This document shows positions 1 through 64,000 of a stretch of 64,000 nucleotides of DNA, piece by piece. The number at the start of each line of letters is the position of its first letter. The first letter of the stretch is position 1. Origin of the DNA: a bacterium (GTDB taxonomy: Bacteria > Cyanobacteriota > Vampirovibrionia > Gastranaerophilales > Gastranaerophilaceae). The notes under the pieces are model-generated. The model was not told the origin of the DNA and did not search any database. It saw only the letters and a list, made by a program, of their open reading frames with translations. Made by a program: the position numbers and the translations under genes. The DNA lies in the NCBI GenBank assembly GCA_017470815.1, contig JAFUXT010000030.1, positions 24,561-88,560 of the forward strand. Reading direction: 5' to 3'.

Positions 1-3000
1 GACGAAATTGCAGGTGTTGCAGATTTTGACCGTCGAATAGATCAGGCAAAAGGTGAACTTGAAAAAGTCGAACAAAGAGTTCAGGCTGCCACTTTGATTC
101 TGTCTGAAGTAGCATCTCAACTTGAACAACTTAAAGAAGAACGGGAAATTGCAATAAAATATAAGAAACTTCAGGACGAAAAACAGGGTCTTGAAGCACA
201 AATAGGCACTGTAAGATTTTTTGACCTGAAACGCAGTCTGGAAATTGCCCATGAAAATATCCTTAAAGCAAACAAAGAAAGACAACAAAAAGTTTCGTTA
301 TCCAAAGATTTGGAAGAACGAATAGCCTTAATAACAGAAAAATACGATGAACTTGATAAAAAACTTAAAGAACAGGGGCAGGATGAAAGAGACAGATTAA
401 AAAATGAAGAAAGTAACCTTTCTGCCCAAATTCAGTCTAAAAAAAGCGCTATTGATTATTCGGAAAAACAAATTCAAAAAAATCTTCAGTCAATAGAAAA
501 TGCAAAAAACGGGATAGAACAATTCAAGAAAAAAATTGAAGAAGAAAAACTTAATATTAAACTTGCAAATGATAAATCTGAAATTATAAAAAGTCAGATT
601 AAAGCAAAAGAAGAAGAACTGACTCAAAAACTAAAAGATTTATCCGGTTTGAGTTCAACTGCTGATAAGTACATTCAGGAAAGAAACGAGACATCCAAAA
701 AATTAGATAGTCTGAAAGATAAAGATAACGAACTGATAAAAGACTCTTTGCCAAAAGAAAACGAACTAAAAAATCTCAAACAAGATATAGAAGATGCAAA
801 AGAATTTATAAAAAATGCGCTTCAAAGTAAAGAGGAATTTGCAGGAAAAAAATCTGATAAAGAACTTGAAGTAGAAACACTGAGAAAAGATATGGAAGAT
901 TTGAAAAGCGCACAAACTTCCACATACAAAAAATATGATGATATAAAAACCGAAATAGAAGATTATGAATATGATGTCCGTGCAGCGTACAGAAAACTGA
1001 CCGAATTAGAGGCGCAAAAATCTGCAGGCGGAGGTTCAGGGACAACCGTTGCCATATCAACGGTTATGAATGCAAAATTAGACGGTGTTCACGCTCCAAT
1101 TATGCAGTTAGGCAAAGTTGATGATGAATATTCTACCGCATTAAACATCGCATTTGGCGGCCGATTAGCAAATATTGTCGTTGATGATACACATGCAGCA
1201 AATGTTGCAATAGAAATTTTACGCTCATCTCATGCCGGAACAGCAACATTTATCCCGATGAACAAAATTCGCAAAGCACCATCGAGCCTACATCTGCCAA
1301 AAGACAAAGGGGTAGTGGATTTTGCGATAAATCTTGTGGATTTTGACGATATATATATTGATGCGTTTTTCCACGCAGTAGGCGAAACACTTATTGTTGA
1401 AGATTCTGAAACAGCGGAAAAATTAATCGGCAAATACAGAATGGTAACTTTAGACGGCAAATTGTATGAAAAATCTGCCGCAATCACAGGCGGTTATATT
1501 AAACAAGGTATGTTAGGTTTTGGAAAAAACGAAGACAAAGACCTTGAAAACGCAAAGAAAAAAGTTGAAGAACTTCAGAAGAAATATCAGGAAGCAAAAA
1601 TTAAACGCAAGGAATTAGAGGATAAATTAGAACAAATCAGGGTATCTTATTCAAATGCTTCGACCGAATATTCAAAGGCAAAAATTGAACTTAATAACAT
1701 GGTTTCGCAATTTGAAAACAGTCAGGGATTGATTGATACAAAACAAAAATTTGTTGAGGAAAACGAACCGAATATTGAAAAATTAAACAAAGAACTTGAC
1801 AAAATTGAGAGCCAAAGAATAGAACTGTCAGATAAAATTCAAACGGCGCAAGACAGGTTAAACGAACTTGATAAACTTCTCGGTGATAAGAATTTGACCG
1901 AACTTAAAGAGAAAACTCAAGGCATAGAAGATGAGATTCGTAATCTTAAAGACAATCAGATGAATATAAAAAATGAGATTAATGGTTTTGAAACACAAAT
2001 TACATTTAACGAAACATTGATTGATGCAAGAAATACAGATATTACGAATAATAATCAAACAAATGAGAATCTGAAAAATGACATTGAAACTTACAAGAAG
2101 GAAATCAGTCAATTAGAGGAACAATTAAGCGCTCTGTCTGATAAAATAAAGGTTATTGATACAAAAATCGGTGCGTTGGTGAAAGAAAAAGAAGAAATAA
2201 ATACAAATTTGGTTCAGTTAAAATCCGATAAAGCAGTAAACCTAAAAGACATTGAAAGCGTAGAAGAACAGATTGAATCATTCAAAACAAGACGCAAAGA
2301 ACTTGAACCGCAACTTGAAGATGCCCGTCAGATTCTTAAAGACGGCGGAATTGATATTGAAAAATTAGAGCCTGTTGAAATTTCAATAGACGAACTGAAT
2401 ACAAAAATTCAGCGACTTGAAAAGCGTATGCAGGATTTATGGGATGTTAATATGCGTGCAATTACAAGTTATGAAGAAAAATCCGCGCGAAAAACAGAAC
2501 TTGATGAACAAATCAGCACGCTTACAACAGAAAGAACCGCTATTTTAGAAAAAATGAACGGTTTTGAAAAAGAGAAAAAAGAAGCGTTTATGACAACTTA
2601 TACTGCAATAAACGAAAACTTTAAAGATATTTATCATGAGTTATCTGAAGGAGAAGGCAAACTTATTCTTGAAAATGAGAAAGACCCATTATCCGGCGGT
2701 ATGACAATAGAAGCCAAACCGAGAGATAAAATTACAAATAATAAACTCGGTGCACTTTCAGGCGGAGAAAAGGCTCTAACAGCACTTGCGCTTGTATTTT
2801 CTATTCAGAGATATCTGCCTGCACCTTTTTATGCTCTTGATGAAGTCGATGCAAGTTTAGATGCAATGAATGTCGAACGAATTGCAGATATGATTAAAAA
2901 ACAATCTAATGATACACAATTTTTGGTAGTAACCCACAAACCTTTAATGGTCGGGGCTGCACACAGAGTAGTCGGGGTCACTCAAAAAGAAAAAGGTAAA

Positions 3001-3033
3001 ACAAAAGTAACAGGTATTCAGAATAATGGATAA
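1..3033 (+). CDS. smc: Chromosome partition ATPase SMC, 5'-truncated by the window edge (frame 1 is open from nt 1, upstream of the listed ORF start at 94)
   Basis: About 1000 aa of K/E/L-rich coiled coil interrupted by a hinge (GKVDDEYSTALNIAFGGRLANIVVDD). C-terminal ABC signature plus Walker B (LSGGEKALTALALVFSIQRYLPAPFYALDEVDASLD). Followed directly by scpA and scpB. Confidence 0.93.
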   Translation, partial: DEIAGVADFDRRIDQAKGELEKVEQRVQAATLILSEVASQLEQLKEEREIAIKYKKLQDEKQGLEAQIGTVRFFDLKRSLEIAHENILKANKERQQKVSLSKDLEERIALITEKYDELDKKLKEQGQDERDRLKNEESNLSAQIQSKKSAIDYSEKQIQKNLQSIENAKNGIEQFKKKIEEEKLNIKLANDKSEIIKSQIKAKEEELTQKLKDLSGLSSTADKYIQERNETSKKLDSLKDKDNELIKDSLPKENELKNLKQDIEDAKEFIKNALQSKEEFAGKKSDKELEVETLRKDMEDLKSAQTSTYKKYDDIKTEIEDYEYDVRAAYRKLTELEAQKSAGGGSGTTVAISTVMNAKLDGVHAPIMQLGKVDDEYSTALNIAFGGRLANIVVDDTHAANVAIEILRSSHAGTATFIPMNKIRKAPSSLHLPKDKGVVDFAINLVDFDDIYIDAFFHAVGETLIVEDSETAEKLIGKYRMVTLDGKLYEKSAAITGGYIKQGMLGFGKNEDKDLENAKKKVEELQKKYQEAKIKRKELEDKLEQIRVSYSNASTEYSKAKIELNNMVSQFENSQGLIDTKQKFVEENEPNIEKLNKELDKIESQRIELSDKIQTAQDRLNELDKLLGDKNLTELKEKTQGIEDEIRNLKDNQMNIKNEINGFETQITFNETLIDARNTDITNNNQTNENLKNDIETYKKEISQLEEQLSALSDKIKVIDTKIGALVKEKEEINTNLVQLKSDKAVNLKDIESVEEQIESFKTRRKELEPQLEDARQILKDGGIDIEKLEPVEISIDELNTKIQRLEKRMQDLWDVNMRAITSYEEKSARKTELDEQISTLTTERTAILEKMNGFEKEKKEAFMTTYTAINENFKDIYHELSEGEGKLILENEKDPLSGGMTIEAKPRDKITNNKLGALSGGEKALTALALVFSIQRYLPAPFYALDEVDASLDAMNVERIADMIKKQSNDTQFLVVTHKPLMVGAAHRVVGVTQKEKGKTKVTGIQNNG

Positions 3034-3838
3034 TGCAATAATAAACGGAGAAGATTTAGAAATATACACAGGATTAAGTACCAAAGACAGTCATGACGGA
3101 ATCGGTATTCTTGTTGAAATGGCAAAGTCAGGGAAAATTGACCCTTGGAACATTGATATAGTAGATGTAACAGAAAAATATCTTCAAAAAATGATGGAAT
3201 TAAAATCGCTCAACCTTAAAGTTGCGAGCAGAACATTTTTATTTGCTTCAATTTTGGTTCGCATGCAGTCTAATGTTCTTACTGATTTGACATTAGAAGA
3301 TTTTCAGGACAATGAAGAACCTGAAATGATATATGATGAAAACGGTTTACCAATTAATGACTATATACCTGAAGATGATTTTGTCCCAACAAATAACATT
3401 GTCAGATGGGATGAAGCACTTAAACGCAGAACAAGTGTCAGACTAAACCGTAACAGAGTTGTAACATTGAAAGACCTCATTAAACAACTTGAATTTTATG
3501 AAAAAATTGAAGCAAGAGCAAACCTCAAAGATGCACAACAAAGAGCAAGACGCAGAGTTCGTGATTTTTCAAGAATGACAACCCACGATATTATCAACAA
3601 CATGTCTAATGATGCAATGATTGAAGAAGCAGTTTTAAAAATAAAAGATAATATTGAACAAATATTCCAAAATAAAGAAAAAGTTGAACTTTCGGATTTG
3701 TATATTTTGGGAATGGACAGGATTACATCTTATATGGCTTTATTATTTTTAAGCCGAGACACAGATTATCAATTAGAACAAAAAGAGTTTTACTCTGATT
3801 TATTTGTTGTAAAAGGAGGCACTTATGCAACAACTTAA
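3026..3838 (+). CDS. scpA: Segregation and condensation protein A (kleisin)
   Basis: ATG at 3026 overlaps the smc stop by 8 nt. N-terminal DPWNIDIVDVTEKYL kleisin-type motif. 270 aa, in the conserved smc-scpA-scpB order. Confidence 0.85.
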   Translation: MDNAIINGEDLEIYTGLSTKDSHDGIGILVEMAKSGKIDPWNIDIVDVTEKYLQKMMELKSLNLKVASRTFLFASILVRMQSNVLTDLTLEDFQDNEEPEMIYDENGLPINDYIPEDDFVPTNNIVRWDEALKRRTSVRLNRNRVVTLKDLIKQLEFYEKIEARANLKDAQQRARRRVRDFSRMTTHDIINNMSNDAMIEEAVLKIKDNIEQIFQNKEKVELSDLYILGMDRITSYMALLFLSRDTDYQLEQKEFYSDLFVVKGGTYATT

Positions 3839-4334
3839 ATCAAGAATTGAAGCAATTTTGTTTGTAACTGCAAGGGCATTGACGCTTGATGAAATTTGCG
3901 TTTTTGTGGATAAAGACCCTGAAGAAGTTGAACAGGCACTGCTTGAACTTATTATGGACTATTCGTCCCGAGACGGCGCATTGGAAATTGATGATGAAGA
4001 CGGTTATATTTTGCAGGTTAAGGAAGATTATTCAGATATTGTTGAACGAATTTGTCCGATTGACTTATCTGCGGCTGTATTAAGGACTTTATCAATTATT
4101 GCTCTTAAAAAAACGATAAGACAATCTGACCTTGTAAAACTACGCTCTAATGCGTATGAACATATTGCAGAACTTGTAGAAAAAGGGCTTGTATCCAAAC
4201 AAAAAGACAAAAACGGACGAAGTATTAACCTTAAAACTACGGCAAAATTTAAAGAATATTTTAAAATTACAGGCGATATAGACCAACTTGCCGCTCAAAT
4301 GGAAAGAGAAATTAATGATAAAAAAGATAATTAA
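3825..4334 (+). CDS. scpB: Segregation and condensation protein B
   Basis: RBS AAGGAGG at 3813-3819 and ATG at 3825. N-terminus IEAILFVTARALTLDEI is typical of ScpB winged-helix proteins. Overlaps the scpA end. Confidence 0.85.
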   Translation: MQQLKSRIEAILFVTARALTLDEICVFVDKDPEEVEQALLELIMDYSSRDGALEIDDEDGYILQVKEDYSDIVERICPIDLSAAVLRTLSIIALKKTIRQSDLVKLRSNAYEHIAELVEKGLVSKQKDKNGRSINLKTTAKFKEYFKITGDIDQLAAQMEREINDKKDN

Positions 4335-5622
4335 TACCATACTTCTTACGGGTATAGTAATATTTTTAGGCTCTTATGTGTGGAACCATACGGGTTTATG
4401 CAGTCCTTATTACTTTAATAAAGGAAAAAACTTATATAATGCCGGTCAATATGATGCTTCAATAAAGTTTTTTGAGCGTTCGCTTCAGGCAAATCCCGAT
4501 AATTCTGCATCAAGATATTTTCTTACGCTTGCGCTAACAAAAGGAACTCCGACTTACTCGCATCAGCAGGCTCTATATTTAATGGCAAATTCAAAAAATA
4601 AAGATATTGCTCAAAGTTATGCCAAATCACAACTTTTCGGGCTTAAAGAACGATTAATAGAAGGAATGGAAGATAATTATATATACAGTGCAGTTCTAAA
4701 CAAAGATATTTTGCGCTGGAATATAGAATCATTTCCTTTAAAAGTTTATTTTGAACAAACAACACCCGCATACAGGGAAAATATTAAAAAAGCCTTTGAA
4801 CAATGGTCAAAAGCAAGCGGTTTTTTGCAGTTTCAGGAAGTTTATAAACCCGAAGATGCAAACATTGAAATAAAATTTTCAAACTATGCCGGTCCAAAAT
4901 GCACAAGTGCAAACTGCCACTATGTTATTGCAACAACAACAAATTCGACAGACAGATACAACAGACTTGATAAAATGATTATAAATTTTTATAAGACTAA
5001 TCCTTTTGGAGAAGAATTTTCACAGTCAGAAATTTATAATACCGCCCTGCACGAAATCGGTCACACTCTTGGGATATCAGGACACAGTGATAATCCGCAT
5101 GATGTTATGTACGCAAGCAACCATAAAGTATCCGGAGTATTTTCACCTTATTCACACAATATAATTTATCTTTCTAAAAGGGATTTGAATACTCTTGCGC
5201 TTCTATACAGGCTTGCACCTTCTATAACAAATTCAAAAGGATGGTACTACGAAAACCTTTATTATCCGCCGTTGATTTTGGGTAATGATGAAGAAGTATT
5301 GAAGAAAAAACTCGACGAATACCAAAATTATATTGATAAATACCCGAATTACTGCGGGGGCTATATAAATATTGCAACTGTTTATTCAAGCATGGGCAAT
5401 AATAAAAAAGCGCAAAACGCACTTGACAAGGCAAACGAACTCGCAACAAATAATGATGAAAAATATTTAATTAATTATAACAGAGCCGTACTATATTACA
5501 ATAATCAGGATTTTAAATCAGCATTAAACAGTGCAAAAGATGCTTTGGCAATTAAAAATGATGAAAGAACGAACGCTTTGGTACAAGATATAGAAGAAAC
5601 AATTGAAAAGATTAATCAATAG
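4315..5622 (+). CDS. Membrane-anchored TPR-repeat protein with a metzincin-like zinc protease core
   Basis: Start re-placed to ATG 4315 (the track starts at TTG 4288), giving an N-terminal TM (IINTILLTGIVIFLGSYVW). Zinc motif HEIGHTLGISGHSD followed by VMY (Met-turn-like). TPR-like helices lie at both ends. Confidence 0.6.
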   Translation: MIKKIINTILLTGIVIFLGSYVWNHTGLCSPYYFNKGKNLYNAGQYDASIKFFERSLQANPDNSASRYFLTLALTKGTPTYSHQQALYLMANSKNKDIAQSYAKSQLFGLKERLIEGMEDNYIYSAVLNKDILRWNIESFPLKVYFEQTTPAYRENIKKAFEQWSKASGFLQFQEVYKPEDANIEIKFSNYAGPKCTSANCHYVIATTTNSTDRYNRLDKMIINFYKTNPFGEEFSQSEIYNTALHEIGHTLGISGHSDNPHDVMYASNHKVSGVFSPYSHNIIYLSKRDLNTLALLYRLAPSITNSKGWYYENLYYPPLILGNDEEVLKKKLDEYQNYIDKYPNYCGGYINIATVYSSMGNNKKAQNALDKANELATNNDEKYLINYNRAVLYYNNQDFKSALNSAKDALAIKNDERTNALVQDIEETIEKINQ

Positions 5623-6877
5623 TTCTTTTTGAAATTACAACAGCATTAGAAATTGCTATTCCGCCAGGCTGAGGCGGTTTGTTTACTATTTCCCCGTTTA
5701 CATACATAACGGTAGACCCCCCGCCATCCAAATTTATAGCATTTACACAACCTAAAGATTTCATAAGAGAGGCAAGTTCATTCAATGTTAAACCAATAGA
5801 ACTTCCCTCTCTTCCGTCAACTGCGACGATTATCAAATCATTATCTCTTGTATAACCTATAGCACTGCGGGGATTTCTTCCTCCTATTGCAAGAAGTTTT
5901 TCTTCCGAAACATCAACATAGACCTCTCCGTTTTTGACTAAATACGGTCCACCGCTTATTATATGTTTTACATTATCCCACTTTGGAGCAAAACCTAAAT
6001 CTACTTTAACATAAGAGGCTCCGAAAAGTGCTTTGAGTTTTTCTTTTGGTCCGACAAGAACATAACCGTCACTTGGAATAGAAAGGGGATTGGCGGAAGC
6101 AGAAATAATTCTGTCCCCTGAAATTTGGAGTTGAACCCCACCTTTAGGAGATACCGGAGCATATTTCCCCCAATCCCGAGTATAAGCAATTACGTATGAC
6201 GATAACATTCTTGGCTGATTTATATTATCAATTTTAATTTCGGTATCATTACCTTTTATAACCCCGTCAAAAGCAACTCTGCTTACATCATAGCCATCTT
6301 CGAAAATTCCGAGTGCGACTCTGTTATAAATCGGACCTGTGTAAATTTTTCCGTTTATAACAAGTGTACCTAAAGGTATCCCCGTTTGCGGTTTAAAAAA
6401 TCCGCCGTTTATCGCTACAATGGAATTAGTACGCCCTGCAATACTTCTGACGGTCGATTTTGAATTAAGAGAATAATTAGATGCCATTGCAGGCATAAGT
6501 TCATAATCCTTTGCAATTTTAGGATTCATTTCGACTACATTTATTCTGACAGGGCGACCTGCATAATATTTAACCATTTTAACATGCTTTATGCCGTCAG
6601 TAACATTATTAACCTTATAAGCGGAATACTTTATACTCATTCTCTGATCAAAAAGATGCTTTAGATAATCTGCATCAAAATCTGCTCTCAATTTATCTCC
6701 TGCACTGTATATTGATGGGTTTGAAATAACAGTATTTGCAATTAAATCATTCGCATAAATAGGAGGATGAAAAGCAAACTGCGACAAAACTAACGCAAGC
6801 AATATCGCAATTGCAAGCAGAAATTCTCCCATTGGACCGTAACGTTCAATCTGATTGTTGAAAAACAATGTATCCAT
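5612..6877 (-). CDS. Phosphodiester glycosidase family protein (NAGPA/DUF2233-like), N-terminal membrane anchor
   Basis: C-terminal NAINLDGGGSTVMY and GGRNPRSAIGYT blocks are as I recall for phosphodiester glycosidase domains. SD AGGTG lies 5 nt before ATG 6877. The 3' end overlaps the convergent gene by 11 nt. Confidence 0.65.
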   Translation of the reverse strand: MDTLFFNNQIERYGPMGEFLLAIAILLALVLSQFAFHPPIYANDLIANTVISNPSIYSAGDKLRADFDADYLKHLFDQRMSIKYSAYKVNNVTDGIKHVKMVKYYAGRPVRINVVEMNPKIAKDYELMPAMASNYSLNSKSTVRSIAGRTNSIVAINGGFFKPQTGIPLGTLVINGKIYTGPIYNRVALGIFEDGYDVSRVAFDGVIKGNDTEIKIDNINQPRMLSSYVIAYTRDWGKYAPVSPKGGVQLQISGDRIISASANPLSIPSDGYVLVGPKEKLKALFGASYVKVDLGFAPKWDNVKHIISGGPYLVKNGEVYVDVSEEKLLAIGGRNPRSAIGYTRDNDLIIVAVDGREGSSIGLTLNELASLMKSLGCVNAINLDGGGSTVMYVNGEIVNKPPQPGGIAISNAVVISKRTID

Positions 6878-7146
6878 AGTTGCACCTATAAGTTTAAGAG
6901 TGACCGGATACCTTTTTTATTAAAGAGTGGTGTGGGGTATAACACTCATCGAAGACCTATTTGGACCTATAGGATGCTCCTACTACTATTGTAACATATT
7001 TTAACACTATTCACAAGTGTTCTCAATCCTCTTATATCAATAATTTTACAAAACTAAATAGTGGCAAATATACACTATAAAAGGGTTGTAGAATTTACAC
7101 TTTAAAAATTATCCGAAATAACTATTTAAAAACGAAAAGTTTATGT

Positions 7147-7152
7147 TATAAT
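7147..7152 (+). promoter_or_regulatory. Candidate -10 box (TATAAT) for the SRP RNA
   Basis: A perfect TATAAT ends about 6 nt before the first conserved SRP nucleotides (TGCCGTGC at 7158). Confidence 0.35.
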
Positions 7153-7157
7153 AAAAA

Positions 7158-7417
7158 TGCCGTGCTCCACGGGGTTGTTGCGAACTCTCGACCCGAAGCG
7201 AATGCGGGGTGCAGAGCCTGTTGTGAGGGCTTTATGAGTGCGTAAGAATTTAATGAAATTGTTGATATTAACACTTATGGCGGCGTGAAATTTCGAACCG
7301 TGTCAGGGGGGAAACTCAGCAGCACTAAGAAAACCTTTACGGGTGTCATATTTGTTAAAGTAGAGGACATTAAAGGATTTCGTATTTGTAAATTTCGATA
7401 GACAGTGGCACGGTTTT
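7158..7417 (+). ncRNA. ffs: Signal recognition particle RNA, long (Alu-domain, Bacillus scRNA-like) type
   Basis: 5' GCCGTGCTCCACGGGG matches the B. subtilis scRNA GCCGUGCUAAGCGGGG. Domain IV CCGTGTCAGGGGGGAAACTCAGCAGCACTAAG matches CCAUGUCAGGUCCGGAAGGAAGCAGCAUUAAG, with a GNRA loop and AGCAGC. 3' end GACAGTGGCACGGT-TTT matches GACAGAAGGUGCACGGU. Length about 260 nt. Confidence 0.85.
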
Positions 7418-7732
7418 AAAAGCGTAAGCCGATGTGGAGAGCCGGTGTCGGCATGCGGTAAGCAAGACGAGCAGGGCTCGGAACATGATATCACCGCCGT
7501 TGTGAACGGAACGAAAGTGAAGTGAACGAAGCAATCTTTGATTGCACAGGCGGAAAAAGCGTAAGCCGATGTGTAGCAACAGCAACGGGTTGACCTGTGA
7601 TGAGCAGGGCAAGCAGGTTGCGAAACATAATACCACCGCCGTTGCGAACGGAACGAGAGTGTAGAGAGCGTAGCAATCTGTGATTGCACAGGCGGAAAAA
7701 GCGTAAGCCGATGTGGAGAGCCGGTGTCGGCG
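7417..7732 (+). repeat. Tandem array (2 full units of ~138-142 nt plus a 37-nt partial unit) of a GC-rich, hairpin-rich element. Candidate structured RNA or cis-regulatory leader of dfx.
   Basis: AGCGTAAGCCGATGTG occurs at 7421, 7559 and 7700. GATTGCACAGGCGG occurs at 7540 and 7682. Hairpin stems are conserved and differences fall in the loops. 37 of 60 nt are G/C in 7441-7500. Confidence 0.6.
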
Positions 7733-7760
7733 TTATGGTCTATTTACAAGGAGTTTACTT

Positions 7761-8138
7761 ATGACAAGTCATTTAGAGTTTTACCGCTGTGAAATTTGCG
7801 GTAACATTGTTCAGGTTATGCACGCAGGAGCAGGAGAACTTGTCTGCTGCGGAAAACCTATGTCACTTTTAAAACCTCTTACTCAAAAAGATGAAAAACA
7901 GGAAAAACATATACCGGTCTTTCTTGAAAACAAAATTCAAATCGGTTCAGAACTTCATCCAATGACAGAAGAACACCATATTGAATTTATTCAGGCAATA
8001 AGCGATGATAAAAAATGTATTAAAACTAAATTTTTAAATACAGAACAAGAGCCTTCAATGACAATTAATGCGGATGACAATTTTAATTCGGCATTTGAAT
8101 ACTGTAATATTCACGGACTTTGGTATGGCGAACAGTAA
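7761..8138 (+). CDS. dfx: Desulfoferrodoxin (superoxide reductase, 2Fe type)
   Basis: Start re-placed to ATG 7761, with RBS AAGGAG at 7748-7753. N-terminal desulforedoxin motif CEICGNIVQVMHAGAGELVCCGKPM. KHIPV, HPMTEEHHIEFI and CNIHGLW blocks are typical of Dfx. Confidence 0.85.
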   Translation: MTSHLEFYRCEICGNIVQVMHAGAGELVCCGKPMSLLKPLTQKDEKQEKHIPVFLENKIQIGSELHPMTEEHHIEFIQAISDDKKCIKTKFLNTEQEPSMTINADDNFNSAFEYCNIHGLWYGEQ

Positions 8139-8201
8139 AAAGAAAGGGACAAATTGCCCCTTTAAAATGTACAGTTGTGGTTAAATAAAAATAAAGCACT
8201 T

Positions 8202-8226
8202 ATGTTAGGAAGCCCTAACATTTTTG
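8202..8226 (+). terminator. Rho-independent terminator downstream of dfx
   Basis: ATGTTAGG-AAGC-CCTAACAT 8-bp stem followed by TTTTT. Confidence 0.6.
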
Positions 8227-8240
8227 GCATTATAAATAAA

Positions 8241-9227
8241 TTATTTTTGCTTTGAGGCGTCTCCTTTATTATTGCGGTAACCTATACCGGCTCTGTATCC
8301 TGATACGGAATATAAAAGCGGCAAAGACGGTTCTATCCACTTCAAACCGGATAAAAGTGAAATAGTTGCAATATCATCAGTATGAAGGCTTAAATCAAGG
8401 AGTTCCGGAGTTCTTACATCGGCTTTATTATCTTTTGATACAAGCGGATTAATAATTTTTTTGCTGATATAATTTGCAATAACACTCCCTCCAATAACAC
8501 CGGTTGTAAGAATTCCGCCAAGCATACCAAGACATCTTGCAGTCTTTGATTTTATATCAAATTTTTCTAAAATACCAAGAGCCGCACCTGCGCCTATGTT
8601 ACAAAGAAATATATTTGCAAGATACTGATAGATGCCTTCTTTTAATTTATTCGGAACTTTGTCTTTCCACTTTGACTCAGTAATCTTATCGCCGATTATG
8701 CCTCCTGCAATACCACCTGCAACAGGAACAGCACCATAAATTGAAAGCCAGCCGATTTCTCTGAAAATATCTTTTGAACTGATATTATCAGGAGGAGGAA
8801 TTAATTTATTCGCAATTTGAGAATGTTTTTCGTCCTTGAATAATTCTTTAACTTCTTTAAGAGATAAAACATTTTTCTTAGCCTTTTGAAGAATATTTTT
8901 TAGATTCTCATTTACTTCATTATTTTTTATGTATTCATCAACTATTTCGGTATTGTATTTTTTTATTTGAGAAAGCGTTTTTGTTGCGGTTCTGCCCGTA
9001 ATATAAGCGGCAATTTTTGGAGCCATGACGGCAGAAATTGCTGTTGCCGTAAGTGTTGCGCCAATTTTTAGGGCATTTTTTTTGCGTTCATCTTTTGGTG
9101 AATTTTTTACCGTATCCGCAAACACTGCACCAGCACCTAATGTTAACATAGCAGGCACATTTTTGTTAATCTTTGCGGTTAATAACGGCTGATCTAAATA
9201 TTTTCCTATTGCACTAATTTGGGGCAT
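8241..9227 (-). CDS. Hypothetical polytopic membrane protein with glycine-zipper-like helices
   Basis: Long ORF with several hydrophobic G/A-rich helices (GAVPVAGGIAGGIIGD, GMLGGILTTGVIGGSVIA). Its ATG overlaps the stop of the upstream regulator gene (TAATG at 9225-9229). Confidence 0.6.
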   Translation of the reverse strand: MPQISAIGKYLDQPLLTAKINKNVPAMLTLGAGAVFADTVKNSPKDERKKNALKIGATLTATAISAVMAPKIAAYITGRTATKTLSQIKKYNTEIVDEYIKNNEVNENLKNILQKAKKNVLSLKEVKELFKDEKHSQIANKLIPPPDNISSKDIFREIGWLSIYGAVPVAGGIAGGIIGDKITESKWKDKVPNKLKEGIYQYLANIFLCNIGAGAALGILEKFDIKSKTARCLGMLGGILTTGVIGGSVIANYISKKIINPLVSKDNKADVRTPELLDLSLHTDDIATISLLSGLKWIEPSLPLLYSVSGYRAGIGYRNNKGDASKQK

Positions 9228-9649
9228 TATTTTTCACTTTCTTCTATGTATAAATCTAAAATCTTTTTATGAGTTTTAAAAAATTTGGTAAATGTTTCCA
9301 TTTTATTTAATATATTTTCAGAAACTATATGCTCTATTTTACAGGCATTTTCACTTGCTTCGTCAGGTTTTACATTCAAAACAGTCTCAAAAAAATCCTT
9401 TAGAGCATGGTGTTTTGCATAAACTTTTTTTGCCTCTGCGACACCCTTTTTAGTCAGCAAAATAGTTTTATATGCACTATATTGAACCAAATTTTTTGAA
9501 ATGAGCCGTGACAAGGCTTCTGAAACAGAAGCACGGGATATATTTAATTTTCTTGCCAAATCGACAGCCTTTAAATCTTCACCGTTTTCAGTTGTAACAT
9601 AGATTGTTTCAATATAATCCTGTAATCCTGATGATAATGAGTTCGTCAC
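9227..9649 (-). CDS. DtxR/MntR-family metal-dependent transcriptional regulator
   Basis: GTG start at 9649 with GAGGAG 8 nt upstream. N-terminal DYIETIY and HTH LARKLNISRASVSEALSRL are typical of DtxR/MntR. 140 aa. Confidence 0.75.
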   Translation of the reverse strand: MTNSLSSGLQDYIETIYVTTENGEDLKAVDLARKLNISRASVSEALSRLISKNLVQYSAYKTILLTKKGVAEAKKVYAKHHALKDFFETVLNVKPDEASENACKIEHIVSENILNKMETFTKFFKTHKKILDLYIEESEK

Positions 9650-9727
9650 TTTTCATTCTCCTCAGTCAAAATTGTAAGGCAAACCTAACAAAATGTCAAT
9701 AAAATATTTTCAATTATTGAAAACTAT

Positions 9728-10432
9728 TTAACAAAGTTTTGCAATTTTTAAACTAAAAATTTCTTCAACATTAAGCCTGTTCAGAATATCAGCAATTAAT
9801 GTCTGCGGGGAAATGTTGTCAAAATTTTCATAGTGCGGTAAAGTGCCTAAAATTTTCGCTCCCGTATATTCCTTTACCAATTGCGGATAATATTTAATTT
9901 CCAAATTCTGACTATTATCATCATAGTCATTTATAACTATACCCATAAGGGTAACGTGTTTTGAATGAATATAATTTACTGCTCCGATAACTTCATCAAT
10001 AGAATTGATATTGGGATTTACAACGAGTATAACAGGCAAATTAAAATGTTCTATCAGATTAGTTTCGGTTTTCTTCTCATCATAGGGAGAAGTTATACCA
10101 TTATTACCCTCAACAATATGACACTCTGTAAGCATAATATTTTGCTTGTAATCATGCATAATTTTCATTGTATCTATTTGTTTTATCCCTTCAAGATAAG
10201 ATGCTATGAGCGGATTAGAACTGCTTTGGAGTTTATATGTAGCGGATGTTTTAATATGTCTGTCAATACGATTTACAAAGTCAGTATCATCATTAAGTAA
10301 ATTTGCACCTGTCTGAATCGGTTTATAATAACTCACAGCATAATTAAGACTTTGCATAGTACCTGCAAGTCCGGCACATAAAAGTGTTTTACCCGTTCCT
10401 TTCTTTATTCCGGCAACATACACGCTTAACAT
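9728..10432 (-). CDS. bioD: Dethiobiotin synthase-like ATPase
   Basis: P-loop GTGKT, YKPIQTG, VEGNNGITSP and LPVILVV blocks are colinear with E. coli BioD (GTDTEVGKT, YKPVASG, VEGAGGW, LPVILVV). Confidence 0.6.
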   Translation of the reverse strand: MLSVYVAGIKKGTGKTLLCAGLAGTMQSLNYAVSYYKPIQTGANLLNDDTDFVNRIDRHIKTSATYKLQSSSNPLIASYLEGIKQIDTMKIMHDYKQNIMLTECHIVEGNNGITSPYDEKKTETNLIEHFNLPVILVVNPNINSIDEVIGAVNYIHSKHVTLMGIVINDYDDNSQNLEIKYYPQLVKEYTGAKILGTLPHYENFDNISPQTLIADILNRLNVEEIFSLKIAKLC

Positions 10433-10444
10433 AGCAACATAATA

Positions 10445-11317
10445 TCACGACTTATTATTGATTGCAAAGTAAACTTCTTTTAAGCGCTTTTTGGTTATAT
10501 GAGTATAAAGTTGGGTTGTTGATACATCACTATGCCCCAAAAGTTCCTGAACAATTCTCAAATCAGCACCATTTTCAAGAAGATGTGTTGCAAAAGTATG
10601 ACGCAATGTGTGCGGAGAAATGTGTTTGTGAATTTTTTCACCGAGTTTACGCACAAAATTATATACATCCTGTCTTGTAATAAAACGTCCGCTGTCATTT
10701 ATTAAAAGCCGCTTGGAGTTAAGATTATATTTTGCTAAAATAATCTCTCTTTCTTTATAATATTTATTAAAAGATTCTTTTGCTTTTTTACCAAACGGAA
10801 CAAGTCTTTCTTTTGAACCTTTCCCAAAACACTGAATATATCTTGACTTCAAATCAATATCACTTGTTTTCAAATTAACAAGTTCTGAAACTCTCAAACC
10901 ACAATCATAAAGAAGTTCAACTATCAAATTTTCTCTTGAATTCAGATTGGAATGAAAAACTTCTTTTATCTCCTGCAATGTCATAACCTTAGGCAGCCTT
11001 TTAGGTAATTTGGGTTGTTCAATGGCTAATGCCGGATTATGCGGAATATAAGAATTTGCACAAAGCCACTTGAAAAAGCCCCTTAAAGATGCAATTTTAC
11101 GAACAACCGAACGAGGGTTCAGACTATCTTGTCTTAAATTCAAAATATACGAATTGAGATGATTTCTTGTAATATATTCAACACCGAGAATACCTTTATT
11201 TGTGCAAAAGTCAAGAAAACCGCTCAAATCTCTGCGGTAGGCATTGATTGTGTTTTCACTCAATCCTTTTTCCACTTCAATAAATTCAAGATATTCACTT
11301 AAATATTGTATGTCCAT
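10445..11317 (-). CDS. Tyrosine recombinase, XerC/XerD family
   Basis: C-terminal catalytic box HTLRHTFATHLLENGADLRIVQELLGHSDVSTTQLYTH. N-terminal SAM-like core-binding domain. 290 aa. Confidence 0.85.
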   Translation of the reverse strand: MDIQYLSEYLEFIEVEKGLSENTINAYRRDLSGFLDFCTNKGILGVEYITRNHLNSYILNLRQDSLNPRSVVRKIASLRGFFKWLCANSYIPHNPALAIEQPKLPKRLPKVMTLQEIKEVFHSNLNSRENLIVELLYDCGLRVSELVNLKTSDIDLKSRYIQCFGKGSKERLVPFGKKAKESFNKYYKEREIILAKYNLNSKRLLINDSGRFITRQDVYNFVRKLGEKIHKHISPHTLRHTFATHLLENGADLRIVQELLGHSDVSTTQLYTHITKKRLKEVYFAINNKS

Positions 11318-11319
11318 TA

Positions 11320-12345
11320 TTAAATCTTATCAGCCATATTTGCAAGTTTGTACAGAAAATCGTCTTTTGTGCTGTTTTTAAAACCTTCAGGTATAAAGTT
11401 ACGCTTAAATCTTTCTATCGCATAACGGTCAGTCATACCTGAAATATAGTCAACAACCACTCTTTGTGCTTTATCCGGCGGACAAATATCTTTTACCATG
11501 TCCATATACAGATAATACAATTCTTTTACTACATGCCTTGCTTTACTTTCTTCAAGTTTTGCAGGCGATTCTATATAAACATTTTCAAACATCCAACTGC
11601 GCAGTTTTGTTGTATATTCCCAGCCTTCTTCACTCATTGATACATCAGGTTTTCCTACGGAATTATAAACTATTTCAGTTATCATTTTATTCAATCTTTC
11701 ACTTGGATTTGAGGAAAAATATTCAATGCAGTCCTTGGGTAAATCACTTTCCGATATAACTCCCGCTCTTATTGAATCTTCAATGTCGTGATTTATATAT
11801 GCAATTTTATCCGCAAGTTGAACGGCTTTTGCTTCAAGTGTCAGAGGTTTGAAGCCCCAACTGTGAGTTCTTATGCCATCTATTGTTTCCTGACACAAAT
11901 TCAGATTTTCCAAAACTTCTACAACCCTCACACTTTGGAGGTTATGATAAAAACCACCTTCAACAAGTTCATTTAAAACGCCCTCGCCACAATGCCCAAA
12001 CGGAGTATGTCCCAAATCGTGACCAAGTGCAATTGCTTCTGTTAAATCTTCATTCAAATTTAGAGAGCGAGCAAGAGTTCTTGCAATTTGAGAAACTTCA
12101 AGAGTATGGGTTAAACGAGTTCTGAAATGGTCATCAAAGGGAGATAAAAACACTTGAGTTTTGTGCTTCAACCGCCTGAAAGCTTTTGAATGTAAAATCC
12201 TGTCCCTGTCACGCTGAAAATCAGTACGGAGTTCATCCTTTTGCTCAAACTCTTTTCGTCCTTTTGACTGCGAAACCTTTGTAGCATAAGGACTTAAAAA
12301 TTCGTGTTCTCTTTTTTCCAATTGCTCTCTTATATTTTCTGACAT
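11320..12345 (-). CDS. dgt: dGTP triphosphohydrolase-like HD-domain protein
   Basis: FQRDRDRILHSKAFRRLKHKTQVF, RLTHTLEVSQIAR and GHDLGHTPFGH are hallmarks of the dGTPase family. Confidence 0.8.
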   Translation of the reverse strand: MSENIREQLEKREHEFLSPYATKVSQSKGRKEFEQKDELRTDFQRDRDRILHSKAFRRLKHKTQVFLSPFDDHFRTRLTHTLEVSQIARTLARSLNLNEDLTEAIALGHDLGHTPFGHCGEGVLNELVEGGFYHNLQSVRVVEVLENLNLCQETIDGIRTHSWGFKPLTLEAKAVQLADKIAYINHDIEDSIRAGVISESDLPKDCIEYFSSNPSERLNKMITEIVYNSVGKPDVSMSEEGWEYTTKLRSWMFENVYIESPAKLEESKARHVVKELYYLYMDMVKDICPPDKAQRVVVDYISGMTDRYAIERFKRNFIPEGFKNSTKDDFLYKLANMADKI

Positions 12346-12410
12346 AAAAACCTCACTTTACTACATTTTAAAGTAATAAATCGGGTTTGTTATCATGTCT
12401 TTAATGTATT

Positions 12411-14117
12411 TTAGGCATTATGCGAGGATTTATCCAACGGTTCAATAAATTTACCGGTATTTTTTAAGTGTTTTTCATATAAATTATTTGCAAAAGTTCC
12501 TATTCTGTTTGCCAAAAACGAGGATATTGTTGCAAACATAAGTGATTTTGAACCCGCAAAAAGCCTTGCATTTCCGTATAATGAAACACCTATACCGACA
12601 AGGGCAGGTATTCCGTATTTTAAAGTAATGGCAGTTCGTTCCTGTGCATTGTCAGATTTCCCAAGATAATATGCAAGTGTTCCAAAACCTCCCAACACAG
12701 TCAAAATATCAGTAGGCGCACTGCCCATTGTCAAATCTCTCGATTTGTTAATAAAATCTTCTGTTTCAAGTTTTATTGATTTGTTTAGTGATTTTACGGC
12801 ATTGTTAAATTCTTTTTCAATTTTTACATATTGCTCCTTTGGTAGTAAAACCTTATATACCTCTAAAATATCTTCAATTTTGCCTTGTTTGTAGTCCAAA
12901 TACAACGATTTAAGATTTTGTACCATTTTTAAAACATCAGCATTTAACATCACGGATGATTTATTAGATATCTTATATTCCATTACGGCCAAATCTTCTG
13001 TCATTTTACGAATATCTATTTTTCCTGTTTTGGAAAATGATTTAAACGCTTCACGCACCTTATTCAATGATTCCAATGCATCTTTATCAGTTGCTTTCAG
13101 CGTAGATGAAATTTTCATTATTATTTCATCTGCATCATTATATAGAGCATGCGGAGAATAAGAAATTTCCTTTTTAGTATCAAGAATCTGCTTCTGAATT
13201 TCAAGTTTTTTAGGAAGTATCTCGGCTTCTGCAACAAAGTCCTTTAAAGTATCTTTTGATAGAAACCACAATGGTCCCTTTTCTTCAAAACTTTGTTCAA
13301 GTTCTTTTGTAATTTTTTTGATATTCAGATACCTTGCTTTTCTGACACCTTCGTTAAAATTTTCTTTTATAAGCATATCCGTTTCATTATTGCGTCTTTT
13401 TAAAAATTCAACCAATTCTTTTTTGGTAATTGTTCCTCCATACATATTTACTGTTTCTGATAAATCAGTATTTTTTTCGAGGTCTGCAATTATAGATGAG
13501 TTTGTTTGAGAAAGATTATTAAATTTTGATATGGAATTCTTATAAGATTTTGCAACCGTTTTTAAGCCTAACTTTTCAAACATATTGGTTATGCCATTGT
13601 GAATTTTTCTTGTATATTTCCAATTCCGGTTTCCCCCATACATCAATTTTTTAAAGGTAAAATCTTTTATTGTAGTGAAATTATTTATTGCCTGCGCTTT
13701 GTTTAATAAATAATCCGCTTTGCCTAAAAGATATTCATAACCTGATGCCCTTACACCTGATAATTTTGATTTTTGGGCTTTACGTTCAAGAAAATCTCTC
13801 AAAGACCGAAAACCCTTTGCAACTCCTTTAGGGCCGCCTCTTAAAACAAAAAATATACCGGCGGCGGCAAGAACAGTAGCACTTGCAATTGATAAACCGA
13901 TAATTTTCAGGTTGTTTGTTTTTCTCGCTTCTTCAGGATTTAAAATTATTGTTTCAGGCAAGATTGAGCCAAGTGTATTTGTAATGTTATTATTTGGCTG
14001 TGGATTTTTTTCAAGCCAAAAATCCGTAACAGAATTACGGTTTGAAACATTGCCAAAGGGATTATTCTTTGGCGGAATTGTACCATTTATTGAGTTTATC
14101 ATAACACTTGCCTTCAT
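12411..14117 (-). CDS. Hypothetical membrane protein: N-terminal tail, TM, long K/E-rich helical region, C-terminal TM cluster
   Basis: 568-aa ORF in an AT-rich genome. TM at LSIASATVLAAAGIFFVL and C-terminal hydrophobic helices. No family recognised. Confidence 0.6.
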   Translation of the reverse strand: MKASVMINSINGTIPPKNNPFGNVSNRNSVTDFWLEKNPQPNNNITNTLGSILPETIILNPEEARKTNNLKIIGLSIASATVLAAAGIFFVLRGGPKGVAKGFRSLRDFLERKAQKSKLSGVRASGYEYLLGKADYLLNKAQAINNFTTIKDFTFKKLMYGGNRNWKYTRKIHNGITNMFEKLGLKTVAKSYKNSISKFNNLSQTNSSIIADLEKNTDLSETVNMYGGTITKKELVEFLKRRNNETDMLIKENFNEGVRKARYLNIKKITKELEQSFEEKGPLWFLSKDTLKDFVAEAEILPKKLEIQKQILDTKKEISYSPHALYNDADEIIMKISSTLKATDKDALESLNKVREAFKSFSKTGKIDIRKMTEDLAVMEYKISNKSSVMLNADVLKMVQNLKSLYLDYKQGKIEDILEVYKVLLPKEQYVKIEKEFNNAVKSLNKSIKLETEDFINKSRDLTMGSAPTDILTVLGGFGTLAYYLGKSDNAQERTAITLKYGIPALVGIGVSLYGNARLFAGSKSLMFATISSFLANRIGTFANNLYEKHLKNTGKFIEPLDKSSHNA

Positions 14118-14176
14118 TTATAATAAAACGAAAACAATGAATATTTTGCCTCGGATTTAGATATAGTAAAGATATA

Positions 14177-15304
14177 TTAAGGTAATAGTTCTCTGTCAAT
14201 AACTTTTGCCGCTTCAAGTGCAGAGTTTTTGTCAGATAATAATTTGCCAACATTAGACAACTCGCTGACCATAATCAGTCGCTTTGTACTGTCATACAGG
14301 ATATCCTCAATCTTTTGAGTAATAAGTTCGGGCTTTGCATCCTTTACAATAAGCTCAGGTAAAATAAATTTATTGGCAATAATATTTGGCAATGATACCT
14401 TATCAATACATCTGACAAGTAAATAAATCCAATAGAAAAATCTCGGAGCGTTATAAGCAATTACCATTGGAGTTTTGTATAAACAAGCCTCTAATGCAAC
14501 CGTACCTGATGCCAAAATAAGCGCATCTGAAACACTTAAAAGCGCCTGATTATCGCCTTTTATAACCTTCAAATCACAGTCACCCAAATATTTATCAAAC
14601 ACTGCATCAGATATATTTGGAGCCTGAGAAATACATATTTGAATATCAGGATGTTTCTTTTGTAAAATTTCGACAGACTTTTTAAATATTTTCATAAGAT
14701 ACTTTAATTCAAAAACTCTTGAACCCGGAAAGACAGAAACAAGTTTCTTATTCATATCAAGGTTATATTTTTCGTAAAAACCTTTTTTATACGCAGGAGG
14801 ATTTAGCCCGTACACAAGCGGATGTCCGCAATAATGAACATCAATACCGTAACTTTTGTATAGCGGTTCTTCAAACGGGAAAATACAAAGTACCTTATCA
14901 ACATATTTTTTGATTTTTTTAATCCTGTATTGCCTGCTTGCCCAAACCTGAGGGGGTATATAATAAAATATTTTTATCCCAGCTTCTTTTAAATATTTTG
15001 CTATTGAAAGATTAAAACCGCCATAATCTACAAGCAAAACTAAATCAGGCTTAAAAGTTTCTTTAAGATACTTTACAAGTTTTCTGCCGATATTTAAGTG
15101 ATGCCAGATAATTTGAGGCGAAAGCCCAACCGCAGACAAATTGCGAATATGCTCAAAAAGTTTAACCCCATGAGCACGCATATTGTCTCCGCCAATCCCC
15201 TCAATTACATAGTCTTTGCTTATCTGGCGAAGCATTTTGACTACATTTGCAGCATGCATTTCACCTGAATATTCACCTGTAACTATAAAAATTTTCTTTT
15301 TCAT
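14177..15304 (-). CDS. lpxB: Lipid-A-disaccharide synthase
   Basis: Colinear with E. coli LpxB: GEYSGEMHAANV (GETSGDILGA), VDYGGFNL, YYIPPQVWASRQYR (YVSPSVWAWRQKR), FPGSR, ASGTVALEA. Confidence 0.88.
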   Translation of the reverse strand: MKKKIFIVTGEYSGEMHAANVVKMLRQISKDYVIEGIGGDNMRAHGVKLFEHIRNLSAVGLSPQIIWHHLNIGRKLVKYLKETFKPDLVLLVDYGGFNLSIAKYLKEAGIKIFYYIPPQVWASRQYRIKKIKKYVDKVLCIFPFEEPLYKSYGIDVHYCGHPLVYGLNPPAYKKGFYEKYNLDMNKKLVSVFPGSRVFELKYLMKIFKKSVEILQKKHPDIQICISQAPNISDAVFDKYLGDCDLKVIKGDNQALLSVSDALILASGTVALEACLYKTPMVIAYNAPRFFYWIYLLVRCIDKVSLPNIIANKFILPELIVKDAKPELITQKIEDILYDSTKRLIMVSELSNVGKLLSDKNSALEAAKVIDRELLP

Positions 15305-16119
15305 TATACCGCCATCACTACTATGTTATGTTTATTTGCATATTCTATAACTTTTTCCTGATCTACAATAATTGTTTCATTTGCCTCGACCGCAATTAAA
15401 GAAGCCTTTTTTCTGCTCATACCTTTAAGAGTCCTCATACCAATAGCCGGAATATCAAATCTTTTGTCCTGTTTTGGTTTAGAAACCTTTACAACAACCG
15501 CACCGGACTTTGCAAGTTTTGCCCCTCTTTTTATACAGGCATCAGTACCTTCAAGTGCTTCAACTGCCATAATCATTTTATCTTTAATTACAACAGACTG
15601 TCCGACATCCAATCGTCCCATTTCCTTTGCTAACCAAAAACCGTAATTTACATCGTCCATCTGCTCTTTAGTAGGTTTAACTTTACCCAAAACTCCGGCA
15701 GGAATCATTAAATTTTTGATAAATATGGTTTGATCCAGAACTTCAACACCGATTTTTTGCAGTTCATCTACTATCATAAGCATAACCTGATCATCATTTA
15801 AGCGTACTGCAGCCTTTATAAATTCAACCGCCCTTTTATCAAACTTATTTAACTGTAACAAAACTTTTTTATGAACTTTCCCCAAAAATGTAAGTTGCTT
15901 TATTTCCTCATCTTTTAAAATATTTTCAATTCTGTCAACTTCTCCGGGGTGGCAAGAATAAATTTTTGAACAATATTTTTTTAACTCGGAATAATTATCC
16001 TTAGCAAGCGAAATACAAACGACTTCAAAACCGTTTTCTTTTGCATGTTGAACCATCCTGATAGGCAAAATACCGTCACCTGCTATTAATCCCTGCTTAT
16101 TTTCTAATGTAATACTCAC
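15304..16119 (-). CDS. lpxI: UDP-2,3-diacylglucosamine pyrophosphatase LpxI family (DUF1009)
   Basis: GTG start at 16119. N-terminal GLIAGDGILPIRMVQHAKENG and C-terminal FDIPAIGMRT are typical of LpxI. The stop overlaps the lpxB ATG (TAATG). Confidence 0.75.
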   Translation of the reverse strand: MSITLENKQGLIAGDGILPIRMVQHAKENGFEVVCISLAKDNYSELKKYCSKIYSCHPGEVDRIENILKDEEIKQLTFLGKVHKKVLLQLNKFDKRAVEFIKAAVRLNDDQVMLMIVDELQKIGVEVLDQTIFIKNLMIPAGVLGKVKPTKEQMDDVNYGFWLAKEMGRLDVGQSVVIKDKMIMAVEALEGTDACIKRGAKLAKSGAVVVKVSKPKQDKRFDIPAIGMRTLKGMSRKKASLIAVEANETIIVDQEKVIEYANKHNIVVMAV

Positions 16120-16140
16120 TTTATATTTCCTTTTTATAAC

Positions 16141-16761
16141 TTAATTTTTTAACGAATAAATATCTTTTACCTGTTCTTCTGATAACATTTTAGCACCTCC
16201 AAGAATTTTTGAAAGTAACAATGTTTGCGCATAAGTTTCACATAATTCAATATTCAGATATGCTTCCTTTAAATCTCTCCCGCCTGCGATTGCACCATGA
16301 TTCTGCATCAGAACGACACTATATTTATCAAAGTATTTTGCTGTTTCTTGTGCTAACAATTTTGACCCCGGAATTGCATAAGATGCAAGCGGAATTTCAT
16401 CAAACATAAAAACAATTTCAGGTAAAACCTTATCTTTTATAGGCATACCACACGAAGCAAAAGATGTAAGATAAGGACTGTGAAAGTGACAAATAGCATT
16501 AATATCCTGACGTTTTTTGTAAAACTCTATATGAACAAACTTTTCGCTTGATGCCTTTCTTGTACCTTCAATCAAATTCCCGTCAAAATCAATTACGCAT
16601 ATATCATCCCTCGTTAGAAAGGAGTTGGCACTGCCTGATGATGTGATAACAATCTTATCATTACATCTGACAGAAATATTCCCTGAAATTCCTGGAGTAA
16701 GATTTCTGTCTCCGGCGATTTTGCCATACTTAATTATTTCATCTTTTATTTCTTCAAACAC
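16141..16761 (-). CDS. Class II aldolase/adducin-domain protein
   Basis: GNISVR, HFHSPY and MQNHGAIAGG motifs of the fuculose-phosphate aldolase / MTRu-1-P dehydratase fold. The GTG start overlaps the upstream stop by 1 nt. Confidence 0.75.
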   Translation of the reverse strand: MFEEIKDEIIKYGKIAGDRNLTPGISGNISVRCNDKIVITSSGSANSFLTRDDICVIDFDGNLIEGTRKASSEKFVHIEFYKKRQDINAICHFHSPYLTSFASCGMPIKDKVLPEIVFMFDEIPLASYAIPGSKLLAQETAKYFDKYSVVLMQNHGAIAGGRDLKEAYLNIELCETYAQTLLLSKILGGAKMLSEEQVKDIYSLKN

Positions 16762-19007
16762 TAATCAATCCTTTCCTTATCAGGATCCTCTAACTCAATA
16801 ACTTCAGCATACTGCAATACCTTTGTTTCTTTCTCCGGCTTATTGAACAATGACAGCATCTTATTTTCAGGTTCTAACGGTACCGGTTTGATATATGCAA
16901 CAGATTTCTCATTATCAGAATCTTTGCCTAATCTTTCAGGATTTTTTATGACCATTTTGTCATATTTTACTGTTGTTCCTTTTGGATTGAATGCCAAATC
17001 AACCCCAAAATAAGTTCTTTCTCTTATAAAATCGTACCCTAATATCACTTTGAAATCATCAGGTCCTAAAGACACAAGAAACGCATTTTCCTGAAAAGTC
17101 TTTTTGTTAGGAGCATCATGAGTTAAATTTATATAAGTTTGCCAAGCAACCGTTATATATTTGTTTATTCTTAACGCTTCCGATAAACGCAAACTACCTG
17201 AACCATATCGGTACGCATCATAGTGAGGCATTGGTGTCCCATCCTGATATCCGGAAAGATAATATGTAATACTCTGAATCCAATTTTTATATTGAGAGCG
17301 TACATTCGGACCTACTCTTCCGATAAACTGTGTATCCCCACTGCCATAAATTGCTGCAGATCCCTGCATTGAAACACCTGCCCTGATTGCAACTCTTGTA
17401 TTAGGATTGGCATAATGATACAATGTCTGATAAATCTGCGCCATGTATTTTGTTCTTGTAGTAGAGAAGTTTGTATTATTACGATAATGTTCACCATTTG
17501 TATTCTCATCATCATCTTTCATAAACCCAAAACTTGCACGATGAGAGAATGTCATATCTCTGTTACCGCCTAAGAACCCTCGGTGCATAAAGCCTTTATT
17601 GTAAACAATTTCAGCAATATATTTTGGCATTCTCGCTCCGGTAAACCACTCATCAACATAATTGTTATACGCATAATGCAAATATAAATCGTCATCAAGT
17701 TGTTGGCGACCTCTCAATACAAAAGTACTTCTTCTTGTAGAATACCCAAACTCTGTACGGTTGAATTTATTGACATATTTTACCATACCTCCAAATCCAA
17801 AACCGTTTTTATAGGTTACCATAGGAATAACTTTTAATACAGAGCCAAACGGGCCGCTAAATGCAAGTCCCGGACCTGCAAACATACCAATTTTTCTTTG
17901 AGAACCAAACTCAGGATAATTTCCTTCAAAATAATCACGCTCTTTGTTTGTATACATGGTAATAGACGGCCACTTGAAAAAATATTTATCATTATGACCG
18001 ATTTTTATACCTTTTGCCTTTATAACATCATGATTTTTTCTTGCATCTATTTCAAGACTTTTAACCTTGATATCAACAGCATGGTTCGGTTGCCCGAAGA
18101 ACAACGCTTTTTCATCATCGTTTACGAGCATATCAGATATTTTTGGTCCGACCATTTGTGTACTCATACGATAAATTACATCGTTATCAGAGTACATTTT
18201 ACCTTTTGTAAATATCAAAAGACCGTCTTGCTGAGTACCATGTTCTGCGGTTATGTTCAATCTTGGAAATTCAGAAAATATATTATCAGCATCTATGGTT
18301 TCTTCGTTTAAATTTACAACAAGATAATCAGAATGGGTTTCCTTGCCATCCCTTATCGTTACTACATTCCCCTCTGCATTAAGAATATTACCCTGATCAT
18401 CATAAGTCATTTTGTCCGCAATAACTTTAGTATTTTGCGGAGGCAAAAACAGTATCGGGCGGCCTGTTGCAACCATTTGCCCTGTCTGATTATCATAATT
18501 TATGTTTGAAGCATCAAGCAAAAGTTGTTTTTCAACATTTTCTTCACTTATACCTGCTTCAAGAGAAACATCCGAAGTTTCAATATTTGCAGCATTATCA
18601 ATAGAATTCAACAACTCATTTGAAGAATTATCGGAATCATCTTCAATTTTTACGGGGACTAATTTAACTTCATTCTTTCGCCAAAAAGGTTTACGCTCAG
18701 AAGGCTGCGTTTTATCTCTTGAAACAATCTGCCTGTATTTGTATGTACTTCTTAATCTCATTTGCTTAAAAAACGGCATTCTTGTGGGATCAGTATCGGA
18801 TGAATTGTAAGATTTTCCGCTAAAAGGTGCACCTATCGGATCAAAATTAACATCTCTTTCCATTACATCCATCAATTTGGTTGCTGAAGACTGAAATATA
18901 ATATCTTCAGGTTCCTGAACAGATGCATCAATACCTTCTTGTGCAATAGCAGCAGGCATTACTGTCATAAACATAAATGAAATTATAAGAATTAAGTATT
19001 TTTTCAA
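16761..19007 (-). CDS. LptD/OstA-like outer-membrane LPS-assembly protein (tentative)
   Basis: TTG start and signal peptide MKKYLILIISFMFMTVMPAAIAQ. OstA-like segment NINYDNQTGQMVATGRPILFLPPQNTKVIADKMTYDDQGNILNAEGNVVTI. Long Y/G/F-rich C-terminal region compatible with a beta-barrel. Sits upstream of lpxI and lpxB. Confidence 0.5.
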   Translation of the reverse strand: MKKYLILIISFMFMTVMPAAIAQEGIDASVQEPEDIIFQSSATKLMDVMERDVNFDPIGAPFSGKSYNSSDTDPTRMPFFKQMRLRSTYKYRQIVSRDKTQPSERKPFWRKNEVKLVPVKIEDDSDNSSNELLNSIDNAANIETSDVSLEAGISEENVEKQLLLDASNINYDNQTGQMVATGRPILFLPPQNTKVIADKMTYDDQGNILNAEGNVVTIRDGKETHSDYLVVNLNEETIDADNIFSEFPRLNITAEHGTQQDGLLIFTKGKMYSDNDVIYRMSTQMVGPKISDMLVNDDEKALFFGQPNHAVDIKVKSLEIDARKNHDVIKAKGIKIGHNDKYFFKWPSITMYTNKERDYFEGNYPEFGSQRKIGMFAGPGLAFSGPFGSVLKVIPMVTYKNGFGFGGMVKYVNKFNRTEFGYSTRRSTFVLRGRQQLDDDLYLHYAYNNYVDEWFTGARMPKYIAEIVYNKGFMHRGFLGGNRDMTFSHRASFGFMKDDDENTNGEHYRNNTNFSTTRTKYMAQIYQTLYHYANPNTRVAIRAGVSMQGSAAIYGSGDTQFIGRVGPNVRSQYKNWIQSITYYLSGYQDGTPMPHYDAYRYGSGSLRLSEALRINKYITVAWQTYINLTHDAPNKKTFQENAFLVSLGPDDFKVILGYDFIRERTYFGVDLAFNPKGTTVKYDKMVIKNPERLGKDSDNEKSVAYIKPVPLEPENKMLSLFNKPEKETKVLQYAEVIELEDPDKERID

Positions 19008-19018
19008 TTATCTATTCC

Positions 19019-20194
19019 TTATCTAACATAATTTAGCGGATTAACAGGTTTACCGTTTACACGAACCTCAAAGTGACAATGAGGACCCGTACTGTACCCT
19101 GTTGAGCCCTCTCTGCCAAGAGTTTGACCCTTTTTCACCATCACCCCGTTTGAAACAGCAATAGATGACATGTGTGCATAAAGAGTTGTTATCGGCTGAC
19201 CGTTTACGACTCCGTGGTCTAATATTACAACTTTACCATATCCGCCGTACCAGCCTGAATATATTACCTTCCCGTCATTTGAAGCCTTTATTGCACCGCC
19301 GTTAGGTCCTCCGATATCTATACCCGAATGAAATATTCTGCTTTTGAATATCGGGTGTATTCTATATCCGAACGGAGATGTTATAGGTCCTGAAATCGGT
19401 CTGATAAATCCTGTTGAAGTTATTTTAACCTGAGATGATGAACCTGCATTGTTTTTAGATAGTTTTGCAAGCATGTTTTGAATGTTTGCTGACTGATTAG
19501 CAAGTTCTTTTTCGGTTTTTTCGTAATAAGCCTTATCTTTTTTAAGCCTTTCAATCATTGATTTATTTGCAGCGATAGAATTTTGAATAGCAGTACGCTG
19601 ATTATTGATATCTCTTATAGAAGATTCAATCATTCGCTTTTGGCGTTCCACCTGTGACTTTAAAGCCGCAATATGCTGTGCTTTTGCTTTTAATGCCTGA
19701 ATACGCCTGTAATCTTCCATAATAACAATTTTTTCAAAATAGAATGTGTCTAAAAGAGTATTAACATCTCTCGCATTCAATATTGAATCAAACATTCCTG
19801 TTCTCTGGTGCATAAAAACTTGTCTGATACGTTGTTTCATAGCAGCATCAAGTTTTTGAAACTCGGCAAGAGCGTGATTTAATTGCACTTCCATAGACGA
19901 AAGATTTGTTACAAGGTTATTATAACGAATAGTATTTTGCTGAAGCCTTGAGTGGGCAATTTCAAGTTTTTGCTGATTTGAACTCAATTTATTTTGTTCT
20001 CTGCGCAAACGTAAATCTGCTTTTTTCTTTTGTTGTTGGAGGTAATTTCTTTTATTATTGGTTTGTCTTAATTTTTGTTTTAATTGAACTGAAGATTGTG
20101 ACGACGCAGACAAAACAGGTTCACCGCCCATACCGATGATACCGAATGCAATAATGCACACAAATACATATTTTAATATATTTTTAATCTTCAT
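19019..20194 (-). CDS. M23 peptidase with N-terminal coiled coil (EnvC-like murein hydrolase activator or peptidase)
   Basis: Signal anchor and a Q/K-rich coiled coil. C-terminal HSGIDIGGPNGGAIKA...LYAHMSS...GSTGYSTGPHCHFEVR is the LytM/M23 signature. Confidence 0.85.
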   Translation of the reverse strand: MKIKNILKYVFVCIIAFGIIGMGGEPVLSASSQSSVQLKQKLRQTNNKRNYLQQQKKKADLRLRREQNKLSSNQQKLEIAHSRLQQNTIRYNNLVTNLSSMEVQLNHALAEFQKLDAAMKQRIRQVFMHQRTGMFDSILNARDVNTLLDTFYFEKIVIMEDYRRIQALKAKAQHIAALKSQVERQKRMIESSIRDINNQRTAIQNSIAANKSMIERLKKDKAYYEKTEKELANQSANIQNMLAKLSKNNAGSSSQVKITSTGFIRPISGPITSPFGYRIHPIFKSRIFHSGIDIGGPNGGAIKASNDGKVIYSGWYGGYGKVVILDHGVVNGQPITTLYAHMSSIAVSNGVMVKKGQTLGREGSTGYSTGPHCHFEVRVNGKPVNPLNYVR

Positions 20195-20202
20195 ACTTCA
20201 AG

Positions 20203-20313
20203 TTATTTCATTAAAGAAAAAGCCGCAAACAATAATGACCCGAAAGTCCATAATAGAAAACAAGTTCCCATCACTATTATAAAGGCTTTTTGGTGTTTTC
20301 TGAAAAATTCCAT
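20203..20313 (-). CDS. Candidate 36-aa single-TM micro-protein (below the ORF-track size cut-off)
   Basis: GGGGAG SD lies 5 nt before ATG 20313. Product MEFFRKHQKAFIIVMGTCFLLWTFGSLLFAAFSLMK. Ends 8 nt before the M23 peptidase ATG. Confidence 0.35.
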   Translation of the reverse strand: MEFFRKHQKAFIIVMGTCFLLWTFGSLLFAAFSLMK

Positions 20314-20401
20314 AATTACTCCCCTACTACAAATATTTTACTATCAAAATACTTATAGTGCAAGAAAATTACATAACTTTTGGTAACAAAATATGAATGG
20401 G

Positions 20402-21283
20402 CTAAAATTCAAACAAACTTTGAAAAATCTGAATAAAATCATTTGCGTTTACAACTTTGCAGGCACGGTCGTTTAAAATAATCTGCAAAAGTTTTATATC
20501 AGAAATCGACATATCTTTCATTTCGGGAAACTCAATCTGATTTGGGTCTTTGAGCATTTTGCGGTCTTTACTCTTTTCCTGAAGAATATTATCCCCAACA
20601 TATAAAAGTTGTTTTTTGGTAAATTCGCAGCGTACTTTTGGCGCAAAACCAAAAACTTCAACCGTCCCCGGCTCAAACCCGTAAGTATCCTCAAATGTCG
20701 TACCTGCATCAAGCATATTTGCATCAAAATTCAGGACACATTTATTATTTATCCACCCTGCAATTTCAATGTTATACCTCATTTTCATTCCCATATATTC
20801 TGTTGTCATAGTTTCCTTATAAGGCTCACACATTGACAAATTACTCTCAAAACTCTTTGGGCGTTTTACAACGGGAACATGCGGCAATACTGATGCCCCT
20901 GCATCTCTGTCCCTGTTAGATAGGATATTTGGCTCTTTGGGTTTTTGTGCATAATTCTGTTCGGGTTCAGCACGGTAAGAACGGTTAAAATTTTGCGGTT
21001 CGGAATTTGTAAAATATTTATCAGAAGAAGATTCTGCCTGTTGGTTATAGGAATTTGAATTATGCCTGTCATTTATTCTGAATTCCGGTACAAGCGGAGA
21101 AGTATTTGACAGAGTTGCTGCTGAATTTTCAATAACTGTCTCAGGCTGTTCCAATGGAGTCTGAGAGGCAATTTGCGAAACAGATTCTGTTTTTCTCTGT
21201 GTTACAGGTGACGGATGAAAAATTATATATAAAAGAACAACAATAATTGCTACCAAGATACCAATAATTATATTTTGCTTCAT
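20402..21283 (-). CDS. Hypothetical protein: N-terminal TM, low-complexity S/N/Q/P linker, C-terminal globular domain
   Basis: 293-aa ORF abutting the sdaAA stop (TAAATG). No family recognised. Confidence 0.55.
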   Translation of the reverse strand: MKQNIIIGILVAIIVVLLYIIFHPSPVTQRKTESVSQIASQTPLEQPETVIENSAATLSNTSPLVPEFRINDRHNSNSYNQQAESSSDKYFTNSEPQNFNRSYRAEPEQNYAQKPKEPNILSNRDRDAGASVLPHVPVVKRPKSFESNLSMCEPYKETMTTEYMGMKMRYNIEIAGWINNKCVLNFDANMLDAGTTFEDTYGFEPGTVEVFGFAPKVRCEFTKKQLLYVGDNILQEKSKDRKMLKDPNQIEFPEMKDMSISDIKLLQIILNDRACKVVNANDFIQIFQSLFEF

Positions 21284-22165
21284 TTAACCTCCAAAAACCT
21301 GTGCTTTGATTTTTAAACCTGTTTTTGTTGTTGCAAGTCCCGCTTGCGAACTTTCTTTTAACATAGGTGACATCAACGCACCTGTTTGAGCCATGGAATC
21401 AACAACCTCATCAAAAGGGATTTTTGATTCTACACCTGATAGCGCAAGTTCAACCGCCGTAATTGAATGAATAGCAAGAAACGGGTTGCGTTTAACACAC
21501 GGAACTTCAACCAAACCTGCAACAGGATCACAGGTTAAACCCAAAAGATTTTTAAGTGCAAGTGCAGAGGCATTGAGTATTTGTTTTACACTTCCGCCCC
21601 TCAACTGACAAACAGCCGCTGCAGCCATAGCAGATGCTGTTCCGCATTCTGCCTGACAACCTGCAACCGCTCCTGCAAGCGCAACTTTTATTGAAATAAT
21701 TCTGCCGATTTCACCTGCAGTAATCAAGGCATTTAGTTGTTCCGTTTCGGAATAATCATATTGCCTGCTCACCCCTATTAATGCAGCAGGCAAAATTCCG
21801 CAAGAACCGGCAGTCGGGCAGGCAACAATAGTCCCCATTCGAATATTTTCCTCACTTGTTGCAAGTGCATATTCAACTATTTTTTCAAATAAAGAACCAA
21901 ACATTGAGCCCTCTTTTTCAAATCTTTTTTGTAATTTATTACAGTCAGTACCGCACATACCGCTAAAAGAAGGTTCACAACTATTTAAACCGGAATTTAT
22001 CGCTTCTTTCATCGCAAAAAGACTTTTATTTGCGAAAGTACGGACCTCATCAACTGTAATATCTTGTGATGTTGCCATAACTTCCTGTGCGATTTCATAA
22101 ATCTTTTTATCAGTTGAAATACATACATTATGAAGTTGTTCAAAAGTGCTTATATTTAAATCCAT
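21284..22165 (-). CDS. sdaAA: L-serine dehydratase, iron-sulfur-dependent, alpha subunit
   Basis: GTIVACPTAGSCGILPAAL and GCQAECGTASAMAAAA motifs. Paired with the beta subunit immediately upstream. Confidence 0.9.
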   Translation of the reverse strand: MDLNISTFEQLHNVCISTDKKIYEIAQEVMATSQDITVDEVRTFANKSLFAMKEAINSGLNSCEPSFSGMCGTDCNKLQKRFEKEGSMFGSLFEKIVEYALATSEENIRMGTIVACPTAGSCGILPAALIGVSRQYDYSETEQLNALITAGEIGRIISIKVALAGAVAGCQAECGTASAMAAAAVCQLRGGSVKQILNASALALKNLLGLTCDPVAGLVEVPCVKRNPFLAIHSITAVELALSGVESKIPFDEVVDSMAQTGALMSPMLKESSQAGLATTKTGLKIKAQVFGG

Positions 22166-22166
22166 T

Positions 22167-22835
22167 TTAATTTTCCAATTTTTTCACATAAGTTACAAAA
22201 TAAATATCTTCCATTTTTTCAATATTATGAACTATTTCATCTTGCAGATACCCATCAATACAAATAATCATTGAGGCATCCTGACCTTTTGCACTCCTGT
22301 CGCAATTCAGTGATGCTATATTTATATTTGCCCCCTGAAGTTGAGAAGTTACATTTGAAATCATACCCGGTTTGTCTTTATAAACAATAATCAAAGTATT
22401 GTAATTTCCGGATAATGCAACATTGAAATCATTGATTTTTGTAATAAGAATTTCACCGGCACCTACACTGTCACCAGAAATTTTCATGTTGTAGTTTCCA
22501 TAAAGTTCAATATCCACAGCGTTTGGATGTCTGCGAAAATTGTCAAAATACTCAAATTTGTATTCAATATTTTTTGAAATATCATTATTAAAAATATCTT
22601 TAATTCTGCGGTCCGCAACACCTAAACCTAAAATTCCCGCAAGCAGCCCTTTATCGGTTCCATGACCTTTGCCTGTATGTGCGTAGGAATTATAAAGTTT
22701 AAACACTACTTTTTTCGGCACAGATTTATAAATATTTCTTGCAAGAAGCCCAAGACGAACCGCACCTGCAGTATGAGAACTTGAAGGTCCGGCCATGACC
22801 GGCGAAATTATATCAAATAAAGTAGATTTTTTCAT
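22167..22835 (-). CDS. sdaAB: L-serine dehydratase, iron-sulfur-dependent, beta subunit (with ACT-like domain)
   Basis: N-terminal FDIISPVMAGPSSSHTAGAVRLG is typical of SdaAB. Gene order sdaAB-sdaAA. Confidence 0.9.
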   Translation of the reverse strand: MKKSTLFDIISPVMAGPSSSHTAGAVRLGLLARNIYKSVPKKVVFKLYNSYAHTGKGHGTDKGLLAGILGLGVADRRIKDIFNNDISKNIEYKFEYFDNFRRHPNAVDIELYGNYNMKISGDSVGAGEILITKINDFNVALSGNYNTLIIVYKDKPGMISNVTSQLQGANINIASLNCDRSAKGQDASMIICIDGYLQDEIVHNIEKMEDIYFVTYVKKLEN

Positions 22836-23056
22836 TAATAACTCCGTTCCAAATCTTGCTTAATTCGCACATCACGAAGATTTTTTGCCTTTTGCAGTTC
22901 ATCAAGTTGATGATTTATATATTCCTGTCTTGTTTTAATTTCCTTATGCTCATTTATAACTGATTTAACAGGATTAACACCCTTAAAAATAAAAAAGCAG
23001 GCAAGTAAAACAACAAGAACTATTAACATTTCTATAGCGGAAAAACCTTTTTTCAC
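22835..23056 (-). CDS. Short prepilin-type (type IV pilin/pseudopilin-like) protein
   Basis: GTG start. N-terminus MKKGFSAIEMLIVLVVLL fits the class III signal (G/F-x-x-x-E plus a hydrophobic helix). 73 aa. Confidence 0.6.
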   Translation of the reverse strand: MKKGFSAIEMLIVLVVLLACFFIFKGVNPVKSVINEHKEIKTRQEYINHQLDELQKAKNLRDVRIKQDLERSY

Positions 23057-23058
23057 AA

Positions 23059-23355
23059 CTACCTCAAGCGATTTTTGGCAATAAACATCATAACCGCTTC
23101 ATCTTTATCTGCAGGTGTACGCAATGAATCTTTTCTGAGTTTAAAATCTTTAATCTGTTCTCCGACAAAAAACTTGTTATACAAAGATAATCCTATATAC
23201 AAAATCAGAGAAAATGCAACAACACCGCCCATTGCAAGCCCGAATTTTGACATAACCGTCTTCATTTCAGGAGTCAATTTCGAAGCAAATGACGGCATGG
23301 CCGTAAATAATACCGCCATAACCGTCATTATTATTCTGTAAAAATTATTCTTCAT
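23059..23355 (-). CDS. Small hypothetical membrane protein
   Basis: Start re-placed to ATG 23355 (MKNNFYRIIMTVMAVLFTAMPSFA, signal-like), which overlaps the RNase E/G stop by 11 nt. Contains a second TM. The longer track ORF would run deep into the RNase gene. Confidence 0.45.
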   Translation of the reverse strand: MKNNFYRIIMTVMAVLFTAMPSFASKLTPEMKTVMSKFGLAMGGVVAFSLILYIGLSLYNKFFVGEQIKDFKLRKDSLRTPADKDEAVMMFIAKNRLR

Positions 23356-25111
23356 TTTCAACCTTTTTCTTTGTTGTTTTTCTTTTTGAAGCACCTCTGT
23401 TTGGTCGCTTTTTAGGTTTATCCTCTTTAACTTCCTCAACAGTTATAGTTTCTTCAGTTGCAACAGGAGTTTCTTCCGCTACGGCTTTTTTAGAAGTTCT
23501 GCGTCTTGCTGGCTTTTTCTTTTCTTCTTTAGGTGTTTCCGTCGGAACTTCTGTTTGAACTTCAGCCTCTACAGTTTCAACAGGTGCTTCTTCTGTTTGA
23601 GGTTTGTTATTTTTATTGAAACGATTTTTCCTGTTGCGTCTGTTATTTTCTTTTCTTGTTGTTTCTTCAGATGCTACAACTGCAGGTTCAGTATCAACTG
23701 TCGGTCTTTCAATTGTTTCTTCAATCGTTTCAACAGGTGTTTCTTCTGTTTGAGGTTTATTGTTTTTATTAAATTTATTATTTTTCTTAAACGCACCTGA
23801 CGGAAGTTTAACTTTTGCTGCTTTTGCTCTGTATTCCCCTTCCGCAACAGGAGTAGCAAAATTAAAATCAATTACTGAACACCCTGAGCCCTGACAATGC
23901 GGGCATTTTTTGGTAAAAATTTCCGCTAAAGACTGACCTTGTCTGTGTCTTGTAAGTTCTACAAGTCCCAAATCAGACAACTGCCCAACCTGCGGTTTCG
24001 CTTTATCCGCTTCAAGAGCAATTTCAAGTTCTTCAAGCATAGCAAGTTTGTCGGCTCTGCTTGTCATATCGATAAAGTCAACAATAACCATACCGCCGAT
24101 ATTTCTCAAACGAAGTTGTCTTGCAATTTCATGCACCGCTTCAATATTCGTTTTTAAAATTGTTTCATCCTGAGTAGCAGAACTGATAAATTTGCCACTG
24201 TTTACATCTATTACCGTTAAGGCTTCTGTCTGCTGAATAAACAGATACCCGCCTGACGGCATATTAACTTTTACATTCAAAGCCGCTTTAATTTCTTTGT
24301 GTATATCCATCGCAATCAATAACGGCTCATTTCCTTTATATAGAGTTACTTTCACACCTTTATTTATATGCCAATTTTGCAAAATATTTTGGACACGGTT
24401 AAGTGCAAACGGAGTATCTACAATTATTTCCGAAACATCTTCGGTACATGCCTCACGAATAACCTTATAGAGCAAATCCTGATCACGATAAATTAAACTC
24501 GGGGCTTCAAGAGTTTCTGAAGACGTAATTATATTATTCCATTTTTCCAAAAGGATTTCCAAATCTTCCTGAATATCCGCTTCGGATTGCCCTTCTGCTT
24601 CTGTTCTGATAATAACACCGACCCCGACAGGCTTAATCAAATTAACAATAGCCTTTAATCTTGCTCTTTCTTTAGAATTTTCAATTTTTTTAGAAACACT
24701 GACTCCCGGTTCATAAGGCATTAAAACCAAAAATCTGCCGGGAAGACTGATTTCAGTTGTAACTCTCGGACCTTTGTGCCCTGTCGGTTCTTTTACAACC
24801 TGAACTACAAGTTTTTGTTTCGGAGAAAGTTTTTCTTTTAGCGAACCTTTGCCCATGACATCTTCTGCGTGCAAAAATCCCATTTTGTCAGTTCCGACAT
24901 TTACAAACGCCGCATCAATACTTGGCAGAATGTTATCTACACTTGCAAGATAAACATCACCTAACAAAACATCTCCTCTTTGGATAAAAAAGTCTGTAAC
25001 CTTTTTGTTTTCTAACAATGCGGCGATATTATCGCGCTCTGCTATCACAATTTTTTTGTCAATTTGCTGATTTTGATTTTGTCTTTGATTGTTGTTTCTG
25101 TTGTTACCCAT
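23345..25111 (-). CDS. Ribonuclease E/G family protein with a repetitive basic/acidic C-terminal tail
   Basis: S1 domain (GDVYLASVDNILPSIDAAFVNVGTDKMGFLH), catalytic core (LTVIDVNSGKF, GGMVIVDFIDM) and Zn-link CPHCQGSG. The tail carries a 51-codon duplication. Confidence 0.88.
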   Translation of the reverse strand: MGNNRNNNQRQNQNQQIDKKIVIAERDNIAALLENKKVTDFFIQRGDVLLGDVYLASVDNILPSIDAAFVNVGTDKMGFLHAEDVMGKGSLKEKLSPKQKLVVQVVKEPTGHKGPRVTTEISLPGRFLVLMPYEPGVSVSKKIENSKERARLKAIVNLIKPVGVGVIIRTEAEGQSEADIQEDLEILLEKWNNIITSSETLEAPSLIYRDQDLLYKVIREACTEDVSEIIVDTPFALNRVQNILQNWHINKGVKVTLYKGNEPLLIAMDIHKEIKAALNVKVNMPSGGYLFIQQTEALTVIDVNSGKFISSATQDETILKTNIEAVHEIARQLRLRNIGGMVIVDFIDMTSRADKLAMLEELEIALEADKAKPQVGQLSDLGLVELTRHRQGQSLAEIFTKKCPHCQGSGCSVIDFNFATPVAEGEYRAKAAKVKLPSGAFKKNNKFNKNNKPQTEETPVETIEETIERPTVDTEPAVVASEETTRKENNRRNRKNRFNKNNKPQTEEAPVETVEAEVQTEVPTETPKEEKKKPARRRTSKKAVAEETPVATEETITVEEVKEDKPKKRPNRGASKRKTTKKKVENEE

Positions 25112-25127
25112 AAAAATCTTTCCTTCT

Positions 25128-27656
25128 TTATAACTCGTGCAGGTTTTCCGTTAAAAACTTTGTACGCTTAATATCGAACATAACCTCAGGCGCAATGACA
25201 CTCATAAGCGCATCTGCTCTCAAAGGAGGTATTGCCGTACTTTTACCTGCTTTTAATACTATAAACAGACTTCCGCTCTCAAATCTGTACTCTCCGATTG
25301 AATGCTTATAGTCTATTGTTTTGTCTAAACCTTTTTTAGTTTTTTTGTCAATAAAAATATTTTCAGACTCCAAAACTCTGAGAGTATTATACACGAATTG
25401 ACCAAAATCGTAAACACTTTCGTCAAAAATCTTAATCCGATATTCTGCCCAATAGACTTCTTCCTCAATAGCAGGCGCACTTGTATCAATTTGTTTTACC
25501 TCAATAATTTCAGAACCCTGCGGAAGAACTTTTTGAATTTCATTTCTTACATAATCAATATCGGCATTTTCCCATAAACAAATATCCACAAGTTCCGTTT
25601 CACTTTCGCAGAACAAAGGAAGCGCAACACCCATTGATATTTTCATTTTCGGATTATAGCCGTAGGAATAGGCAACTTTAAGATTTGCTCTCTGCATTGC
25701 TTTAAGAAAAGTATTTTGCCAATCAAGATGAGAAAAATATCTTAAAATTCCTGTTTTTGTAAGTTTTAACCTGTATCGGAAAACAGGTTTAATATCTTTT
25801 TGGTCTATATCTTCAATTTGTCTTTTAGGTGCAGATGCAAGCAGTTGAGCCTTATCAGATGCAACAAAATGTTCTGCAATAACTTTATGAGTATTGAAAT
25901 TCTTACATACTCCGCAATTTACACACTGCGTCTGACATGTCGGAACGACATGAGAAGAATTTTCATCAACCTCAAACGCCTTGTTATATTCGTTAATTAA
26001 CCAATCTTTATCTAAACCGACATTTATAAAATCCCAAGGCAGGGGTTTATTCAAATCATATTGTTTTTGTGCAAGTTCTTCAAGATTTAACCCACATTCC
26101 TGTGCAGTTTCATTCCACAGTTTCCAACTGAAATTTTCACCCCATGATGCAAGATAAGAGCCTTTTTTATAAAGCGCCTCAATAAATTTGCACAAAGATG
26201 CATCCCCTCTTGTTAAAACCGCTTCAAGTAAAGACAAATATTTGTCACTGTAATTTATTTTTACGCATTTAACTTTTTTAATACGCTCCATAAGATAATC
26301 AATATGCGCCTTGACTTCGTCTAAAGACATTTGCGGACACCACTGAAACGGAGTAAAAGGTTTCGGGACAAAAATTGACAGCGTACATGTCAGTTCAAGA
26401 GTATGATTTAACCCTTTTTCCTTTTTTATAAGTTTTGATTTATACCTCAAACCCGACAGAAGATTTGCCATTTCGTCCATATCTTCAATGGTTTCAGTCG
26501 GCAAACCGCAAATAAAATAAAGTTTTACACGACTCCAGCCATTCTCATACAAAGTCAAAACAGCATTTTCAATTTGCTCTTTTGTTATATTTTTTTTAAT
26601 TACATCCCGAAGCCTTTGGCTACCTGCCTCAGGTGCAAGCGTCATAGTCGATTTGCGAACGCTTTGAACAAGATTTGCGAGTTCAAGATTAAATCCGTCA
26701 ATTCTTTGACTCGGCAAAGTAACAGATACTTTTATCTCATTAAAATCAAGACTGAGTTCTTTTATAACTTCATTAATATTGGCATAATCGTTCGATGACA
26801 GCGACAGCAGAGAATATTCCTCATATCCCGTATTTTTTACAAGTTCCTTTGAAATATTTATAATATCCTGCGCACTGCGTTCTCTGACAGGTAAAGTTAC
26901 ATGCCCCGGCTGACAAAAACGACACATCCTTCCGCAGCCTCTACGTATTTCAATTACTGCCCTATCCTGAATTGATGATGAAAACGGAATAGGGTATGAT
27001 GTTAACGCAGTATCAAGTTTTAACTGCGCAATTCGCTTGTCAACTTGTCCGCCAACCAACTTTGACCAACGCCCGTTGGCGGGGTTTTCGCATAATTTTT
27101 TAATCCGTTCTTTTCTTGGCAGGCCTTTTGTTTCCTCTAGAATTTTGCAGATTTCTATAATTGTATCTTCACCATCACCTATCGTAAATACATCAATAAA
27201 ATCAGACATTGGCAAAGGATTAAATGTACAAGGACCTCCTGCAATAATTATCGGATCATCATCAGTCCTATCTTCATTTCTGTAAGGAATACCTGCCATT
27301 TCAAGCATTTTTAAAACAGTCGGATAAGCCATTTCATACTGCAAAGAAAACCCAACAGCATCAAAATCTTTTAATGACCTTTTTGATTCAAGCGCATACA
27401 AAGGCTCAGGAACAAAATCTTTTTCAGGAGCATAAACTCTGTCACACATATAGTCAGGCTCTTTATTTATAAGTTCATAAAGAACTCTGACACCTAAATT
27501 TGAAATGCCTATTTCATATTTATCCGGAAAAGCCATTGCAACACGAACTTTTGCAGTGTCAAAATCTTTGTTATGCGACAAAAACTCGCCCCCTACATAC
27601 TGGTAAGGCTTAAAACATTTATACAAACTCTCATTATATTTCGTAAAAAAACACAT
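25128..27656 (-). CDS. B12-binding-domain radical SAM protein fused to a DUF2344-like C-terminal domain (TIGR03960 + TIGR03936-like, from memory)
   Basis: CxxxCxxC in RRGCGRMCRFCQPG. N-terminal B12-binding-like fold. C-terminal FRYRLKLTKTGILRYFSHLD block. 842 aa, directly upstream of RNase E/G. Confidence 0.8.
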   Translation of the reverse strand: MCFFTKYNESLYKCFKPYQYVGGEFLSHNKDFDTAKVRVAMAFPDKYEIGISNLGVRVLYELINKEPDYMCDRVYAPEKDFVPEPLYALESKRSLKDFDAVGFSLQYEMAYPTVLKMLEMAGIPYRNEDRTDDDPIIIAGGPCTFNPLPMSDFIDVFTIGDGEDTIIEICKILEETKGLPRKERIKKLCENPANGRWSKLVGGQVDKRIAQLKLDTALTSYPIPFSSSIQDRAVIEIRRGCGRMCRFCQPGHVTLPVRERSAQDIINISKELVKNTGYEEYSLLSLSSNDYANINEVIKELSLDFNEIKVSVTLPSQRIDGFNLELANLVQSVRKSTMTLAPEAGSQRLRDVIKKNITKEQIENAVLTLYENGWSRVKLYFICGLPTETIEDMDEMANLLSGLRYKSKLIKKEKGLNHTLELTCTLSIFVPKPFTPFQWCPQMSLDEVKAHIDYLMERIKKVKCVKINYSDKYLSLLEAVLTRGDASLCKFIEALYKKGSYLASWGENFSWKLWNETAQECGLNLEELAQKQYDLNKPLPWDFINVGLDKDWLINEYNKAFEVDENSSHVVPTCQTQCVNCGVCKNFNTHKVIAEHFVASDKAQLLASAPKRQIEDIDQKDIKPVFRYRLKLTKTGILRYFSHLDWQNTFLKAMQRANLKVAYSYGYNPKMKISMGVALPLFCESETELVDICLWENADIDYVRNEIQKVLPQGSEIIEVKQIDTSAPAIEEEVYWAEYRIKIFDESVYDFGQFVYNTLRVLESENIFIDKKTKKGLDKTIDYKHSIGEYRFESGSLFIVLKAGKSTAIPPLRADALMSVIAPEVMFDIKRTKFLTENLHEL

Positions 27657-27672
27657 TTAAAACTTTCTGTGG

Positions 27673-27742
27673 GAGATTCTTCGGCATTCGTCATTCTGAG
27701 CCTTTAGGCGAAGAATCTCATAATAAAACGCCTCAGAATGAC
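27673..27742. repeat. Interleaved-inverted-repeat element, copy 1 (order A-B-A'-B')
   Basis: A GAGATTCTTCG 27673-27683, B GTCATTCTGAG 27690-27700, A' CGAAGAATCTC 27709-27719, B' CTCAGAATGAC 27732-27742. Both pairs are perfect 11-mers. Confidence 0.8.
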
Positions 27743-27743
27743 A

Positions 27744-28091
27744 TTAAACTATCTCATTCGGAAAATATTTGTTTATCTCAATAATAGTCCCGTCTAAAGT
27801 ATTTTCCTCAAAAGATTTCATAAATTTGAACAAATCTTCATTCGGCACATCATAAGAATAAAGTACAATTTCGCCATCAACTTCTCGCATTACAGTCACC
27901 ATATAATGACAAGCGCAAGCATATTTTAACAGATAATCTTTGCGGAATTTTTTGCCGTTAGAGTCCTTTTTGACTTTGACATAACCAAATCCGGCATAAT
28001 ATTTTATCCGCTTTTGGTCTTTTTCAGGCAATTTGTTCCTGCTATGGTTTGAAAATAAATTTATAACCTTTTTATTAATTTCTTCAGACAC
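27744..28091 (-). CDS. Hypothetical protein, 115 aa
   Basis: GTG start with a strong SD (GGAGGG 6 nt upstream). No family recognised. Confidence 0.5.
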   Translation of the reverse strand: MSEEINKKVINLFSNHSRNKLPEKDQKRIKYYAGFGYVKVKKDSNGKKFRKDYLLKYACACHYMVTVMREVDGEIVLYSYDVPNEDLFKFMKSFEENTLDGTIIEINKYFPNEIV

Positions 28092-28136
28092 AAATATCCC
28101 TCCAAAATATATTAAACAATATATTTAAATTAAAGT

Positions 28137-28439
28137 CTATTTGTTAAGATTTTTCATAAACTTCTGAACTTTTAATGCAGTTTCACGCCTGATATCATCC
28201 GGACAAAGCCTTAAATACTCAATGGCATGAGAAACTTTGATATTTTTATCATACCAACGACGCAGAATGTAATTGTACTGATCTTCAAGACTCATATTTG
28301 GAAGTTCAACATCTTTTAACAAGTCGTCAATGATATATTCTGCGCATCTGACCTGATATTCTTCAGGCATCTTTTCCATATCATTGATTGTTTTACTGAC
28401 TACCGCATCAGCATCATACCAGCGTTTGAACATGTTCAT
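28137..28439 (-). CDS. Hypothetical protein, 100 aa, with an internal two-fold RWYD repeat
   Basis: ATG with SD GAGGA. KRWYDADAVVSKTINDMEKMPEE and RRWYDKNIKVSHAIEYLRLCPDD are recognisably duplicated halves. Confidence 0.5.
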   Translation of the reverse strand: MNMFKRWYDADAVVSKTINDMEKMPEEYQVRCAEYIIDDLLKDVELPNMSLEDQYNYILRRWYDKNIKVSHAIEYLRLCPDDIRRETALKVQKFMKNLNK

Positions 28440-28462
28440 TATTTGTTCCTCGTGTTTTTGAT

Positions 28463-28529
28463 GAGATTCTTCGCTCCTGTCATTCAGAGGCTTTAGCCGA
28501 AGAATCTTATATACACCGCTCAGAATGAC
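28463..28529. repeat. Interleaved-inverted-repeat element, copy 2 (order A-B-A'-B')
   Basis: A GAGATTCTTCG 28463-28473, B GTCATTCAGAG 28479-28489, A' CGAAGAATCT 28498-28507, B' CTCAGAATGAC 28519-28529. There is one substitution in B. Confidence 0.75.
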
Positions 28530-28641
28530 GAAATGGAATATATTGTTAAGTTTATTTAACCAAATTTTTCAAAAAAAGTAAATTATTTTACGAAAAAATA
28601 CTTTATATAAATGTAAAGGTTATAAGTAGGTTATAAATTTT

Positions 28642-29106
28642 ATGGACAATAGTATTATATACGGATTAAGAAATCCTGCAATGACGGAAGATATCGGAAT
28701 GTCAATGATAGAAAGACAATATCCGACAAATATTACACCGTTAGGTTATACTCCGGCTAATATTACAAATAAATCCGCATATTTTGAACAGCCTTATGCT
28801 GATACATTCCAAACAAAACGCGAAAAAGAATATTCTACAATCAAAAAAGTGCTTGTCGGTTTAGGTGTTGTTGCCCTTGGAATTTTAGGAATAAGAAAAG
28901 GTACAAAAGGAATTAAAAATGCATACAATTACGTCAAAAATTTGTTTAAAGGCGGAAAGACCACACCTGTTACACCAACACCGGGCACAGGTTCGGTAAA
29001 AAATGTTTTTACCAAATGCAAAAATAAGGTAGTTAATGTGTTCAACAAAGGTAAAAACGGTATTACAAGTTTATTTAATAAAATTAAAACAAAAATTTCC
29101 CCGTAA
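28642..29106 (+). CDS. Hypothetical single-TM protein with a K/G/T-rich C-terminal tail
   Basis: 154-aa ORF. TM VLVGLGVVALGILGI followed by RKGTKGIKNAYNYVKNLF. A terminator follows. Confidence 0.5.
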   Translation: MDNSIIYGLRNPAMTEDIGMSMIERQYPTNITPLGYTPANITNKSAYFEQPYADTFQTKREKEYSTIKKVLVGLGVVALGILGIRKGTKGIKNAYNYVKNLFKGGKTTPVTPTPGTGSVKNVFTKCKNKVVNVFNKGKNGITSLFNKIKTKISP

Positions 29107-29132
29107 TAGAAAATAGTTAGTGTGATTTATGT

Positions 29133-29167
29133 AGGTAGGATTTTATAAAATTCTACCTTTCTTTTTG
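29133..29167 (+). terminator. Rho-independent terminator
   Basis: AGGTAGGATTTT-AT-AAAATTCTACCT 12-bp stem (one G-U pair) followed by TTCTTTTTG. Confidence 0.6.
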
Positions 29168-29186
29168 TTTATGATAAAATAAAATC

Positions 29187-29254
29187 GTCATTCTGAGCGA
29201 ATGTTATGAGATTCTTCGGGCGATGCCCTCAGAATGACACAAGCGAAGAATCTC
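29187..29254. repeat. Interleaved-inverted-repeat element, copy 3 (inverted orientation, order B-A-B'-A')
   Basis: B 29187-29197, A 29208-29218, B' 29228-29238, A' 29244-29254. All four arms are perfect 11-mers. Ends 23 nt before the yajQ ATG. Confidence 0.8.
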
Positions 29255-29277
29255 CTTTAAAATAAGAGGGTAATATT

Positions 29278-29778
29278 ATGGCTAAAGATTGCAGTTTTGA
29301 TATTGTATCAGAGTACGACAAACAGGAAGTTGTTAATGCGGTAGAGCAGGTAAAAAAAGAACTTGCTTCACGTTTTGATTTTAAAAACTCAAAATCAACA
29401 GTTGAACTCGAAGAAGGAAAAGCAATTACAATCACAACCGAAGACGAGATGAAACTGCGCAACATCAATGACATCTTGCAGTCAAAATTTTCTAAAAGAA
29501 ATCTGAGCCTCAAAATATTAGACCCGCAAAAAGTTGAAAATGCCTTAGGCGGTAATGTTCGTCAGGTAGTAAATCTTAAAAAAGGTTTAACTCAAGAACT
29601 TGCAAAAAAGATTACAAATGATATTAAAAACACAAAACTAAAAGTTCAGGCATCTATTCAGGGCGAACAAATCAGAGTTTCAGGCAAAAGCAGAGATGAT
29701 TTGCAGGCAGTAATTCAGGTTATCAGACAGAACGAAGATAACTACAATACACCTTTGCAATTCACTAATTACAGATAA
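29278..29778 (+). CDS. yajQ: YajQ-family nucleotide-binding protein (UPF0234)
   Basis: SFDIVSEYDKQEVVNAVEQVKKELASRFDFK and the C-terminal LQFTNYR are typical of YajQ. 166 aa. Confidence 0.85.
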   Translation: MAKDCSFDIVSEYDKQEVVNAVEQVKKELASRFDFKNSKSTVELEEGKAITITTEDEMKLRNINDILQSKFSKRNLSLKILDPQKVENALGGNVRQVVNLKKGLTQELAKKITNDIKNTKLKVQASIQGEQIRVSGKSRDDLQAVIQVIRQNEDNYNTPLQFTNYR

Positions 29779-29796
29779 ACAGTAAAGGAAACATCA

Positions 29797-31023
29797 ATGA
29801 CAACAGAAATCAGACAAGAATTTATAGATCAAGCAATGTATATAGCAAGAAATGCAGAAGTATTACCGGGCGGAGTTGAAGAACTTGCAGCAAAATTGCA
29901 ACACGCAAGCGATACTAATACTCCTTTGCGAGTAAAACTCGGTATGGACCCGACAAGACCGGATTTGCATTTAGGACATACGGTCGTAATGAGGAAATTG
30001 AAAGAATTTCAGGCTTTAGGGCATAAAATTGTGCTTTTGGTTGGCGGCGCAACCGCTATGATAGGCGACCCGTCAGGCAAATCCGAAACAAGACCTGCGC
30101 TTACAAAAGAACAGGTTGAAGAAAACGCAAAAACATACTTTGAGCAAATGGCTAAAGTTCTTGATGTTTCAAAGGCGGAAGTCGTTAATAACGCAGATTG
30201 GTTACATCCGATGAAGTTTACCGAACTTCTTGCACTTGCAGGAAAAGTAACCGTTGCACAAATGATGACAAGAGATGATTTTGCAAAACGCTATGCCGAA
30301 GGTAAACCTATTTCTATTGTTGAATTTTATTATCCTTTGATGCAGGCTTATGATTCGGTTGCGATTGATGCGGATATCGAATTGGGCGGGACAGACCAGA
30401 GATTTAATACTTTGTTAGGCCGTGATATTCAGAGTGCTTACGGCAAAAAATACCCTCAACTTGTTGTACTTTTACCGCTTTTGGAAGGTACTGACGGGGT
30501 TGTTAAGATGTCAAAAACTTACCCGGAACACTGCATATCCCTAACCGACAGCGCAAAGGATATGTTTGGCAAGTTGATGAGTATTCCTGACAATATGATT
30601 ACAAGATATTTCAGTTTATTGACAAATACTTCAAAAGAAGATTTGGAACGCTATGACAGAGAAATTTCTGATGGTTCAATCAACCCTCGTAATTTGAAAA
30701 TGCAACTTGCTCATACAATTACAGAAGAATATCATGGCAAAGACGGCGCAGACAAAGCGCAGGAAGATTTTATCAATGTTGTTTCAAATAAAGGTATTCC
30801 TGATGATATAGCGCAAGTAAAAGTTGAAAACGGCAAAGGGATTTTAGACTTAATTGTCGAACTCGGTTTTACATCAAGTAAAGGTGAAGCAAAGCGTTTA
30901 ATTGCGGGCGGCGGAGTAAAAATTGACGGAGAAAAAATTGCCGATATGACCTATATCGTTGAATTTGATGAAAGTGTAGTATTACAGGCAGGAAAGCGCA
31001 AATTTGCAAAACTGGTGCACTAA
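29797..31023 (+). CDS. tyrS: Tyrosine--tRNA ligase (type 2, with C-terminal S4 domain)
   Basis: HIGH-type PDLHLGHTV and KMSKS-type [16 protein letters not shown]-terminal S4-like [16 protein letters not shown]. Confidence 0.92.
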
Positions 31024-31667
31024 TGTTTGAAACAATAAAACGAGGCTTCTCAAAAGTTAAAGAGGATATACAGGTAATTTATGATAACGACCCTGCGGCA
31101 AGGAATTTGGCGGAAGTAATACTTTGTTATCCGGGATTACACGCAATTATTGCATACAGACTTGCGCATAAATTCCACAAATGGGGATTAAAATTACTCG
31201 CCCGAATGATTTCGTATTTAACAAGAATTATAACAGGAATAGAAATTCACCCGGCAGCGCAAATCGGCAGAAGATTTTTTATCGACCACGGGGAAGGAGT
31301 TGTAATCGGAGAAACGACAATTATCGGCGATGATGTTTTGCTTTACCAGCAGGTTACTCTTGGCGGAACAGGAAACGACAGCGGTAAACGCCACCCAACA
31401 ATAGGAAATCATGTTATTATCGGGGCGGGAGCAAAGGTTTTAGGTGATATTATTATTGCCGATCATGTACGAATAGGTGCAGGTTCAGTTGTTATAAGTG
31501 ATGTTCCGTCACATTCAACGGTAGTCGGAGTTCCTGGGAGAATTGTCCAGAGAGCAACAGTTGACGAGGACGGAAATCTTATGCATAACAAAATTCCTGA
31601 CCCTGTCAAAACAGAAATTGATAATTTGAGAGCGGAAATAGAGAATCTAAAACAAAATAATATGTAA
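31023..31667 (+). CDS. cysE: Serine O-acetyltransferase
   Basis: [31 protein letters not shown] and [30 protein letters not shown] hexapeptide repeats. The ATG overlaps the tyrS stop. Confidence 0.88.
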
Positions 31668-31696
31668 GTTTGACATTTATCTAATAGACAAGAACA

Positions 31697-31769
31697 TACC
31701 CTCTCCCGAATTTGTAAATTCACCTTTGGCTCATTAACAAATTCTACCCTTTCCCAAAGGTAGAGGGGC
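31697..31769. repeat. Composite palindromic element with CCCTCT...AGAGGG outer arms
   Basis: CCCTCT 31699-31704 pairs with AGAGGG 31762-31767. Inner 8-bp pair GAATTTGT / ACAAATTC. ACCTTT / AAAGGT. Intergenic, after cysE. Confidence 0.35.
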
Positions 31770-31798
31770 ATAGATAAAAGGCAAAGATAAATATTTAA

Positions 31799-31820
31799 AA
31801 GGTGCGTTAATACGCACCTT
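31799..31820 (+). terminator. Hairpin after cysE (possible terminator, no U-tract on the plus strand)
   Basis: AAGGTGCG-TTAATA-CGCACCTT 8-bp stem. Confidence 0.3.
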
Positions 31821-31850
31821 CAATATTGCCTGTTAAAATTATCTAAAACT

Positions 31851-31924
31851 GTCATGCTGAACTTGTTTCAGCATCTCATCCCAAGGGCGTTAAGCGTGAG
31901 ATTCCGAAACGATTTCGGAATAAC
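31851..31924. repeat. Variant of the GTCAT.CTGA / GAGATTC element in which each arm forms its own local hairpin
   Basis: GTCATGCTGAA-CTTG-TTTCAGCATCTC at 31851-31877. GAGATTCCGAAACGATTTCGGAATAAC at 31898-31924. Confidence 0.5.
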
Positions 31925-32030
31925 AATACTATTTATACATAGCATTATTAAGTATTTTTAACATTTTAAAATATGTTTGTGATAGAATAAACATGATTAA
32001 TATACATTTATTACAAGAGAGAAGGATTTT

Positions 32031-33362
32031 ATGGAATTTATACACACGCACGGAATGTTAATATCAGGTTTAATTCTGTTAGTGGCATATATTTTTATCG
32101 CAAGCGAAAAGATACAAAAATCTGTCGTTGCACTTGCCGGTGCAGCATTGACTATGTTACTCGGGCTCATTCCGTTTGAAACACATTTTGATAAAACAAC
32201 AAATACTTTAATAAAGGGTGTATTTCAGCATGTTGATTTTCAGGTAATCTTTTTGCTTATCGGCATGATGATTATTGTTCATATCTCAAGCAGAAGCGGT
32301 GTATTCAAATGGCTTGCGTTAGAACTTTTGCATTTAACAAAAGGACATCCGAAAACGGTTTTATTCTCTCTTGCGGCATTTACCGCTATTGCTTCGGCAT
32401 TTTTGGATAATGTTACAACCGTTGTTCTTATGATGCCTATTACATTTGTAATTGCAAAAGAATTTGATACCGACCCTGTACCGTTTTTGATAACGGAAGT
32501 TTTGGCATCAAATATCGGAGGAACGGCTACTCTTATCGGTGACCCTCCAAATATTATTATCGGTACAAGAGCAGGGCTGAGTTTTATGGATTTTGTCCTG
32601 GAACTTACACCTGTCGTAACAACAATATTTTTAGTTGCAATTGCGGTTTTAATTTTCTTATTCAGAAAAGGTTTAAAAGCAACACCTGAAACAATGCAAA
32701 GAATTGCAACCATTGATAACACAAAAACAATAACAGATAAAAGTCTTATGATACGCTCGGTTGCGACGATATTACTTGTAATTTTAGGGTTTGTAACCCA
32801 CGATATAACACACATTCCGGCATTTGTTTTTGCAGTGTCAGGGGCGGCATTTTTGCTTTTGTTTGAAAAACCGAAAGAAATTTACCGTGATGTTGAATGG
32901 CTTACAATCTTTTTCTTTGTCGGTTTATTCATAATTATCGGCGGATTTGAAGCAAACGGCGGTATAAAATTCCTTGCGGACGGTTTAATTACTCTTACTC
33001 ATGGCAGTTTGGATGCCGCAACATTTGTAATTTTGTGGGCTTCAGGTATTTTATCTGGTATTATTGATAATATTCCTTATACTGCAACAATGGCACCATT
33101 AATTTCGGAACTTATTAACCCTGCAAATCCGCATGCCATAACAGGACACACTCACGCACTATGGTGGGCATTATCTTTAGGTGCTTGTCTTGGCGGGAAC
33201 CTCACAATCATCGGGGCGGCTGCAAATGTATTGGTTAGTGAAACCGCAGCATCAAAAGGACATAAAATTTCATTTATGAGATTTATGAAATACGGAGCTT
33301 TAGTAACATTTATTTCACTAACATTGAGTTCCGTATATTTATATTTCAGATTTTTGCACTAA
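32031..33362 (+). CDS. ArsB/NhaD-superfamily (citrate-transporter-like) permease
   Basis: 443 aa with about 10-12 TM helices. FLDNVTTVVLMMP and NIGGTATLIGDPPNIIIG blocks as in ArsB/NhaD-type anion permeases. Confidence 0.7.
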   Translation: MEFIHTHGMLISGLILLVAYIFIASEKIQKSVVALAGAALTMLLGLIPFETHFDKTTNTLIKGVFQHVDFQVIFLLIGMMIIVHISSRSGVFKWLALELLHLTKGHPKTVLFSLAAFTAIASAFLDNVTTVVLMMPITFVIAKEFDTDPVPFLITEVLASNIGGTATLIGDPPNIIIGTRAGLSFMDFVLELTPVVTTIFLVAIAVLIFLFRKGLKATPETMQRIATIDNTKTITDKSLMIRSVATILLVILGFVTHDITHIPAFVFAVSGAAFLLLFEKPKEIYRDVEWLTIFFFVGLFIIIGGFEANGGIKFLADGLITLTHGSLDAATFVILWASGILSGIIDNIPYTATMAPLISELINPANPHAITGHTHALWWALSLGACLGGNLTIIGAAANVLVSETAASKGHKISFMRFMKYGALVTFISLTLSSVYLYFRFLH

Positions 33363-33385
33363 AAAAGTGTTACATAAAATCGTAA

Positions 33386-33414
33386 GTTGGGGTTTCTACC
33401 CCAACATTTATTTT
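33386..33414 (+). terminator. Rho-independent terminator of the permease gene, part of a nested bidirectional hairpin region (33382-33436)
   Basis: GTTGGGG-TTTCTA-CCCCAAC followed by ATTTATTTT. The longer arms GTAAGTTGGG (33382-33391) and CCCAACTTAC (33427-33436) offer an alternative fold for the convergent gatD transcript. Confidence 0.55.
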
Positions 33415-33460
33415 GTGGGCTAAAAGCCCAACTTACTTATTAATTTGAAATCAGTTGGTT

Positions 33461-34192
33461 TTAATATGTTTTTCCGACAACGCTATAATGTGCATCAAGT
33501 TCAAACTTATCATCAAGCGGTGAAAGTTCTATCTTTTCACCATAGCGTTTTTCAAGTGCAAGCGAAATTAAATAATCAGCAAAATGCGGATTTTTAGGTA
33601 ACAACGATCCATGCAGATAAGTACCGAAAACATTTTTGTATCTGCCGCCTTCAAATCCGTCTTTACCGTTATTGCCGTTACCTACTGATACCCTGCCTAA
33701 GGGCTTTGATTCTCCTTCAAGATAGGTTAAACCGCTGTGATTTTCAAATCCGACAAGCGTTTTCGGAGTTAAAAACTCGGTTTCAACTGTAACATTCCCG
33801 ATAAATCTTTTGTTACCCGCAATAGTATAGGCATCCATCAGTGACAAGCCCTGCAATTTATCCTTCCCATGCGGCTGATAATAGTGACCGAAAAGTTGAT
33901 ATCCGCCACAAATGCCCAAAAATACCGCTCCATCATCTCTTTGCGAAAGCAGATTATCTTTATGAGAATAAAGTTCTTCCACAACTTCTTCCTGTTGTTT
34001 ATCCTGACCACCGCCGATAAAATATAAATCGTGAACTCCTATTCTATCGCCAATATTAATCTGTTCAAATTCTACCTCTATTCCGCGCCATTCACAGCGC
34101 TTTTTTAATGTAATAATATTCCCTAAATCTCCGTAAAGATTGAGTAATTTCGGATACAGATGCGCTATTGAAATTTTTAAATCTTCTCTCAT
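33461..34192 (-). CDS. gatD: Lipid II isoglutaminyl synthase glutaminase subunit GatD (CobQ-type class I amidotransferase)
   Basis: Start re-placed to ATG 34192 (MREDLKISIAHLYPKLLNLYGDLGNIITLK). Colinear with S. aureus GatD as I recall it: LNLYSDIGNIIAL, FFIGGGSD, ICGGYQFLG, VGFENHGGRTY, GTYLHGPILPKN. Confidence 0.8.
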   Translation of the reverse strand: MREDLKISIAHLYPKLLNLYGDLGNIITLKKRCEWRGIEVEFEQINIGDRIGVHDLYFIGGGQDKQQEEVVEELYSHKDNLLSQRDDGAVFLGICGGYQLFGHYYQPHGKDKLQGLSLMDAYTIAGNKRFIGNVTVETEFLTPKTLVGFENHSGLTYLEGESKPLGRVSVGNGNNGKDGFEGGRYKNVFGTYLHGSLLPKNPHFADYLISLALEKRYGEKIELSPLDDKFELDAHYSVVGKTY

Positions 34193-34228
34193 AAAAAAAT
34201 TATATAACAAAAGTAATAAAGTTAGTGC

Positions 34229-34234
34229 TATAAT
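34229..34234 (+). promoter_or_regulatory. Extended -10 (TGCTATAAT) placed for a leaderless tatD transcript
   Basis: TATAAT ends 6 nt before ATG 34241. No SD is present. TG lies at 34226-34227. Confidence 0.35.
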
Positions 34235-34240
34235 CGAAAT

Positions 34241-35017
34241 ATGGAAAAAGGCAAAATAATCAACACTCATTCCCATATAAATATGCTCAAAGAGCGCACT
34301 ATAACTGAAGCGTTACAAAACTGTGATAGTGAAAATATTACAATAATTGTTCCGTCCTATGATGATAAAAGCATCTTTGAAGTTGATAAACTTGTAAAAA
34401 AATATCCGCAAATATACGGTTATGTCGGAGTTTTTCCGGAAGAAGTCAAATGTTTTTCCGATAAAACTCTCTCCGATATGGAAAACATAATAAAAAACAA
34501 TGACAGAATAATTGGTATAGGAGAAGTCGGACTTGATTATTATTGGGATAAGAGTTTTATTGACCTTCAAAAAGAAGTTTTTATAAAGCAAATTGATTTT
34601 GCAAACCAAATGAATTTACCTCTAAATGTTCATTGCAGAGAAGCATATTTTGACACCCTGAACATTTTAAAAGAATATAATAAAAACTCTAAAGTCATTA
34701 TGCACTGCTATTCAGGCAGTCTTGACTTTGCAAAAGAATGTATAAAACTTGGAATGTATATTTCAATAGGCGGAGTTGTAACCTTTAAAAATGCTGTTAA
34801 AGTAAAAGAAGTAGCGCAAAACATTCCGCTTAAAAATCTCTTACTTGAAACCGATGACCCGTATCTGACACCTGTTCCATACAGGGGAAAAGAAAACCAA
34901 CCATCCTATGTAAAATATGTAGCGCAGGAAATCGCATCTTTGCGAGGGATAACTTTTGAAGAAGTTGCGAACTCAACAACAAAAAATGCAAAAGAAATAT
35001 TTCCGCAAATCAATTAA
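34241..35017 (+). CDS. tatD: TatD-family metal-dependent hydrolase
   Basis: IINTHSHIN (DxHxH-type start), IGEVGLDYYW, NVHCREA and LLLETDDPYLTP motifs. Confidence 0.88.
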   Translation: MEKGKIINTHSHINMLKERTITEALQNCDSENITIIVPSYDDKSIFEVDKLVKKYPQIYGYVGVFPEEVKCFSDKTLSDMENIIKNNDRIIGIGEVGLDYYWDKSFIDLQKEVFIKQIDFANQMNLPLNVHCREAYFDTLNILKEYNKNSKVIMHCYSGSLDFAKECIKLGMYISIGGVVTFKNAVKVKEVAQNIPLKNLLLETDDPYLTPVPYRGKENQPSYVKYVAQEIASLRGITFEEVANSTTKNAKEIFPQIN

Positions 35018-35420
35018 TCGTTTCTAATTTTGTGTTCAGATTTAGTTCAATATATTTAAAAATATTTAAAACAACTCCGGGTTGAAAATAGTAATTATCA
35101 TCTGTCGGGGTAATTTTTAACATTCCCTGATTAGTATTAACATTAGAAATTGAAGCCAAAAACTGTTTTCCTACTGCTGTGAATAGTACATAACCGTTTC
35201 TTGACTGAATTTCATCAATTTTGAATCTGTTTGCATTAACAGATGCTACTGTCAAATATAAAAGATGAACATTATCAGTATTAAAAACTTTTATGCAGTC
35301 CTGATATTTAACATTCTGCGAAGTAGTCAATGCACTCAAATCAACGATTTCTTCTGCACTTACAGTCAAAGGACAAAAGAACATAAATATTGCAAGTATT
35401 AAAACTATGATTCTTTCCAT
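35010..35420 (-). CDS. Hypothetical secreted protein
   Basis: Signal peptide MERIIVLILAIFMFFCPLTVSAEE. 136 aa. Overlaps the polA stop by 16 nt. Confidence 0.5.
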   Translation of the reverse strand: MERIIVLILAIFMFFCPLTVSAEEIVDLSALTTSQNVKYQDCIKVFNTDNVHLLYLTVASVNANRFKIDEIQSRNGYVLFTAVGKQFLASISNVNTNQGMLKITPTDDNYYFQPGVVLNIFKYIELNLNTKLETIN

Positions 35421-38245
35421 GAGTCACCTGTATTTATATCAATAAGCAAAGGAACTTTTAACGGCTGATTCAATCCCATTGATTCAAGTACGAGTTTTTT
35501 TACCGTCTCAAGTTCAGATTTTTCAACTTCAATTACAAGTTCATCATGCACCTGCAAAATCAGTTGAGATCTTAAATTATTATCCTTTAATTTTTTATAA
35601 AAATCAATCATTGCAAGTTTTATTAAATCTGAAGCCGAGCCCTGCATAGGATGATTTATTGCTGCACGCTTTGCAAACTCTCTTATCATCCCGTTTGGGC
35701 TGTTTATTTCGTTTGCAAGATAGCGTTTGCGCCCGAATATTGTTTCGACATACTCCTGCTTTTGCACAAGTTCAACCATTGATTGCATATAAATTTGTAT
35801 TTTGGGATAAGTTTCAAAATATTTATCAATAAAACTTTGGGCTTCATCAGCACTGATTTTTAATGCTTTGGCAAGTCCGTATTTGCTTTGTCCGTAAACA
35901 ATGCCAAAATTGACCGCTTTTGATTTATAGCGCATTTCTTTTGTTACATTTTCAACAGGAACATCAAAAACCTTTGAAGCAGTAAGGGTATGAACATCAA
36001 TACCTGAGTTAAACGCCCTGATAAGGTTATCATCGCCAGATACATGCGCCAACAACCTTAATTCAATCTGCGAATAATCGGCAGACATTATCAGATAATT
36101 TTTTCTGTCTTTAGGTACAAAAGCCTGTCTGATTTTGTTACCTTCAGGCGTTCTTACGGGAATATTCTGCAAATTAGGATTTGATGATGACAGTCTGCCT
36201 GTTGTCGTGACCGTTTGATTAAAAGTAGTATGAATACGATTATCTTTTGCATCAATTAAAGCAGGCAAAGCCTCTGTATAAGTCGATTTAAGTTTGGCAA
36301 ATTTTCGGTATTCGAGAATTAACTTTGCAATTTCATGTTCCTGCGCCAAAGCATTTAAAACCTCCGCACTTGTAGAATTTTTTGCTTTCCCACGTTTTTT
36401 TGATGTTTTTAGTTCAAGTTTATCAAACAAAATTTCTCCAACTTGTTTTGGAGAATTGATATTGAACGGTTCCCCTGCAAGTTCGTAAATTCTGCCCTCA
36501 ATGGCAGTAATTTGAGAATCAAGTTCAATTGTCAGCTGCCTTAAATACTCTCTGTCAACGCTTACCCCTGCTTTTTCCATATCAGACAAAACATAACTCA
36601 ACGGAATTTCAATATCATTTAAAATTTTAAGTTCTTTTTCATCAAGATTTTGAAACCAAAATTTTGTAAGATTAAAAAGACTTGTGGTGCAATCTGATGT
36701 ATGATTTTTGACATTTTCTATATCATAATCGCAGAATTTTGCTTTTTTGGTATCCGTTACCATTGTTGTCAAAATATGATTAATTCTTTCCATACATTGA
36801 ATATCAAATTCATTTGAAGCACTTGAATCTTTAATATAACTTGCAAGCATTGTATCAAATATGACACCGTTTATTTGCCCAAATATATTTAGTTCTTTTT
36901 TGGTATCGTGAACAATCTTTTTAATATTTTCACTTTCAAAAATCGGCTTTAAATCTGCAAGAACTTTATTTTCAGGCAACTGTGTATCAATATTATGTGC
37001 AAGCGGGATATAATAACATATCGTCTTACTCCCATTATTGGATGTTTTTAAAACATTATCAAATTTAAAATCGGAATTTACACCGAAAGAAATTCCGTAC
37101 AATTTATAATTTAGAGAATTTTCAATATCCGCATAAGAACGAAGAGAAACAACAGACTGACTTTTTAAGACATCAATCATATCATCAAAATCCTGACTGT
37201 CTGTTATTAATTTACATTCATAATTAAGTTCGACTTTATTGACTTCAGTTGTAACTGCCTGCGCAAAAAGACCTAACTGCCCGTTTGTGTTGACATTTTG
37301 AGTCACGGGACTCTGCTCAATATCGGATGAAACGACTTTTGCATTTTTATTAAATGTTTTAAGAATTGACTCAATATTTTTTAAAAAACTGTAAAACTGC
37401 ATACTTCTTAAAAACTCTGTTACAGTAGCAATATCAGGAAGTTCAATATTAGTTTTGTCAAAATCAAAATCTACATCAACATCACGGACAATTGTTGCAA
37501 GATATTTACTCAATTTAGCATCCTCAACGCCGTTTTTAATCTTTTCACGGACAGAATTTCCCTGAATTTCATCAGCATGAGCCAAGACATTATCAACGGT
37601 TCCAAATTGTTCAAGCAGTTTTACCGCTGTTTTTTCACCAATACCTTTAATTCCGGGAATATTATCAGATGTATCCCCTCTTAATGCCTTATAATCAATT
37701 ACCTGATTAGGGTAAACACCAAGTTTTTCATATATTGTGTTCCAATTATATTCTTTCAATTCCCCTTTTGTTGGGATAATGACCTTAACACAGCCATCCT
37801 TATCAACAAGTTGGAAAGAATCCTGATCCCCTGTCAAAATCAAAACTTTATGTCCTAATTCACACGCACGCATTGAGATAGTACCTATTACATCATCCGC
37901 TTCAAAACCTTCTTTTGTATAAATAGGAATACTAAATGCCTTCAAACCTTCATAAATTAAACCCATCTGTATTTGCATTTCATCAGGCATAGCAACTCTG
38001 TTTGCTTTGTATTCTTCATAAGTTTCAGTTCTGAAAGTTTGATGTGATACATCAAATGCAACCCCTATTGCATCCACATTCAAATCTTTATTTTTTAATA
38101 AATCAAAAATCGCCTTAAAAAAACCGTAAACAGCCCAGGTGGGAGTACCTGTGCTTGTTTTCATACCTGTTCGTTCTAAAGCATAATATTCACGAAACGC
38201 CAAAGCATGACCGTCTATTAAAATTAAGGTTTTTGATTCACCCAT
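35405..38245 (-). CDS. polA: DNA polymerase I
   Basis: Start re-placed to ATG 38245 (MGESKTLILIDGHALAFREYYA, 5'-nuclease domain). Pol motifs DYSQIELRLLAH, RRAAKAVNFG-like KSKAVNFGIVYG and LQVHDELV. The track extension to 38323 contains the clpX terminator. Confidence 0.93.
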   Translation of the reverse strand: MGESKTLILIDGHALAFREYYALERTGMKTSTGTPTWAVYGFFKAIFDLLKNKDLNVDAIGVAFDVSHQTFRTETYEEYKANRVAMPDEMQIQMGLIYEGLKAFSIPIYTKEGFEADDVIGTISMRACELGHKVLILTGDQDSFQLVDKDGCVKVIIPTKGELKEYNWNTIYEKLGVYPNQVIDYKALRGDTSDNIPGIKGIGEKTAVKLLEQFGTVDNVLAHADEIQGNSVREKIKNGVEDAKLSKYLATIVRDVDVDFDFDKTNIELPDIATVTEFLRSMQFYSFLKNIESILKTFNKNAKVVSSDIEQSPVTQNVNTNGQLGLFAQAVTTEVNKVELNYECKLITDSQDFDDMIDVLKSQSVVSLRSYADIENSLNYKLYGISFGVNSDFKFDNVLKTSNNGSKTICYYIPLAHNIDTQLPENKVLADLKPIFESENIKKIVHDTKKELNIFGQINGVIFDTMLASYIKDSSASNEFDIQCMERINHILTTMVTDTKKAKFCDYDIENVKNHTSDCTTSLFNLTKFWFQNLDEKELKILNDIEIPLSYVLSDMEKAGVSVDREYLRQLTIELDSQITAIEGRIYELAGEPFNINSPKQVGEILFDKLELKTSKKRGKAKNSTSAEVLNALAQEHEIAKLILEYRKFAKLKSTYTEALPALIDAKDNRIHTTFNQTVTTTGRLSSSNPNLQNIPVRTPEGNKIRQAFVPKDRKNYLIMSADYSQIELRLLAHVSGDDNLIRAFNSGIDVHTLTASKVFDVPVENVTKEMRYKSKAVNFGIVYGQSKYGLAKALKISADEAQSFIDKYFETYPKIQIYMQSMVELVQKQEYVETIFGRKRYLANEINSPNGMIREFAKRAAINHPMQGSASDLIKLAMIDFYKKLKDNNLRSQLILQVHDELVIEVEKSELETVKKLVLESMGLNQPLKVPLLIDINTGDSWKES

Positions 38246-38299
38246 AAAACACTCCCTTCGACAAATATTATATTGCCATAAAAAAAGACCTGTTGCAAT

Positions 38300-38330
38300 A
38301 AAAAAGGTGCGACAAAATCGCACCTTTTTT
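38300..38330 (-). terminator. Rho-independent terminator of clpX (bidirectional form)
   Basis: AGGTGCGA-CAAAA-TCGCACCT 8-bp stem flanked by an A-run and a T-run. Confidence 0.65.
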
Positions 38331-38349
38331 ATTATAGTTTTACGATACT

Positions 38350-39645
38350 TTATGCTATGCTTTCGTCTTTTTTAGTCGGAAGTTTTACCACTTCGGCATT
38401 TTTTCTGTTTTCGACCATTTCCTTTGTTACTACAAATTTTTTGATATTTTCTTTTGTCGGAACATCATACATAACATCAAGCATAATTTCTTCAACAATA
38501 GATCTTAATGCTCTTGCGCCTGTTTTACGCTTAATTGCTTCTTTTGCAATCATATCAACCGCTTCAGGCTCAAATTCAAGTTCAACACCATCCATTTCCA
38601 AAAGTGCCTGATATTGTTTTAAAATAGCATCTTTAGGCTCTGTCAAAATCATTTTTAATGTTTTTTCATTCAACTGGTCTAACACGGCATAAACAGGAAT
38701 ACGACCTATAAATTCAGGAATTAAACCGAATTTTAACAAATCTTCAGGCTGCAATTTTTTTAGCAATTTCAACGCATTAGCATCTTTTTCTGCCTGCGAT
38801 AAAGATGCCGTACCAAATCCGACTGAATTACCTTCGCCTGCTCTTGCATCTACAATTTTTTCAAGTCCGACAAATGCTCCCCCGCAAATAAACAGGATAT
38901 TTTTTGTATTTATTTCAATAAATTCCTGATGCGGATGTTTTCTGCCACCCTGCGGAGGAACATGAGCAACAGTACCCTCTATCATTTTTAACAGAGCCTG
39001 CTGAACACCTTCGCCTGAAACATCTCTTGTGATAGAAGTGCTTTCAGACTTTCTTGAAATTTTGTCAATTTCATCTATATAAATAATACCGCGTTCTGCT
39101 TTTGATGAATCAAAATCCGCATTTTGATAGAGTCTGAGTAAAATGTTTTCAACATCATCTCCGACATAACCGGCCTCAGTTAATGTTGTAGCATCTGCTA
39201 CCGCAAACGGAACATCAAGCATTTTTGCCAAAGTCTGCGCGAGTAATGTTTTACCCGAACCCGTAGGACCTACAAGCAAAATGTTAGATTTTTGAATTTC
39301 TATATCATTTTTTTCTTCGCCAATATTATGTTTCAATCTTTTGTAATGATTGTAAACAGAAACTGCGAGAACCTTTTTGGCATCATCCTGACCAACGATA
39401 TATTGATCTAAATATGCTTTTATTTCGTGAGGTTTTGGAATAGATTTTTCATCCTTATCAGATTTTGTACCCTCAATTTCTTTTTCTTTATTATCTAAAA
39501 ATTCATCATCTAAAATCTCATTACAAAGTTCAACACATTCATCGCAAATATAAACCTCCGGACCGGCAATTAATTTTTTTACCTGATCTTGTGTTTTACC
39601 GCAAAATGAACATTTTAAAATTTTATCATCATCATGTTTTGGCAT
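38350..39645 (-). CDS. clpX: ATP-dependent Clp protease ATP-binding subunit ClpX
   Basis: N-terminal zinc finger CSFCGK...CDEC. Walker [18 protein letters not shown]. Sensor and IGF-type loop region. Confidence 0.95.
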
Positions 39646-39662
39646 TTATAAGCCCCTTTTAA

Positions 39663-40253
39663 CTATTTAATTTCGTCTCTTGAAATAACTTTATCAATCA
39701 TACCGTATTCTAACGCTTCCTGCGGAGTCATGATGTAATCACGATCGGTATCTTTTTCAATTTTTTTAATTGATTGCCCTGTATTAGAAGCAAGAATTTC
39801 GTTTAATGATTTTTTAATTCTGATAATTTCAGCAGCCTGAATTTCAATATCTGTTGCCTGACCCTGGGCACCGCCTAAAGGTTGGTGAATCAATACTCTT
39901 GAATGAGGAAGTGCAAGTCTTTTGCCTTTTGTACCTGATGACAATAAGAACGCACCCATTGAAGCAGCCTGACCTAAACAAATTGTAGAAACATCTGCTC
40001 TGATATGCTGCATTGTATCATAAATTGCAAAACCCGCAGTAACACTTCCACCCGGAGAATTTATATATAACATAATATCTTTTTCAGGATTTTCGCTGTC
40101 TAATAGCAATAACTGTGCGACAACAAGGTTTGCAACCATATCATCAATTTGTGTTCCTAAAAATATAATTCTTTCTCTCAATAATCTTGAAAAAATATCA
40201 AAAGAGCGTTCGCCTCTGCTTGACTGCTCTATTACTACAGGTACAAAACTCAT
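39663..40253 (-). CDS. clpP: ATP-dependent Clp protease proteolytic subunit
   Basis: [27 protein letters not shown] (catalytic Ser) and IHQPLGG (catalytic His). Confidence 0.95.
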
Positions 40254-40293
40254 ATTATTTCCCTTTCTTATACTACGAAACTTATTATATATT

Positions 40294-40323
40294 AAAAAAG
40301 CGGAGCGGTCGCTCCGCTTTTTG
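40294..40323 (-). terminator. Rho-independent terminator of tig (bidirectional form)
   Basis: AGCGGAGC-GGTC-GCTCCGCT stem flanked by AAAAAA and TTTTT. Confidence 0.65.
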
Positions 40324-40334
40324 TATGATTTTTA

Positions 40335-41720
40335 TTAAGCCTCAGTTTTTTCTTCTTCTTTTTCTGCTTTTTTAGAAGATTTTTTCTTTGCTTTTGTTTC
40401 TTTTTCTTCTTTTGCAGGTTCAACTTCTACATATTCAAATTTGTTATTATCAATTAAGAAGTCTCTTACTTTATCATTGATAACCTGTTGAGATAAAGAA
40501 TTTACGAATGTAGGATTTTGACCAAACTGTTTTACTAACTGTTCAGGAGTAGTACCATAAGCCATGCTCAATTGAGTTAATCTGCTTGTCAAATCTTCCT
40601 GACCTACTGTAAGATTTTCTTCTTTTGAAATCTTATCTACAATCAACGAATTTTTAATTCTGATTTTTGCATCTTCTGAAAGAGTTTGAGCAAATTTTGT
40701 TTCACCGCCCTGTGCTTCAACAAACTGAGCCCAATTACCGCCTTGATTTGCAATTCTTTGCTGATAATCATTAGCAATTGCTCTTACTTCTCTGTCAATC
40801 ATGCTTTGAGGAATATCAATTGAAGTTGAATCAACAATTGATTTGAATGCTGCATTTTCAGCGCTCAATCTTTTTGCATTTTCTCTTTGAGTATCAATAA
40901 ATGACTGGATATCAGATTTTAATTCATCAACAGTTGAAAATCTTGTTGCTTTTTTAACAAGTTCATCATTTAACTCAGGAAGAACTCTTTGTTTAATTTC
41001 ATTTAATTTGATATCAAATCTTGCATCTTGCCCCTGCAATTTTTTATCATGATATTCTTCAGGGAATTTAACATCGATTGTAAATTCTTCTTTAAGGTTA
41101 TGACCAACCAACTGTTCTGCAAAGCCCGGAATAAAGTTCGAATGAGCCAAATCAAGCGTATAACCTTTTGCACTTCCGCCCTGAATTTTTTCACCGTTAC
41201 AAGTACCGTCAAAATCAAATACAACTATGTCAGTATCTTTTGATGGTCTGTCAAGAACCAATTCCAATGATGAATTTTGAGTTAAGAAGTTATTAATAGC
41301 ATTATCTAATGCACCTTTATCTTCCGGTGCAATCTCTGCTTTCAATTCCATCCCCTTATAAGTGCCGATTGTAAATTCAGGTCTTGTTTCAACTTGAATT
41401 GTAACCTGCAAATCCTGTCCCGGTTCATAATTGTATGAGGTCAAAGCAGGTTGAGTAACAGTATCTAACTTGTTTTCACTGATAGCCTGTGAGATGTATC
41501 TCGGTAAAAGCATATCCAATGCTTCCTGCTGGATTCTGTCAACACCGACATGTCTTTCAACAACGGACTTAGGTGCTTTACCTTTTCTGAATCCGTTTAT
41601 GTTTACATATTGAGAAATTCTGTTTGCTGCTAAATTGTAAGCTGAATCTGCTTCATTGGCAGGAATAGTCATATTCAATATAACTATATTGTCTTTTTCT
41701 TTTGTTAAAGTTGTTTGCAT
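40335..41720 (-). CDS. tig: Trigger factor
   Basis: N-terminal ribosome-binding GFRKGKAP motif and central FKBP-like domain. 461 aa, upstream of clpP-clpX. Lysine/glutamate-rich C-terminal tail. Confidence 0.92.
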   Translation of the reverse strand: MQTTLTKEKDNIVILNMTIPANEADSAYNLAANRISQYVNINGFRKGKAPKSVVERHVGVDRIQQEALDMLLPRYISQAISENKLDTVTQPALTSYNYEPGQDLQVTIQVETRPEFTIGTYKGMELKAEIAPEDKGALDNAINNFLTQNSSLELVLDRPSKDTDIVVFDFDGTCNGEKIQGGSAKGYTLDLAHSNFIPGFAEQLVGHNLKEEFTIDVKFPEEYHDKKLQGQDARFDIKLNEIKQRVLPELNDELVKKATRFSTVDELKSDIQSFIDTQRENAKRLSAENAAFKSIVDSTSIDIPQSMIDREVRAIANDYQQRIANQGGNWAQFVEAQGGETKFAQTLSEDAKIRIKNSLIVDKISKEENLTVGQEDLTSRLTQLSMAYGTTPEQLVKQFGQNPTFVNSLSQQVINDKVRDFLIDNNKFEYVEVEPAKEEKETKAKKKSSKKAEKEEEKTEA

Positions 41721-41950
41721 AATATTTACTCCCCTTATTAACTAAACATTCAATAATAAAATTTTACACGAAATATAGATAAAATCAAGTTACTTCACAT
41801 TTTTTTTAATATTATACTTGCAAGAAAAAATTCTTTGTGCTTAAATATAGCCATAGCCGAAGTAGTTTTCCTCTATATTTTGGCTTAGGCAATTGCAGGA
41901 AGCGGCGCCTTAATTGCTGAAGATGTAAAATTAAAAAGAAGGAAAAAAGA

Positions 41951-42340
41951 ATGTTAAAAATCAGATTAAAAAGATTAGGTGCTAAAAAGCAACCGTCATA
42001 CAGAATTATTGTTATCAATTCAACTACAAAAAGAGAAGGTCGTCCTATTCAGGAATTGGGTTACTACAATCCAAAGACCAAAGAAATGAAATTTGATAAA
42101 GCAAGCGCACTTGAATGGATTTCAAAAGGTGCACAGGCAACGGAAAGAGTTCAGTATTTAATTAAACACTGCAACGAAGACGGTACATTAAACTATGTTA
42201 AAAAGGAAACAGTTAAACTTTCTAAAAAAGCATTAGCAAAAAAACAGGCTGAAGAAGAAGCAAAGGCTGCAGCAGAAGCAGAGGCAAAAGCAGCAGCGGA
42301 AGCAGAAGCACCTGCTGAAGAAGCACCTGCTGAAGCATAG
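41951..42340 (+). CDS. rpsP: 30S ribosomal protein S16 with an Ala/Glu-rich C-terminal extension
   Basis: MLKIRLKRLGAKKQPSYRIIV...GYYNP is the S16 signature. The tail is KQAEEEAKAAAEAEAKAAAEAEAPAEEAPAEA. Confidence 0.92.
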   Translation: MLKIRLKRLGAKKQPSYRIIVINSTTKREGRPIQELGYYNPKTKEMKFDKASALEWISKGAQATERVQYLIKHCNEDGTLNYVKKETVKLSKKALAKKQAEEEAKAAAEAEAKAAAEAEAPAEEAPAEA

Positions 42341-42353
42341 TTTCAAATATTAT

Positions 42354-42388
42354 AAAAAAAGGGTTCTCAAAATGAGAACTCTTTTTTT
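42354..42388. terminator. Bidirectional terminator between rpsP and the convergent helicase gene
   Basis: A-run, GGGTTCTC-AAAAT-GAGAACTC, then T7. Overlaps the helicase stop codon. Confidence 0.55.
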
Positions 42389-52305: not shown

Positions 52306-53418
52306 CTAATCATTCTTTTTCAAAAAATCGGGAACATCAAGGATATCTTCACCTGCAGATGAAGAAAGAGAAGATGTAGTTGAAGACTGAGAAATCGAAC
52401 TTGAACGACCGAAATATTCAGCCGCAGATATTTGTCTTGCGGATTTTTCTGCAAAGCCGGTCGCAATAACTGTTATCTGAATTTCATTTTGCAAAGATTC
52501 ATTTATTGCAGTACCCAAAATTACATCCGCATCATCCTTAACAACATTATTAATAACGCTTTGAGCATCATTGATTTCATATAAAGACATATTTGAACTA
52601 CCGGTGATGTTGACAATAATTCCGCTTGCCCCATCAATAGAAGATTCTAACAATTGAGAATTGATAGCCATTTCAGCAGCCTTTATTGCTCTACCGTCAC
52701 CCTGTGCTCTACCGATACCCATTAATGCAGTACCGGAATTTTTTACAACTTTTCTGACATCAGCAAAGTCAATATTGATAGTACCCGGAATTGTAATAAT
52801 ATCAGATAACCCCTGAATACCTCTGAATAAAACTTCATCTGTAACACAGAAGGCATCTCTTACACCAATTTCGTGTTTTACAACCTGCAATAATTTGTCA
52901 TTCGGAACAACCAAAATAGCATCTACATACTTTTTAAGTTTTTCAATACCATCTTCTGCCTGCTGCATTCTCTTTTTACCTTCCCAAAAGAAAGGTTTAG
53001 TAACAAAAGCGATTGTCAAAATACCCAAATCCTGAGCGATTTGCGCCACAACAGGCGCTGCACCTGTTCCTGTTCCGCCGCCCATACCGGCAGTTATGAA
53101 TAACATATCCGTATTATCCAAAGCCTTTGTAATTTGTTCTTTTACTTCCAAGGCTGCTCTTTCACCGACTGCAGGATCAGCACCGCAACCAAGACCGTTT
53201 GTTGTTTCAACGCCAAGTTGTAACTTATTTGGAACATTACTGCAACTTAATGCTTGCAAATCAGTATTCATCAGCCATAATTCAACATCAGCAAGTTTAG
53301 CCTGCAACATTCTGTTTACAGCATTTCCGCCACCGCCGCCGACGCCTACAACTTTTATCCTTGTCGGATTTATAACCGATCTGTTGCTGTTTTCGTAATT
53401 AGATATAATATTTTCCAT
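52306..53418 (-). CDS. ftsZ: Cell division GTPase FtsZ
   Basis: GVGGGGGNAVNRM and the tubulin signature GGGTGTGAAPVVA. C-terminal variable linker and DVPDFLKK tail. Confidence 0.95.
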   Translation of the reverse strand: MENIISNYENSNRSVINPTRIKVVGVGGGGGNAVNRMLQAKLADVELWLMNTDLQALSCSNVPNKLQLGVETTNGLGCGADPAVGERAALEVKEQITKALDNTDMLFITAGMGGGTGTGAAPVVAQIAQDLGILTIAFVTKPFFWEGKKRMQQAEDGIEKLKKYVDAILVVPNDKLLQVVKHEIGVRDAFCVTDEVLFRGIQGLSDIITIPGTINIDFADVRKVVKNSGTALMGIGRAQGDGRAIKAAEMAINSQLLESSIDGASGIIVNITGSSNMSLYEINDAQSVINNVVKDDADVILGTAINESLQNEIQITVIATGFAEKSARQISAAEYFGRSSSISQSSTTSSLSSSAGEDILDVPDFLKKND

Positions 53419-53533
53419 TTTGCCTCCTGCAATTTATAATAATATATGATACATTATATAATAAAAAAATTTTTTTACACATTTGTTGATATTTTGTAAT
53501 AATATATCTTCAAAATTGCAGGAAATCAAAATA

Positions 53534-53902
53534 TTAAGCAGTCAAATCTAATTTTTTACCTGTTTTCTCGTTTTTAACAGCCTGCGCTCTCATTTTAATA
53601 CTTTGAGCACTTTGCGCAACCTTATAATCTTGACCTGAAGGATCAGATGGGGCAAGAGCGGCTCTTATCACGATATTAGCGTGGTCTATCGTTTTTTGAG
53701 GATTGTTTTTGTCTAAAACCGGCATAGCAATAGGAACATGTCCTGATACGGGAATCCCGTTTGCATCCCGTTCAATAGATATTGCACCTGCAAACTGTCC
53801 GCCTGCAGATTTGTGCGCCAACTCATGATTATAAATATGATTATAATTTTTAGTTATCAACTCCTGTTTAGTCAAACCATTATACAAAATCATACACAAC
53901 AC
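53534..53902 (-). CDS. SprA-related putative metalloprotease family protein (short form)
   Basis: GTG start. HELAHKSAGGQFAG...GHVPIAMP...IRAALAPSDPSGQDYKVA matches my recollection of the SprA-related (PF12118-type) family. Confidence 0.55.
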   Translation of the reverse strand: MLCMILYNGLTKQELITKNYNHIYNHELAHKSAGGQFAGAISIERDANGIPVSGHVPIAMPVLDKNNPQKTIDHANIVIRAALAPSDPSGQDYKVAQSAQSIKMRAQAVKNEKTGKKLDLTA

Positions 53903-53957
53903 CTCTGCTACTTTTGTAACATAAAATTATAATTTTGTCAAGTGTACCAACATAAAA

Positions 53958-54003
53958 CAGAGGTTTGCAACTCTGAATTAACTTCAATATATGCAAACCT
54001 CTG
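53958..54003 (-). terminator. Long-stem hairpin terminator downstream of tsf
   Basis: CAGAGGTTTGCA and TGCAAACCTCTG form a perfect 12-bp stem with a 22-nt loop. A T-run follows on the minus strand (plus-strand AAAA at 53954-53957). Confidence 0.5.
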
Positions 54004-54034
54004 CTTAAAATTTACTGATTTATTATATTAATTA

Positions 54035-54895
54035 TTAACCTAATTGGCTCATTACTTCTTCAGCAAAATTATCCTGGCGTTTTTCAAGACCTTCACCAAG
54101 TTCATATCTTGTGAAAGCAAGAACTTTCATTTTGCCTTCAATAAGTTGAGCAACAGTTTGATTAGGATCTTTAACAAATCCCTGATCTAAAAGGCATCTT
54201 TCAGCCATCAACTTATTGATACGACCTTCAACGATTTTGCCTCTGATTGCTTCAGGTTTTTTAAGCAAATCTTCTTTACCCATTTCAATTCTTGTTTCTT
54301 CATCAATAACAGATTGCGGAATCTGATCTCTTGAAACAAATTGAGGTGCACAAGAAGCAATATGCAAGCATAGGTCATTTGCTAATTCTTCGTTTTTAAC
54401 ATCAGTGTGCAATAAAACACCGATTTTTCCGTTGTGAATATATGTAGCAACATTGCCTTCGTATCTTACAAATCTTCTTACGGTAATTTTTTCTCCGATT
54501 GATGCAATTTTTTCTTTTAAAGCATCAGCAATAACTTTACCGCATTGCTTGCAAGTCATACCCAACAATGCATCAACATCAGCAGGTTTTTGTTCTTCAA
54601 CATTTTGAGCGAGTCCTGAAGCCAAAGCCTTAAATTCATCATTTTTAGCAACAAAATCTGTTTCGCAGTTAACTTCAATCATTGCACCGCCGTTTGCATC
54701 TACAAAAGATTCTACACGACCTTCAGCAGCGATTCTGCCCATTTTCTTATCGGCAGAAGCAATACCTTTTTGGCGTAAAATTTCAGATGCTTTTTCCATA
54801 TCACCATCCGCTTCAACAAGTGCTTTCTTGGCATCCATCATACCTGCACCGGTTTTATCACGAAGTTCTTTTACCATTTGTGCTGTAACTGTCAT
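54035..54895 (-). CDS. tsf: Translation elongation factor Ts
   Basis: N-terminal VKELRDKTGAGMMDAKKAL UBA-like motif. CETDFVAKN. Downstream of rpsB. Confidence 0.93.
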   Translation of the reverse strand: MTVTAQMVKELRDKTGAGMMDAKKALVEADGDMEKASEILRQKGIASADKKMGRIAAEGRVESFVDANGGAMIEVNCETDFVAKNDEFKALASGLAQNVEEQKPADVDALLGMTCKQCGKVIADALKEKIASIGEKITVRRFVRYEGNVATYIHNGKIGVLLHTDVKNEELANDLCLHIASCAPQFVSRDQIPQSVIDEETRIEMGKEDLLKKPEAIRGKIVEGRINKLMAERCLLDQGFVKDPNQTVAQLIEGKMKVLAFTRYELGEGLEKRQDNFAEEVMSQLG

Positions 54896-54955
54896 TTTAT
54901 ATCTCTCCTATTTTGATAGTACTACTTATTAAAAGATTCTAATTCCCAAGGATAT

Positions 54956-54993
54956 TAAGGCACTAAATATACTCTGAGTATCATAGTGCCTTA
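54956..54993 (-). other. Intercistronic hairpin between rpsB and tsf
   Basis: TAAGGCACTA and TAGTGCCTTA form a 10-bp stem. The right arm is partly duplicated (TAGTGCCTTAGTGCCTTAG). Confidence 0.4.
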
Positions 54994-55009
54994 GTGCCTT
55001 AGTATCTTA

Positions 55010-55783
55010 TTATTCTTCTATTTTTGCTTCTTCTGCGGTAACACCGGCATCTTCAGCAGAAATCTTTTTTATTTTCTTAGTTTCATTTGCTTTATTTTCT
55101 CTTAGTTGTTTACCTTCCAAAACGGCATCAGCAAGTTTTGAAGTAATCAACTGAATAGAACGAATTGCATCATCGTTACCCGGAATAATTTTGTCAATTC
55201 CGTCAGGATTAGCATTAGTATCTGCCAAGCAAATAACAGGAATACCGAGTTTGTTTGCTTCTTTAATAGCAATATCTTCTTTTTCCTGATCAATAACAAA
55301 GATAAGTTCAGGTAAACCTCTCATTTCTTTGATACCACCAAGAGTTTTAGAAAGTTTTGCAACTTGTCTGTTAATTTGAGCAACTTCTTTTTTAGGAAGT
55401 TTGTCAGTATAACCGTTTGCTATAAATTCTTCTAATTCTTTTAATTTATTAACTCTGCCTCTGATAGTTTCAAAGTTAGTAAGCATACCGCCTAACCAGC
55501 GTCTGTTAATATAGTATGCACCGGATCTTTTAGCTTCTGACTCTACAACTTCAGCAGCCTGTTTTTTAGTACCTACAAAAAGAATATTTCTTCCTTTTGC
55601 AGCACAATCTCTGACTAATTCATATGCTTCATCAAGCAATACTGTTGTTTTTCTTAAATCAATAACATAAATCCCGTTTCTTGCACCATAAATATACGGT
55701 TTCATTTTAGGATTCCATCTTTGTGTTTGGTGTCCGAAATGTACACCTGATTCCAAAAGTTCAATCATTGAAGCGGTTGGCAT
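55010..55783 (-). CDS. rpsB: 30S ribosomal protein S2
   Basis: [29 protein letters not shown] and [10 protein letters not shown]. Confidence 0.95.
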
Positions 55784-55807
55784 CTTTTTTCTCCTTTTTG
55801 TTTAAAT

Positions 55808-55894
55808 GTATTGTACTACGGGAAACACTGCTCCATCGGGTAAAAAATCCGACTAGGGCAAAACCTATCAAGCCAGTGTAACCAATTACAATAT
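55808..55894 (-). promoter_or_regulatory. Candidate structured 5' leader of rpsB
   Basis: On the minus strand, TATTGTA...TACAATA closes a domain containing ACACTG/CAGTGT and TCGG/CCGA helices. Visibly GC-richer than the surrounding spacer. Confidence 0.3.
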
Positions 55895-55994
55895 ACTATA
55901 AACATAATATTATGCAAATATTTAGTTAAATAATGTAAATCAATCTTGAAAATAAACAAACATATTGCAAAAAATTTATTTTTGAGTTTTAATA

Positions 55995-56040
55995 CAACTA
56001 CTCACATCCTCAAATGAGTAGTTGCGGAGTCATTAACCGC
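55995..56040 (+). promoter_or_regulatory. Candidate structured 5' leader of rpsT
   Basis: Perfect 10-bp hairpin CAACTACTCA-(10 nt)-TGAGTAGTTG, then GCGG-AGTCATTAA-CCGC. Ends 20 nt before ATG 56061. Confidence 0.3.
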
Positions 56041-56060
56041 ACAATTTGAAAGGAAAGAAA

Positions 56061-56327
56061 ATGGCAAATATTAAATCTGCTAAAAAAAGAGTATTAGTCG
56101 CTGAAAAAAACAGACTTAGAAATGTAGCATGGAAATCTTCTATCAAAACCGCAGTAAAAAAAGTTTTAGAACTTGCTAACGGTGAAGATAAAGATGCTTT
56201 AAACAATGCATTGTCTAAAGTTTACCAACTATGCGATAAGGCTGTTGTAAAAGGTATTTTGCATAAAAATACCGCTGCAAGAAAAAAATCAAGACTTGCT
56301 CTTGCTATCAAAAAACTTGCTAAATAA
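56061..56327 (+). CDS. rpsT: 30S ribosomal protein S20
   Basis: Start re-placed to ATG 56061 (MANIKSAKKRVLVAEKNRLRN, canonical S20 N-terminus). RBS AAAGGAAAG. Confidence 0.9.
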   Translation: MANIKSAKKRVLVAEKNRLRNVAWKSSIKTAVKKVLELANGEDKDALNNALSKVYQLCDKAVVKGILHKNTAARKKSRLALAIKKLAK

Positions 56328-56353
56328 TAGTTTTAGACAAGAAAATATGTGAG

Positions 56354-56389
56354 AAACGGGAAAGATTTATTTCTTTCCCGTTTTATTTT
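56354..56389 (+). terminator. Rho-independent terminator of rpsT
   Basis: AAACGGGAAAG-(8 nt)-CTTTCCCGTTT followed by TATTTTG. Confidence 0.7.
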
Positions 56390-56737
56390 GCTCAAAATTT
56401 GATTATTAAAAATTTTGATAAAATTTTATATAACAATATAGGTTAAAATACCATTATACAATGGGTTTTAGAAATAAAAAATTGAAAAATTTTATCAAAA
56501 ATTTTCAATAATTATATTAAAATTAGCCAATATTTATTTAGAAATGCGATTTTATATAAAAAAATACATCAAAATAACGATATTTTAAAAAATTTTTATT
56601 ATAAAATAAAATAAAGTTTAGAAATGTTAAGGGTTAAAACTCAATAATATATAGAATTTTGAACTTGTATAAAAATCACATATTGATTTATTTTTTAAAA
56701 GGTGTAATATAAAATTATAAAAAAGGAGGCACAAAAC

Positions 56738-56968
56738 ATGTTTACATCATCTAAAAAAGAAGCAAAAGAAATGCAACAACAAATTATTGAATCAGCAGGT
56801 AAAATTTACAATTATTTATCAAGCAAAGGTGAAGTTACTATCAATAAATTGAGAAAAGATATGGATTTGGATGACAATTTCACTTATATGGGCTTAGGCT
56901 GGTTATCAAGAGAAGATAAAATTACTTATACTCAAAAACCAAAATCAGTTACAGTCCAATTAAGTTAA
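56738..56968 (+). CDS. Small winged-helix DNA-binding-like protein (DUF2582-like, from memory)
   Basis: RBS AAAGGAGG. 76 aa. IYNYLSSKGEVTINKLRKDMDLDDNFTYMGLGWLSREDKI resembles small wHTH proteins. Confidence 0.5.
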   Translation: MFTSSKKEAKEMQQQIIESAGKIYNYLSSKGEVTINKLRKDMDLDDNFTYMGLGWLSREDKITYTQKPKSVTVQLS

Positions 56969-56987
56969 TTTTATTAAAATTAAAAAA

Positions 56988-57019
56988 ATACCCTGTAAAT
57001 AATTTTACAGGGTATTTTT
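56988..57019. terminator. Bidirectional terminator between convergent small genes
   Basis: ATACCCTGTAAA-TAAT-TTTACAGGGTAT 12-bp stem with A7 before and T5 after. Confidence 0.65.
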
Positions 57020-57233
57020 ATTTCTTATGACAAAAATATTCAATAATACCCACATGCGCAATAGTTGATAATACTGTCAAACCTGCAAAAATTTTGTGAG
57101 ATTTCATTTTATGCCTGCAAGCCTGCACTACACAAGCACTGCCCAATGCCAAAGCACTGTATCCGCTTATTTTCACATAATTATACTTATAATTCTTTTT
57201 GGGTTGAATATTATTAACAGGTTGAATACTCAC
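57018..57233 (-). CDS. Small hypothetical membrane protein (GTG start preferred; the track ORF extends to TTG 57269)
   Basis: AAAGGA lies 7 nt before GTG 57233. Two hydrophobic segments (ISGYSALALGSACVV, IFAGLTVLSTIAHVGII). Confidence 0.4.
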   Translation of the reverse strand: MSIQPVNNIQPKKNYKYNYVKISGYSALALGSACVVQACRHKMKSHKIFAGLTVLSTIAHVGIIEYFCHKK

Positions 57234-57323
57234 AAAATTATCCTTTACATTTTTAAAATATAATAGCAAAAAAAAAATTTTTATGTTTTAAAAACAAAGT
57301 AATATTTACAAACAGGGGTTAAA

Positions 57324-57800
57324 ATGTTTACTATATTCTTAAAACCGAAAAATTACAAACAAATTGACAAATACCTTTCACGTTCAGCTCAACCAAGATT
57401 CCAAGAATTAAAATGGCTAAAAAAACAAGGGGTAACTGATGTTATAAATTTAAGAACAATGGAAATCCCTGATATAAATTACGACGAAGCGGAAACAGTA
57501 AAAACTCTCGGAATGACATATCATAGTATTCCATCCATAACTAAATATCCAAAAAAAGAAAATGTCGGGAAATTTTTAGATATAGTTGAAGGAGTAAAAC
57601 AAAACGGCGGGAAAGTACATGTTCATTGTAAAGAGGGAGCAGACCGTACAGGAATGTTTTCCTATATATACGAAAGATTGAATAATATCGGCACAATTAA
57701 AGATAATTTGCAGGAACTTGCCGAACATCATTGGCATAAAGACAAATACCCGTATTTAAATGAATGGGCTGAAACTTTTGTCGGGATGTTTAAAAAATAA
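57324..57800 (+). CDS. Cys-based protein tyrosine / dual-specificity phosphatase-like protein
   Basis: CX5R P-loop HVHCKEGADRTG. RBS AGGGG. 158 aa. Confidence 0.75.
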   Translation: MFTIFLKPKNYKQIDKYLSRSAQPRFQELKWLKKQGVTDVINLRTMEIPDINYDEAETVKTLGMTYHSIPSITKYPKKENVGKFLDIVEGVKQNGGKVHVHCKEGADRTGMFSYIYERLNNIGTIKDNLQELAEHHWHKDKYPYLNEWAETFVGMFKK

Positions 57801-58412
57801 TTATCTTACTTTATTTTCTGTCCCTGCGATAAGTCTTTTGATATTTTCTCTATGCAGATAAATAACATAGACTGCCGCAACAAAAGCATAAATAACGTAG
57901 GCTGGCGGTGAATTTAAAAACCACATAATAACAGGGGCAAGCGCAAGCGCAATAATAGAACCTAATGAAACATATTTTGAAACCCATGTTATTATTGCCC
58001 AAATTACAGCAATAATAAGTCCTGCCTGCCAATTTAGCGCAAGCAAAGTGCCGACACCCGAGGCAACTGATTTTCCTCCGGTAAAACCTAAAAATACCGA
58101 TTTACTGTGACCGATTATTACAAAAATGGCTGCCAAAACAGGAAGTACACCAACATCTGCAAATGATTTTGTTAAAAAATATGCGAGAACTACAGGCAAA
58201 GCACCTTTAAAAGCATCTAAAAGCAGCACAATGAAAAACCATTTTTTGCCCATTACTCTTTTTACATTTGTTGCACCTGTAGAACCTGAACCGATAGTTC
58301 TGATATCTTGCCCCGTAAAGAGTTTTACGACAATATATCCTGTCGGTATTGAACCGATTACATAAGCCCCAAGTACTACAAACATTATTTCTAAAATCAT
58401 TTTTATATCCAT
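57801..58412 (-). CDS. plsY: Glycerol-3-phosphate acyltransferase PlsY
   Basis: GSGSTGATNVKR (GSGNxGATN motif) and FKGGKSVASG-type FTGGKSVASG. Five TM helices. Confidence 0.9.
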   Translation of the reverse strand: MDIKMILEIMFVVLGAYVIGSIPTGYIVVKLFTGQDIRTIGSGSTGATNVKRVMGKKWFFIVLLLDAFKGALPVVLAYFLTKSFADVGVLPVLAAIFVIIGHSKSVFLGFTGGKSVASGVGTLLALNWQAGLIIAVIWAIITWVSKYVSLGSIIALALAPVIMWFLNSPPAYVIYAFVAAVYVIYLHRENIKRLIAGTENKVR

Positions 58413-58441
58413 TTTTCTCTCCCTGATTTACTCTCGTAATT

Positions 58442-59350
58442 TTACCCCAAAATCATTTTAAATGCTAAATTTTCACAAATCGTAGCATCATTCATTGGCG
58501 GAGTTAATGTTGCCTGACGTTTTGCAGTTTCAACATGTTCCAAATCTTTCAATAATCTTTGAAATAGTATCTTGTTTTCAAAATTATTTTTCATAATAAA
58601 AACCATAAAATTTTCCATCTGTTCAAAAATTTCAACAGCACCGTTATTTTCAACAAGATTTAACAGGTCATTTTCAAAACCCAAAACATTATTGCGCTCA
58701 ATATTCCAATAGTTATTGAGCAAATTTTCTACAAGTTCATAGTTTTGCTCCGAAATAATTTTTGATGGAACAAAAAATGACTGCGCCCTTGAAACAACGG
58801 TTGAAATAACATCACTTTTATCATTTGTTAAAAATATAAATGTTGTATTTTGAGGAGGTTCTTCAAAAGTTTTTAATAACGCATTAGAAGTAACTTCCGG
58901 AAAATTTATTTTATTTAGCGGTAACAAATTTCCGTCTTCATCTCTGTCACAGAAAATATAAACCCTGTGATAATCACTTGTAACCGCAAGTTCAGAGATA
59001 ATTCCTCTTGCCTGTGCTACATTAATATTTTTCTTTCCGCCTGAAGAACCTTCCTCATCTGAAATATTTTCAGAAGCCTCTTTATAATCAAGTCTTGTAT
59101 AAATTTTTACGGCAGGATGAGTTTGTTCCCTGATCCACCTGCAATTTAAACACTCACAATCGTCACTACCCGATTCTTTACAATTTAAAAGTCTTGCAAT
59201 CTCAAGCGCAAGTTCGCATTGAGATTGAATATCCGCCCCCCAAAATAAAATACAGTGAGAAATATTTTTGTTTTCATCCTCAATTCCGGACTTGAAATAA
59301 TCAACAAGTTGCGGGAGTTTTTGAATTATATTTTTATCGTAATATTGCAT
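58442..59350 (-). CDS. holB: DNA polymerase III delta' subunit
   Basis: Degenerate P-loop region HCILFWGADIQ, Cys cluster CECLNCRWI...HPAV, and LLKTFEEPPQNTTFIFLT. Confidence 0.78.
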   Translation of the reverse strand: MQYYDKNIIQKLPQLVDYFKSGIEDENKNISHCILFWGADIQSQCELALEIARLLNCKESGSDDCECLNCRWIREQTHPAVKIYTRLDYKEASENISDEEGSSGGKKNINVAQARGIISELAVTSDYHRVYIFCDRDEDGNLLPLNKINFPEVTSNALLKTFEEPPQNTTFIFLTNDKSDVISTVVSRAQSFFVPSKIISEQNYELVENLLNNYWNIERNNVLGFENDLLNLVENNGAVEIFEQMENFMVFIMKNNFENKILFQRLLKDLEHVETAKRQATLTPPMNDATICENLAFKMILG

Positions 59351-60320
59351 ATTCTATCTCCCTTTCAGGCGCAAGATTTGATTGTCCTGACTTGATTTTG
59401 TATTCAGCCTGAGTTAAATTTTCTTTTAAATTTACCAAATTTTTTAGCGGCACTTGTTTTAGTTTTTGGAGTTCAAGTTTGACTCTGTACGGATGCATAT
59501 TTATTAATTTTGCAAGTTCATCCTGAGAATATCTGCTTCCGTTTGCTTTTATAAATATTTTTTCTCTCAAACTTGAATGTAATGTTGCAAGAACAGAAAG
59601 CGGATAACGGGTTGAAATAAGTTTGTTATACTGCTCCAATGCCTTTGATTTTGCTCCGAGCACAACACTATCTATAAATGCGAACAAATCTTCATTACTT
59701 ATGCAAATTTCTTTTACCATCTCTTTTGTTGCAGGTTTATCTTTTGAAAAAACTTTCAACTTTTCAAGTTCGGAATCTAACATTCTCAAATTTGAACCGA
59801 CCTGCAAAAGCAGCAAACTGACTGCATCAGGATTAATTTTTAATTCGTGCTTTTTAGCCTGATTTTTAATCCACGATTCGAATTCTGAAGTTTTATATGC
59901 AGGAATCTGATTAAACTCCTGTGAATTATATTTTGACAGAATTTTAAATATTTTTTTTCTTTTATCTATTGATGTTTTTTTCTTCGAATCGGGAACAACA
60001 TGGGCTCTAAAAACGATATCTAAATTCTCATTTACTCCATCAAGAGCCTTTTCTATTTGTTTAATCTGTCCGTCATCAAAACCGCTTTCGCTATCTGAGT
60101 CCTTTTTCTTTGACTTAAAATAATTTAAACAATCAATTACAATAAGCATTTTACCAAACATCATGGGTTGAGAGGATATTGCAACCATTAAATCCGGAAA
60201 TTTCGGATTGTCAAATTCCTTATAACTCATTTCAAGAAAATTTTTATCAAGTTTTGATTTCAGTTTCTTGATTTCGGTTGAAATATTAAATTCCTCATCC
60301 CCATAATAAAAATAAATCAT
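59334..60320 (-). CDS. holA: DNA polymerase III delta subunit
   Basis: MIYFYYGDEEF start and a three-domain delta-like length (328 aa). Overlaps holB by 17 nt. Confidence 0.75.
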   Translation of the reverse strand: MIYFYYGDEEFNISTEIKKLKSKLDKNFLEMSYKEFDNPKFPDLMVAISSQPMMFGKMLIVIDCLNYFKSKKKDSDSESGFDDGQIKQIEKALDGVNENLDIVFRAHVVPDSKKKTSIDKRKKIFKILSKYNSQEFNQIPAYKTSEFESWIKNQAKKHELKINPDAVSLLLLQVGSNLRMLDSELEKLKVFSKDKPATKEMVKEICISNEDLFAFIDSVVLGAKSKALEQYNKLISTRYPLSVLATLHSSLREKIFIKANGSRYSQDELAKLINMHPYRVKLELQKLKQVPLKNLVNLKENLTQAEYKIKSGQSNLAPEREIEYAILR

Positions 60321-60440
60321 GATTAAATTTTATCATAATTGCAAAATGATAAAAATTATGTGTAAATTTTTATTAAAAAAACGCAAATTAAAATTTTACC
60401 GTAATTATAAACAACATAATCAATTACGAAAGGAAAAATT

Positions 60441-60737
60441 ATGAACGGTATTAAATTAGGTTTTAGTATGGTAGATTTGGCAAAATCCTGGGGAAGAGGA
60501 ATCGGCAGCGTGAGATTAAAAGACGGTTCAAGCGTTAAAATTTTGGGCGACCCGAGTGATAAAGCCGTAGATTTTTTCAGAATTAAAAACGGCAGACTTA
60601 TGGAATCTAAAGGCTACAGAGGCGAATACGCAATGTATCAGGCAGCAAATGATGTCGGATACATTGAAGAAAAACTTGCCCTGAATCCTGAAGATGTTGA
60701 TAAAGCATGGCATAGTTGCTTTGATGTAGTGGTATAA
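60441..60737 (+). CDS. Hypothetical protein, 98 aa
   Basis: RBS AAAGGAAAA. No family recognised. Confidence 0.45.
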   Translation: MNGIKLGFSMVDLAKSWGRGIGSVRLKDGSSVKILGDPSDKAVDFFRIKNGRLMESKGYRGEYAMYQAANDVGYIEEKLALNPEDVDKAWHSCFDVVV

Positions 60738-60781
60738 AAACATCGAAATAGAAATTCATAAATTATTTATATTTTAAGACT

Positions 60782-60816
60782 AAAAAGACCGATATTTACA
60801 AAATATCGGTCTTTTA
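60782..60816. terminator. Bidirectional terminator between convergent genes
   Basis: AGACCGATAT-TTACAAA-ATATCGGTCT 10-bp stem with A5 before and T4 after. Confidence 0.7.
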
Positions 60817-60839
60817 TTAATTTATATATGATACATAAA

Positions 60840-61799
60840 TTAGTCTTGAGCGTGACCTGCTGTACCTAAAACGTCGCGCATTTTGTGCATAACCATTTCT
60901 TTAACAGCAGTTCTGCCCGGTCCCATATATTCTCTCGGGTCAAATTTTTCAGGATGTTCAATAAAGAACTCTCTGATTGTTGAAGTCATTGCAAGTCTCA
61001 AATCTGTATCGATATTGATTTTTGCAACACCGTGTTTTGAAGCATAGTTAAGCATTTCTTCAGGAACACCTTGAGCATCAGGCAAGTTACCGCCAAATTT
61101 GTTGCATTTTTCAACAAATTCTTTAGGAACTGATGAAGAACCGTGCAATACAATAGGATAATCGCCAAAACCTGCTTCTTTCAAAGCATCTTTGATTTCT
61201 TTCAATCTTTCAAAATCTAATTTTGCTTCGCCTTTGAATTTGTAAGCACCGTGAGAAGTACCGATAGCAATAGCCAAAGAATCACAACCTGTTTGTTTTA
61301 CAAATTCAACTGCTTCTTTAACATTTGTATATTTAGCATCTTTATCAGATACATTAACATCATCTTCGACACCAGCAAGTTTGCCAAGTTCTGCTTCAAC
61401 TGAAACTCCTCTTTCATGAGCATAATCAACAACTTGTTTTGTTACTCTGACATTTTCTTCAAACGGGAATCTTGAACCATCAATCATAACAGATGAGAAA
61501 CCGCCATCAATACATGCTTTACAAATTTCAAAATCTGCACCGTGGTCTAAGTGCAAAGCGATAGGAACCGTTGTTGTGGCAAGAGCGGCTTCAACCAATT
61601 TGATAAGGTAAGTTTGATTTGCATATTTTCTTGCACCCGCAGATACCTGCAAAATAATAGGTGATTGAGTTTCTTCTGCGGCTTCTGCGATACCTTGCAA
61701 GATTTCCATGTTGTTAACATTGTAAGCACCAATAGCATAGCCGCCTGCAAGTGCCTTTTTGAACATTTCATTTGTTCCGACTAATTTTCTTTCAGCCAT
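60840..61799 (-). CDS. fba: Class II fructose-1,6-bisphosphate aldolase
   Basis: Start re-placed to ATG 61799 (MAERKLVGTNEMFKKALAGGYAIGAYNVNNME) with RBS AAGGAG. LHLDHG, HGAYKF and VLHGSS motifs. Confidence 0.92.
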   Translation of the reverse strand: MAERKLVGTNEMFKKALAGGYAIGAYNVNNMEILQGIAEAAEETQSPIILQVSAGARKYANQTYLIKLVEAALATTTVPIALHLDHGADFEICKACIDGGFSSVMIDGSRFPFEENVRVTKQVVDYAHERGVSVEAELGKLAGVEDDVNVSDKDAKYTNVKEAVEFVKQTGCDSLAIAIGTSHGAYKFKGEAKLDFERLKEIKDALKEAGFGDYPIVLHGSSSVPKEFVEKCNKFGGNLPDAQGVPEEMLNYASKHGVAKINIDTDLRLAMTSTIREFFIEHPEKFDPREYMGPGRTAVKEMVMHKMRDVLGTAGHAQD

Positions 61800-61826
61800 T
61801 TTGACTTCTCCTTCTTTCTCTTTATT

Positions 61827-61863
61827 CCCCTCGCCCTCCGGGAGAGGGGGTAGGGGTGAGGGC
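61827..61863. repeat. GC-rich imperfect palindrome (CCCCTCGCCCTCC GGGA GAGGGGGTAGGGGTGAGGG) in the fba 5' leader
   Basis: Read in frame, it produces the artefactual PSPLPPLPEGEG N-terminal extension of the track ORF. Confidence 0.5.
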
Positions 61864-61986
61864 AATCCTCACTTATACACTATTAACATTCATAATTTAT
61901 AACAAACAAAACTTTTATTCAAGATTTTACAAAAAATAGCAAAAAATTTTATTATGCGTTTTATAACAAAAAAAAGGAGTTTATAT

Positions 61987-62517
61987 ATGAAAGTTTCAAA
62001 CATTCAAAACAACAGTTTATATTGTACTAACAGCGTATCATTTAAAGCTGCAACAAATTTTGACAGAATTTTACCTGCAAACAAAGGCATAATATCAAAA
62101 AAATCGGTAAAATTGATTAATGAATTAAATTCTTGCATAGATAAAGAATGGTCAGATATTAAGCAAGGGAAAAAGATAGCGGAAAAACCGATTTTCCAAA
62201 TTTTAGACGGAAAGAAACATGTTACATTTGAACCGGTTTATGCCCAAAAATATCCTGCTTTGCTAATAGATATTAATGACGGAAAATACACTGAAAAAAT
62301 TCTAATGAACAGAGATAATCCTAACAATTTCAGATATGAAAAAGTTATTAAAACAGATCACGGAAGTGCAACTTTAAAGACTTACAGTTCAATAAACGGC
62401 GGGAATAAAGAAATAGACAGATTTGTTAATAATATTGTAGAAAATAATCTTGAAAGAATACTTTCAAACAAAATGTGGGACAGAATTTTAAACCGTATTG
62501 AAGAAGGTATTGATTAA
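61987..62517 (+). CDS. Hypothetical protein, 176 aa
   Basis: Start re-placed to ATG 61987 with RBS AAAGGAG at 61973-61979. N-terminus MKVSNIQNNS...VSFKA. No family recognised. Confidence 0.5.
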   Translation: MKVSNIQNNSLYCTNSVSFKAATNFDRILPANKGIISKKSVKLINELNSCIDKEWSDIKQGKKIAEKPIFQILDGKKHVTFEPVYAQKYPALLIDINDGKYTEKILMNRDNPNNFRYEKVIKTDHGSATLKTYSSINGGNKEIDRFVNNIVENNLERILSNKMWDRILNRIEEGID

Positions 62518-63716
62518 TATTTGGACTCAAATATTTTTACAGCCCTATCTAAAATTCCTAAGCAATATGAAATTGCTATGCCGTAATTTGTAATCGGCAC
62601 TCCGGCCTTATTTGCGAGCAAAATTCTTGATAGAACTTCTCTGCGATTTGTCATGCATGCACCACAATGAATAATGAGTTTATAATCGGAAACATTTGGA
62701 AAATCATGCCCTGAGAAATTTTCTATGAGCAAATTTTTACCTGTCTTTTTTCTTAAAAGATTTGGAATTTTGACTTTACCTATATCATCTTCAATTGCAT
62801 GGTGAGTACAACTTTCCAAAATCAAAACTTTATCTCCGTCTTTTAAGGTATCAATTGCCTTTGCCCCATCAATAAATGCATTTAAATCACCTTTCAAACG
62901 GGCAAAAAGAATTGAAAATGAAGTTAAATCAATACTATCAGGTACAATTTCATTTACTTTTTTAAATGCCTGTGAGTCAGTTACGACAAGTATTGGAGGA
63001 GTTTTTAAATTATCAAGTGCATTTTTCAACTCGGTATCTCTTACAGCAAGAGCAACACAACCACTGTCTAACAAATCTCTCAATGTCTGAACTTGCGGTA
63101 ATATAATCCTGCCTTTAGGTGCCTCTTTATCAATAGGAATGACCATCACGACAGTAGAACCACTTGGCACAATATCACCGACAATTTTTGGTGTATTTAT
63201 GAAATCATCAGGTAAAAGTTCAATCAATAATGATTTAAATTTATAAACAATTTCACTATCATCTTTTGCGGAAGTTATTAAAATATTTTTAGTGTAATTC
63301 TTTATTACATTTAATTTTTCATCCGATATTTCTTTAATATCAGATTTATTTACAACAACAATAAAAGGAATTTTTAAATCCACGAATTTTTCAATAAGAG
63401 AAATATCAAAATCATCTATCCCTTTATAATCGCAGACCAAAACGGCAACATCAGTTCTGTTTAAAATTTTTAATGTTTTTTCAAGTCTTTGTTCGCCTAA
63501 TTCTGTATTGTCATCTATACCTGCACTATCAAGAAAATTTACAGGACCGACAGGCAAAAGTTCCATTGACTTTTCAACAACATCCGTCGTTGTACCCGCA
63601 ATATCAGATACAATTGAAACATCCTGTCCTGTTATTCTGTTTAACAGAGAGGATTTACCGACATTAGTTTTACCAAAAATACCTATATGAAGCCTGTTTG
63701 ATTTTAATGAATTCAT
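62514..63716 (-). CDS. hydF: [FeFe]-hydrogenase H-cluster maturation GTPase HydF
   Basis: G1 GKTNVGKSS and G2/G3 (GTTTD, DSAG). C-terminal cluster ligands ESCTHH...IHCGACM (the CxH...HCxxC pattern of HydF). Confidence 0.85.
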   Translation of the reverse strand: MNSLKSNRLHIGIFGKTNVGKSSLLNRITGQDVSIVSDIAGTTTDVVEKSMELLPVGPVNFLDSAGIDDNTELGEQRLEKTLKILNRTDVAVLVCDYKGIDDFDISLIEKFVDLKIPFIVVVNKSDIKEISDEKLNVIKNYTKNILITSAKDDSEIVYKFKSLLIELLPDDFINTPKIVGDIVPSGSTVVMVIPIDKEAPKGRIILPQVQTLRDLLDSGCVALAVRDTELKNALDNLKTPPILVVTDSQAFKKVNEIVPDSIDLTSFSILFARLKGDLNAFIDGAKAIDTLKDGDKVLILESCTHHAIEDDIGKVKIPNLLRKKTGKNLLIENFSGHDFPNVSDYKLIIHCGACMTNRREVLSRILLANKAGVPITNYGIAISYCLGILDRAVKIFESKY

Positions 63717-63732
63717 AACACAATTTTTGCAT

Positions 63733-63760
63733 AAAAAAACCGACTTGTAAAAGCCGGTCT
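63733..63760 (-). terminator. Rho-independent terminator of rpsO
   Basis: Minus-strand GACCGGC-(8 nt)-GTCGGTT (7 bp including 2 G-U pairs) followed by T7. Confidence 0.45.
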
Positions 63761-63770
63761 TTTTTTGAGA

Positions 63771-64000
63771 TTAACCTCTGATTTTTAACTTTTTAATCAA
63801 ATCTCTGTATTCGTCAAGATTTTTAGATTTTACATAAGAAAGAAGTTTCTTTCTTTTACCTACCATCATCAAAAGACCTCTTTTTGTTGCGAAATCTTTT
63901 TTGTTTGATTTAAGGTGTTCGGTAAGTTGAGCAATTTTTGCAGTCATCATAGCAATTTGAACTGCTGAATTACCTGTATCTTTTTCATTTTTACCGAATT
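63771..64000 (-). CDS. rpsO: 30S ribosomal protein S15, 5' end beyond the window edge (not in the ORF track)
   Basis: Manual translation of the minus strand gives ...FGKNEKDTGNSAVQIAMMTAKIAQLTEHLKSNKKDFATKRGLLMMVGKRKKLLSYVKSKNLDEYRDLIKKLKIRG*. This is colinear with E. coli S15 ([43 protein letters not shown]). Confidence 0.9.
   Translation of the reverse strand, partial: FGKNEKDTGNSAVQIAMMTAKIAQLTEHLKSNKKDFATKRGLLMMVGKRKKLLSYVKSKNLDEYRDLIKKLKIRG

Follow-up and report, generated by a model that had tools for sequence, protein, structure and literature searches.

A covarying, modular RNA cassette behind genes of Gastranaerophilales and tailed phages: a candidate transcript-punctuating element

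Introduction

What is the GC-rich tandem repeat that separates the signal recognition particle (SRP) RNA gene, ffs, from the desulfoferrodoxin gene, dfx, in a bacterium of the Gastranaerophilales (Melainabacteria), and does it act on the gene that follows it, on the RNA that precedes it, or on neither? The window analyzed here, a stretch of 64,000 nt (64 kb) of that genome, had received a first-pass annotation that read the repeat either as tandem aptamers sharing one expression platform for dfx or as a processed, multi-copy small RNA co-transcribed with ffs. The interpretation that we prefer, and hold tentatively, is that the array represents a modular structured RNA family, unannotated so far, that acts in cis as a transcript-punctuating element.

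Results and Discussion

The Repeat Array and Its Flanks

The structured array spans window positions 7418-7731 and comprises two complete units, of 137 and 142 nt, followed by 35 nt of a third, in the following locus:

7125..7152, + strand: promoter-like site of ffs, TTTAAA-16-TATAAT, with TG
7160..7413, + strand: ffs, large SRP RNA (Rfam Bacteria_large_SRP, 74 bits)
7418..7554, + strand: unit 1, 137 nt, type "B1" domain I and alpha-type domain II
7555..7696, + strand: unit 2, 142 nt, type "B2" domain I and alpha-type domain II
7697..7731, + strand: terminal partial unit (A-run, A-box core at 7701-7715, first 16 nt of a B1 domain I)
7732..7760, + strand: short native leader of dfx, with RBS AAGGAG (7748-7753)
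7761..8138, + strand: dfx, desulfoferrodoxin of 125 aa with Desulfoferrod_N and Desulfoferrodox domains

The Rfam match and the two desulfoferrodoxin domains confirm the flanking genes named in the first-pass annotation, and all of the repeats that it described between them are present. A repeat search of the window returned a direct repeat of 130 nt with 82% identity at 142-nt spacing, together with a 35-nt block in three copies (7418-7452, 7555-7589, and 7697-7731), the third of which is 100% identical to the first; the terminal unit, reported earlier as a truncated match to the start of unit 1, indeed agrees with it at 35/35 positions, and this terminal copy is degenerate in relatives. The 64-kb window has exactly three copies of the 5' box AGCGTAAGCCGATGTG, against a chance expectation of ~0.09 matches even allowing three mismatches; the first and third copies start where they had been placed (7421 and 7700), and the second starts at 7558 rather than 7559. 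The 3' box GATTGCACAGGCGG(AAAAAGCG) stands at 7540 and 7682, as had been noted, and CACCGCCGTTGNGAACGGAACGA at 7492 and 7634. The GC richness of the array in AT-rich flanks is likewise real (0.51-0.57 over 7400-7750 vs. 0.22-0.36). TRF at default scoring does not report the 140-nt array; an nhmmer search places one element locus in the 64-kb window. In another contig (L022), two element loci lie within 9 kb of each other.

The array starts 4-8 nt beyond the 3' end of ffs, with no terminator between. From ffs to dfx, filled and empty sites alike lack any predicted terminator or second promoter, and the site at 7125..7152 is the sole sigma-70-like site upstream of dfx on the + strand. The dfx leader (7732..7760) is homologous to the leader of element-free relatives, and dfx is a downstream neighbor of the element, not a conserved partner.

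Unit Architecture

Each unit runs from an A-box (GCGUAAGCCGAUGUG) through hairpin domain I, a linker (AACAUAAUAUC), and an exchangeable domain II to CACAGG and an A-run, and unit length across the family is 105-150 nt. The conserved A-box is predicted to be mostly single-stranded, and domain I is built of P1, a purine-rich internal loop, a 5-bp P2, and a variable tip. The parts of the two window units are as follows:

7422..7436, + strand: A-box core of unit 1 (GCGTAAGCCGATGTG), kept in every family member
7432-7435 and 7483-7486, + strand: P1 of unit 1, 5' strand ATGT and 3' strand ACAT
7439-7443 and 7475-7479, + strand: P2 of unit 1, GAGCC/GGCTC, with a 31-nt variable insert between
7436-7438 and 7480-7482, + strand: 3x3 purine loop of unit 1, GGA/GGA, flanking P2
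7482..7492, + strand: M-box linker of unit 1 (AACATGATATC)
7494..7553, + strand: domain II of unit 1, a three-way junction
7494-7498 and 7549-7553, + strand: P3 of unit 1, CCGCC/GGCGG
7500-7503 and 7526-7529, + strand: P3a of unit 1, TTGT/ACGA, with cap C-GAAA-G (7512-7517)
7531-7545, + strand: P3b of unit 1, GCAATC-TTT-GATTGC
7545-7550, + strand: invariant CACAGG of unit 1
7559-7573, + strand: A-box core of unit 2
7576-7580 and 7617-7621, + strand: P2 of unit 2, GCAAC/GTTGC
7624-7634, + strand: M-box of unit 2
7636-7640 and 7691-7695, + strand: P3 of unit 2
7673-7687, + strand: P3b of unit 2

Both window units carry every feature by which we propose to recognize the family: an A-box, a P1/P2 hairpin, an AACA-type linker, and a second domain that ends in CACAGG, the whole lying immediately behind a gene in the sense direction.

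Evidence for an RNA Fold

A consensus can be drawn clearly for the family, and one domain covaries strongly. In domain I, 99.3% of the pairs are canonical, both partners change at four of the five P2 pairs, and the covariation score (0.565 vs. 0.134 in shuffles; 0/500) collapses on sliding the partners. P2 exists as at least five different fully complementary sequences (variants: GAGCC/GGCUC, GCAAC/GUUGC, GUCAA/UUGAC, GUCAA/UUGGC, GUGUC/GACAC, and GCGUU/AACGC) and is longer or shorter in phage units, and in the phage contig L054 a G-C replaces the A-U of the first P1 pair. Since MAFFT on whole units misplaced the divergent L014, domain I was analyzed on trimmed sequences in which the variable insert was replaced by GAAA, with no counted column affected. 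The first-pass view of a structured RNA whose helices change sequence and still pair is strongly borne out by this covariation; its closing helices GAGCC/GGCTC and GCAAC/GTTGC, and its hairpin CAATC-TNT-GATTG, are real and kept in relatives. The other hairpin that it proposed, CCGTT-GNG-AACGG, can be read in the window, yet relatives do not keep it (L005 has CCGTTGTGAATTA, and L014 a deletion of the whole segment), and it competes with the better-supported CCGCC/GGCGG and UUGU/ACGA. Pairing between the 5' and 3' boxes (CC..UGUG with CACAGG), also suggested earlier, is possible in every family member; both boxes are, however, invariant and lend it no covariation support.

Minimum free energy folds of divergent units, run independently, give the same P1-P2 and P3 architecture. 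U.G pairs (UUGU/ACGA, GUCAA/UUGGC) and tandem G.A pairs are workable on the + strand only, and the P3a cap variants (GAAA, GAGA, GCAA, and GUAA) are all GNRA; P3a is cleanly missing from L014. A seemingly compensatory U-A to C-G change in P3a was set aside as partly reflecting linkage of two unit haplotypes, with one exception (L007). Domain II of the alpha type is near-invariant across genera and shows no covariation, a pattern for which sequence-specific recognition or recent horizontal spread is a better fit than a hairpin of generic stabilizing effect. Unit 1 of the window is 98.5% identical to that of L008; the same comparison gives 89% for ffs, 79% for dfx, and 81% for NAGPA.

Distribution and Turnover

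Members of the family were found in chromosomes of gut and rumen Gastranaerophilales (Melainabacteria) and in low-GC tailed phages and prophages. They are sense relative to the flanking genes in 9/9 contexts and stand directly behind a gene (its RNA 3' end or stop codon), either before its terminator or in the gap to the next cistron. Chromosomal units also lie right behind the acpS and leuS stop codons, in both cases succeeded by an intrinsic terminator and a convergent gene. Phage units occupy intercistronic gaps of tail and head operons, as between the tail tube and chaperone genes in L054, with further copies in L071/L079, L077, L074 (two copies), and L014/L047. A serine recombinase gene lies immediately upstream of the element in L074.

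At the ffs-dfx locus, relatives carry one, two, or at least two units (L006, L007, L008, and L012), and unit number varies both among close relatives and within the species (L003, L006, L007, L008, and L012), with the proviso that array lengths come from short-read metagenome assemblies, often broken in the repeat, and that exact unit counts may be wrong. Sister lineages (L009, L010, L042, and L044; 74-79% NAGPA identity) retain NAGPA-ffs-dfx synteny without the element. Contigs with an identical flanking protein, P0016, differ in their arrays, one of which is an alpha-5'/beta-3' chimera. Two phages that are 90% identical present a filled (L069) and an empty (L070) version of one site, where the native stop-to-RBS spacer (16 nt) is replaced, not interrupted, and no target-site duplication is seen. 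The units are cassettes, present or absent in close relatives and recombining at conserved linkers to yield chimeras, reordered arrays, and copy-number change, and the family is gained, lost, and multiplied quickly. The leuS locus of L023 and L025 holds decayed element remnants; these, like the degenerate terminal units, mean that at least some copies are dispensable.

Database Searches and Known Classes

Checking the array region against Rfam, as the first-pass annotation had proposed, matched it to no known RNA family: no Rfam 15 family passes its gathering threshold on the element, and window positions 7380-7790 return nothing even when E is relaxed to 10. At the same relaxed limit, the L025 array gives far-sub-threshold matches only, mostly to its terminator hairpin, and host and phage relatives return nothing relevant at gathering or relaxed E-values. 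The array has no blastn match in INPHARED phages or PLSDB plasmids. The exact 22-mer GGCGGAAAAAGCGTNAGCCGATG has zero matches in genome contigs because representative genomes differ from it at one base, and several pattern matches in viral contigs are chance matches in GC-rich coding DNA. Literature searches by taxon, topic, and literal sequence yielded no relevant paper, and no structured noncoding RNA specific to Melainabacteria is found in Rfam or the searched literature.

Several familiar classes can be set aside. A CRISPR array would have 24-48-nt repeats, unique spacers about as long, and usually cas genes close by; the period here is 137-142 nt, the variable parts are a few structured module types common to several species, and TRF finds no CRISPR-like array in the window. 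Type III toxin-antitoxin RNAs (repeats of ~36 nt before a ToxN/AbiE-like toxin) differ from units of 137-142 nt followed by desulfoferrodoxin or a terminator. REP/BIME elements do not fit the single locus in 64 kb, the uniformly sense orientation, and the two-domain, nonpalindromic units, and a MITE is contradicted by the 16-nt replacement without duplication and by an A-box that is inverted relative to CACAGG and the A-run over 4-6 nt at most. A small coding ORF fails as well: the ATG of the A-box opens 9, 17, 23, or 31 codons depending on unit type, is missing in L014 and L054, and is not preceded by an SD, and the peptide changes wherever P2 covaries. Unit differences are not adenine-specific, as they would be in repeats of a diversity-generating retroelement; GGA motifs are as frequent as expected from the purine-rich composition (by rough estimate), which does not suggest a CsrA-type sponge; and an origin from ffs or rRNA is rejected since ffs shares only an 8-nt identity (GCGUAAG) and no Rfam rRNA matches.

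What the Element May Do

The best reading of these observations is that the element is a horizontally exchanged, co-transcribed RNA cassette with a cis effect on transcript processing or stability. It would form the trailer of the preceding transcript, initiated at the ffs promoter in this locus, and would act in cis at the RNA level to punctuate transcripts: its compact fold may define or protect the 3' end of the upstream RNA or serve as a processing site, and the upstream RNA would in this way be uncoupled from what comes next, here the dfx mRNA. Chromosomal arrays would arise by unequal recombination between A-boxes. The earlier idea of an RNA co-transcribed, and possibly processed, with ffs appears, as far as the sequence allows us to judge, still compatible with the locus. 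Counted against a 3' stabilizer is that simple stabilizers need no ~25 invariant nucleotides.

We regard it as unlikely that the trailer is instead cut at the A-rich junctions into multi-copy small RNAs of ~120-140 nt, whose A-box would act in trans as a target-RNA seed or as a sponge for a conserved protein and whose copies in phages would make use of, or oppose, that partner. Such monomers would suit head-to-tail units with A-rich junctions, a most-conserved segment predicted to be unpaired at the unit 5' end and followed by protective structure, a strain-level turnover like that of loci under conflict, and an element more conserved than ffs; however, the A-box is purine-rich and has no anti-RBS-like sequence, no site complementary to it (three or fewer mismatches) occurs in the 64-kb window, and the single phage copies are packed so tightly between cistrons that cis action fits better.

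That the repeat is selfish DNA only, of a MITE-, REP-, or BOX-like kind and lacking any function as RNA, with hairpins kept for a transposase or recombinase acting on single-stranded DNA and gene-end sites that simply tolerate insertions, is in our judgment unlikely. Presence/absence polymorphism, decay, chimeras, and spread over hosts and phages are all in keeping with this reading, and proteins could recognize the near-invariant palindrome GCAATC-N3-GATTGC as well as the remaining invariant boxes. It sits poorly with nine out of nine contexts being sense, with the lack of terminal inverted repeats and target-site duplication, with a phage spacer replaced rather than interrupted, with the low density of one locus in 64 kb, and with GNRA-type loop variation and G.U and G.A pairs that are strand-specific. 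No transposase adjoins any copy, despite the serine recombinase of L074; none was noted among the annotated genes (Pfam for L001-L004, L005, and L022-L047; PHROGs for L054), the flanking genes of L071, L074, L077, and L079 being read from ORF translations only.

It is improbable, in our estimate, that the element constitutes a functional RNA class common to Melainabacteria and their phages in either of two further senses: a transcript-punctuating, self-cleaving ribozyme, or hypervariable host arrays that act against, or are exploited by, module-carrying phages through common-factor titration or RNA-RNA interference of homologous folds. The narrower proposal of a small self-cleaving ribozyme of a new class, in which the A-box, M-box, and CACAGG would form a catalytic core held by variable helices and cleavage at unit borders would resolve arrays and separate phage cistrons, strikes us as decidedly improbable. 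The patchy distribution common to phages and hosts, known from bacterial hammerhead and twister ribozymes, the intergenic positions in late operons and tandem arrays, and the invariant linkers between covarying or replaceable helices speak for it; against it, no Rfam ribozyme model is similar even at E up to 10, and the hammerhead-like strings (GAUGUG ... GAAAC) fail at invariant positions, with GGAAC/GCAAC variants and U4 missing. Where the hammerhead core reads CUGANGA ... GAAA, the A-box reads CGAUGUG and the segment after P2 GAAAC, GGAAC, or GCAAC.

The tandem riboswitch, in which two ligand-binding aptamers and a third, competing 5' box would form a single expression platform for dfx, has a next to negligible chance of being correct: the array does lie directly upstream of dfx in the window, with neither a separate dfx promoter nor an ffs terminator predicted and with the M-box (P1), the B1 insert, and CACAGG as alternative partners of the A-box, but the element is missing from relatives in which ffs and dfx are arranged alike, near-identical strains differ in unit number, the acpS and leuS units end in a terminator and a convergent gene and thus have nothing downstream to regulate, phage copies lie between unrelated structural genes, variation affects entire domains and not stems peripheral to a conserved pocket, Rfam returns no riboswitch, and the units are not placed consistently in 5' leaders, as an aptamer would be in those of the genes that it regulates. 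The aptamer reading of the first-pass annotation is contradicted on these grounds, and such GC-rich leaders should not be annotated as riboswitches.

Significance and Comparison with Known Systems

Melainabacteria are nonphotosynthetic relatives of cyanobacteria and uncultured for practical purposes. Present in at least nine independent genomic contexts, the family offers a tractable candidate for the study of transcript punctuation and stabilization in this phylum and for ribozyme screening, and it explains why assemblies of gut and rumen metagenomes recurrently break beside ffs, acpS, and dfx.

The REP/BIME elements of enterobacteria, such as the intercistronic REPs of malE-malF, protect upstream mRNA 3' ends and set differential operon expression. 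The element resembles them as a structured repeat that lies behind genes or between cistrons, is (here presumably) transcribed with the upstream gene, and forms mosaic arrays of a few module types; REPs, however, are palindromes of 20-40 nt, mobilized by RAYTs and repeated hundreds of times in alternating orientations, whereas the element is 105-150 nt long, two-domained, apparently low in copy number, and always sense, with no RAYT noted and no similarity to REPs in sequence. Pneumococcal BOX elements (boxA-boxB(n)-boxC) likewise combine conserved end modules with a variable internal number and stable predicted intergenic RNA folds, but are confined to streptococci, unrelated in sequence, present more than 100 times per genome in either orientation, and unreported in phage operons.

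Bacterial hammerhead and twister ribozymes are patchily distributed, shared between phages and hosts, intergenic in late operons, and found in tandem arrays. The element is like these and the RAGATH motifs in its phage and prophage intergenic sites, its arrays, and its conserved junctions between covarying helices, a likeness of distribution; it matches no Rfam ribozyme, and the core sequences differ. ToxI-type arrays are also head-to-tail repeats of a structured RNA, there processed to monomers, but ToxI repeats are ~34-36 nt, with a toxin endoribonuclease gene immediately after, whereas the units described here are four times longer and have dfx, terminators, or phage structural genes as neighbors. 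The "downstream element" motifs of the Mu-gpT-DE kind share with the family a conserved RNA structure placed right after a highly expressed phage structural gene; the element has no Rfam match to them and, unlike them, also resides in host chromosomes and forms arrays.

A tandem array behind the SRP RNA gene

Between the large SRP RNA gene (ffs) and the desulfoferrodoxin gene (dfx) lies a tandem array of structured units, which is a real, non-random feature, as the first-pass annotation had observed.

Features of the ffs–dfx interval (window positions)
7125–7152, + strand: promoter-like site ahead of ffs, rated good (prediction)
7160–7413, + strand: large bacterial SRP RNA, ffs (Rfam, 74 bits)
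7418–7554, + strand: unit 1, 137 nt (repeat comparison)
7555–7696, + strand: unit 2, 142 nt (repeat comparison)
7697–7731, + strand: partial third unit, 35/35 nt identical to the start of unit 1 (repeat comparison)
7761 (start), + strand: dfx, 125 aa, Desulfoferrod_N and Desulfoferrodox (domain match)

The repeat boxes listed in that annotation are present and, within the 64 kb, confined to the array (about zero chance matches expected), and nhmmer searches with seven divergent family members as queries matched no other locus in the window. From 7418 onward the sequence is GC- and purine-rich, with a GC content of 0.51–0.57 in the array versus 0.22–0.36 in the flanks and with GC skew and AT skew both positive. 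A search of the region against Rfam, which the annotation had proposed, returned no known family even at E values up to 10, and neither a terminator nor a second promoter is predicted in the ffs–dfx interval.

Several further features of the window were recorded. The 5′ leader of the flanking phosphodiester-glycosidase gene (NAGPA; about 113 nt, 6878–7000, − strand, downstream of a promoter-like site at 7026–6998) is nearly invariant in relatives whose protein is only 64–82% identical; it has two predicted hairpins (GGAG[CCUAU-loop-AUAGG]CUUC and GAGUG-(13-nt C-rich loop)-CACUC) and a GGUAUCC predicted to pair with the RBS region, matches nothing in Rfam, and is a candidate cis-regulatory RNA. 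Two hairpins, AAAGGGACAAATTGCCCCTTT and ATGTTAGGAAGCCCTAACAT, the latter followed by a T-run, lie in the stretch from the dfx stop to a convergent 328-aa gene (8139–8240); the motif between them, ACAGTTGTGGTTAAATAAAAATA, is kept in four related contigs (L007–L010), and 14 of its 15 nt match the leuS 3′ end in the Melainabacteria contig L022 (ATTGTGGTTAAATAA). A short, in-frame-looking, GCA/GAA-rich tandem repeat reported by TRF at 42246–42335 (periods 15, 18 and 24) is probably a low-complexity coding repeat.

Anatomy of a unit

Alignment of distinct units gives a common plan that begins with (A)n, an A-box GCGU(N)AGCCG(A/G)UGUG, two purines and a helix, P2, whose strands enclose a variable insert (from a 4-nt tetraloop up to 67 nt), and continues with G-N, an M-box AACA(U) (AACAUAAUAUC in host copies), domain II, CACAGG and an A-rich tail. 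Domain I is a continuous irregular hairpin composed of P1 (the A-box end, AUGU, paired with ACAU of the M-box), a 3×3 purine loop (typically GGA/GAA) and P2. In a set of 17 distinct units, pairing at the nine P1/P2 positions is canonical in 99.3% of cases, and for four of the five P2 pairs both strands show changes. The annotation had called for a covariation analysis, and its intuition of a structured RNA was correct, given the unit fold and a domain I covariation score of 0.565 against 0.134 in shuffles (reached in 0 of 500); pairing drops to 15–49% once the partners are slid. P2 occurs as GAGCC/GGCUC, GCAAC/GUUGC, GUCAA/UUGAC, GUCAA/UUGGC, GUGUC/GACAC and GCGUU/AACGC, and in phages additionally as 11-bp, 8-bp and minimal 4-bp hairpins. 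In the phage contig L054 the outer P1 pair is G-C in place of A-U, in another, L074, a U-A pair flips to A-U (by eye), and P1 is weak in the L071 phage group.

Domain II is exchangeable and has at least two forms, of which alpha, carried by both window units, is a predicted three-way junction of P3 (CCGCC/GGCGG), P3b (GCAAUC-UNU-GAUUGC) and P3a, the last with tandem G·A pairs and a GNRA-type cap (GAAA, GAGA, GCAA or GUAA). Because P3 and P3b are invariant, this fold rests on thermodynamic prediction, the clean absence of P3a in L014 (a tRNA-Leu site contig) and one covarying pair, which has one exception. The beta form, with GACGUAGGA and ACCACAGGA on either side, is a long hairpin of another kind; its inner helices vary in sequence between copies and keep complementarity (by eye).

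The U·G and G·A pairs fit the + strand only and, with the uniform orientation of the units, point to function, or at least selection, at the level of the transcript. A putative further pairing between the two ends, proposed in the first-pass annotation (CC..UGUG with CACAGG; −5 to −10.6 kcal/mol), is formable in every family member; its two partners are invariant, and it would be in competition with P1. Phage copies have CACAGGAG overlapping the next gene's RBS or just ahead of it, so that this pairing could, speculatively, make downstream translation depend on the A-box state at the end of the upstream ORF.

The same locus in relatives

NAGPA has relatives that carry the name Candidatus Gastranaerophilaceae in one source, and the nearest genomes are MAGs from the rumen (PMC6785717, tree in supplementary file 7). 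Throughout the clade with NAGPA identity of at least 82% the element lies between ffs and dfx in varying amount: one unit plus a partial unit in L006 and L007, two plus a partial unit, with the unit types in the same order, in the window and L008, and at least two units of a single type in L012 and L003 (with the identical dfx protein), these counts being provisional since they come from short-read assemblies in which many contigs break off inside the array. Contig ends inside arrays, adjoining dfx or a 429-aa gene, occur in L002, L004, L012, L027 and L032–L035; the repeat breaks assemblies systematically, and MAG array lengths are unreliable. Sister lineages (L009, L010, L042 and L044; NAGPA 74–79% identical) have ffs, an AT-rich spacer of about 60–90 nt and dfx, with no element.

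Where units occur, they have diverged less than the sequence around them: comparison of the window with L008 gives an identity of 98.5% in unit 1, versus 89% in ffs, 79% in dfx and 81% in NAGPA. The two window units thus do not stem from a recent private duplication; both unit types are older than the species splits.

Other host and phage contexts

Pattern scans and protein-anchored look-ups located copies in eight contexts besides the window, and in all nine the element is sense to the flanking genes. At the acpS locus of human-gut-type Melainabacteria, a second locus type whose proteins are named Candidatus Melainabacteria, the array starts 0–4 nt past the acpS stop on the same strand and ends in a bidirectional intrinsic terminator facing a convergent gene. 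Contigs that share an identical flanking 429-aa protein differ here in their arrays (a beta unit only, alpha-terminal arrays, or a chimera of alpha domain I and beta domain II), and other lineages show alpha-beta versus beta-alpha order. A PlsY homologue in the window (57804–58397, − strand) shares 66% identity with the PlsY beside the acpS array in L022; the rest of the genes around that array were not found within the 64-kb window. At leuS in L022, a locus comprising one unit, a degenerate A-box and a terminator starts 1–4 nt past the stop, and the Melainabacteria contigs L023 and L025 retain a decayed remnant only. IMG/VR contigs carrying single units have 35–38% GC.

Units in phage contigs and at a tRNA site
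L054/L069, sense: between tail tube and tail assembly chaperone genes
L071, L079, sense: between ORFs of 148 aa (possibly for head-tail joining, from its translation read by eye) and 138 aa, the second just ahead of a 410-aa ORF
L077, sense: after the tape-measure gene
L074, sense: after the serine recombinase gene
L074, 4111–4230, sense: second unit, between two ORFs resembling tail and baseplate genes of P2 (D- and V-like, from translations read by eye)
L014/L047, sense: between tRNA-Leu and a small gene, with an integrase 3 kb away

The L074 recombinase ORF (747–1445; N-terminus MSGQAVGYIRVSTVEQ...) reads through the whole element, gaining about 50 codons, because its A-box is GCGGCAGCC, not GCGTAAGCC; in the second L074 unit the following gene uses CACAGGAGG as its RBS. 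A filled site (L069, 1940–2105) and an empty one (L070, 1925–1960) come from two phages of a single sample with tube proteins 90% identical. In L070 the last codon, stop and RBS take up 16 nt (GACTAAGAGGTGTAAT); these native parts are replaced in L069 by about 175 nt comprising the element, a stop of its own (GCG-TAA, inside the A-box) and a new RBS (AAAGGAG).

Mechanism and alternatives

The units are modular, structured elements that travel as cassettes from genome to genome and locus to locus, recombine at conserved linkers and lie always in sense, directly behind a gene; we hold this identification with high confidence. Our explanation as a whole has somewhat less than an even chance of being right, and its cis-acting, transcript-punctuating mechanism is more tentative still. 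We hypothesize that the element is co-transcribed with the gene directly upstream; in the window transcription would start at the ffs promoter, with dfx probably on the same primary transcript, and probably so too in element-free relatives. In cis the fold would punctuate the transcript, as a structure that defines or protects the 3′ end and/or as a processing site between the upstream RNA and the downstream part.

The main unexplained point is that the linkers and alpha domain II are strongly invariant in hosts whose proteins are only about 65% identical, which suggests frequent phage-mediated transfer or a sequence-specific partner. Action in trans, as processed small RNAs or a protein sponge, is an unlikely reading of the same units. 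A purely selfish DNA repeat is marginally less likely again, and a new self-cleaving ribozyme is improbable. The main idea of the first-pass annotation, tandem aptamers controlling dfx, fell in feature-by-feature tests, leaving a riboswitch very improbable.

Comparison with known systems

Feature tests also ruled out a CRISPR array, a type III antitoxin array, a hammerhead ribozyme, REP and MITE elements in the strict sense and a protein-coding repeat, and no counterpart was found in Rfam 15, INPHARED, PLSDB or the searched literature. The element can be tested directly for a processing or ribozyme function, in a host phylum that is poorly known. It is a new family within a known general kind, the gene-flanking structured repeats, among which it is unusual in its two-domain modular build, its occurrence in both phages and hosts, its strict sense orientation and its tandem arrays behind stable-RNA and housekeeping genes.

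Follow-up and report, generated by a model that had tools for sequence, protein, structure and literature searches.

The closest described relatives of the repeat elements reported here are the SRM/Ssn systems, which were described in 2025 and in which NTS/dRS3-like hairpins, the Ssn-related motifs (SRM), go together with 94-aa GIY-YIG SsnA nucleases (Chenal et al., Nat Commun, PMC11893778). SsnA binds the folded hairpin in single-stranded DNA only, not in double-stranded DNA or RNA, and its directional cut lies a few nucleotides 5′ to the GTC tag. Critical positions of the SRM are the GTC upstream of the palindrome and the C directly after it (PMC11893778).

A second group that invites comparison is that of the REP/BIME/REPIN-RAYT repeats (Bertels and Rainey 2011, PMC3116915). 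In a REPIN two REPs lie side by side in inverted orientation, and therefore the perfect pairs nest (PMC3116915). According to work cited there, the insertion sequence IS1397 inserts into BIME palindromic units (refs 41-42 in PMC3116915).

The window, i.e. the whole 64-kb stretch of Melainabacterial DNA that was analysed, has three elements of ~70 nt, each with four arms in the order A-B-A′-B′, and the third is inverted (Table 1). A preliminary description of this DNA had reported a four-arm family of three copies, and the 11-mers and the inversion of copy 3 are exactly as it had them, as are the one substitution (in arm B) and the one G-U pair (a G·T at arm A′) of copy 2. Its spacer lengths stand for copy 1 (6/8/12) and copy 3 (5/9/10), but those of copy 2 are 5/8/10 and not 5/8/11, as the third spacer has 10 nt. 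The middle spacers (cctttagg, gctttagc and ggcatcgcc) are themselves palindromic, and the first bases of spacer 1 are complementary to the last bases of spacer 3. Arm A has six matches in the window vs 0.76 expected and arm B seven vs 0.62, and for neither arm does any of 100 shuffles reach the count. A fourth four-arm copy is absent from the rest of the 64-kb window, and the clustering of the three copies within 1.6 kb has a p of ~0.002 under uniform placement.

Table 1. Repeat elements, SRM-like units and neighbouring genes in the 64-kb window; element and unit names follow the SRM reading proposed in the text
Feature	Position	Strand	Details
Copy 1	27673..27742	+	A 27673-83, B 27690-700, A′ 27709-19, B′ 27732-42; between ORF115 stop (27744) and radical-SAM gene start (27656)
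Copy 1, inner forward SRM	27690-27719	+	GTCATTCTGAG cctttagg CGAAGAATCTC
Copy 1, outer arms	27673-83 / 27732-42	-	SRM with 48-nt insert in loop
Copy 2	28463..28529	+	A 28463-73, B 28479-89 (GTCATTCAGAG), A′ 28498-508 (CGAAGAATCTT), B′ 28519-29; between divergent starts of ORF100 (28439) and ORF154 (28642)
Copy 2, inner SRM	28479-28508	+	GTCATTCAGAG gctttagc CGAAGAATCTT; slightly decayed
Copy 3	29187..29254	-	On + strand: B 29187-97, A 29208-18, B′ 29228-38, A′ 29244-54; between ORF154 end (29106) and yajQ start (29278)
Copy 3, inner SRM	29238..29208	-	GTCATTCTGAG ggcatcgcc CGAAGAATCTC
Copy 3, outer SRM	29187-29254	+	
SRM-like hairpin, other stem subfamily	31851..31877	+	GTC ATGCTGAA cttg TTCAGCAT C TC
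Second SRM-like hairpin	31898..31924	-	GTTATTCCGAAA tcg TTTCGGAATCTC; tail-to-tail with 31851..31877
Radical-SAM gene	25128..27656	-	Radical_SAM_N2 + Radical_SAM + DUF2344; start 17 nt from copy 1 arm A
Two small ORFs	27744..28439	-	115 aa (27744-28091) and 100 aa (28137-28439); between copies 1 and 2
154-aa ORF	28642..29106	+	No family match; one hydrophobic segment; between copies 2 and 3
yajQ (DUF520)	29278..29778	+	Start 23 nt from copy 3

All three copies are intergenic, as had been claimed, and the ORF boundaries agree with this for each. The 115-aa and 100-aa ORFs have no family match; they are conserved in syntenic relatives and thus are resident genes, not cassettes. The window also has two further SRM-like hairpins. 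The unit at 31851..31877 recurs at five other loci (L137, L138, L188, L191 and L219). A loose structural scan of the window for a GTY-hairpin-C was unspecific, with six observed vs 11 in shuffles.

A scan of a genome collection adds more than 116 matches to the three copies of the window. Among the matches listed there are 97 unique complete four-arm copies, all from Melainabacteria/Gastranaerophilales-type MAGs, and these 97 form the sample for alignment and covariation. The fourth arm, which was left out of the search pattern, is present in 99 of 117 scorable matches (at most two mismatches, at 7–15 nt), and three MAGs have at least 13, nine and seven four-arm copies, respectively. The near-invariance of the arms and the variability of the spacers, noted before in the three copies, extend to all 97; spacer 1 has 5–8 nt and spacer 3 has 10–13 nt across the family. 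The inner unit may differ from the outer in stem subfamily, with ATCCT/AGGAT inside ATTCT in six copies, and the ATTGC/GCAAT subfamily has this stem doubly compensated. The nested pattern has no matches in IMG/VR, and the element has none in the phage GenBank collection. A full-text literature search with the arm sequences and peptide strings returned chance primer matches only, and nothing relevant was found in the literature on Melainabacteria repeats. Among the ORFs that neighbour the elements, the top genome cluster is a pilin whose N terminus is spuriously extended through the repeats.

The preliminary description held that the two stems cannot nest. Covariation in the 97 copies supports a nested fold, and not the interleaved one. 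In the nested fold, B-loop-A′ is the inner hairpin and A...B′ the outer one, which is lengthened by 2–6 covarying base pairs. Nested pairing has a covariation of 0.128 vs 0.053 after shuffling, a value that none of 500 shuffles reaches and that compares with at most 0.049 in slid controls; there are 118 doubly changed cells vs 42.8 in shuffled alignments. The nested pair s1:s3 is GC in 63 copies and CG in 24, and the pair that follows is CG in 59, UA in nine and AU in four. In a partner-shuffle test, pairing between the two bases that open spacer 1 and the two that close spacer 3 would be expected in 51% and 47% of the copies, and it is observed in 91% and 77%. Within the inner stem, pair 32-53 is UA in 89 copies and CG in six, and the change to CG breaks B:B′. 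The interleaved pairing, A:A′ plus B:B′, has a covariation of 0.051 vs 0.039 when shuffled, and with its arms near-invariant the earlier view that selection acts on this pairing and not on sequence is not upheld. That A:A′ and B:B′ are perfectly complementary is a simple consequence of the outer unit holding its own reverse complement as the inner one.

The basic unit is GTC-ATTCTGAG-loop-CGAAGAAT-C, arm B being GTC+ATTCTGAG and arm A′ being CGAAGAAT+C+TC. Of the tag, the G is present in 90 of the 97 copies and the T and C in all; all 97 have a C directly behind the palindrome, and the 3′ tail is variable. The Neisseria NTS (CGTCATTCCCGCGMAVGCGGGAATCYRG) and the window-type unit have GTCATTC...GAATC in common. 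Both are directional hairpins of 27–30 nt with a GTC directly 5′ and a C directly 3′ of the palindrome and with a variable loop. Both appear to be extragenic, multi-copy and clustered around genes, and both flank 94–100-aa single-domain GIY-YIG genes on the two sides. Unlike that of the NTS, the stem here is AT-rich and shorter, and has a tandem G·A/A·G step. The published SRM string, HGTCWYN(0-2)YYVSBRHN(0-5)WNVSBRGN(0-2)RNCYNB, is found neither in the window nor in any of the 97 copies on either strand; as a positive control, it finds seven in a 1.5-kb gonococcal ssnA locus. The string misses the 97 copies because their stem positions are too AT-rich.

Melainabacteria, cyanobacterial plasmids and IMG/VR contigs are not mentioned as hosts in PMC11893778, nor is a nested opposite-strand doublet described there; the NTS copies of the gonococcal ssnA locus are at least 70 nt apart. 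The statement that such repeats lack a functional description has been overtaken, as the unit appears to belong to the Ssn-related motifs, which act as single-stranded DNA (PMC11893778). The claimed kinship to the ‘VILSEAKNL’ hairpins of many genomes is borne out.

The units flank GIY-YIG genes of the Ssn family, which give substance to the earlier idea of a cognate hairpin-acting enzyme. ORFs of 94–100 aa with a GIY-YIG domain have GTCAT-hairpin units on both sides at L231, L101, L168, L120, L208/L198, L232-245, L247 and L250, and SsnA-family genes with flanking units occur in close relatives and in other phyla. Exact units of the ATTCT type are found around ssnA at only two loci, a Planktothrix plasmid (L231) and a viral contig (L101); at the remaining loci the units are of sister subfamilies. 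WP_083616022.1 is a Planktothrix homologue of Ssn. In the Melainabacterial ssnA genes sampled the flanking SRMs are of the ATTGC type, unlike the elements of the window, which are of the ATTCT type. A 94-aa gonococcal ORF that lies amid NTS copies matches the L208 protein at 57% identity (90 aa aligned, E = 4e-38), and L208 comes from a genome with 93% identity to the window locus. The GIY-YIG proteins match Pfam GIY-YIG PF01541; NCBIfam has no specific family for them, and PDB gives only a weak UPF0213 match, 1zg2. A GIY-YIG ORF or ssnA homologue is absent from the 64-kb window, and it is from the relatives that we infer an ssnA in the window's own genome.

Near-identical genomes differ by gain and loss of the elements, which are also copied whole to unrelated loci. 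Copy 1 is present in the orthologous locus L188 (93% identical) and absent at the syntenic L173, where the intergenic region has only 12 nt. Copy 2 is missing from L166, an empty site with flanks 95–98% identical, and is present in L188 and also in L173, there with unrelated spacers. Copy 3 has orthologues in L166 and L188, and the L173 orthologue is decayed, with its outer arms lost. Pairs of copies whose spacers are 84–92% identical have a flank identity at background level.

Each element is probably a nested doublet of Ssn-related motifs and, here, a putative Ssn substrate. This explanation draws together the observed architecture, the recurrence in Melainabacteria, the nested covariation, the mobility and the unit-flanked GIY-YIG genes. 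The SRM would be a REP-like DNA hairpin of a selfish type, with a GTC tag, a short palindrome (ATTCT...AGAAT plus a stem extension), a variable loop and then a C. A compact forward SRM (B-loop-A′) would lie in the loop of an opposite-strand SRM (A...B′, its reverse complement), and thus each DNA strand would carry one SRM, one of them compact and one split by the 48-nt insert. By analogy with the Neisseria system, the elements of the window may be bound and cut by a Melainabacterial Ssn while their locus is in single-stranded form, e.g. in replication, transformation or conjugation. What is propagated might be the doublet of ~70 nt, in analogy to REPINs and RAYTs, and any effect of the elements on operon transcripts would be secondary. 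Both the nested doublet form of the SRM repeat and the Melainabacterial lineage are new for the known SRM/nuclease system.

The energetics raise the question of whether the SRM hairpins form unaided. Mean nearest-neighbour energies for RNA are about -19.5 or -17.8 kcal/mol for a single perfect stem vs about -11 for the nested fold, and for DNA -11 or -10 vs about -2 kcal/mol. The energies thus favour a perfect stem, and in the absence of protein the SRM fold may not form on a naked strand. Mutually exclusive alternative stems, i.e. a ‘switch’, are physically possible and energetically favoured, and the comparative data show no selection for them. A bolder proposal, which we consider unlikely, is that the nesting of the doublet did not come about through accidental insertion but is an invention with a function, i.e. 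a replicative unit of the Ssn/SRM system (a GIY-YIG counterpart of the REPIN), and perhaps a self-masking substrate. The A:A′ or B:B′ stems in single-stranded DNA are predicted to exceed the SRM hairpins in stability by ~8–9 kcal/mol; such perfect stems could out-compete the hairpins and so gate the cutting of the host's own copies by the resident Ssn. If true, self-masking would be a DNA-level conformational switch that controls self-restriction.

The position of the elements relative to genes brings up a REP-like role in RNA as the main function, with operon stem-loops that protect upstream mRNA or modulate translation termination or initiation. About two-thirds of the sites with both neighbours callable lie between co-directional genes. 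The GTC end of the element is 5–8 nt past a stop codon at 14 of 36 sites, whereas the non-GTC end is so placed at two of 26 (p = 0.007), the non-GTC end is ~20 nt ahead of the next start, and isolated units in viral contigs keep a 6–8 nt offset from the stop codon as well. Liang, Rudd and Deutscher reportedly found in 2015 that E. coli REPs at most 15 nt from a stop codon affect translation. However, purifying selection leaves any insertion in a short operon spacer between the stop codon and the next ribosome-binding site; one-third of the copies are between convergent or divergent genes, and copies come and go between near-identical genomes with no other change. In addition, the unpaired tag positions are invariant, which points to a sequence-specific protein and not to a generic stem-loop. 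The RNA role is thus quite improbable as the main function.

It is very improbable that the elements act as an RNA H-type pseudoknot or as a two-state switch, the two readings first proposed, where A:A′ and B:B′ form together or alternately and regulate the downstream gene. It should be pointed out that the arms are 98% complementary in A:A′/B:B′ in the 97 copies, and that minimum free energy (MFE) folds of the transcripts adopt one perfect stem, although MFE folding does not discriminate between the models. In addition, spacer 3 is longer than spacer 1, which suits the loop geometry on the A-B-A′-B′ strand, the three window copies are oriented alike relative to the downstream start codon, and there is compensation of the kind that interleaved pairing predicts in four copies, at B1:B′11 in three and at B6:B′6 in one. 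Yet the 22 arm pairs are nearly without covariation: their compensated cells number five, four at pair 27-84 and one at pair 32-79. Complementarity of the arms, which had been taken to be maintained, is broken in A:A′ by A′10 in nine copies and in B:B′ by B6C/A′6G in six. Extension of A:A′ through the conserved TTAT/ATAA flanks shows no covariation (56% vs 50%), and B:B′ has no extension. The covariation instead lies in the competing nested fold. The orientation bias is no longer significant once orthologous sites are collapsed (20 vs 11, p = 0.15), and in the commoner orientation it is the strand whose third loop is short that is present in the mRNA. The downstream genes are unrelated, and Rfam gives nothing at gathering score for 27400-29500 and, at E up to 10, only matches of chance level (E ≥ 1.4). 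Finally, the family of the unit acts as single-stranded DNA, and its protein ignores the RNA form (PMC11893778).

The mobility of the elements could also suggest a classical MITE or a REPIN, mobilized by a DDE or a Y1 (RAYT/IS200) transposase. The repeats are dispersed, intergenic and palindromic, they are polymorphic in presence or absence with whole copies at unrelated loci, and missing target-site duplications would fit ssDNA transposition of the HUH type. Duplications of 2–5 nt, which would have marked simple MITE ends, show no excess over the shuffled expectation, however, and the element ends are inverted at only seven of 11 positions. The RAYT/IS200-type transposase considered earlier did not appear: tblastn with approximate Y1 queries gave no match in the window or in 230 loci (~1.9 Mb), and clustering of the ORFs within 2.5 kb of the elements gave no recurrent gene family and no transposase-like ORF. 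The tag is GTC(AT), the GTAG/CGTC tag is missing, and the enzyme physically associated with the units is a GIY-YIG nuclease. A MITE or transposase-driven REPIN is therefore hardly credible.

The likeness of the putative SRM doublets to the REPIN-RAYT system is nonetheless considerable (Bertels and Rainey 2011, PMC3116915). Both have repeats that are short and imperfectly palindromic and bear a non-palindromic tag, and both have doublets that recur and are apparently propagated; in both, the repeats flank the cognate enzyme gene, lie in operon spacers and lack target-site duplications. They differ in the enzyme, which is GIY-YIG and not Y1 HUH, and in the tag, GTC and not GTAG/CGTC. Unlike those of the REPIN, the perfect pairs interleave here because one unit sits in the loop of the other. 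As with IS1397 in the BIME, a hairpin loop hosts another element; unlike IS1397, the insert is another hairpin of the same kind, and the doublet may have originated by insertion.

Heterocystous cyanobacteria, a sister lineage, reportedly have very short mobile repeats that are embedded in one another, the work being that of Elhai et al. in 2008. The elements of the window resemble this description.

An integron attC or gene-cassette reading fails, as a relative with 73% identity has the three small ORFs as syntenic resident genes, the copies do not share one orientation and the GTTRRRY box is missing, and so does an intrinsic terminator, with flanks beyond both ends that are A/T mixed (consensus AAT... 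/ ATAA...) and have no T run.

The repeats described here extend the SRM/Ssn family to Melainabacteria, cyanobacterial plasmids and uncultivated viral contigs. Since AT-rich stems escape the published search motif, current SRM censuses would undercount. The dominant form in one lineage appears to be a compact nested doublet, with one motif per strand. The annotation of genomes may also profit, as the repeats explain a common source of spurious ‘VILSEAKNL/RFAQNDK’-type ORFs. With their variable loops, split motif and competing stems, the elements offer natural test substrates for Ssn recognition and for the part that Ssn may have in repeat spread, and they thus bear on the role of Ssn outside Neisseria and on how repeats multiply.

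The element is built from four 11-mer arms, A (GAGATTCTTCG), B (GTCATTCTGAG), A' (CGAAGAATCTC) and B' (CTCAGAATGAC). Three copies in the window, one of them reversed, bear out the preliminary description, as does their intergenic location (3/3); its spacer lengths stand for copies 1 and 3, but the third spacer of copy 2 is 10 nt and not 11. Arm matches in the window number 6 versus 0.76 expected and 7 versus 0.62 expected, values reached by no shuffle, and the clustering of the copies in 1.6 kb has p ~0.002 under uniform placement. There is no fourth copy of the four-arm element in the 64-kb window. The copies are bordered by a radical-SAM gene, by yajQ (DUF520) and by three small ORFs that match no family. 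Two properties had been overlooked: the middle spacer is a small palindrome in its own right, and spacer 1 begins with bases complementary to those that end spacer 3.

Repeat elements and RNA gene of the window (SRM, Ssn-related motif, an NTS/dRS3-like hairpin repeat; L-numbers are loci fetched from other genomes)
Feature	Position	Strand	Description
Copy 1	27673-27742	+	arm order A-B-A'-B'; spacers 6/8/12
Copy 2	28463-28529	+	arm order A-B-A'-B'; spacers 5/8/10
Copy 3	29187-29254	-	reverse complement of A-B-A'-B'; spacers 5/9/10
SRM-like hairpin, other stem subfamily	31851-31877	+	GTCATGCTGAA cttg TTCAGCATCTC; also in L137, L138, L188, L191, L219
SRM-like hairpin, other stem subfamily	31898-31924	-	GTTATTCCGAAA tcg TTTCGGAATCTC
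Bacterial large SRP RNA	7160-7413		Rfam RF01854, 74.3 bits

The two additional SRM-like hairpins are arranged tail-to-tail, and thus 27.6-31.9 kb is a cluster of such repeats. At 31700-31770 there is a G/C-block palindromic repeat (ccctctccc ... ggtagagggg) adjoining a terminator-like hairpin; similar blocks (cccctcaccctagccctct) adjoin SRM units at L137 and L147, possibly a further family of dispersed repeats. At 29133-29170, past ORF154 and 17 nt upstream of copy 3, a palindrome with a T run after it (AGGTAGGATTTTATAAAATTCTACCTTTCTTTTTGTTT) is likely an intrinsic terminator distinct from the copy 3 element.

An alignment of 97 unique complete copies was scored for covariation under two candidate structures, nested and interleaved. 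The nested structure pairs A with B' at 7/11 positions, with an extension formed by spacers 1 and 3, and pairs B with A', with the palindromic middle spacer between them. Its score is 0.128 versus 0.053 shuffled (reached by 0/500 shuffles), slid controls give at most 0.049, and doubly changed cells number 118 versus 42.8 expected. At the pair adjoining A/B', 63 copies have GC and 24 have CG; the following pair is CG in 59, UA in 9 and AU in 4, the first loop-closing pair CG in 69 and GC in 17, and stem position 32-53 UA in 89 and CG in 6.

The interleaved structure had been read as a pseudoknot or a switch. Its complementarity is largely kept, with B:B' 98% paired and most A:A' positions fully paired, but A:A' is broken by A'10 in 9 copies and B:B' in six B6C/A'6G copies. 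The arms are nearly invariant, the score in the same 97 copies is 0.051 versus 0.039 shuffled, and compensations are limited to five cells, four of them at the terminal B:B' pair and one at position 6. The conserved TTAT and ATAA beside A and A' show no covariation. The interleaved perfect repeats are in fact automatic: A is the reverse complement of A', and B of B', as soon as the inner and outer units are reverse complements of each other. With covariation in the nested structure and hardly any in the interleaved one, the evolutionarily maintained fold is a hairpin within a hairpin, and the comparative data give no support to a pseudoknot or switch. Subfamilies with different spacers share identical arms; thus the arms, which barely covary, are under sequence constraint and the spacers under pairing constraint only, contrary to the earlier proposal of selection on pairing rather than on sequence. 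By nearest-neighbour energies, however, one perfect stem alone is more stable than the nested fold by about 8-9 kcal/mol, so that A:A' or B:B' may well form in a naked strand.

Further copies, on which the preliminary description depended, are plentiful. The pattern A-gap-B-gap-A', with B' outside it, yields at least 116 stretches in the genome collection, and B' (at most 2 mismatches) is present 7-15 nt past A' in 99/117 hits among the matches listed. The consensus of the 97 copies is TTAT-GAGATTCTTCG-GCTTnnn-GTCATTCTGAG-CGNAG-CGAAGAATCTC-ATAAnnnnnnnGC-CTCAGAATGAC-AA. Among the matches listed, complete copies come exclusively from Melainabacteria/Gastranaerophilales-type MAGs, which take in rumen and gut bins and three Muribaculaceae-labelled bins with Melainabacteria-like contigs; Chloroflexota, Acidobacteriota, Legionella, Nitrospinota and Firmicutes hits lack B' or are other composites. 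In IMG/VR the B-spacer-A' core is common alone (114 stretches, mostly with CGNAG or longer palindromic loops), and the nested four-arm pattern has 0 hits.

Muribaculaceae-labelled MAGs carry four-arm elements at L126, L128, L138, L160, L175, L181, L186, L199, L213 and L220. The flanks of L160 are ~76% identical to those of L147, from a Melainabacteria MAG, which suggests mislabelled or mixed bins. A Legionella MAG contains a ~290-nt compound palindrome (L141:6544-6831) of tandem GTCATCCTGAG+14-nt units, with complements mirrored around two central SRM pairs, an illustration of the free reuse of these arms in arrays.

Window 26000-31000 has syntenic counterparts in three fetched loci. L166 (95-98% identical) has no copy 2, L188 (93%) has copies 1-3, and L173 (~73%) is without copy 1, the genes there being 12 nt apart, and has a site 2 element with unrelated spacers and a decayed site 3 element. 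Several element pairs, some inside one MAG, have spacers 84-92% identical and flanks at background identity. No target-site duplications were found at four-arm elements, the contrary outcome foreseen earlier being MITE ends with duplications. In L166, the closest relative, yajQ and tyrS are also separated by an additional insert of ~150 nt (L166:4612-4772, orthologous to window 29778-29797) that the window lacks; with its inverted repeats GTGAATGGTGAAT / ATTCACGATTCAC, it looks like a different miniature element.

The four-arm elements lie mostly in short intergenic spacers. Orientation relative to genes, a check that had been proposed, shows a weak bias (20 versus 11, p = 0.15) after orthologous sites are collapsed, which reduces the 97 copies to 68 sites. 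At 14/36 sites the outer unit has its GTC end 5-8 nt past a stop codon, versus 2/26 for the other end (p = 0.007), and the GTC end of isolated units in IMG/VR viral contigs likewise lies 6-8 nt past a stop codon.

Neisseria NTS (CGTCATTCCCGCGMAVGCGGGAATCYRG) and the related SRMs are hairpin repeats that flank SsnA, a 94-aa single-domain GIY-YIG nuclease that specifically binds and cuts them (Chenal et al. 2025, PMC11893778). SsnA acts on single-stranded DNA only, cleaves just one strand, upstream of the motif, and still cuts when the motif is divided over two oligonucleotides; GTC before the palindrome is important for cutting and C after it for binding (PMC11893778). The window unit shares GTCATTC...GAATC with NTS, and window-type units are near-invariant at GTC and the post-palindrome C, the tag positions critical for SsnA. 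The published degenerate search string matches 0/97 four-arm copies.

A blastn search of plasmids with the consensus leads to cyanobacterial plasmids. In a Planktothrix plasmid, unit arrays lie on either side of a gene for a 94-aa 'GIY-YIG nuclease family protein', and its homologs in five fetched loci each have GTCAT-tagged hairpins on both sides. A protein-first search adds five Melainabacterial genomic contexts with the nuclease gene between units, which are either forward on its upstream side and reverse-complement on its downstream side, or borne on tandem 126-nt repeats. In these contexts the flanking stems are of the type ATTGC/GCAAT, in which ATTCT/AGAAT is doubly compensated; the ssnA genes sampled in Melainabacteria have this sister stem subfamily, and not the ATTCT type, on their flanks. 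No ssnA is found in the 64-kb window. A Melainabacterial nuclease, from a genome with a syntenic locus 93% identical to that of the window, shares 57% identity with a gonococcal 94-aa ORF sitting among NTS copies, and as a query has one matching locus in gonococcal chromosomes. These include NZ_CP119140.1 and NZ_CP119142.1, chromosome-sized 2.17-Mb Neisseria gonorrhoeae records filed as plasmids in PLSDB.

One Melainabacterial ssnA homolog (L238-L245, L253-L255) has a giant ORF on either side, the two being convergent and about 2900-5900 aa long, with FliD_N/FliD_C hits; 2-3 tandem 126-nt repeats flank the gene on each side, each with a GTCATTGCGAG unit. Many database entries for the 96-aa nuclease (P0002-P0009, P0018, P0029 and others) are annotated with a length of 105-126 aa; their additional N-terminal residues seem to come from reading through the upstream SRM, which would make them an annotation artefact.

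B-spacer-A' is read as a forward SRM, and A...B' as another SRM in reverse complement, with the first in its loop. On the opposite strand the outer pair is an SRM with a 48-nt loop insert, which the covarying extension of 2-6 bp closes, and there is thus one motif per strand. The four-arm elements are putative single-stranded DNA substrates of a resident Ssn nuclease, and the perfect stems that compete with the SRM fold may gate or impede recognition. The ~70-nt doublet would be the unit propagated, as in the analogous case of REPINs and RAYTs. Cyanobacteria, Melainabacteria and nested arrangements are not mentioned in PMC11893778. The element is a previously undescribed variant, in architecture and sequence, of a recently described repeat/nuclease system, one that had not been reported in the lineage of the window.
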